Part shown: in pieces, positions 1 to 20,000 of the stretch
How the letters are laid out: each line of letters starts with the position of its first letter
Numbering within the stretch: position 1 is the stretch's first letter
Source of the DNA: an uncultured Nitrososphaerota archaeon
GTDB lineage: Archaea; Asgardarchaeota; Njordarchaeia; Njordarchaeales; Njordarchaeaceae
Reading direction: 5' to 3'
DNA length: 20,000 nucleotides
NCBI GenBank assembly: GCA_964518475.1
Contig: CAZFGR010000001.1
Span: 234,062-254,061, forward strand
Made by a program: the position numbers and the translations under genes
The notes under the pieces: generated by a model
What the model was told of the DNA's origin: nothing
Seen by the model: only the letters and a program-made list of their open reading frames with translations
Database searches by the model: none

Positions 1-377
1 CCTATCTTTAACCCCTTATTAACAAGAATATTTGTAGCTAATAGAATGAATGAGCTTTTGCCCACGTCTGTATAACCGAGAACGCTTATAATAAGAGGTT
101 TCACTCGTTTAGCTTGCTCTTCTATAAGTGTAATGGTATGATACCATTCCTCAGGAAATAGTTCGTTGCTGATGTTAGATATTTCACAGCCATTTATTAG
201 GAGTGTTGTATCTTCGAGAACTCTTGTTGGGAGAACTCGGCCTCTAGGAACTCTAACTTCTTTTTCAGCACCAATAATTGCTCCAAATATTTCCAGTAAT
301 CCCCCCCGGATAATTATAGAGCCGTCTGAAATACCGCGAATAAGGCATCTCTGCCCTTTTCTAAGCTTAGCTTCCAC
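1..377 (-). CDS. Clp1/Grc3-type polynucleotide 5'-kinase-like P-loop protein, N-terminal part (gene continues past the window start)
   Basis: Not in the ORF track because it runs off the edge. My minus-strand translation from GTG at 377 gives VEAKLRKGQRCLIRGISDGSIIIRGGLLEIFGAIIGAEKEVRVPRGRVLPTRVLEDTTLLINGCEISNISNELFPEEWYHTITLIEEQAKRVKPLIISVLGYTDVGKSSFILLATNILVNKGLKI. It has an N-terminal beta domain followed by a GxxDxGKS Walker A typical of Clp1/COG1341. The start codon is uncertain. Confidence 0.45.
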   Translation of the reverse strand, partial: MEAKLRKGQRCLIRGISDGSIIIRGGLLEIFGAIIGAEKEVRVPRGRVLPTRVLEDTTLLINGCEISNISNELFPEEWYHTITLIEEQAKRVKPLIISVLGYTDVGKSSFILLATNILVNKGLKI

Positions 378-562
378 ATTCTTGCACCCTTACGAGATAA
401 CGCCTTGTCTTACGAGAAACTCTCTACGCAACACATAAGAGTTCATGGATGGTACAACCTGCTAGCAATCTCTCTCATAGATAATCGCGGATATTACACA
501 TTTGTTTACGCTTCACACTACAAGATTACTCTGAATTATTGCTTAAGAAGAAGATAGAAGGA

Positions 563-712
563 TGGTGGGCCCGGGCGGATTTGAACCGCCGACCTCCCGG
601 TGTCTGAGACTATCTAGACTCCGAAGCTATTTATGACACTTGACACTTATTATTTTTATCAGGTGAGGCCTCTTATCAGCCGGGCGCTCTAGCCAGGCTG
701 AGCTACGGGCCC
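563..712 (-). tRNA. tRNA-Ile (anticodon GAU) with a 72-nt intron at the canonical 37/38 position; 3' CCA is genome-encoded
   Basis: The minus strand folds as GGGCCCG-UA-GCUC-AGCCUGGCUA-GAGC-G-CCCGG-CUGAUA[intron]A-CCGGG-AGGUC-GGCGG-UUCAAAU-CCGCC-CGGGCCC-A-CCA. All four stems are Watson-Crick. It is a GC-rich island in AT-rich DNA. Confidence 0.9.
602..673 (-). other. tRNA intron (72 nt) bounded by a canonical bulge-helix-bulge motif
   Basis: C32-A35 (CUGA) pair with intron UCAG. This leaves 3-nt bulges UA|A (5' splice site) and AC|A (3' splice site) separated by 4 bp. The intron contains the tandem AGUGUCA-AGUGUCA. Confidence 0.8.
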
Positions 713-1000
713 AAGTTTCATTTAGCTATTCTAATCATCTTTCTACTCGAATAAGTTTTTAAAAATTTTCTTGTGGATGATTCTGCATTATATATTCTAT
801 GTTTTTACCCAGCTATACTCAGTATTACTTACTTTTCTTCTTAACTAGTTGCACACCTATAATTAACGGGCAAATATTTAGTCATTGCTTTTCACTTGTT
901 AATTTACTCGTAGTTTATTTTGCTATTCTTTAAGCTTTAAATATTCTGTCAAGGGATTAGATACCATATCCAGATTGCGAATTAGTTGTAGGTGTTCATT

Positions 1001-1489
1001 ATGGGTAAAAAAGTAACCTTGACATTTCTAGTAAAGGGCGGAGAGGCTACACCCGGACCCCCAATAGGTCCTGCTCTTGGTCCATATGGTGTGCCTATTG
1101 GCAAAGTAGTAGCTGATATTAATAAAGCCACGAGTAACTGGAAAGGTTTAGTGGTTCCAGTTAAGGTGATTATTGATACGGCTGAGAGAACTTGGCAAAT
1201 AGAGGTAGGAACTCCCTACACCTCAGCATTGATTTTGAAAGAACTCAGAAAAGAAAAAGGGTCTGGGCAAGCTGGTAAAGAAATCATTGGGGATCTTCCT
1301 CTTGAGAAAGTTGTAGAAATTGCTAAAATGAAAAAAGACAGTATGTATGTGAAGGATCTTCGAGGAGCCATTAAGAGTGTCCTAGGTACAATGGTTTCCA
1401 TGGGTGTTACTTGCGAGGGCAGAGATCCTCGAGAGATTATACGCAATCTTGATGAATGGTTAAAAAAGAAAAATATAAAGCTTGAATGA
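1001..1489 (+). CDS. rpl11: 50S ribosomal protein L11 (uL11)
   Basis: The translation GKKVTLTFLVKGGEATPGPPIGPALGPYGV is the L11 signature. AGGTG lies 5-6 nt upstream of ATG 1001, so I prefer this start to the track's GTG at 992. Confidence 0.93.
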   Translation: MGKKVTLTFLVKGGEATPGPPIGPALGPYGVPIGKVVADINKATSNWKGLVVPVKVIIDTAERTWQIEVGTPYTSALILKELRKEKGSGQAGKEIIGDLPLEKVVEIAKMKKDSMYVKDLRGAIKSVLGTMVSMGVTCEGRDPREIIRNLDEWLKKKNIKLE

Positions 1490-1567
1490 TATACTCATTA
1501 TTTCACCCGAATCGTTTGGGTCTTGATTTGGGAGATGAACCGATGAATCTTTGAAAGGTGATTTAAT

Positions 1568-1951
1568 ATGTCTTTGCCCCCGTATGTGACTTGGGAAACC
1601 CCCAAAGAGCTTGCTGAAGAAGCATTAAAACTTTTAGAGGAAGTAAGAAAAGAGGGTGGAAAGGTAAGAAAGGGCGTTAATGAGACAACAAAAGCTGTTG
1701 AAAGGGGTCAAGCAAAGCTTGTGTATATCGCTATGGATGTAAATCCGCCAGAAATAGTCATGCACTTACCACCTTTATGCGAGGAAAGAGGTGTACCGTA
1801 TCTTTTTGTGCCATCTAAAGCAGAACTAGGTAAAGCAGCTGGAATTGAAAGACCAGCCTCCTCTGCAGCCATAGTGGAACCTGGAAGAGTAGCTGAAAGA
1901 CTTCAGCGAATAATTCAAAAGATTCGGGAACTAAGGCTCACTAAAAAATAG
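1568..1951 (+). CDS. rpl7ae: 50S ribosomal protein L7Ae (K-turn binding protein)
   Basis: The translation [64 protein letters not shown] matches the L7Ae/L30e family. A GGTGA Shine-Dalgarno motif lies upstream. Confidence 0.93.
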
Positions 1952-2007
1952 GCCTTAAATACTCTTTCTAGTTCTTCTTTTTCTTCAATTAGTAAGAGGT
2001 GTACGCG

Positions 2008-2286
2008 GTGCCAAAAGCGAAACGATCAAAAGAAACTAAAGAAGATGCAAAAGAGGATCAGGAATTCAGCGTTGAAGATATCGGTATCCCCGCGGTAGTA
2101 GAATATATTGTAGAGAGAATGGGTCGTGCTGGAGAAGTAATTCAAGTTCGTGCGAGAATACTTGAAGGACCAGATAAAGGAAGGATAATTACTCGTAACG
2201 TTAAGGGCCCTGTAAGGCCAGGAGATATTCTTATGCTTCGAGAAACAGAGAGGGAAGCTACAAGAATCAAAGCCCAGAGGAGGTAG
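2008..2286 (+). CDS. rps28e: 30S ribosomal protein S28e with a Lys/Glu-rich N-terminal extension
   Basis: The core [46 protein letters not shown] is the S28e core. GAGGTG precedes GTG 2008; the track ORF starts at 1999. Confidence 0.88.
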
Positions 2287-2292
2287 AAAGAT

Positions 2293-2484
2293 ATGGTTAA
2301 ATGTTCCTTTTGCGGAAAGGAGATCCCTCCAGGTACTGGTTTAATGTATGTTTTTAACTCTGGTAGAATTTTATGGTTCTGTTCCAAAAAGTGCAAAGTA
2401 CATGCATTGGAGAGGAAACGTAGTCCAACTAAAGTCAAATGGACTAGGGCCTATAGATTAGCTCGTAAAAAAGCTAAAACATGA
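2293..2484 (+). CDS. rpl24e: 50S ribosomal protein L24e
   Basis: The translation MVKCSFCGKEIPPGTGLMYVFNSGRILWFCSKKC shows the L24e zinc-binding fold. It sits in the conserved L7Ae-S28e-L24e order. Confidence 0.9.
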   Translation: MVKCSFCGKEIPPGTGLMYVFNSGRILWFCSKKCKVHALERKRSPTKVKWTRAYRLARKKAKT

Positions 2485-2633
2485 TGAGTACTATTTTGCT
2501 AATCAGAAATTTTATTTACAGTTTTACTACCTTTTATTCTCTTCTAGTGACCTTGTAGTGTAAAGAACACTAGTAGTGCATACCCCATAACTAGCTATTT
2601 TCTTTTAGCCCTATTTTTAGGAGGTGAGGAAAA

Positions 2634-2903
2634 ATGAAAAATGATGAAAAACAGCAAGCTCTTGAGAATGCTAAGAAAATTTTAATAAAAATTTCCCGCG
2701 ATTTAAGTACTCCGAGAAATATTAGAAGAGCCGCCCGTAATGCTTTGCGGGAACTTGAAAACGAGGATTTGAGCCTAGCTTTAAGAGCCGCAAATGCTAT
2801 AGATATTCTTCAGGAAATCACTGATGATCCTCAGATTCCTCCTTTCGCAAGAACAGCTATTCTTGAGGCAATTTCTCTTCTGGATATGGTAGCGAAGGAA
2901 TGA
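2634..2903 (+). CDS. UPF0147 family protein (small helical protein conserved in archaea)
   Basis: The motifs STPRNIRRAARNAL...LSLALRAANAIDILQEITDDPQIPPFARTAILEAISLL match my memory of the UPF0147 pattern. A GGAGGTGAGG Shine-Dalgarno motif lies upstream. Confidence 0.7.
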   Translation: MKNDEKQQALENAKKILIKISRDLSTPRNIRRAARNALRELENEDLSLALRAANAIDILQEITDDPQIPPFARTAILEAISLLDMVAKE

Positions 2904-2970
2904 AGAACGAGAGAAATGAATAACACAGATAATACTTGGCAAACTTTTTCTTAAAAATTAAAATTAATTT

Positions 2971-3609
2971 TTATTCCCGAACTTCCGAGATTCCTAGCTT
3001 TTCCTTAGTCATTCTGGCTAGATTCTCAAGCTCGGCTTTATAGATTTCTGGAAAGACTCTATACAGCATGGCTAGACGAGCTGCTTCTTGGAAAACTCTC
3101 TTAACTCCTTTTCCATCGATAGCTATTGTTCTAAAGACTGGAAGTGGTCTGTCTATTCTTAAAGTTCTAAGAAGAACTGTTTCGGGTAATGCATCTGGCA
3201 AATCTCTTTTATTTAATGCAATAACTACTGGGATTTCACCCCATTTTTTACCAAGAAACTCTCGTAACTCGTTGATACTGTAAACGTTCTCATTTATGGC
3301 CTCGGGGTCACTATCAGCTACGAATACTACCGCATCGGCTCCCTCCAGGATAACTCTTCTTTGACGCTTATGTCTCTTCTGACCCGGTACGGTGTATACA
3401 TCAAACAATACTTTCCCTTTCGTTAATAGTGGCATATAATCAAAGTATAGAGTTCTGCCCGATGGGTCTTCTACAGAATGTATTCTTCCTTTTTTTAACC
3501 CTAGGATTCTATTATATAACGCTTTAACCATAGTTGTTTTTCCGGCCATCGAGGGGCCATAGAAAACAATTTTAAACCGATAGTAACCATGTCTGTCCTT
3601 ATATACCAT
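2971..3609 (-). CDS. MglA-like small GTPase
   Basis: The P-loop is GPSMAGKTT. Switch II is TVPGQ, with Thr in place of the Ras Asp, which is the MglA hallmark. ADAVVFVADS and NKRD motifs are also present. Confidence 0.8.
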   Translation of the reverse strand: MVYKDRHGYYRFKIVFYGPSMAGKTTMVKALYNRILGLKKGRIHSVEDPSGRTLYFDYMPLLTKGKVLFDVYTVPGQKRHKRQRRVILEGADAVVFVADSDPEAINENVYSINELREFLGKKWGEIPVVIALNKRDLPDALPETVLLRTLRIDRPLPVFRTIAIDGKGVKRVFQEAARLAMLYRVFPEIYKAELENLARMTKEKLGISEVRE

Positions 3610-3860
3610 CTAGCTGTAACCTCCGCTCAGCCTTAATTCTATATCGTTAGCTAAGTATGGTAATTCAATATAATATTAAATATCAATTTTCTGCAGCATA
3701 TGATAAAATGATTACACTACCGGAGAGACACCTCTATCTTTATTATTTAACCTCTTATGATTTATTGGAGGGATCGGCACCTAATCTTGCTTTGTGTTAC
3801 TTTGTACTTAATTCTCCCTATTTTCTTTCCTTCACTATATTAACTTATTATAAATTATTT

Positions 3861-4667
3861 TTAAAGAATGCGGGGCGCCAGTAGGTAAACTAATTCTGTT
3901 CCTCCACCTACCATGAAAGTCATCTTAAGTGGCATGTTCTTAGAATACTCTATTCTAACGACATCTGCTACCTTAGCGGCTCTTATGAATTTTCTAAGGA
4001 AGTCTAATGAGTATAAGGCCTCTGCATCATTTTTTATCTCGTATTGGACAACAGTGTCCTCTCGTTCTAAGGGTGCTACATATTCATAAAATCCACCTGT
4101 TTCGCTCTCAGCGATAAAACGCATTTCTTTTGTATCACTCGTAGTAACTAATCGTAGATCCTCTCCCACAACTTTAGCATCTGAGATTATGTCATTGAGG
4201 AAACTAGCAGGGGCGAACTCTACTAGTACGTCATACTGTAACTCCTTAACGTTTATCCTAGCTTCTTCAGGGATCTCTATAATTGGTAATGCGAAAGTCC
4301 TTTGTAATGATCGTTCGTCAAGGGTCCCCCTGAAGAAAGTGATTGCAAAGAATTGTCTATTTCTTTCCTTTCTGAGAGATAGTAATATGCTATCCTTTGC
4401 CTTTCCTCGTTGGAAAACTTTTTTCAACTCTCCAAAATTTACACCAATAACTATTGTGTCTCCATCCTCTGGGGGTTCAAAATCGTACTTGTGAAAAACA
4501 TTAGCCGGCATTTTTAATATAACCATGGCCACTCTTGATTCATCAATTGCAGAGAATTCGATACCATCTTCTCGAACATAGAAATTGCCCTCACTAATGA
4601 CACCAGATATTGCCGCGATAATCTCTCTTAGCGTTTTCGCTTCATCATAAGCAGCTTCCCATCTCAT
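3861..4667 (-). CDS. pcn: DNA polymerase sliding clamp PCNA
   Basis: The N-terminus ...LREIIAAISGVISEGNFYVREDGIEFSAIDESRVAMVILKMPANVF and the C-terminal YLLAPRI are PCNA-like. GGTGA lies 6 nt upstream of the ATG. Confidence 0.85.
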   Translation of the reverse strand: MRWEAAYDEAKTLREIIAAISGVISEGNFYVREDGIEFSAIDESRVAMVILKMPANVFHKYDFEPPEDGDTIVIGVNFGELKKVFQRGKAKDSILLSLRKERNRQFFAITFFRGTLDERSLQRTFALPIIEIPEEARINVKELQYDVLVEFAPASFLNDIISDAKVVGEDLRLVTTSDTKEMRFIAESETGGFYEYVAPLEREDTVVQYEIKNDAEALYSLDFLRKFIRAAKVADVVRIEYSKNMPLKMTFMVGGGTELVYLLAPRIL

Positions 4668-4977
4668 CTCTATTCACCGGTACATGATAATATTAACTAA
4701 ACACTGATCCAAATAAAGAGATAGAAAGATAAACATTAAACTTTTTTGGAGACTCTACACTAATCACCAGAAGATAGACACTAAAAGAACAAAGATATAG
4801 GGAGATATTATTAATGGAATATGCTCGTAAAGGTACCTTATTGTTTATCCTTCTTAATAGGTGGTGAGATAAGTTTGAAAGCTTTGATTTCGAGAGCCCA
4901 GAAAAATATGAAATAGCCTTACCTCCTTAGGTGCTTCTTTTTTCTCCCAATAGTTATCAGGTTGATTAGAAATTAGT

Positions 4978-5143
4978 GCCCGCCCCCGAGGTTTCCGTGT
5001 TCGGAATGGGAACGGGCGTGACCCCTCCCCTGTGGCCGCGTCCCCCTTTAAGGAGGACGCAGCAAGGGCCTTTCCCGCGCCCTCGCGGAGCGCGGTACTC
5101 GGTCCCTCGTGGGAGGGCTTAGCTTCCGGCCTCGGGGGCGGGT
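4978..5143 (-). rRNA. rrf: 5S rRNA gene, circularly permuted (3' half, then UUAAA cap, then 5' half) and flanked by a 13-bp leader/trailer helix
   Basis: The minus strand contains every 5S hallmark, but in swapped order. GCUAAGCCCUCCC, the loop E block GAGUA/GGGAAA and helix IV CCGCGC/GCGCGG come first. GGCCACAGGGGAGGGGUCACGCCCGUUCCCAUUCCGAACACGG comes last. The predicted mature segment is 5123 down to 4993 (131 nt, of which 126 nt is 5S plus a 5-nt cap). Confidence 0.8.
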
Positions 5144-5180
5144 TCGCCTGCCAACATCATCCATTACTACAGCTCATTCA

Positions 5181-5193
5181 TTTTTAAATTTTA
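5181..5193 (-). promoter_or_regulatory. TATA box candidate for the permuted 5S rRNA gene
   Basis: The minus strand reads UAAAAUUUAAAAA, about 38 nt upstream of the leader helix. A TATA box centred near -26 would put the transcription start near 5160 and give a leader of about 15-20 nt. Confidence 0.4.
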
Positions 5194-5248
5194 TTCTTCT
5201 TTTTATTCCTCAATCCAAATTACTGCTTGATTAGTGAAGGACTGCTGA

Positions 5249-5310
5249 AATCTCAGCCTGCCCATCGTCGCTCATCAATTCGCTCAAGGATGAATTCATC
5301 ATCGATGCCT
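5249..5310 (-). ncRNA. Candidate box C/D sRNA (weak)
   Basis: On the minus strand there is a C box AUGAUGA (5302-5296), a C' box UGAUGA (5277-5272) and a D box CUGA (5256-5253). A 3-bp terminal stem (AUC/GAU) is possible. D' is degenerate (GCGA or UUGA), and the C'-to-D spacer is 15 nt instead of the usual 12. Confidence 0.3.
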
Positions 5311-5359
5311 TGTTAAAAAATCTCTTCTACGAGTTAATGTCTTATAGGGCTGTAATTGT

Positions 5360-6673
5360 TTATATGAATTTCTTAACTCTAGCTAATCTCGGGAACGGTA
5401 AAGTGTCTCGAATATGATCTAATTTTAGTATCCACATAAGCAGTCTTTCAATACCTAATCCGAAACCACTATGAGGAACGCTTCCGTATCTTCTTAGATC
5501 TAGATACCAATCATAATCCCTCGGATCGAATCCTTCAGCTTTTATCCTTTCGATTAAAACATCTGCGTTATCTTCTCTTTGACTACCGCCTATTATCTCC
5601 CCGTAACCTTCAGGAGCCAATAGATCTGCTGATAAACTTATCTCTGGTCTTTTCTCGTCAACCTTAACGTAGAAGGCTTTAAGATGCGTGGGAAAATGCG
5701 TTAAGAAGAACCATTCTCCAATCTCTTCTGAAAGTATCTTTTCTTCATCTCCTCCAATATCATCTCCCCATTTTATTTTCATACCTTTGGATTGCAGAAT
5801 CTCTATTGCCTCATCATATTTTACTCTTTTAAACGGTGGTTTTACTTCTTCTAAGGAATCCAATGAGCCCCTAAATTCCTGAATTATTTTCGAGACTACA
5901 TCATTTTCAAGCAGTTTCTGGATGATGAGGTAGATAAGCTCCTCTTCTACCTTTAAAATATTTTCGAGATCATACCAAGCAGCTTCAGCTTCAAGGTGCC
6001 AATATTCTGCTAAGTGCCTTCTAGTTCTCGATTTTTCGGCTCGGAAAGAGGGAGTAAGACTCCAGACTTTTCCCAAAGAGAATATCATAACCTCCAGATA
6101 TAGCTGGGCTGATTGTGAAAGATAGACCTTTGAATTGTCGAAATAATTGACGGAGAATAGCGTTGCACCTCCTTCACATGCTGTACTGACTAGAATCGGT
6201 GGGGAGACTTCATACCAACCATTTTTTCGGAAATATTCTCGTGCTGCATGTAATAATGCGTCTCGTACGACCCATATTTTGGTATATCTGAGAGAGCGAA
6301 TCGCTAGATGCCTCCATCGCATAAGGACATCGGGCGGTTGTTCTTTTTTCCCCAAGGGGTATGGAGACTCGGCCACACTCGTAATCTCTAAGTCTTTTAC
6401 TATGAGCTCCTCTCCTCCGGGAGCTCTAGGATTCTTGACTAATTCACCCCTTACAACAACTGATGATTCCTGTGAAACACGCTCTAGAAGATTCCACTTA
6501 TTATCTGGTAACACACCTTTTTTGGCGACAGCCTGGAGGATTCTCCATGGAAAATCGGTAGTCCTCATATCTAAGAAGATTATTTTACCATGTTCCCTCT
6601 TCTTTACAACCCACCCTTTAAATTCTAGCAATTTATCTGTGCTCGTCATCTTAAATACCGCATGTAAAATCAT
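5360..6673 (-). CDS. asnS: Asparaginyl-tRNA synthetase
   Basis: This is a class IIb synthetase. The motifs TPSFRAEKSRTRRHLAEYWHLEAEAAW, KAFYV, LLAPEGYGEIIGGSQRE and WYLDLRRYGSVPHSGFGLGIERL closely match archaeal AsnRS. The track start (6712) is a TTG; ATG 6673 or ATG 6649 is more likely. Confidence 0.9.
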   Translation of the reverse strand: MILHAVFKMTSTDKLLEFKGWVVKKREHGKIIFLDMRTTDFPWRILQAVAKKGVLPDNKWNLLERVSQESSVVVRGELVKNPRAPGGEELIVKDLEITSVAESPYPLGKKEQPPDVLMRWRHLAIRSLRYTKIWVVRDALLHAAREYFRKNGWYEVSPPILVSTACEGGATLFSVNYFDNSKVYLSQSAQLYLEVMIFSLGKVWSLTPSFRAEKSRTRRHLAEYWHLEAEAAWYDLENILKVEEELIYLIIQKLLENDVVSKIIQEFRGSLDSLEEVKPPFKRVKYDEAIEILQSKGMKIKWGDDIGGDEEKILSEEIGEWFFLTHFPTHLKAFYVKVDEKRPEISLSADLLAPEGYGEIIGGSQREDNADVLIERIKAEGFDPRDYDWYLDLRRYGSVPHSGFGLGIERLLMWILKLDHIRDTLPFPRLARVKKFI

Positions 6674-6826
6674 ACTTGCCTTGCTGTTTAATGTGTAACT
6701 AAACCAACTCAAACAATTCCACTATCATGTTAAAGTTAGGTAGTAGTTTATGTTTAAGCATATTTATGACATCTTCTTAAAAGATGATTAACCAATTATC
6801 ATACTTGACAACGTTATAAACGATAG

Positions 6827-7408
6827 GTGTCTCTCTTGTTAATAGAAGTTAGCTGGCTTGGTCGCGGTGGTCAAGGCGCTGTAACAGCTTCTCGGCTTCT
6901 TGCTAAAGCATTAGTTAAGGAAAACTTATGGGCTCAATCAATAGTCTTCTTTGGTGCAGAAAGAAGAGGTGCTCCGGTATACGCTTATAATAGGATATCT
7001 GATAAATACATAAAGTACCATCATTTCGTGCACAATCCGGATGTAGCCATAGTATTTGATGAAAGCTTGCTCAAAATAACGAACATCCTTGACCAAATAA
7101 AAGAGTCTGGTACCCTAATTCTTAACTCCACTCGAGTCCCAGAAGATCTTATTGGCAATAGAAAGAAGCTAAAAATAGCCATCGTTAATGCAACGGATAT
7201 AGCATTGGAATTAGAGTTAACAGTTGCGGGGATACCTGTGGTCAATACTGCGATGATCGGAGCCTTTGCTAAGGTCATGAATATTCCATCGATAGATGCG
7301 GTAGTTGAAACAATAAAGGAAACGTGGCCAGGTAAAATGGGAGAGTTAAATGCTAAAGCAGCTAGATATGCTTACGAAAAAACAGAAGTTGTTCGTAATC
7401 TAGACTAA
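6827..7408 (+). CDS. porG: 2-oxoacid (pyruvate/2-ketoisovalerate):ferredoxin oxidoreductase, gamma subunit
   Basis: The GRGGQGAVTASRLLAKA motif is present, and the gene sits first in a gamma-delta-alpha-beta cluster. The start could instead be TTG 6836. Substrate specificity cannot be told from sequence. Confidence 0.85.
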   Translation: MSLLLIEVSWLGRGGQGAVTASRLLAKALVKENLWAQSIVFFGAERRGAPVYAYNRISDKYIKYHHFVHNPDVAIVFDESLLKITNILDQIKESGTLILNSTRVPEDLIGNRKKLKIAIVNATDIALELELTVAGIPVVNTAMIGAFAKVMNIPSIDAVVETIKETWPGKMGELNAKAARYAYEKTEVVRNLD

Positions 7409-7429
7409 TGAGATTTGGAGGTATTGTAA

Positions 7430-7696
7430 ATGAGCCAGCCTCATTTGTTATTACCAATCTCTCGTCCCAAAATAGGTGCAGGCGGGAAAACGGGAAGTTG
7501 GCGTGTTTTTAAGCCAATAATTGATAAAGAAAAATGCACTAAGTGCTATCAGTGCTGGATGTTTTGTCCCGAAGGAGCTATAATAGTAGGTAAAAGAGGC
7601 GATTACCCAAAAATAAACTATGACTACTGTAAGGGTTGCTTAATTTGCTACGATGTATGTCCCGTTAAAGCAATTTCTAAAGAGAAGGAGGAGTAA
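7430..7696 (+). CDS. porD: 2-oxoacid:ferredoxin oxidoreductase, delta (2x[4Fe-4S] ferredoxin-like) subunit
   Basis: It has two CxxCxxCxxxCP motifs, CTKCYQCWMFCP and CKGCLICYDVCP. Confidence 0.88.
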   Translation: MSQPHLLLPISRPKIGAGGKTGSWRVFKPIIDKEKCTKCYQCWMFCPEGAIIVGKRGDYPKINYDYCKGCLICYDVCPVKAISKEKEE

Positions 7697-7698
7697 AA

Positions 7699-8829
7699 AT
7701 GGCACGAACTGATGTGATTACTGGTAATGATGCAGCTGCTTGGGGAGCCCGTTTAAGCAGAGTAGAAGTAATTGCTGCCTATCCCATTACTCCACAAACA
7801 ACCATAGTTGAGACATTATCAAAATGGGTTGATACGGGGGAAATGAAGGCTAAGTTTATAACTGTAGAGTCCGAGCATTCCGCAATGGCCGCAGTTATAG
7901 GAGCCAGTGCAGCGGGAGCAAGAGCATTTACGGCAACATCGAGCCAGGGTTTCTTCTATATGTTCGAAATGGTGAGCTGGGCCGTCGGAGCTAGAGTACC
8001 CGTTGTCATGGCACTGGTTAATAGAGCTATGGGACCCCCTTGGAATATATGGGCGGATTGGAATGATGCCTTAGCAGCTCGTGATCTTGGATGGATAATG
8101 TTCTTCGCATCCAATAACCAAGAAGTCCTTGACACTATTATCCAAGCTTATAAAATAGCGGAAAATAGAGATGTACTATTGCCAGCAATGGTTTGCTTAG
8201 AAGGTTTCGTTTTAAGTCATACAACGATGCCCGTGATAATCCATGATCAAGAAAAAGTGGACGAGTTCCTCCCCTCCTATAATCCTCCCCACTACGTGGT
8301 AAATCCCAAGGTCTCAGAACCAATAACTTACGGTAATATCCTTTTCCCATGGGATTATGTAAAAGTACGTATGGCTATACAAAAAGCTATGGACAACGCT
8401 GTAAATGTTATTAGGAAGGTTTCAAGAGAATTCAAGGAAATCTTTGGACAATGGCACGGAGATCTCATAAAGGAATACCGCACAGATGATGCGGAGTATT
8501 TGATTGTTTCAATGGGAAGCGTGGCAGAAGAGGCAGAGACCGTTGTGGATAAATTGCGGGAGAAAGGTCTGAAAGTTGGTGCTCTTAAAGTTCGTGTATT
8601 CAGACCATTTCCAAAACAAGATATAGCAAGAGTTGCCGATGGTGTATCAAAGGTATTCGTAGTTGATAGAGATATCTCCTTTGGGTACGGAGGAATATTA
8701 GCTGGTGAGACAAAAGCAGTTCTTCACGAAGCAAAAATCGACACTCCAGTCAAAGAAATAATCCTTGGTATTGGCGGCGATGAAATCCTCCCAGAACACA
8801 TTGAGAAAGTAGTATTAGAGAATAGATAG
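7699..8829 (+). CDS. porA: 2-oxoacid:ferredoxin oxidoreductase, alpha subunit
   Basis: The N-terminus GNDAAAWGARLSRVEVIAAYPITPQT...ESEHSAMAAVIGASAAGARAFTATSSQG is typical of the POR/VOR alpha subunit. Confidence 0.9.
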   Translation: MARTDVITGNDAAAWGARLSRVEVIAAYPITPQTTIVETLSKWVDTGEMKAKFITVESEHSAMAAVIGASAAGARAFTATSSQGFFYMFEMVSWAVGARVPVVMALVNRAMGPPWNIWADWNDALAARDLGWIMFFASNNQEVLDTIIQAYKIAENRDVLLPAMVCLEGFVLSHTTMPVIIHDQEKVDEFLPSYNPPHYVVNPKVSEPITYGNILFPWDYVKVRMAIQKAMDNAVNVIRKVSREFKEIFGQWHGDLIKEYRTDDAEYLIVSMGSVAEEAETVVDKLREKGLKVGALKVRVFRPFPKQDIARVADGVSKVFVVDRDISFGYGGILAGETKAVLHEAKIDTPVKEIILGIGGDEILPEHIEKVVLENR

Positions 8830-8842
8830 TTTGGTGATAAAG

Positions 8843-9763
8843 ATGGCAAAAAACATATTGGGTGAAGTTATAGAAGCTGGGGAATATCTTCTTCCAGGCC
8901 ATACAGCTTGTCCTGGTTGTGGATCTGCATTAGCTTTAAGATGGGTTCTTAAAGCACTTGGTAAGGACACAATCCTTGTTATCCCGGCGAGCTGCTCTAG
9001 CGTGTATCAAGGAATATATCCATCATCTGCAATAAATGTATTCGTATTCAACGTAGCCTTTGCCTCTGCAGCTGCTGTCGCTTCGGGTATTTCGCAAGCG
9101 CTGGAAGCAAGAAACTTTAAAGATGTACATGTTGTTGTATGGGGAGGAGACGGGGGACTAGTAGATATAGGATTTGCTACTGTTAGTGGAGCAGCTGAGA
9201 GAAATGAGAATATTCTCGTAATCTGTTATGATAATGAGGCTTATATGAATACTGGTATTCAACGTTCAGGTAGTACTCCACCAGGTGCAATAACTACTAC
9301 GACTCCGCTAGGAAAAATTGTGGGTTTCAAGAAACCAGCTCCATTTATATGGCTTCTCCATGGTATCCCATATGTTGCCACTGCTAGTGTTGCGTATCCT
9401 CTAGATCTCTACCAAAAGGTCAAAAAAGCTGCTAAGATAAAAGGCTTTAAGTACATCCACATCTTTTCACCATGTCCACCAGGATGGCGCTTTGACGACT
9501 CAAAAACGGTTAGTGTTGCGCGATTAGCTGTCGAAACTGGTTATTGGATATTGTGGGAAGCTGAGAGAGTAAATGGAAAACTGAGATTTACACTCTCTCC
9601 GCCCTCAAAACCTTACCTAGATCCGTCAAAACGCAAACCAATAGAAGAATTCCTCAGATTGCAAAAACGCTTCTCACAATTTACAGAAGATAGCATAAAG
9701 CGTATCAAGGAGTTCATAGACTTTCAGTGGTCCCTAGTGAAAAAGTTCTTAGGTGAGGAATAG
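8843..9763 (+). CDS. porB: 2-oxoacid:ferredoxin oxidoreductase, beta (TPP-binding) subunit
   Basis: CPGCG and the GGDGG...YDNEAYMNTG thiamine-diphosphate motif are present. GGTGA lies upstream of ATG 8843; the track start at 8831 is a TTG. Confidence 0.9.
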   Translation: MAKNILGEVIEAGEYLLPGHTACPGCGSALALRWVLKALGKDTILVIPASCSSVYQGIYPSSAINVFVFNVAFASAAAVASGISQALEARNFKDVHVVVWGGDGGLVDIGFATVSGAAERNENILVICYDNEAYMNTGIQRSGSTPPGAITTTTPLGKIVGFKKPAPFIWLLHGIPYVATASVAYPLDLYQKVKKAAKIKGFKYIHIFSPCPPGWRFDDSKTVSVARLAVETGYWILWEAERVNGKLRFTLSPPSKPYLDPSKRKPIEEFLRLQKRFSQFTEDSIKRIKEFIDFQWSLVKKFLGEE

Positions 9764-9828
9764 CCATAAGTAAGTTTTGGGATACCATACCCCCATTTCG
9801 CTTACAATTTATTTTTTTCGGTGTTTTA

Positions 9829-10707
9829 ATGTCGAATTTTTTATTTGGACTCGTCTTCTCAAAGAAAGATCCGGTAAGTATGAACACCTTTAGAACACTT
9901 AGAGAATTTGTAAGTGATATCAGCTCTTGCGACGAGATACAAAAACTTAGTTCAATAGATTATGATCTATTTATCTCAAAAGAATTAAATGCTCTCCTTA
10001 TCGTGACTTCAGAAGATCTCATATATGCCGAGAATGTTAATAGCTTCAGGTGGTATGTGAATAGGTTTATCTTCGTTAGTCGTCATGAATCATCATCTCA
10101 TCTACCTAGTCTACTCACTCACTTTCCAGGTAATTGGTTAAGAGAAAATCCTCTCGGCGGAAATCCAGAAGAGCTTGGAGTAGCGGATCCTATATTTGAA
10201 AAAACGTATTTTCAGATGTTGCTAGAAACCGTTGAGGAATTCAACCTAGATGATAAATATCATGTCAGTTTAGAAGCTACTCATCATGGTCCTACATCCA
10301 TAGAAAAGCCAGTCACATTTATAGAAATTGGCAGTAGTCCCCAAGAGTGGAACGATCAAAAAGCGATCAAGACTCTTATTGAATCCCTAATAAAGACCTT
10401 GAAAACACTTTCTTGTAGTAACGTAAAGTATACAAAAGTAGCTGTGGGTTTCGGAGGCCCTCATTACGCCCCTACCTTTACGAAAATAGTTTCTCAAACA
10501 GACATCGCTATAGCACATATAGCATCAAGATACGTGATAGATAAGGCAACAGATACTATTCTCTTAAATGCTTTAGAGAAATCCTATACAAAACCCACGA
10601 TGATTTTGTTAGATTGGAAAGGACTAAGAAAAAGCCAGCGTGATCGATTACTAAGAATATTCTCCAACACCAATCTTGAAATTCTAAAAACAAAGGCCTT
10701 GCTCTGA
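9829..10707 (+). CDS. dtdA: D-aminoacyl-tRNA deacylase, archaeal type (DTD2/DtdA)
   Basis: The motifs SRHESSSHLPSLLTHFPGNW, SLEATHHGPT, FIEIGSSPQEWND and GFGGPHYAP match the DTD2 family pattern. Confidence 0.8.
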   Translation: MSNFLFGLVFSKKDPVSMNTFRTLREFVSDISSCDEIQKLSSIDYDLFISKELNALLIVTSEDLIYAENVNSFRWYVNRFIFVSRHESSSHLPSLLTHFPGNWLRENPLGGNPEELGVADPIFEKTYFQMLLETVEEFNLDDKYHVSLEATHHGPTSIEKPVTFIEIGSSPQEWNDQKAIKTLIESLIKTLKTLSCSNVKYTKVAVGFGGPHYAPTFTKIVSQTDIAIAHIASRYVIDKATDTILLNALEKSYTKPTMILLDWKGLRKSQRDRLLRIFSNTNLEILKTKALL

Positions 10708-10880
10708 ATTAGTGTTATTTTCTTAATTCCATAAACCATCCTTAGCTTATACTTTTCTAGTTTCTTAAGTGCATCTGAGTTAATAAGAATGAAAAATCCC
10801 AGCTCTTAACTATAAAAGTTTCGTCAAGAATGAGCCATAAATCTTAGATAAGGTTTTTAGGTGGCGGAAATGCCTGATTT

Positions 10881-11504
10881 TCAACTTCTTTGTTGCTTTT
10901 TCTTTAGTTCTATCATTTTCGCTTGGATATAGTCAAAAATTACTTTTGCTAAAAAGTTGAATGCTTTGTCGATGTTTTCGCCAGTTTTTGCTGAAGTTTC
11001 TATATAGGGGATTGTAACTCCCACTTGTCTACTAGCAAGTTCGGCATATTTATAACCAGCTTCTGACGGAACTACGTCCTTTGCGGATCCTCTTAGATCT
11101 ATCTTATTACCAATAAGAACAAAGGGCCACATCCCCCCAGCATGTCTCCAGAATTCGCTTATCCATTTCGGCACATTATAGTATGTCTTAGGATTAGTTA
11201 CATCAAAGACAACAAGAGCTGCTCTAGCGCCCTTGTAATAGAGTGGACGTACTTGGTCGAAAGTTGGTTGGCCCGCTAGATCCCATAAGAACCAGTTGAT
11301 AATGACTTCACCGACCCGCTCATCATAATATCTCTGAGACTTTATGTAAAAGTCAGCACCGATTGTCTTTTTGTACTCATGTATAAAACTTTTTCCTAAG
11401 AATCTACGCGCGATAGAAGTTTTTCCTACTCCACCATCCCCTATCAAGACAACCTTTATCTGTACTGCTTTAGGAGATGCTTTTCTTTTTGTTATATCAG
11501 ACAT
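10881..11504 (-). CDS. Rab/Ras-like small GTPase
   Basis: All five G motifs are present: G1 GDGGVGKTS, G2 KKTIGADF, G3 WDLAGQ, G4 GNKIDL and G5 ETSAKTGENI. There is no C-terminal Cys prenylation motif; the protein ends KKKQQRS. Confidence 0.85.
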   Translation of the reverse strand: MSDITKRKASPKAVQIKVVLIGDGGVGKTSIARRFLGKSFIHEYKKTIGADFYIKSQRYYDERVGEVIINWFLWDLAGQPTFDQVRPLYYKGARAALVVFDVTNPKTYYNVPKWISEFWRHAGGMWPFVLIGNKIDLRGSAKDVVPSEAGYKYAELASRQVGVTIPYIETSAKTGENIDKAFNFLAKVIFDYIQAKMIELKKKQQRS

Positions 11505-11825
11505 TTAATAGCCACCATTATACTGGATTTTTTTCATGAACTAATGATGATGTTCCTTTTTCTATTTTTAAAGTAATCACTTAAACTTTCTCATTGACAA
11601 GCATTTTTTATCAGCTCTATTCGAAATTAAAAAGTATTATGGTTGAAAGTTCTTTGCAAAAACTAACTATAAAGAGCCCTATTGGATATACAAGAAATTA
11701 TCCCCATTTTACAACCATCACAATTTTTATCTGGTATTCTTGATTACATTAATGATACGCTAGTATCCCATAGATAATCCACTAGAATATATTAGTACGG
11801 CTGTGTTTCTTTTTTAACATTAGTA

Positions 11826-11839
11826 ACACGCGGGCGTGT
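11826..11839. promoter_or_regulatory. GC-rich palindrome ACACGC-GG-GCGTGT just upstream of the TFB start codon
   Basis: This is a perfect 6+6 inverted repeat, 13 nt upstream of ATG 11852. It is the only GC-rich patch in a 347-bp AT-rich intergenic region. Confidence 0.25.
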
Positions 11840-11851
11840 AAGGCGTTAACT

Positions 11852-12745
11852 ATGCTTGAGTCAGATAATTCCGACTCCTCCATTATAAATGAAAATAATG
11901 AAAATTATGAAAAATGCCCTAACTGCGGATCCACTAACCTAAGTCTTGATAATAATGGAATGTTAGTTTGTTACAATTGTGGTTACGTGATAGAGAATAT
12001 TATTTTAAGTAGTGAATACGAGAAGCGAATTTTCAGTTCTGAAGATACTATTTTTTCATCACGAATCACACCTCCTACCGATCCTCTATTGAAACATTCC
12101 CGTATGGAATTATTACGAATGATTCAGAAAGAAGATAAAGAGCTGCTCTCTTATGAGCCCTCAGAGACCAGACTTAAAAGAAAACTTGAGGGCGTTATGA
12201 TTGAAGTCTGCAAAAATCTGCATTTACCATCATCTACGTTCAAAACTGCTCTAAACATGCTTATAAAGTATGCTCAAAGATACAGTATAAGAGAAAAGAA
12301 GCTAAAAGCCTTTGTAGCTGCTGCGCTCTACGTAGCTGCTCGTCAGACCGGTCATCCACAGCCTATAGATAAGATTCTTAAGAAGACCGGATTAAGCAAG
12401 AAAGAGTTCTCTAAAGCATTTAAATTGCTAAGAGAGCGATTAAAGCTTCACTTAGCTCCTATAAGTCCAGAACAATACGTAATATCTTTTGGAAAAGAGT
12501 TAGGTCTATCGGGTAAAGCTATAAAATTAGCAATAAAGATTTTGAAACATGCCTATGAATATGGTTTAACAATAGGGAAAGATCCAGCTGGTCTTGCAGC
12601 TGCTTCTCTCTTCGCTGCTTCTATCGCGACTGGCGAGCATAGAAGCCAGAGGAGGATAGCGGAGATAGCCTCTATTACAGAGGTTACGGTGAGAACCCGA
12701 TACAAGGAGTTGAAAAAATACATTACACAACTTAGTATATTGTAA
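11852..12745 (+). CDS. tfb: Transcription initiation factor B (TFB/TFIIB)
   Basis: An N-terminal Zn ribbon CPNCGS...CYNCGY is followed by two cyclin-fold repeats (AAALYVAARQTGHPQPIDKI; AGLAAASLFAASIATGEHRSQRRIAEIASITEVTVRTRYKEL). The B-reader region is divergent, with EYEKRIF in place of PEWRAF. Confidence 0.88.
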   Translation: MLESDNSDSSIINENNENYEKCPNCGSTNLSLDNNGMLVCYNCGYVIENIILSSEYEKRIFSSEDTIFSSRITPPTDPLLKHSRMELLRMIQKEDKELLSYEPSETRLKRKLEGVMIEVCKNLHLPSSTFKTALNMLIKYAQRYSIREKKLKAFVAAALYVAARQTGHPQPIDKILKKTGLSKKEFSKAFKLLRERLKLHLAPISPEQYVISFGKELGLSGKAIKLAIKILKHAYEYGLTIGKDPAGLAAASLFAASIATGEHRSQRRIAEIASITEVTVRTRYKELKKYITQLSIL

Positions 12746-12865
12746 GAACTATGAGGCATATTTATATAAGTATTTAATATTATTGACAAACAAGATCTTC
12801 AAACAAGCGAAGAACTAGAGATTTATTGATACCTATCATCGAGGTTTTGTTTTAATTCTCGTCTA

Positions 12866-13543
12866 ATGACGACTTCGAGGCGAGAAAAATTGTTAGGAAA
12901 AGATAAGGAAGAGCACCCATTTGAATTCAAAATTGAGAACTGCGTTGGTTCGGCAAATTTAGGCATTACAATCGATCTACAAGAACTTTATAAAAGACTT
13001 CTAAAACTTCAGACAGAAATGCGTGAGACTGTAAGAGACACAGAAATGACTGAGGAGTGGCCGTTCTTAGTTAGACATCAGCCAAGAGAATTCCCCGGAC
13101 TAATTCTTAAGCTTCGATATAAGGTTCGGGCTAGCTTGTTAATTTTTAGCTCGGGTAATATTGTCATCACTGGCGCAAAAAGTAAAGAGGAGATAGAGAA
13201 GGTTGCTGAGATAATTGTTAATCTATTAAGAAGAGCTGGCTTTAACATTGAAAGAAAACCTAATATTGAATTACAAAATATAGTAGCTAGTGCGGATCTT
13301 AAAAAACCCATTAATCTTGAGTTAGTAGCCATGCTCGGAGGAGAAAACGTCGCTTACGAACCCGAAATTTTTCCTGGTCTCATTTATAGAATTGAAGAAC
13401 CTAAAGTGGTCTTACTCCTATTTAGGTCGGGTAAAGTAGTTTGTACTGGTGCAAAATCTCGAGAGATGATTATTGAAGCTTTAAAGATCATTGATGAAAG
13501 ATTAAGAGAAATGAATGCTTATGTTGAAGAGCTTGGTTTCTGA
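12866..13543 (+). CDS. tbp: TATA-box binding protein, atypical (insertion in the first repeat plus an N-terminal extension)
   Basis: There are two TBP repeats. The second, LQNIVASADL...YEPEIFPGLIYRIEEPKVVLLLFRSGKVVCTGAKS, is canonical. The first, IENCVGSANL...REFPGLILKL...LLIFSSGNIVITGAKS, carries about 18 extra residues between helix H1 and strand S2. Confidence 0.85.
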   Translation: MTTSRREKLLGKDKEEHPFEFKIENCVGSANLGITIDLQELYKRLLKLQTEMRETVRDTEMTEEWPFLVRHQPREFPGLILKLRYKVRASLLIFSSGNIVITGAKSKEEIEKVAEIIVNLLRRAGFNIERKPNIELQNIVASADLKKPINLELVAMLGGENVAYEPEIFPGLIYRIEEPKVVLLLFRSGKVVCTGAKSREMIIEALKIIDERLREMNAYVEELGF

Positions 13544-13884
13544 CCTTTTCTTTTTAAATAATATTTCAACCCTGCTTCTGGAATTTTTCTGATCCATTTA
13601 GCAACAAGATACTTTTTATCTCTCCACCATCTCCCGACCCCATAAGTTATTACGAAATCGCCTTCTGCAATAGAGTGTATGTTTGTTTTATCATATAGCT
13701 CTCTGTAAATCACAACTTCTATTATTTTATCAGGGATATCCAAATCTTCCAATATTACGGATGTCCCATCCTCCGATCTTACAATTTGTTTTACGCGTCC
13801 AATGATCTTAAGCGTTCTTGAGAAAGATTTTCGAGGGTCAAGATAGGTAAACTCATAAGGAGTTAGAAGAGGAGACGCACTCAT
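13519..13884 (-). CDS. OB-fold nucleic-acid-binding protein (RPA32/Stn1-like OB pattern)
   Basis: The pattern LKIIGRVKQIVRSEDGTSVILEDLDIPDKIIEVVIYRE...IAEGDFVITYGVGRWWRDKKYLVAKWIRKI resembles a tRNA_anti/RPA2-type OB fold. Its 3' end overlaps the TBP 3' end by 25 nt. Confidence 0.55.
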   Translation of the reverse strand: MSASPLLTPYEFTYLDPRKSFSRTLKIIGRVKQIVRSEDGTSVILEDLDIPDKIIEVVIYRELYDKTNIHSIAEGDFVITYGVGRWWRDKKYLVAKWIRKIPEAGLKYYLKRKGQKPSSST

Positions 13885-13945
13885 CGTTACCACGTATCAT
13901 CACAACGCACTAGATGATAACATAAGTGTAAAGAATAAATAGGTA

Positions 13946-14716
13946 CTATAGAGAAGTAATTGTCTTCTCTATTATCTTTATCACTTTAGGTTTCACACTA
14001 TCAAAAATTTGAAGAACCTCTTCATGAGAAACTCTGTCCTGAAGTCCTGCAGCATAATTTGTCACAATACATATTGTCGCATAGCAAATTTCTAGCTCTT
14101 TAAACAAAAAAACTTCTGGCACCCCGGTCATTCCAACGAGATCCCCTCCAATCATCGCAAAAAATCTTATCTCAGCTGGTGTCTCAAACCGAGGCCCTTC
14201 TGTACACACGTAAGTTCCCCCATCAAAAATTTCAACCCCAAGTTCTTTAGCTGCTGAAATAATTTTCTTGCGTAGAAATTCACAATAGGGTTCAGTTACA
14301 TCCGTATGGACTACTCCTTTCTTCTTTCTACCGTCAGGAAACTCTATTTCAAACTCACCATCAAAGAAGGTATATATTCTAGATTTTGTAAAATCAATTA
14401 CTTGATTTGGTACCACTAGGGATCCTGGAGGAAAGTCTTTTCTAATGGATCCCACAGCATTGGTAGCAATCACGTATTTTACTCCTAATTTGAACATAGC
14501 ATATGCGTTTGCCCGATAATTGATTTTATGTGGCGGAAGCTTATGGCCCTTTCCATGCCTAGCAATAAAAGCAACTCTTTTAGATCCGATGTTTCCCACT
14601 ACAACATTTACAGAGCCGAAAGGGGTCTTAACCAAAACCTCTTTCATAGATTCTAGAGAAAAGAACTCATAAAAGCCGGAGCCGCCTATCACTCCTACAT
14701 CTATTCGTGTGCTCAT
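13946..14716 (-). CDS. mtnP: S-methyl-5'-thioadenosine phosphorylase (MTAP)
   Basis: The motifs VGVIGGSGFY, FIARHGKGHKLPPHKINYRANAYA, TEGPRFETPAEIRFF and GDLVGMTGVPE are present. ATG 14716 is preceded by GGGGG. Confidence 0.85.
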   Translation of the reverse strand: MSTRIDVGVIGGSGFYEFFSLESMKEVLVKTPFGSVNVVVGNIGSKRVAFIARHGKGHKLPPHKINYRANAYAMFKLGVKYVIATNAVGSIRKDFPPGSLVVPNQVIDFTKSRIYTFFDGEFEIEFPDGRKKKGVVHTDVTEPYCEFLRKKIISAAKELGVEIFDGGTYVCTEGPRFETPAEIRFFAMIGGDLVGMTGVPEVFLFKELEICYATICIVTNYAAGLQDRVSHEEVLQIFDSVKPKVIKIIEKTITSL

Positions 14717-14835
14717 GTAGACCCCCAAATTATTGCCTTATCACTAAATGATTCTTAACAGGTTGATAAAAACTTTTAAGTGCAAACTTGGCAATTGATT
14801 AAAGCATAACGATTATCAGAAAATTGGTGTCGAGA

Positions 14836-15336
14836 ATGGGAAAAAGAGCAAAAGTTGAGATTCCTAAAGAATTACTAGAAAAGTTGACAAAGCCGAAAGA
14901 ATATAGACATTTGTTAAGATTAGTGCATGTGGATGTGCGGGGGGATATTCCATTATACTACGCTTTAACTCAGGTGAAAGGGATAGGTCCTGCATTAGCG
15001 AATGCTATTATAAAAGTGTTAAACCTTGATCCTAACATGCCAATTGGTTTTTTGAGTGATGAACAAATAAAAATGATTGAAGATGTAGCTAGAAATCCTA
15101 CAAAGTATGGCATACCTGGTTGGCTTGTGAATAGACCGCGAGATCCTCAAACTGGAGAAAATCTTCATTATATTGGTCCAGATTTAGTTTTAAGAATACG
15201 ACAGGACATTGAATTAATGAAGCAGATCAAATGTTGGAAAGGAATTAGACACGCTTTAGGTCTTAAAGTGAGAGGTCAGAGAACTAGAACTACTGGAAGA
15301 AAAGGTTTGACTGTAGGTGTGTCTAAGAGGAAATAG
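14836..15336 (+). CDS. rps13: 30S ribosomal protein S13 (uS13)
   Basis: The motifs RLVHVDVRGDIPLYYALTQVKGIGPALANAI and the C-terminal RGQRTRTTGRKG are present. The start could be 14824, 14827 or 14836. Confidence 0.9.
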   Translation: MGKRAKVEIPKELLEKLTKPKEYRHLLRLVHVDVRGDIPLYYALTQVKGIGPALANAIIKVLNLDPNMPIGFLSDEQIKMIEDVARNPTKYGIPGWLVNRPRDPQTGENLHYIGPDLVLRIRQDIELMKQIKCWKGIRHALGLKVRGQRTRTTGRKGLTVGVSKRK

Positions 15337-15348
15337 AGGTGAAACATT

Positions 15349-15888
15349 ATGGGCGATCCCAAAAAGCCTCGAAAAAAATATGAAACTCCCTCGCATCCAT
15401 GGCAAAAAGATAGATTAATTGAAGAATTAAGACTTGTTGGGCAATACGGTTTGCGAAATAAGAGAGAATTATGGAAATTTAAGACAATGCTTTCCGAGAT
15501 TCGAGGAAGAGCTAGACAGCTCTTAGCAGTTCCATCAGAAGAAAGAAAAGTTCAGGAAAAAGCGTTAATTCGCCGGCTATACGAGATGGGTATATTAGAT
15601 GAAGATGCCACACTCGATGATATTTTAAGCTTAACTGTGGAGGATCTATTGAAGAGAAGACTCCAAACAGTAGTTTATGAGTTAGGAATTGCACGTACAA
15701 TACATCAAGCAAGACAAATGATCGTTCATCGTCATATAACAGTAAACGGTAGAATAGTTACCTCTCCGAGCTATATTGTTAAGAGACACGATATTGTGGC
15801 TTTGCATCCTGGATCCCCATATAACAAACTATTAAGGGAAGCACAACAAACTCTAGAAGAATTAGAAAGCCAAGCTGAGGGAGCATAA
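15349..15888 (+). CDS. rps4: 30S ribosomal protein S4 (uS4)
   Basis: The N-terminus MGDPKKPRKKYETPSHPW and an S4 RNA-binding domain (ARQMIVHRHITVNGRIVTSPSYIV) are present. Confidence 0.92.
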   Translation: MGDPKKPRKKYETPSHPWQKDRLIEELRLVGQYGLRNKRELWKFKTMLSEIRGRARQLLAVPSEERKVQEKALIRRLYEMGILDEDATLDDILSLTVEDLLKRRLQTVVYELGIARTIHQARQMIVHRHITVNGRIVTSPSYIVKRHDIVALHPGSPYNKLLREAQQTLEELESQAEGA

Positions 15889-15928
15889 GATATTTTGAAT
15901 AAAAGAAGACGCGACGAGGTGATAAGAT

Positions 15929-16336
15929 ATGTCAAGTACTAAAGAAGATCCTCTAAAGATAGGTATTGTTTACATTTACGCAAGCAAGAATAATACGATA
16001 GTTCACATAACGGACGCGACAGGCGCTGAAACGATATCTAGAAAAAGTGGTGGTATGTTTACAGATGCTGATAGAAACAAGCCCACTCCTTGGGTTGCCA
16101 TGCTAGTAGCTAAGGCAGCGGCAGAAGAAGCGCGAGCCGCTGGTATTACGCGAGTTATTGTTAGGGTTAGAGGTATTGGAGGGAATAGATCCCCTCAACC
16201 AAATAACAGGGCAGCTAGTGCTGCTATTAAAGCTCTCGTGAGAGCAGGGTTAAGAATTATATCAATTGAAGATGTCACACCGATACCTCATGATAGCATC
16301 CGTAAACCTGGAGGTAGGAGAGGTAGAAGAGTCTAA
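15929..16336 (+). CDS. rps11: 30S ribosomal protein S11 (uS11)
   Basis: The motifs [25 protein letters not shown] and [22 protein letters not shown] are present. Confidence 0.92.
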
Positions 16337-17013
16337 TGGGTGATCATAATATGAGTAGTAGGGGGCGTTTAAGAAGAAAAAGAAAATTCTGGATAACAGT
16401 CTACGCGCCAGAATTGCTTGGTGGTACAAACAGACCTTTAGCTAAGGTTCTTTGCTCAGAACCAGAGGATTTAATCAATAGAATCGTATTGGTGAAAGGT
16501 ATCGAGTTTACAAAGGATTTTGAGGATAGAGGAATGAACCTATATTTCAGAATTGTCAAGGTAACCCCTAGCGGTGCATTTACTACGTTAATAGGACATG
16601 ACTATGTTCGAGAAGTGATATCATCAAAGGTCAGACGGAGAATGTCACGTGTAGAAATAATAACCCATGTTTATACGAAAGATGGACACAGAGTGAAAGT
16701 AAGTATACTAGCTATGACTGCTCATAGATGCAAAGAAATCCATAAGAAATTGATTAGAAAAATCTTTGAGGAATTCCTTATTACAAAGGCGAAAGAATAT
16801 AGTTACGAAGAATTCATTTATCACCTAGCCATTGCTAAGACGTGGCATGCAGAAATGATAAGACTAGCGCATAAGATTTACCCATTGAGAGAATTCTTAA
16901 TCTATAAAAGTCGGGCTGAGACGGTTATAGTCCCGAGTGATGAAATAGAAAAAGCTGTCGAACAAAAAGAAGAGATAGGGAGAAGGGCCGAAACGTTTAC
17001 TGCGAGGAGATAA
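16336..17013 (+). CDS. rps3ae: 30S ribosomal protein S3Ae (eS1)
   Basis: The motifs RKRKFWITVYAP, VRRRMSRVEIITHVYTKDGHRVKV and HKIYPLREFLIYKS are colinear with archaeal S3Ae. Its ATG overlaps the S11 stop codon (TAATG). Confidence 0.85.
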   Translation: MGDHNMSSRGRLRRKRKFWITVYAPELLGGTNRPLAKVLCSEPEDLINRIVLVKGIEFTKDFEDRGMNLYFRIVKVTPSGAFTTLIGHDYVREVISSKVRRRMSRVEIITHVYTKDGHRVKVSILAMTAHRCKEIHKKLIRKIFEEFLITKAKEYSYEEFIYHLAIAKTWHAEMIRLAHKIYPLREFLIYKSRAETVIVPSDEIEKAVEQKEEIGRRAETFTARR

Positions 17014-17016
17014 TCT

Positions 17017-17307
17017 TTACCCTTTTTTAGCTAATATTATCTCTATTGTGCTTATTCTATCAATTCTACCTTCTGGATTTTTAACAGTACTAGTACCGAT
17101 TTTCACAGATTCTATTTCTACTAAATTCTTCAGGTATCTGGTTCTCAGGATTTCGGCTACATCTACAGCTCTGCTAATTCCAGCACCTCGTGCACATATC
17201 CTAATCTTCTTTGTATCCTTATTCATAATCATACTCATTGCTGTTACAATATAATTCATAAGACCCTTGCGACCAATAAATATCGTTGGGATTTCCTCAG
17301 CTCTCAT
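17017..17307 (-). CDS. albA: DNA/RNA-binding chromatin protein Alba
   Basis: The motifs IFIGRKGLMNYIVTAM...KIRICARGAGISRAVDVAEILR and RISTIEIIL are present. GGAGGTG lies 10 nt upstream of ATG 17307; the track start at 17331 is a GTG. Confidence 0.88.
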   Translation of the reverse strand: MRAEEIPTIFIGRKGLMNYIVTAMSMIMNKDTKKIRICARGAGISRAVDVAEILRTRYLKNLVEIESVKIGTSTVKNPEGRIDRISTIEIILAKKG

Positions 17308-17503
17308 CAAACCAGAACACCTCCGAAACACGCATGGATATTATTTTTCGCCTAAGTCTGATAATCCAAGACGTGTGGATCGCACGCATAGAAGATATGT
17401 TAAATAGAGATACAAATAGGTTTTGCTATAATAAAAAGTTGAATCCAATATGCTTCTCACGCTGTATACTTGGCCTTTTTAATTATTTATTCTATTCTTC
17501 TAA

Positions 17504-18454
17504 TCAATCCCCGCCTATTAATCTCCTAGCACCGTCTTTGCTGATGATTACTGTATCTTCTGCTTGAGCTACAAAGCTGTTCTCTTTCTCTACAAGGACT
17601 GGATATGATATTAGAATACCCGTCATGTCCAATGCTGCTAGGCCTATTCGAATATCTTCTTTTCTAAATTTTTTAAGTAACCATCTTGTAGTAAAGGGCA
17701 ACCCCTTTCTATTATTGTAAACATACCTGAGAATCTCTCGTGCTATCCTTATATGCAACGGCAGTCGGCGAGGAATTTCAGGCAATATACTATATATCCG
17801 CACATCATCGGAAGCTCTTGCATACCCCTCTCCATTTGTCACAAAAATCTCTACAGCATAGACTTCCTTTTCCTCTATGCGCCCTGGGCTTCTGACGATT
17901 GAGGACGTGGGAACTTCTTTCTCTCCATGTAATACATATTGATCGAGAAGATGACCATTGAGATTTCGAATGACTTTAAACCCACTTTCCTTTACCGTAT
18001 CTTCTATAATCCCTCCTATATGTGATAGTTCAACTCCTGGTTTCATTGACTCAATAGCCTTATTGAGTGCCTCTTTGGCAATTCTAATCATTTCCATTTT
18101 CTCATCGTCATCACCAAAGTAGAATGTTAATGCTCTGTCAACAGGGTAACCATCAACATGTACTCCAAAGTCTATTTTTACCAACATCTCTTCGGTTATT
18201 TCTGTCGTCTCTTCGGGTAATGGTGTATAATGAGCGGCTACATTATTAATGCAAACGTTAACTGGAAACGCTGGATGACCTCCCCTGCTCCTTATCTCCT
18301 CTTCTATTTTCTCGGCTATATCCAATATTCTTTGTCCCGGTTGGATAATGTTTGCGATAACTTCTTTCTCTACGCTTTTTGCGATTTCAGCAGCTTTGAT
18401 GTATTTTTTTAATGCCTCTTCGCGGTTCTCTGGAGTATTTTCCAAAATTCTCAC
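17504..18454 (-). CDS. map: Methionine aminopeptidase, type 2 (archaeal)
   Basis: The motifs GGHPAFPVNVCINNVAAHYTP, IDFGVHVDGYPVDRALT, NGHLLDQYVLHG and a MetAP2-type insert are present. Confidence 0.88.
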   Translation of the reverse strand: MRILENTPENREEALKKYIKAAEIAKSVEKEVIANIIQPGQRILDIAEKIEEEIRSRGGHPAFPVNVCINNVAAHYTPLPEETTEITEEMLVKIDFGVHVDGYPVDRALTFYFGDDDEKMEMIRIAKEALNKAIESMKPGVELSHIGGIIEDTVKESGFKVIRNLNGHLLDQYVLHGEKEVPTSSIVRSPGRIEEKEVYAVEIFVTNGEGYARASDDVRIYSILPEIPRRLPLHIRIAREILRYVYNNRKGLPFTTRWLLKKFRKEDIRIGLAALDMTGILISYPVLVEKENSFVAQAEDTVIISKDGARRLIGGD

Positions 18455-18461
18455 CGATAGT

Positions 18462-18887
18462 TTACTCTCTCGCTCTCTTCAAGGACACTATCTTCGGTTT
18501 TCCAAGCATTATCCAGTACTCAACATAAGTTCCTGGCTCAATTTTACTTCTGAGATTCTCATCGTCTGGCATTCTCATTTCTATAACTTCATATGTCTCA
18601 CTATCCATAACTTCCACGGTATCCCCCATCACGTTTATCACTTGTCCTTCGCGCTTTGAAATAACAGGTATAGGTATCTTGTCGCTCACCGGCTTAATAA
18701 TCGTTCTTTTTACTCCATCAAATATTCCTACAGCAACTATTCTTGCCTTGGCACTACCATGCTTGCCAGGTTTACTCTTCGATATTGAAACAACTTTGCT
18801 TGGTTCTCCATCCACGACAATATAGTGTCCTTCCTTTATCTTAGAGACGGGCACGTATTTAACATCACCAGATATTTCCTCTGCCAT
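18462..18887 (-). CDS. eif5a: Translation initiation factor 5A (aIF5A)
   Basis: The sequence GHYIVVDGEPSKVVSISKSKPGKHGSAKARIVAVGIFDG includes the hypusine loop KPGKHG. GGTGA lies 5 nt upstream of ATG 18887. The gene ends 7 nt upstream of map. Confidence 0.9.
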   Translation of the reverse strand: MAEEISGDVKYVPVSKIKEGHYIVVDGEPSKVVSISKSKPGKHGSAKARIVAVGIFDGVKRTIIKPVSDKIPIPVISKREGQVINVMGDTVEVMDSETYEVIEMRMPDDENLRSKIEPGTYVEYWIMLGKPKIVSLKRARE

Positions 18888-19060
18888 ACTACTCACCAAT
18901 TTTTTGATCTCTTAATAAGGCTTTCCTTAACCACTTATTTGAATATTCGGGATAGAGACTTTATTACCCATTAAGTTTTACAATAATGTTTTCAAGAATA
19001 ATTAGGGAAGACACTTTTTGTCAGAGCTTATTCGTTAATGTCATCTAAAGAAAACAAAAG

Positions 19061-19068
19061 TTTATAAA
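19061..19068 (+). promoter_or_regulatory. TATA box (TTTATAAA) with a purine-rich BRE-like upstream segment
   Basis: The sequence is AAAACAAAAG-TTTATAAA, about 33-40 nt upstream of ATG 19102 and about 75 nt upstream of ATG 19141. Confidence 0.45.
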
Positions 19069-19140
19069 TGCTTCAAGAAGTCTATCAACATACTCAATGC
19101 TATGTTTTTTAGTTCACAATCTATAAAACGAGGCCCCCGT

Positions 19141-19410
19141 ATGGTTAAGTTTTGCCCTAAATGCGGATCAATAATGAGTATAAAGAAAGAAAATAACAAG
19201 CTTTTCGCCTATTGTAATGTATGTGGCTTTTCCACAGAGATTACTAAAAACAAAAAAGAGAGAGTAACTGGCCTTACACCATCAGAAATTCGAGAGGAAA
19301 CAGCCGTTAAACAAGGAATAATTAAGGAGAGACCTGCTAAGAAAGTTTCGATAGACGAAGATACAATAAAGGAAGCATTAGAACTCTTAAGCTCCTCTGA
19401 ATCAGATTAA
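19141..19410 (+). CDS. Small C4 zinc-ribbon protein (resembles the TFS/RpoM N-terminal ribbon or Elf1) with an acidic C-terminus
   Basis: The sequence MVKFCPKCGSIMSIKKENNKLFAYCNVCGFS forms a CxxC-N17-CxxC ribbon. There is no second C-terminal ribbon, and the tail ends ELLSSSESD. GAGG lies 7 nt upstream of ATG 19141; ATG 19102 is an alternative start. Confidence 0.5.
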   Translation: MVKFCPKCGSIMSIKKENNKLFAYCNVCGFSTEITKNKKERVTGLTPSEIREETAVKQGIIKERPAKKVSIDEDTIKEALELLSSSESD

Positions 19411-19461
19411 ACATTCTTGGAAGTGTACTAAAAAATGATGTTGACTCGATGTTATGCCTGT

Positions 19462-19470
19462 CTTTATAAA
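19462..19470 (+). promoter_or_regulatory. TATA box candidate (CTTTATAAA) for the downstream AAA+ ATPase gene
   Basis: This is a consensus-like archaeal TATA element about 80 nt upstream of ATG 19551. Confidence 0.4.
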
Positions 19471-19490
19471 TTATAACTCATTATAACTCA
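19471..19490 (+). repeat. Perfect tandem direct repeat, 2 x TTATAACTCA
   Basis: The repeat was read directly from the sequence. It abuts the TATA box on its downstream side, where archaeal repressors commonly bind. Confidence 0.6.
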
Positions 19491-19550
19491 TTCTTTTTAG
19501 TAAGTCACATTTTTATTCCATCGACGCCACCTATTAAACAAAAAAGTTTC

Positions 19551-20000
19551 ATGCCTCTGGGAGATGCCTTAATGCACTTTAATAAAGAGAAAGTACATAG
19601 AGAACCACAATTTATCTATCATGATAAGATAACTCAGTTCTATTCTGAGCTTTTTAAGAGATGGTATACTGATGATAGAAACCTAAAAGATCTTATAATT
19701 TCTTCAATTCTCGTTAGGGACTCAAAAGTCTTATTAATAGGACCTCCCGAGGCTGGAAAAACTACTCTTATCCGTCTTATAGCTAAAGGCTTATCTAAAA
19801 AATCTAATAATCCAAGCAATGGTGAGGAAATAATATATGCCAAAGTCATTGGTGCACCCGAGAAAACCCTTCAAAAAGTTTTAGTCACTACCAATATTAC
19901 TAAGCTTCTCCGCGAAGGAGAGGAAGAATTCATAGTTAGGCCTATCGTTAAAGCACGCGTAAAATTCATCAACGAGATAAACCGATTTAGTAAAGCTGTA
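19551..20000 (+). CDS. MoxR-like AAA+ ATPase, N-terminal part (runs off the window end)
   Basis: Not in the ORF track because it has no stop codon in the window. My translation is MPLGDALMHFNKEKVHREPQFIYHDKITQFYSELFKRWYTDDRNLKDLIISSILVRDSKVLLIGPPEAGKTTLIRLIAKGL...VKFINEINRFSKAV. It has a Walker A motif (GPPEAGKT) and a MoxR-type Walker B (INEINR). Confidence 0.55.
   Translation, partial: MPLGDALMHFNKEKVHREPQFIYHDKITQFYSELFKRWYTDDRNLKDLIISSILVRDSKVLLIGPPEAGKTTLIRLIAKGLSKKSNNPSNGEEIIYAKVIGAPEKTLQKVLVTTNITKLLREGEEEFIVRPIVKARVKFINEINRFSKAV

What the first reader, a model, noticed from the sequence alone, without database searches (positions are those of the whole stretch)
4978..5143. Circularly permuted 5S rRNA gene: 3' half encoded before 5' half, with the native termini capped by a loop
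The minus strand reads ACCCGCCCCCGAGG-CCGG-AAG-CUAAGCCCUCCCACGAGGGACCGAGUACCGCGCUCCGCGAGGGCGCGGGAAAGGCCCUUGCUGCGUCCUCC-UUAAA-GGGGGACGCGGCCACAGGGGAGGGGUCACGCCCGUUCCCAUUCCGAACACGG-AAA-CCUCGGGGGCGGGC. In every 5S rRNA I know, the block CCCAUUCCGAAC(A/C)CGGAAG(C/U)UAAGCC (loop C plus the helix III 3' strand) is contiguous. Here it is split, with GCUAAGCC... at the gene's 5' end and ...CCGAACACGG at its 3' end. If the two halves are swapped, the result is a 126-nt molecule colinear with Sulfolobus-type 5S. Helix I is GGGGGACGC/GCGUCCUCC, helix II is GGGAGGG/CCCUCCC, and helix III is GCCCGU/ACGG-AA-GC with its conserved AA bulge. Loop E is GAGUA/GGGAAA and helix IV is CCGCGC/GCGCGG. In the genome the normal 5' and 3' ends (helix I) are joined by a UUAAA pentaloop (5047-5051). 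Known precedents, from memory, are permuted tRNA genes (Cyanidioschyzon, Thermofilum), a permuted SRP RNA (Thermoproteus) and a permuted 23S (Pyrococcus). I do not know of a described permuted 5S rRNA gene.
Basis: partly seen in the sequence, partly recalled or inferred. Interest (0 to 1): 0.92.

Follow-up and report, generated by a model that had tools for sequence, protein, structure and literature searches.

The report
Circularly permuted 5S rRNA gene
This archaeon, a hot-spring relative of the Asgard group Njordarchaeota, encodes its 5S ribosomal RNA with the back half before the front half, flanked by a signal resembling those that archaeal tRNA-splicing enzymes cut and rejoin, so the finished 5S is probably a closed circle, which has not been described for a 5S rRNA gene.

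Summary
On the minus strand, 5123..4993 holds a complete 5S rRNA in permuted order: 72 nt of 3' part, a UUAAA cap, then 54 nt of 5' part. Rfam's colinear 5S model gives only two sub-threshold hits in swapped order (24.5 and 21.1 bits; threshold 38). A model built only from ordinary 5S rRNAs permuted in silico matches end to end (69 bits).

The arrangement is not an artefact. Eleven distinct versions occur in independent assemblies, including three MAGs labelled Njordarchaeota. The 5S helices covary (93.9% paired; 19 of 33 pairs with double changes). The gene order AspRS-5S-PCNA-GTPase and a TATA box are conserved.

An invariant relaxed bulge-helix-bulge motif follows (leader CCGR-AA|G, trailer-strand NCGG-AA|A). 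Cutting at the standard bulge positions and ligating would restore the canonical ...CGGAAGCUAAGCC... block.

The helix I caps are often stable tetraloops (UUCG, GNRA). I therefore infer that the mature form is a circular 5S rRNA. This is untested.

The closest precedent is the permuted, circular SRP RNA of Thermoproteus. I could not check for a colinear 5S elsewhere in the genome.

The parts
5181..5192 (-). TATA-like promoter box AAAATTTAAAAA, about 38 nt upstream of the leader helix
   Evidence: Read. It is the only conserved block in otherwise diverged upstream DNA when aligned with the orthologous loci L031 and L040. Its promoter function is inferred.
5130..5142 (-). Leader strand of the outer processing helix (CCCGCCCCCGAGG)
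   Evidence: It pairs over 13 bp with 4991..4979. An equivalent helix of 10-16 bp and unrelated sequence occurs in all 11 distinct loci. Against L031 there is a compensatory A-U to C-G change, and the adjacent G-C pair becomes G-U.
5124..5129 (-). Leader CCGG (central-helix strand of the bulge-helix-bulge motif) plus AA (first two bulge nucleotides); predicted to be discarded
   Evidence: CCGR-AA is invariant in all 11 loci although the adjacent helix sequences differ. CCG pairs with CGG 4997..4995 in cofolds of all lineages. The cleavage site between 5124 and 5123 is inferred.
5052..5123 (-). 5S rRNA 3' segment (72 nt): GC of helix III, helix II 3' strand, helices IV/V with loops E and D, helix I 3' strand
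   Evidence: Rfam partial hit to model positions ~45-120. Positions 1-70 of the permuted model R1. Covariation.
5047..5051 (-). UUAAA loop capping helix I where the native 5' and 3' ends would be
   Evidence: In relatives this position holds UUCG (twice), GUAA, GCAA, GUUA, UAGA, UUUG or AUUC.
4993..5046 (-). 5S rRNA 5' segment (54 nt): helix I 5' strand, loop A, helix II 5' strand, helix III 5' strand, loop C, ACGG, AA
   Evidence: Rfam partial hit to model positions 28-51 at 5016..4993. Model R1 positions 75-121.
4992..4992 (-). Third nucleotide (A) of the trailer-strand AAA bulge; first nucleotide of the discarded trailer
   Evidence: The AAA bulge lies between the central helix and the outer helix in all 11 loci. 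The cleavage position is inferred from the standard rule, which the tRNA-Ile intron in this same window follows.
4979..4991 (-). Trailer strand of the outer processing helix (CCUCGGGGGCGGG)
4964..4975 (-). Possible weak oligo-T terminator (UAAUUUCUAAUC)
   Evidence: Sequence only. The orthologues L031 and L040 have T5 directly after the trailer helix. The bacterial-type terminator scan found nothing.

Best explanation
This is the working 5S rRNA gene of a thermophilic archaeon closely related to MAGs labelled Candidatus Njordarchaeota, encoded in circularly permuted order.

It is transcribed from its own TATA promoter as a precursor of about 190 nt: leader, 5S 3' part, 5-nt cap, 5S 5' part, trailer. 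Leader and trailer pair over 13 bp. This places a relaxed bulge-helix-bulge (bulge-helix-loop) motif at the two 5S boundaries.

The central helix is leader CCGG with 5S ACGG. The AAA bulge lies on the trailer strand. AAG on the leader strand opens into a loop.

The tRNA-splicing endonuclease EndA would cut after the second nucleotide of each bulge (5124|5123 and 4993|4992). The RNA ligase RtcB would join the 2',3'-cyclic phosphate end to the 5'-OH end. This creates ...CCGAACACGGAA-GCUAAGCC..., which is the canonical loop C and helix III with its AA bulge.

The product is a covalently closed 131-nt 5S rRNA whose helix I is capped by a loop. I propose that this circle is the form built into the ribosome.

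Shown:
- the permuted order
- full 5S structure conserved under covariation
- clade-wide conservation
- the leader-trailer helix and the invariant motif
- exact restoration of the canonical sequence by the predicted cuts

Inferred:
- that EndA and RtcB act here
- that ligation occurs
- that the circle is not reopened

My sub-confidences are: functional permuted 5S gene 0.9; processing at the motif by the splicing endonuclease 0.75; ligation to a circle 0.65; circle as the mature ribosomal form 0.5.
For: Permutation:
- Rfam gives split, swapped, sub-threshold hits.
- The in-silico-permuted canonical model hits end to end at 69 bits.
- The rearranged sequence is 68-77% identical to canonical 5S over its full length.

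Function:
- There are 11 distinct versions, from 7 species genomes, further metagenome contigs and the window.
- On 9 distinct 5S cores, 93.9% of cells pair, against 75% in shuffles and 40-51% when partners are slid. 19 of 33 pairs carry double changes, with 0 of 500 shuffles as high.
- The 131-nt core is identical between the window and L031/L040, while neighbouring proteins are 79-91% identical and flanking DNA has diverged.
- The TATA box is conserved.
- None of the permuted loci has a colinear 5S within the ~100 kb of related DNA examined.

Processing:
- An outer helix of 10-16 bp occurs at a fixed register in 11 of 11 loci, with unrelated sequences.
- Leader CCGR-AA|G and trailer-strand NCGG-AA|A are invariant.
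- The predicted duplex structure is identical in all lineages.
- The polarity (helix, 4-nt central helix, 3-nt bulge) and the cut rule match the tRNA-Ile intron in this window.
- Thermoproteus SRP RNA shows that this route yields functional circles (PMC4731332).

Circle retained:
- Caps are 4-5 nt with no conserved sequence.
- They include C(UUCG)G twice independently, GUAA and GCAA.
- An E. coli 5S with a tetraloop joining the native ends supports viable ribosomes (PMC7283268).
- Circular 23S in mature archaeal ribosomes is reported (PMC12918454).
Against: - There are no RNA data, so cleavage, ligation and ribosome incorporation are all inferred.
- The motif is relaxed. There is no inner helix after the leader-strand AA|G.
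- In the ACGG group, which includes this window, the fourth central pair is G.A or A.A. The motif therefore needs a broad-specificity endonuclease, and I did not examine which type this lineage has.
- The internal strand CCGU competes with the leader for ACGG.
- MFE folds of the circle at 37 C do not always give the textbook 5S fold.
- I could not search the rest of the genome for a colinear 5S.
- Recent literature states that 5S, unlike 16S and 23S, is not processed through circles (PMC12918454).
Confidence: 0.5

Rival explanations
1. The mature 5S is a permuted linear molecule. The precursor is trimmed at the motif, by EndA or another nuclease, but the ends are not ligated. The ribosome then carries a 131-nt 5S with a capped helix I and its 5' and 3' ends at the helix III AA bulge.
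For: Brown-algal mitochondrial 5S is permuted in the final product as well as in the gene (PMC4267664). Helix III could hold a nick closed through GC:GC plus CCGU:ACGG pairing. The stable caps fit this reading as well as they fit a circle.
Against: Splicing-endonuclease products are the natural substrates of RtcB. Excised introns, pre-16S, pre-23S and the Thermoproteus SRP RNA are all ligated (PMC4731332, PMC10515664). The cuts fall exactly where ligation restores an uninterrupted universal sequence block. A merely trimmed molecule would not need this. A nick two base pairs from a helix end is fragile at high temperature.
Confidence: 0.2
2. The circle is only an intermediate. It is reopened at the helix I cap to regenerate a conventional linear 5S of about 126 nt, as in the permuted tRNA genes of Cyanidioschyzon.
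For: In permuted tRNAs the intervening sequence is removed after circularisation (cited in PMC4267664). Circular pre-16S and pre-23S are generally thought to be re-linearised (PMC10515664).
Against: The cap is only 4-5 nt with no conserved sequence. It is often a hyperstable UUCG or GNRA tetraloop closed by C-G. That is what one expects of a permanent structural cap, not of a processing spacer. No enzyme is known that opens such a loop precisely. Between the close relatives L011 and L036 the loop changed from GUUA to GCAA while the stem stayed the same.
Confidence: 0.12
3. The locus is a 5S-derived paralogue or relic that is not the ribosomal 5S. A normal colinear 5S gene elsewhere in the genome serves the ribosome.
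For: Only about 100 kb of related DNA was checked.
Against: - All universal 5S features are intact.
- Compensatory changes occur in every helix across 9 distinct cores.
- The core is 100% identical between species whose neighbouring proteins are 79-91% identical.
- The gene has its own conserved promoter box.
- The flanking motif is conserved precisely where it restores the canonical sequence.

A relic would decay, and a paralogue with another role would not need to keep every ribosomal contact element.
Confidence: 0.05
4. The permuted order is an assembly or binning artefact.
For: The window comes from a metagenome contig.
Against: The same order is found in 11 distinct sequences from NCBI MAGs, ENA and several JGI metagenomes. 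Some lie on contigs of 150-212 kb with conserved flanking genes. Lineage-specific compensatory changes span the junction regions.
Confidence: 0.01

Closest known systems
Permuted, circular SRP RNA of Thermoproteus tenax and T. uzoniensis (Plagens et al. 2015, PMC4731332)
   Same: A universal structured RNA is encoded with its 3' part before its 5' part. Leader and trailer pair into a bulge-helix-bulge motif. In that case the tRNA-splicing endonuclease was shown to cut it. Ligation restores a conserved functional element, and the mature RNA is a stable circle in a thermophile.
   Different: The RNA here is a ribosomal RNA (5S), not SRP RNA, and the lineage is different (Njordarchaeia). The trait is spread across many species of a clade. 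No experiment exists here. The junction lies in the helix III AA bulge, so a native 5S bulge doubles as part of the splice motif.
Permuted tRNA genes (Cyanidioschyzon merolae; also reported in Thermofilum, from my own knowledge)
   Same: The 3' half lies upstream of the 5' half. A bulge-helix-bulge motif forms at the precursor termini. There is a circular RNA stage.
   Different: In tRNAs the circle is reopened by RNase P and tRNase Z, which remove an intervening sequence. Here the intervening sequence is only a 4-5 nt tetraloop-type cap with no known opening activity.
[quoted passage not shown]
   Same: A leader-trailer processing stem carries a bulge-helix-bulge motif, followed by EndA cleavage and RtcB ligation. 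In some lineages the 23S stays circular or permuted in the ribosome.
   Different: Those genes are colinear, and the permutation arises after transcription. Here the gene itself is permuted and circularisation would restore the native connectivity. The literature explicitly excludes 5S from this pathway (PMC12918454).
Brown-algal mitochondrial permuted 5S rRNA (Rfam mtPerm-5S; Valach et al. 2014, PMC4267664)
   Same: It is a natural 5S rRNA whose helix I is a closed hairpin and whose ends lie elsewhere.
   Different: It is an organelle RNA. Its ends lie at the three-way junction between domains, not in helix III. It has no splice motif or ligation, and its sequence is highly derived. No Rfam match other than RF00001 and a chance frameshift element was listed for this locus at E up to 10.
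Engineered circularly permuted 5S (cp5S) in E. coli (Huang et al. 2020, PMC7283268)
   Same: The native 5' and 3' ends are joined by a 4-nt connector, and the ribosomes function.
   Different: It is artificial. It was opened in loop C or D and fused into 23S rRNA.
Low-level circular 5S reads in Sulfolobus solfataricus and Halobacterium salinarum (Danan et al. 2012, PMC3326292)
   Same: They suggest that archaeal 5S ends can be joined into a circle.
   Different: Those genes are colinear. The circles were minor, were not validated by RT-PCR, and were possibly degradation intermediates.

Membership tests
5S rRNA (Rfam RF00001) | Colinear match to the family covariance model at or above the gathering score (38 bits) | tested here: not met
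   There is no gathering-level hit in the window. The best hits are 24.5 and 21.1 bits, in swapped order. None of the other permuted loci passes, whereas canonical controls score 77-112 bits.
5S rRNA (Rfam RF00001) | Three-way junction with helices I-V, supported by covariation | tested here: met
   It is met in permuted order. Model R1, built from permuted canonical 5S, matches end to end at 69 bits. 93.9% of cells pair and 19 of 33 pairs carry double changes.
5S rRNA (Rfam RF00001) | Conserved loop C and helix III block CCCAUNCCGAACNCGGAAGYUAAGC, with the AA bulge | tested here: met
   It is present only as two pieces...CCCAUUCCGAACACGGAA at 5010..4993 and GCUAAGCC at 5123..5116. It becomes contiguous only after the two ends are joined.
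5S rRNA (Rfam RF00001) | Loop E element (AGUA / GAA) | tested here: met
   GAGUAC and GGGAAA flank helix IV in the window. L014 deviates.
5S rRNA (Rfam RF00001) | Component of the large ribosomal subunit | not testable with these tools
   This needs RNA from ribosomes or a cryo-EM map.
Splice-motif-dependent permuted RNA genes (permuted tRNA, Thermoproteus SRP RNA) | 3' part of the RNA encoded upstream of the 5' part in one transcription unit | tested here: met
   A single conserved TATA box lies upstream.
Splice-motif-dependent permuted RNA genes (permuted tRNA, Thermoproteus SRP RNA) | Leader and trailer pair to form a central 4-bp helix flanked by at least one 3-nt bulge (definition as in PMC4731332) | tested here: met
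   The AAA bulge lies between the 13-bp outer helix and the central helix in all loci. The central helix has 4 Watson-Crick pairs in L006, L030 and L018. It has 3 pairs plus R.A in the window's group. The second site, AA|G, lies in an open loop, so the strict form with two flanked bulges is not met.
Splice-motif-dependent permuted RNA genes (permuted tRNA, Thermoproteus SRP RNA) | Cuts at the standard bulge positions followed by ligation give the functional contiguous sequence | tested here: met
   Cutting after the second bulge nucleotide on each strand gives ...ACGGAA + GCUAAGCC..., the canonical sequence. The tRNA-Ile intron in this window follows the same rule.
Splice-motif-dependent permuted RNA genes (permuted tRNA, Thermoproteus SRP RNA) | Demonstrated cleavage by the splicing endonuclease and junction-spanning (circular) RNA | not testable with these tools
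   No transcript data or enzyme assay is available.
Mitochondrial permuted 5S (Rfam mtPerm-5S) | Match to the mtPerm-5S model; ends at the junction between the alpha and gamma domains | tested here: not met
   Only RF00001 and a chance frameshift element were listed at E up to 10. Rfam keeps only the best of overlapping matches to families of one clan, so a weaker mtPerm-5S match under the RF00001 hits could have been hidden if the two share a clan. The break here is in the helix III 3' strand.

The most novel reading that the evidence does not exclude
In Njordarchaeia the 5S rRNA inside the ribosome is a covalently closed circle, made from a permuted gene by the tRNA-splicing machinery. This would be the first natural circular 5S rRNA and the first 5S rRNA gene that needs RNA ligation to become functional. 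The permutation would also be a shared derived character of a clade whose placement (Asgard versus Korarchaeota) is disputed.
Probability: 0.5. Interest if true: 0.88.

Novelty: new variant of a known kind. Interest (0 to 1): 0.82.

Why it matters
- **RNA biology.** 5S rRNA is a universal RNA with a highly conserved secondary structure, and its gene is treated as colinear in archaeal, bacterial and nuclear genomes. A clade-wide permuted gene that depends on cutting and rejoining extends splice-motif-driven RNA rearrangement from tRNA and SRP RNA to a ribosomal RNA. It also contradicts the current statement that 5S stays outside the circularisation pathway (PMC12918454).
- **A testable prediction.** It predicts a naturally circular 5S in a thermophile's ribosome. 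This bears on why 5S is kept as a separate molecule and on how RNA ends are protected at high temperature.
- **Annotation.** The Rfam 5S model misses these genes at its threshold, and other colinear 5S finders probably do too. Njordarchaeia MAGs will then look as if they lack 5S and will fail 'high-quality MAG' criteria that require it. A permuted model corrects this.
- **Phylogeny.** As a rare genomic change, the permutation could help test whether Njordarchaeaceae and Panguiarchaeaceae belong together (PMC12411855). MAGs labelled Crenarchaeota, Nitrososphaerota or 'uncultured archaeon' carry the same permutation, with cores closely similar to those of Njordarchaeota-labelled MAGs.

Tried and rejected
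- **ARAGORN** on the window found nothing, although Rfam finds an intron-containing tRNA.
- **The bacterial-type promoter and terminator scan** found nothing around the locus. It is not suited to archaea, so I read the TATA box from the alignment instead.
- **The first collection pattern** returned 32 loci, of which 25 were false positives. These were bacterial and archaeal 23S-5S junctions, where GYTAAGCC near the 23S 3' end precedes a normal 5S, and tandem 5S copies. I reused them as canonical controls.
- **Model R1 separates the classes only partly.** Such false positives score 42-62 bits against 62-79 bits for true permuted loci. The decisive features are therefore the helix I hairpin, the missing GYUAAGC after CGGAA, and the flanking helix.
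- **The MAFFT alignment of the precursors** (A2) misaligned the cap region. I used the model-fitted alignment A3 for pair counts and a gap-free anchored comparison for the flanks.
- **MFE folding** of the circular or rearranged RNA recovers helix I, helices IV/V and the distal part of helix III. It recovers helix II only in some lineages, so I did not use it as evidence for the 5S fold.
- **An alternative register** (leader bulge GAA with a 3-bp central helix) was rejected. It would give CGGAAAGC after ligation rather than the canonical CGGAAGC, and it would shorten the spacing the endonuclease measures.
- **Plus-strand feature.** None was found. There is no ORF of 60 aa or more across 4668..5359, and the only RNA matches (Rfam and model R1) are on the minus strand.
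- **Literature searches** for a described archaeal permuted or circular 5S gene found none.
Full report
**1. The observation**

The region is a G+C-rich island (0.56-0.61) in a 0.39 G+C window. It lies in an ORF-free gap between an aspartyl/asparaginyl-tRNA synthetase gene (5360..6712, minus) and a PCNA gene (3861..4667, minus).

Rfam finds no 5S rRNA at gathering level anywhere in the window. With relaxed thresholds on 4900..5250, RF00001 gives two sub-threshold hits in the wrong order:
- 24.5 bits, where only model positions ~45-120 align convincingly, to 5129..5054.
- 21.1 bits for model positions 28-51, at 5016..4993, downstream of the first.

**2. An equivalent of the 'rearranged sequence' test**

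Arbitrary sequences cannot be submitted to Rfam here, so I inverted the test.

- I took 13 ordinary 5S rRNAs picked up as by-catch (bacteria, two Thermoplasmatota, one Halorussus). Each scores 77-112 bits on RF00001.
- I cut each at CGGAA|G, moved the 5' part behind the 3' part, and joined the native ends with an arbitrary tetraloop.
- RNAalifold recovered helices I, II, III and IV/V on this alignment.
- I built covariance model R1 from it.

R1 contains no sequence from the clade under study. It matches 4993..5123(-) from its first to its last position at 69 bits (E about 1e-15). This is the only hit in the window.

The in-silico rearranged 126-mer shares 79-90 identical positions with canonical 5S rRNAs of 116-122 nt. 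The native order shares only 36-42.

R1 is not a clean classifier. 23S-5S junctions and tandem 5S copies score 42-62 bits. The hairpin-closed helix I and the missing GYUAAGC after CGGAA are what set the real cases apart.

**3. It is real, conserved and under selection**

A signature pattern (loop C ... CGGAA lying 90-120 nt downstream of GYTAAGCC) found 7 true permuted loci among 185,579 species genomes:
- three MAGs named Candidatus Njordarchaeota (L014, L030, L031)
- one 'Crenarchaeota archaeon JZ-1.bin_83' (L006)
- one 'Promethearchaeati archaeon' (L011)
- one 'Nitrososphaerota archaeon' (L018)
- one 'uncultured archaeon' from the same sample as the window (L015)

The other 25 hits were ordinary 23S-5S or tandem arrangements. 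A stricter pattern found 7 more in JGI metagenomes. Together with the window this gives 11 distinct sequences. All score 62-79 bits end to end on R1, and none reaches the Rfam 5S threshold.

On the R1-fitted alignment (9 distinct cores), the measures are as follows:

| Measure | Observed | Control |
|---|---|---|
| Cells that pair | 93.9% | 75% in shuffles; 40-51% with partners slid |
| Pairs with changes on both sides | 19 of 33 | 0 of 500 shuffles as high |

The alignment was fitted to a structure derived from unrelated 5S rRNAs. It therefore leans toward that structure, but not toward these particular sequences.

The window's nearest relatives (L031, L039, L040) keep the gene order AspRS - 5S - PCNA - GTPase, with 79-91% protein identity for the neighbouring genes. 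L011, L036, L015 and L041 keep parts of this order. Between the window and L031/L040:
- The 131-nt core is 100% identical.
- The surrounding intergenic DNA has diverged, apart from an AAAATTTAAAAA box (window 5192..5181).
- The leader-trailer helix carries a compensatory change. Window GAGG/CCUC becomes GCGG/CCGU, so an A-U pair becomes C-G and a G-C pair becomes G-U.

Misassembly and pseudogene decay are therefore excluded.

**4.

I anchored all 11 sequences at the two 5S boundaries without gaps.

- Leader and trailer are complementary over 10-16 contiguous pairs at the same register in every locus.
- The helix sequences are unrelated between lineages, for example CCCGCCCCCGAGG, CACCGGCACCCCAAG, CCAGCACUCUGGG and AAACUCGCAUCGGGA.
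- At a fixed register, ten consecutive pairs have a chance probability of about (6/16)^10, roughly 5e-5 per locus (my arithmetic).

Between this helix and the 5S sequence, every locus has leader CCGR-AA followed by the first 5S nucleotide G. Every locus also has the last 5S nucleotides NCGG-AA followed by A and the trailer helix. Two-strand folding gives the same structure in all ten lineages tested: outer helix, a 3-nt AAA bulge on the trailer strand, then a 3-4 bp helix (CCG(R)/(Y)CGG), then an open region beginning AAG on the leader strand.

This has the polarity of an archaeal bulge-helix-bulge splice motif: on each strand, helix, 4-nt central helix, 3-nt bulge. I checked that polarity against an internal control, the tRNA-Ile(GAU) gene at 566..712(-) of this window.
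- Its 72-nt intron at position 37/38 sits in CCCGG-CUGA-UA|A ... UCAG-AC|A-CCGGG (sequence).
- The cuts there fall after the second bulge nucleotide.

Applying the same rule here cuts 5124|5123 and 4993|4992. Joining the retained ends gives ...CCCAUUCCGAACACGGAA-GCUAAGCC..., the uninterrupted canonical loop C and helix III block. The universal AA bulge of helix III is supplied by the first two nucleotides of the trailer-strand bulge.

The motif is relaxed:
- No inner helix follows the leader-strand AA|G, so it is a bulge-helix-loop.
- In the window's group the fourth central pair is G.A or A.A. In L006, L030 and L018 it is A-U.
- In those three, the leader CCGA is an exact copy of the helix III 5' strand. 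In all loci the leader and the internal strand CCGU/CCGA compete for the same NCGG.

[quoted passage not shown] The strict two-flanked-bulge form is not.

**5. Mechanism proposed**

The steps below are inferred unless marked as shown.

1. Transcription starts about 25 nt downstream of the TATA box. The box is shown as conserved; its function is inferred.
2. The trailer pairs with the leader and draws NCGG away from helix III into the splice motif.
3. The tRNA-splicing endonuclease cuts both sites.
4. The 5S body refolds. GC:GC stacking on CCGU:ACGG holds the 5'-OH G5123 next to the cyclic-phosphate A4993.
5. RtcB seals them.

The result is a 131-nt circle.

Three observations favour the circle as the final product rather than an intermediate.
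- The element joining the native ends is only 4-5 nt long.
- Its sequence is not conserved.
- It is repeatedly a classic stable tetraloop closed by C-G: UUCG in L030 and L037 independently, GUAA in L015, GCAA in L036. The others are GUUA, UAGA, UUUG, AUUC and UUAAA.

This is what a permanent cap looks like, not a processing spacer.

Independent support comes from published work:
- E. coli ribosomes tolerate a 5S whose native ends are joined by a 4-nt connector (PMC7283268).
- The Thermoproteus SRP RNA matures as a functional circle by this route (PMC4731332).
- Circular 23S rRNA has been reported in mature archaeal ribosomes (PMC12918454).
- Minor, unvalidated circular 5S reads were seen in Sulfolobus and Halobacterium (PMC3326292).

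**6. Rivals**

- **Cut but not ligated.** A permuted linear 5S with ends in helix III, analogous to brown-algal mitochondrial 5S, which is permuted in the product (PMC4267664). I rate this 0.2.
- **Circle reopened at the cap.** This would regenerate conventional ends, as in permuted tRNAs. I rate this 0.12 because of the nature of the caps.
- **Non-ribosomal paralogue with a normal 5S elsewhere.** I rate this 0.05. Only about 100 kb of related DNA was checked for colinear 5S, with no hit.
- **Assembly artefact.** Excluded.

**7. Comparison with what is known, and novelty**

Searches of the held literature for a permuted or circular 5S found three things:
- the brown-algal mitochondrial case
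- the engineered E. coli construct
- the minor Sulfolobus and Halobacterium circles

A 2026 paper states that archaeal 16S and 23S, 'but not 5S rRNAs', are processed through circles (PMC12918454). The library is incomplete because subscription journals are missing, so prior description cannot be ruled out.

The principle is known: a permuted RNA gene rescued by the tRNA-splicing machinery. The RNA, the clade and the predicted circular ribosomal 5S are new. I class this as a new variant of a known kind.

**8. Organism**

The window lies on a 173-kb contig from ENA assembly ERZ1742239. Its closest relative among named records is Candidatus Njordarchaeota isolate B77_G9 (L031). NCBI places that phylum in Promethearchaeati, the Asgard archaea.

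The window also encodes Arf-like and Ras/Roc-like small GTPases, TFB, TBP and ribosomal proteins. The placement of Njordarchaeia, Asgard versus Korarchaeota-related, is debated (PMC12411855). A rare structural change such as this one could serve as an independent marker. I did not establish which of the loci belong to which family.

**9. Limits**

Everything about RNA processing is inferred from DNA. I did not examine the endonuclease type of the clade. The E-values from model R1 are rough because its calibration was shortened.

Noticed in passing
window 566-712 (minus strand): A tRNA-Ile(GAU) gene with a 72-nt intron at the canonical 37/38 position. Rfam scores it 55.3 bits, but ARAGORN reports no tRNA at all in the window. 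Its splice motif (CUGA/UCAG central helix, bulges UA|A and AC|A) served as the internal control. Similar 139-nt Rfam tRNA hits, long enough to contain an intron, occur in L031 7823-7961 and L040 11561-11699; their sequences were not inspected.
   Followed up: partly
window 2971-3609 (minus) and 10881-11504 (minus): Two small GTPases, one Arf-like and one Ras/Roc-like, which are eukaryote-type signature proteins typical of Asgard archaea. The Arf-like gene is syntenic with the permuted 5S in most relatives.
   Followed up: partly
window 11852-12745 (+) and 12866-13543 (+): The genes for transcription factor B and TATA-binding protein lie next to each other.
   Followed up: no
L006 1879-2234; L030 5582-5920; L018 3069-3236: In the lineages whose 5S has UCGG, the permuted 5S lies about 100-130 nt downstream of a cluster of two or three tRNA genes, not next to PCNA. 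It is possibly co-transcribed with them.
   Followed up: no
L006, L018, L011, L015 (record titles): MAGs labelled Crenarchaeota, Nitrososphaerota, Promethearchaeati or 'uncultured archaeon' carry the same permuted 5S, with cores closely similar to those of MAGs labelled Njordarchaeota. The labels are probably inconsistent, and the permuted 5S could serve as a clade marker.
   Followed up: partly
L025 5975-6461 (Halorussus amylolyticus): A truncated second 5S copy (54.5 bits, 6364-6461) is followed by a stretch with a tRNA T-arm-like sequence (GGTTCGATTCCGCGAG). This lies directly upstream of the complete 5S (6210-6331). It looks like a partial duplication or insertion.
   Followed up: no
L008, L010, L020, L022 (Mycobacterium and Mycolicibacterium scaffolds): In three of the four scaffolds (L008, L020, L022), identical tandem 5S copies are interrupted by runs of N; L010 shows the same tandem copies with no N. 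This is most likely a scaffolding or gap artefact at rRNA operons, not a real tandem arrangement.
   Followed up: no
window 5126 with 4998, and equivalents in L031, L039, L037, L011, L036, L015, L014: The fourth pair of the central helix is always purine.A in lineages with ACGG. It is never the U that would give four Watson-Crick pairs, although the competing internal strand is CCGU. This suggests a tuned competition between the splice motif and helix III.
   Followed up: partly

What the first reader, a model, noticed from the sequence alone, without database searches (positions are those of the whole stretch)
4978..5143. BHB-like motif at the permuted 5S ends predicts splicing-endonuclease cutting and ligation, possibly giving a circular 131-nt 5S rRNA
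The leader 5143-5130 (ACCCGCCCCCGAGG) pairs with the trailer 4991-4978 (CCUCGGGGGCGGGC) over 13 consecutive Watson-Crick pairs. Immediately inside this helix the trailer strand has a 3-nt bulge AAA (4994-4992). Next, leader CCGG (5129-5126) faces ACGG (4998-4995), giving 3 WC pairs plus one G.A. The leader strand then has a 3-nt bulge AAG (5125-5123). This is the helix / 3-nt bulge / 4-bp helix / 3-nt bulge geometry recognised by the archaeal tRNA splicing endonuclease. The second flanking helix is weak, so the motif is relaxed, of the kind crenarchaeal enzymes accept. The tRNA-Ile intron in this same window is cut after the 2nd nucleotide of each bulge (UA|A, AC|A). Applying that rule here (AA|A and AA|G) and ligating 4993 to 5123 yields ...CCGAACACGGAA-GCUAAGCC..., which is the canonical sequence with the helix III AA bulge restored. 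The pentamer CGGAA is duplicated at both ends, as expected if a central helix had to be built from exon sequence. The product would be circular unless the UUAAA cap is later opened. An alternative reading is that no processing occurs and the 13-bp helix simply protrudes from helix III.
Basis: inference. Interest (0 to 1): 0.8.

Follow-up and report, generated by a model that had tools for sequence, protein, structure and literature searches.

The report
Permuted archaeal 5S rRNA, probably circularised
In a group of heat-loving Asgard archaea (Njordarchaeia) the 5S ribosomal RNA gene is written back-to-front, and its ends carry a conserved structure that looks like a tRNA-intron splice site. 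The cell's tRNA-splicing enzymes therefore probably cut it out and join its ends, which would give a circular 5S rRNA.

Summary
On the minus strand at 5143-4978 lies a circularly permuted 5S rRNA gene. The order is the 3' two-thirds, a hairpin cap on helix I, then the 5' third.

A 13-bp Watson-Crick leader/trailer helix flanks it, and immediately inside this helix sits a BHB-like arrangement:
- leader: helix | CCGG | AA^G
- trailer: ACGG | AA^A | helix

Cutting by the archaeal rule, which I verified on the tRNA-Ile intron in the same window, and joining 4993 to 5123 gives a 131-nt circle. After rotation it is collinear with the 5S consensus.

Ten distinct Njordarchaeia loci from genome and metagenome scans keep exactly this register. 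The outer helix is 11-16 bp long and 15 of its 16 aligned pairs show compensatory changes. Both CGGAA copies are invariant. The helix I caps vary freely (UUCG, GUAA, GUUA, UUAAA, UCU).

All of these genes score below Rfam's 5S threshold. No paper in the searched library describes a permuted archaeal 5S.

Caveats:
- Cleavage, ligation and circularity are inferred, not shown.
- The inner flanking helix is missing, so this is a relaxed BHB.
- Predicted minimum-energy folds prefer other conformers.
- One divergent low-GC permuted 5S (L022) lacks the helix.

I rate it a new variant of a known kind, of high interest.

The parts
5181..5194 (-). A/T-rich TATA-like box (AUAAAAUUUAAAAA) about 38 nt upstream of the outer helix. 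It is the presumed promoter of an independent pre-5S transcription unit.
   Evidence: A similar box (TTTAAAAA or TTTATAAA) lies 30-45 nt upstream of the helix in all 11 loci listed. The promoter role is inferred from general archaeal promoter knowledge.
5130..5142 (-). Leader strand of the outer (processing) helix, CCCGCCCCCGAGG.
   Evidence: 13 WC pairs with 4991-4979. Covariation in 10 loci.
5126..5129 (-). Leader strand of the 4-bp central helix, CCGG. It is part of the duplicated CGGAA.
   Evidence: Pairs with 4998-4995 as 3 WC plus G.A. Invariant in 10 of 10 loci; the fourth pair is G.U in L005 and L014.
5123..5125 (-). Leader 3-nt bulge or loop, AAG. The predicted 5' cleavage site is between 5124 and 5123.
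   Evidence: The position follows the cut-after-2nd-bulge-nucleotide rule verified on tRNA-Ile. Invariant in all loci.
5052..5123 (-). 5S rRNA 3' two-thirds: the GC pair after the AA bulge, helix II 3' strand, helices V and IV with the AGUAC...GGGAAA loop E region, and helix I 3' strand.
   Evidence: Rfam 5S model positions about 51-120. Helices are 97-100% paired with compensatory changes.
5047..5051 (-). Cap loop UUAAA, which closes helix I where a normal 5S has its free ends.
   Evidence: Caps in other loci are UUCG, GUAA, GUUA and UUUAU. A UCU allele occurs in the near-identical L001/L002.
4993..5046 (-). 5S rRNA 5' third: helix I 5' strand, helix II 5' strand, helix III with loop C (CCCAUUCCGAAC), ending in ACGGAA.
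   Evidence: Rfam 5S model positions 28-51 map to 5016-4993. Pair counts, including the helix III pair U-A changing to A-U (columns 137/151).
4995..4998 (-). Trailer strand of the central helix, ACGG. In the mature fold it is the basal 3' strand of helix III.
4992..4994 (-). Trailer 3-nt bulge AAA, flanked by helices on both sides. The predicted 3' cleavage site is between 4993 and 4992.
   Evidence: It is AAA in 9 loci and AAU in 1. Njordarchaeia tRNA introns have the same AA^A bulge.
4979..4991 (-). Trailer strand of the outer helix, CCUCGGGGGCGGG.
4968..4978 (-). Trailer tail CACUAAUUUCU. A short U-run here may be the transcription stop (weak).
   Evidence: T-rich runs follow the trailer helix in most orthologous loci. 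The termination role is inferred.

Best explanation
The window carries the 5S rRNA gene of a Njordarchaeia (Asgard) archaeon in circularly permuted form.

Proposed pathway:
1. A dedicated promoter gives a precursor of about 190 nt. Its parts, in order, are: leader, 5S 3' part, hairpin cap on helix I, 5S 5' part, trailer.
2. Leader and trailer form a 13-bp helix. This helix plays the role that the anticodon stem plays in an intron-containing pre-tRNA.
3. Next to it, leader CCGG pairs with trailer (A)CGG to make the 4-bp central helix of a relaxed bulge-helix-bulge motif. The 5S rRNA sits in the position of the 'intron'.
4. The tRNA-splicing endonuclease (EndA) cuts after the second nucleotide of each bulge: AA^G at 5124/5123 and AA^A at 4993/4992.
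5. The RtcB-type ligase joins A4993 to G5123. This restores the universal ...CGGAA-GCUAAG... strand of the helix III / loop B region.
6. The product is a 131-nt covalently closed 5S rRNA whose helix I stays capped.

Shown here: the permutation, the helix and its covariation, the conserved register, and the in-register product.
Inferred: EndA cleavage, ligation, and that the circle (not a re-opened form) is what enters the ribosome.
For: (1) The permuted order is shown by the split Rfam hits. All canonical 5S helices are kept: 98.5% of cells are paired, 17 pairs show double changes, and 0 of 500 shuffles reach the observed value on four of the five measures (21/500 for further pair types).

(2) The outer helix is present in 10 of 10 distinct Njordarchaeia loci, 11-16 bp long and always in the same register. 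15 of 16 pairs have changes on both sides. 85.5% of cells are paired, against 27-54% when the partner is slid by 1-3 columns. 0 of 500 shuffles reach the observed values.

(3) The asymmetric spacing is exactly the BHB stagger: 6 nt (CCGGAA) between helix and mature 5' end, and 1 nt between mature 3' end and helix. It is invariant.

(4) Both CGGAA copies are 100% conserved while the adjacent helix sequence drifts. In any model without a BHB, one copy would be a dispensable linker.

(5) The cut rule was verified on the tRNA-Ile in the same window. Related tRNA introns (L014, L024) have UCAG|AA^A and CGGG|AA^A followed by the stem, the same layout as the 5S trailer. The window tRNA-Ile BHB itself has only about 2 bp of inner helix.

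(6) The predicted cuts are in register, so the product has no indel relative to the 5S consensus.

(7) Caps are tetraloops or other unconserved loops, and helix I varies from about 10 to 14 bp. This argues for a passive closed cap rather than a processing site.

(8) A TATA-like box is placed so that the leader helix is transcribed.

(9) Asgard EndA is reported as (alpha-beta)2 with the L1/CSL loop, which cleaves relaxed BHB/BHL motifs (PMC5829648).

(10) BHB-dependent circularisation of archaeal 16S/23S precursors is established, and circular 23S has been reported within ribosomes (PMC12918454).
Against: - There are no transcript data and no enzyme assay.
- The inner flanking helix (h') is absent: leader CUAAG does not pair with trailer CCGAAC. 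The 5' site therefore lies in a bulge-helix-loop rather than a true bulge.
- The central helix has only 3 WC pairs plus G.A (G.U in two loci), and its trailer strand is also the base of helix III, so it competes with the mature fold.
- RNAalifold and the MFE predictions choose other conformers. The BHB conformer is 2.3 to 6.6 kcal/mol above the unconstrained MFE at 37 C, and ranges from 1.8 kcal/mol below to 6.2 kcal/mol above the best of the two rival constrained conformers.
- EndA and RtcB genes of these MAGs were not examined.
- I could not scan the whole genomes, so a canonical 5S gene elsewhere is not excluded.
- A divergent permuted 5S (L022/L033) keeps both CUGGAA and ACGGAA but has no outer helix in register. 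A permuted 5S may therefore work without this motif.
Confidence: 0.6

Rival explanations
1. Cleaved or trimmed but not ligated. The mature 5S is a linear, permuted molecule with capped helix I, and its ends lie at or near the AA bulge of helix III. This would be like the brown-algal mitochondrial 5S, which stays permuted in the final product.
For: The 5S fold would hold the two ends together without a covalent bond. L022/L033 has the same break point but no BHB-type helix, which suggests ligation may be dispensable. There is a precedent for 5S that is permuted in the final RNA (PMC4267664).
Against: It does not explain why a precise BHB stagger and both CGGAA copies are conserved. From general knowledge of archaeal RNA processing, known archaeal EndA products (tRNA exons, introns, pre-16S/23S) are ligated or circularised.
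Confidence: 0.15
2. No processing at the motif. The GC-rich helix is retained as a stalk protruding from helix III / loop B, and the free ends of the molecule lie at its tip.
For: Covariation of the helix is equally expected for a retained structural helix. The MFE and RNAalifold folds keep a native-like 5S plus the stalk. From my own knowledge, large 5S insertions exist in Halococcus.
Against: It leaves a 6-7-nt single-stranded linker (CCGGAA or CGGAAA) whose 100% conservation is unexplained. The helix length varies from 11 to 16 bp and its sequence drifts freely, as expected for a discarded processing stem. The layout copies the tRNA splice sites of the same lineages.
Confidence: 0.12
3. A circular intermediate is re-opened at the helix I cap to give a conventional linear 5S, as in permuted tRNA genes.
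For: This is the pathway of permuted tRNA genes in Cyanidioschyzon merolae (cited in PMC4267664). Circular pre-16S is re-linearised in archaea.
Against: Caps are short stable loops (UUCG, GUAA, UCU, UUAAA) with no conserved sequence or flanking signal for a nuclease, and helix I is fully paired up to the loop. 5S has no functional need for free ends (inference).
Confidence: 0.08
4. Assembly artefact or pseudogene. The real 5S would be a canonical gene elsewhere.
For: All sources are MAGs or metagenome contigs. One locus (L031) is clearly a chimeric assembly across the 5S. The only differences between the window and L001/L002 lie inside the 5S. Whole genomes could not be scanned.
Against: The same permuted architecture appears in independent assemblies from ENA, NCBI, JGI and Logan. 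It lies in conserved PCNA/Arf synteny and has compensatory changes in every helix. A pseudogene would not keep 98.5% pairing.
Confidence: 0.02

Closest known systems
Circularly permuted tRNA genes processed through a BHB and a circular intermediate (Cyanidioschyzon merolae, Soma et al. 2007; also reported in Thermofilum pendens - the latter from my own knowledge)
   Same: The 3' half is encoded upstream of the 5' half. A short linker joins the natural ends. Leader and trailer form a BHB, and cleavage plus ligation restores the natural strand continuity.
   Different: The RNA here is 5S rRNA, not tRNA. The linker is a stable capping loop with no sign of later removal, so the circle itself is the likely end product. 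tRNA circles must be opened by RNase P and tRNase Z.
BHB-dependent excision and circularisation of archaeal pre-16S and pre-23S rRNA; circular or permuted 23S in ribosomes (PMC12918454, PMC7758197, bioRxiv 10.64898/2026.03.23.713588)
   Same: A leader/trailer processing helix carries a BHB. EndA plus ligase produce a circular rRNA species. In some archaea the circular or permuted form is the one in the ribosome.
   Different: Those genes are collinear with the canonical rRNA, and circularisation joins the natural ends. Here the gene itself is permuted, and ligation repairs an internal position (helix III / loop B). The literature states that 5S does not use this route.
Permuted mitochondrial 5S rRNA of brown algae and other stramenopiles (Rfam mtPerm-5S; PMC4267664)
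   Same: Helix I is closed by a hairpin and the RNA ends are moved elsewhere in the molecule.
   Different: The mitochondrial break is at the three-way junction (alpha/gamma). There is no BHB and no ligation, and the RNA stays permuted. No mtPerm-5S hit was reported for this region at E<=10.
Low-level circular forms of canonical 5S rRNA in Sulfolobus and Halobacterium (Danan et al. 2012, PMC3326292)
   Same: A covalently closed 5S-sized RNA in archaea.
   Different: There a normal gene's helix I ends are joined, at low abundance. This was not validated by RT-PCR, is possibly a degradation step, and involves no BHB.
Archaeal tRNA introns with canonical BHB (for example the tRNA-Ile in this window)
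   Same: The layout is identical: stem | 4-nt central strand | NN^N on the 5' strand, and 4-nt | AA^A | stem on the 3' strand. The 5S occupies the intron position, and excised introns are circularised.
   Different: The 'exons' (leader and trailer) are the waste product and the 'intron' is the functional RNA. The inner helix is missing.

Membership tests
5S rRNA (Rfam RF00001) | Conserved loop C (CCCAUNCCGAAC), the AAGNUAAG segment and the loop E region (AGUAC...GGGAA) | tested here: met
   All are present. The rotated sequence is collinear with the consensus.
5S rRNA (Rfam RF00001) | Helices I-V supported by pairing and covariation | tested here: met
   40 pairs, 98.5% paired, 17 with compensatory changes.
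5S rRNA (Rfam RF00001) | Collinear gene order that reaches the curated gathering score (38 bits) | tested here: not met
   24.5 and 21.1 bits as two out-of-order pieces. None of the 10 related loci is reported at gathering threshold. The gene is a permuted 5S, not a standard RF00001 match.
Archaeal BHB substrate of the splicing endonuclease | Two 3-nt bulges on opposite strands separated by a 4-bp helix | tested here: met
   Leader CCGG|AAG and trailer NCGG|AAN. The central helix is 3 invariant WC pairs plus G.A (8 loci) or G.U (2 loci).
Archaeal BHB substrate of the splicing endonuclease | Flanking helix on the outer side | tested here: met
   An 11-16-bp helix in 10 of 10 Njordarchaeia loci; 15 of 16 pairs covary.
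Archaeal BHB substrate of the splicing endonuclease | Flanking helix on the inner side (h') | tested here: not met
   Leader CUAAG and trailer CCGAAC do not pair (inspection). The motif is therefore a relaxed hBH/BHL type. Such motifs are cut only by loop-bearing (alpha-beta)2 or epsilon2 enzymes (PMC5829648).
Archaeal BHB substrate of the splicing endonuclease | Actual cleavage by EndA and ligation by RtcB | not testable with these tools
   This needs RNA-seq or an in vitro assay. The EndA type of these MAGs was not examined; the Asgard EndA type is taken from the literature.
BHB-processed circularly permuted RNA genes | 3' part upstream of 5' part, joined by a short linker at the natural ends | tested here: met
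   Linkers are 3-5-nt loops.
BHB-processed circularly permuted RNA genes | Predicted cuts restore the canonical sequence without an indel | tested here: met
   Joining 4993 to 5123 gives ...CCGAACACGGAA-GCUAAGCC....
BHB-processed circularly permuted RNA genes | Later opening of the circle at the linker | not tested
   There is no conserved signal at the cap. I predict that it does not occur, but no data bear on it.
mtPerm-5S (stramenopile mitochondrial permuted 5S) | Ends relocated to the alpha/gamma junction, with a 5' hairpin replacing helix I | tested here: not met
   The break here is in the beta domain, at the helix III AA bulge. No Rfam hit to that family at E<=10.

The most novel reading that the evidence does not exclude
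Njordarchaeia ribosomes contain a covalently closed circular 5S rRNA that is encoded as the 'intron' of a mini BHB substrate. This would be the first natural rRNA gene whose canonical strand order exists only after RNA ligation, and the first cellular (non-organellar) permuted 5S. It arose in Asgard archaea, probably from a tandem 5S duplication in which the self-complementary CCGG of the duplicated CGGAA created the central BHB helix.
Probability: 0.5. Interest if true: 0.9.

Novelty: new variant of a known kind. Interest (0 to 1): 0.82.

Why it matters
- It would extend BHB/EndA/RtcB processing to the one archaeal rRNA thought not to use it. It would also add 5S to the short list of permuted RNA genes (tRNA, tmRNA, 23S).
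- It predicts a ribosome with a circular 5S rRNA in a thermophilic Asgard lineage. This bears on RNA stability at high temperature and on how 5S ends matter for 50S assembly.
- It has a practical consequence. These genes fall below Rfam's 5S threshold, so Njordarchaeia MAGs will be scored as lacking 5S in MIMAG-type quality checks. The covariance model built here finds them at 168-195 bits.
- It is directly testable with junction-read searches in existing metatranscriptomes and with a simple in vitro cleavage assay.

Tried and rejected
- **Tandem-duplication fossil in L022/L033.** I aligned its leader and trailer against its own 5S halves. The scores were no better than shuffles (p about 0.4-0.65). 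Only the terminal 14 nt of the leader (UUCUGAACCUGGAA against UUCCGAACACGGAA, 11 of 14 in fixed register) looks like an extended duplicate.
- **Leader/trailer helix in L022/L033.** RNAduplex energy was not better than shuffles. The best stem, GGGUUUCUG with CGGAAAUCU (9 bp, 3 of them G.U), overlaps the mature 3' end and is not BHB-like. This remains unexplained.
- **K-turn reading of the AAA bulge.** Rejected by inspection. The nucleotides 3' of the bulge are CCUC in a WC helix, not tandem G.A.
- **Synteny walk with PCNA homologues**. The 58-63% identity lineages gave contigs without a 5S near PCNA. L024 (61%) has none within about 2.5 kb upstream and 5 kb downstream of PCNA. The phylogenetic boundary of the permutation was therefore not found.
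- **L031.** It has an L019-type leader with an L011-type trailer and no complementarity. I treated it as a chimeric metagenome assembly and excluded it.
- **Bacterial hits of the pattern scans** (L004, L007, L009, L010, L013, L015, L017). These are chance matches or normal 5S genes downstream of unrelated sequence.
- **ARAGORN.** It finds no tRNA in the window. The tRNA-Ile was recovered only by Rfam.
- **Literature.** Searches for permuted or circular 5S in archaea returned only the organelle paper and the 2012 Sulfolobus circRNA survey.

Full report
**1. What is in the window**

Read on the minus strand, 5143-4978 is a GC-rich island (66% G+C against about 38% for the window). It lies between the PCNA gene and the aspartyl-tRNA synthetase gene.

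Rfam finds no 5S at its gathering score. A permissive scan of 4900-5250 gives two sub-threshold 5S matches in the wrong order:
- model positions 47-120 map to 5127-5054, within a forced full-length match of 24.5 bits;
- model positions 28-51 map further downstream to 5016-4993 (21.1 bits).

The gene is therefore circularly permuted. Its parts, in order, are:
- the 3' two-thirds (5123-5052);
- a UUAAA loop that caps helix I (5051-5047);
- the 5' third (5046-4993).

**2.

All details are correct:
- There are 13 consecutive Watson-Crick pairs between 5142-5130 and 4991-4979.
- Leader CCGG (5129-5126) faces trailer ACGG (4998-4995), giving 3 WC pairs plus G.A.
- The bulges are AAG (5125-5123) and AAA (4994-4992).
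- CGGAA is duplicated at both ends.

The precursor folds far better than shuffled sequence (z = -6.45).

The tRNA-Ile(GAU) at 712-566 has a 73-nt intron in a textbook BHB: CCCGG|CUGA|UA^A ... UCAG|AC^A|CCGGG. This confirms the 'cut after the second bulge nucleotide' rule.

Applying that rule to the 5S gives G5123...A4993, which is 131 nt. Joining the ends produces ...CCGAACACGGAA-GCUAAGCC.... Opened at the cap, the sequence is collinear with the Rfam 5S consensus over its whole length.

**3. Related loci**

I scanned for 5S motifs in permuted order with the pattern GAAGNTAAG N{9,31} AGTAC N{70,100} CCCAYNCCGAAC.
- In one genome per GTDB species it found five archaeal loci. All are Asgard: Ca. 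Njordarchaeum guaymaensis, two Njordarchaeota MAGs, one 'Promethearchaeati archaeon', and one uncultured archaeon.
- In JGI metagenomes it found eight more archaeal contigs.
- The bacterial hits are chance matches or ordinary 5S genes.

The window is 99.97% identical to contigs of GCA_054385735.1 and an ENA assembly. Its PCNA has homologues only among proteins that, where named, are named Njordarchaeia. PCNA and the Arf-like GTPase are syntenic with the 5S in most of these loci.

That leaves ten distinct sequences from about seven lineages, with PCNA identity down to 67%.

**4. Comparative test**

In all ten sequences the leader is [helix]CCGG AAG and the trailer is NCGG AAN[helix], with no spacing variation. 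The helix is 11-16 bp long and its sequence differs widely.

Results on alignment A1:

| Measure | Outer + central helices | Canonical 5S helices |
|---|---|---|
| Cells forming a standard pair | 85.5% | 98.5% |
| Same, with the partner slid 1-3 columns | 27-54% | 44-58% |
| Pairs with changes on both sides | 15 (all in the 16-pair outer helix) | 17 |
| Shuffles reaching the observed value | 0 of 500 on every measure | 0 of 500 on four of five measures (21/500 for further pair types) |

So this is a functional 5S, not a pseudogene.

The columns for CCGGAAG (leader) and CGGAA (trailer) are invariant. The fourth central pair is G.A in eight loci and G.U in two. The trailer base involved covaries with its helix III partner (U-A in 8 loci, A-U in 2).

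A covariance model built from A1 recovers every locus at 168-195 bits, against Rfam's 24.5 bits.

**5. Why I read this as a BHB**

- **Spacing.** There are 6 nt between the helix and the mature 5' end, but only 1 nt between the mature 3' end and the helix. This is exactly the 4+2 / 1 stagger of a BHB. It is the same topology as in pre-tRNA: stem, 4-nt central strand, then NN^N on the 5' strand; and 4-nt, NN^N, then stem on the 3' strand.
- **tRNA introns of related Njordarchaeia.** They read UCAG|AA^A|stem and CGGG|AA^A|stem, which is the layout of the 5S trailer. The 5S sits where the intron sits, and leader and trailer are the 'exons'.
- **Conservation of both CGGAA copies.** In any model without a BHB, one of the two copies is a dispensable single-stranded linker. 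Yet both are invariant across lineages whose adjacent helix sequences have turned over.
- **Register of the cuts.** The two independently predicted cuts are in register, so the product has neither a duplication nor a deletion.
- **Origin of the central helix.** CCGG is self-complementary. Duplicating CGGAA, as expected if the permuted gene arose from a tandem 5S duplication, automatically creates the central helix and the two AA-containing bulges. This point is inference.

**6. Weak points**

- There is no inner flanking helix, so the leader site lies in a bulge-helix-loop. By the literature, such relaxed motifs are cut only by (alpha-beta)2 or epsilon2 EndAs that carry a specific loop. Asgard EndAs are reported as (alpha-beta)2 with the L1/CSL loop (PMC5829648). 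I did not verify this for these MAGs.
- The window's own tRNA-Ile BHB also has only about 2 bp of inner helix.
- The trailer CGG is also the base of helix III. RNAalifold pairs the leader CGGAAGC with the 5' half instead.
- Constrained folding puts the BHB conformer 2.3 to 6.6 kcal/mol above the unconstrained MFE at 37 C. Against the best of the two rival constrained conformers it ranges from 1.8 kcal/mol below to 6.2 kcal/mol above. The gaps are smaller at 75 C. The BHB conformer is accessible but not preferred.
- Cleavage, ligation and the state of the RNA in the ribosome are all untested.

**7. Fate of the cap**

The observed caps are UUAAA, UCU, UUCG (three lineages), GUAA, GUUA and UUUAU. 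They sit on a helix I of about 10-14 bp. There is no conserved sequence or flanking signal. This argues that the cap is a passive closure that stays intact. The ligated product would then be a true circle, rather than an intermediate that is re-opened as in permuted tRNAs.

**8. Transcription unit**

A TTTAAAAA or TTTATAAA box lies 30-45 nt upstream of the leader helix in all loci, and T-rich runs follow the trailer. This fits an independent transcript that includes both helix strands. The promoter and terminator roles are inferred.

**9. A divergent case**

L022/L033 is a low-GC permuted 5S with the same break point: leader CUGGAAG, trailer ACGGAAA, a UUCG cap, and a completely covaried helix II. 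The custom model matches only its positions 17-154 (58.5 bits). No leader/trailer helix in register is detectable.

Its neighbouring 1421-aa protein has a 34%-identical homologue named Helarchaeota, which is only weak taxonomic evidence. This locus shows that the permutation may be wider than Njordarchaeia. It also shows that a BHB-type helix may not be obligatory. It lowers my confidence in ligation somewhat.

**10. Literature**

The searched library has no report of a permuted 5S in archaea.
- The only permuted 5S described is mitochondrial, has a different break point and is not ligated (PMC4267664).
- A 2026 paper states that circularisation applies to archaeal 16S and 23S 'but not 5S rRNAs' (PMC12918454).
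- Low-level circles of canonical 5S, not validated by RT-PCR, were seen in Sulfolobus and Halobacterium (PMC3326292).

**11. Verdict**

| Claim | Confidence |
|---|---|
| Observation confirmed; the permuted 5S with a covarying leader/trailer helix is real | about 0.97 |
| EndA-type cleavage at the predicted sites followed by ligation to a 131-nt circle | about 0.6 |

Cleavage plus ligation is the best explanation. The rivals are a nicked permuted form, a retained stalk, and a re-opened cap. The mechanism is assembled from known parts, so I rate it a new variant of a known kind. Applying it to 5S, in Asgard archaea, is unexpected and directly testable.

Noticed in passing
window 5021 and 5047-5055 (compared with L001/L002): Over 18.8 kb the window differs from L001 only inside the 5S gene. 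There is one substitution at 5021, and the cap differs (window CCUCC-UUAAA-GGGGG; L001/L002 CUCCC-UCU-GGGGG, 2 nt shorter). L002 has one further difference at 4866, outside the gene. The window's 5S core equals that of a different species (L012/L018/L020), whose flanks are only about 76% identical. This could be strain-level cap hypervariability, gene conversion between species, or metagenome-assembly mixing of a conserved rRNA. The '131 nt' holds for the window allele; the other allele gives 129 nt.
   Followed up: partly
L022 5690-5848 (+); the same sequence with longer flanks is L033 2525-2678 (-): A divergent, low-GC (48%) permuted 5S with the same break point and a UUCG cap. It has no leader/trailer helix in BHB register. 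The last 14 nt of its leader are a near-copy of the mature 3' end (11 of 14). A U6 run follows 8 nt after the mature end. The neighbouring genes have no Pfam domains; the best named homologue is from Helarchaeota at 34% identity.
   Followed up: partly
window 566-712 (-): tRNA-Ile(GAU) with a 73-nt intron at 37/38 in a canonical BHB. ARAGORN misses it and Rfam finds it. The orthologues have introns of about 20 nt (L014) and 65 nt (L012), so intron length changes quickly.
   Followed up: yes
window 4976-5145 and all related loci: None of the permuted 5S genes reaches Rfam's gathering score. Standard annotation would therefore report Njordarchaeia MAGs as lacking 5S rRNA, which affects MIMAG 'high-quality' calls.
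   Followed up: yes
L031 449-619 (+): This contig combines an L019-type leader and core with an L011/L030-type trailer, so leader and trailer are not complementary. It is most likely a chimeric assembly across the conserved 5S core of co-occurring strains.
   Followed up: partly
window 2971-3609 (-), 3861-4667 (-), 10881-11504 (-): Two Arf/Ras-family small GTPase genes typical of Asgard archaea. The first forms a PCNA-Arf pair that stays close to the permuted 5S in most Njordarchaeia loci, although gene order and strand vary.
   Followed up: partly
window 1-377 (-) (gene continues upstream; L001 1248-2681): The N-terminal part of a 477-aa Clp1-family (PF16575) polynucleotide kinase-like gene lies at the window edge. 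It is next to the intron-containing tRNA-Ile and about 4.6 kb from the 5S. This is an RNA 5'-kinase family linked to tRNA splicing in eukaryotes. No link to the 5S was tested.
   Followed up: no
L024 2560-3366 and flanks: A more distant Njordarchaeia lineage (PCNA 61% identical) keeps the L11-L7Ae-S28e-L24e-UPF0147-PCNA-Arf gene order but has no 5S of any kind within about 2.5 kb upstream and 5 kb downstream of PCNA. The 5S position is therefore not fixed, and the phylogenetic limit of the permutation is unknown.
   Followed up: partly
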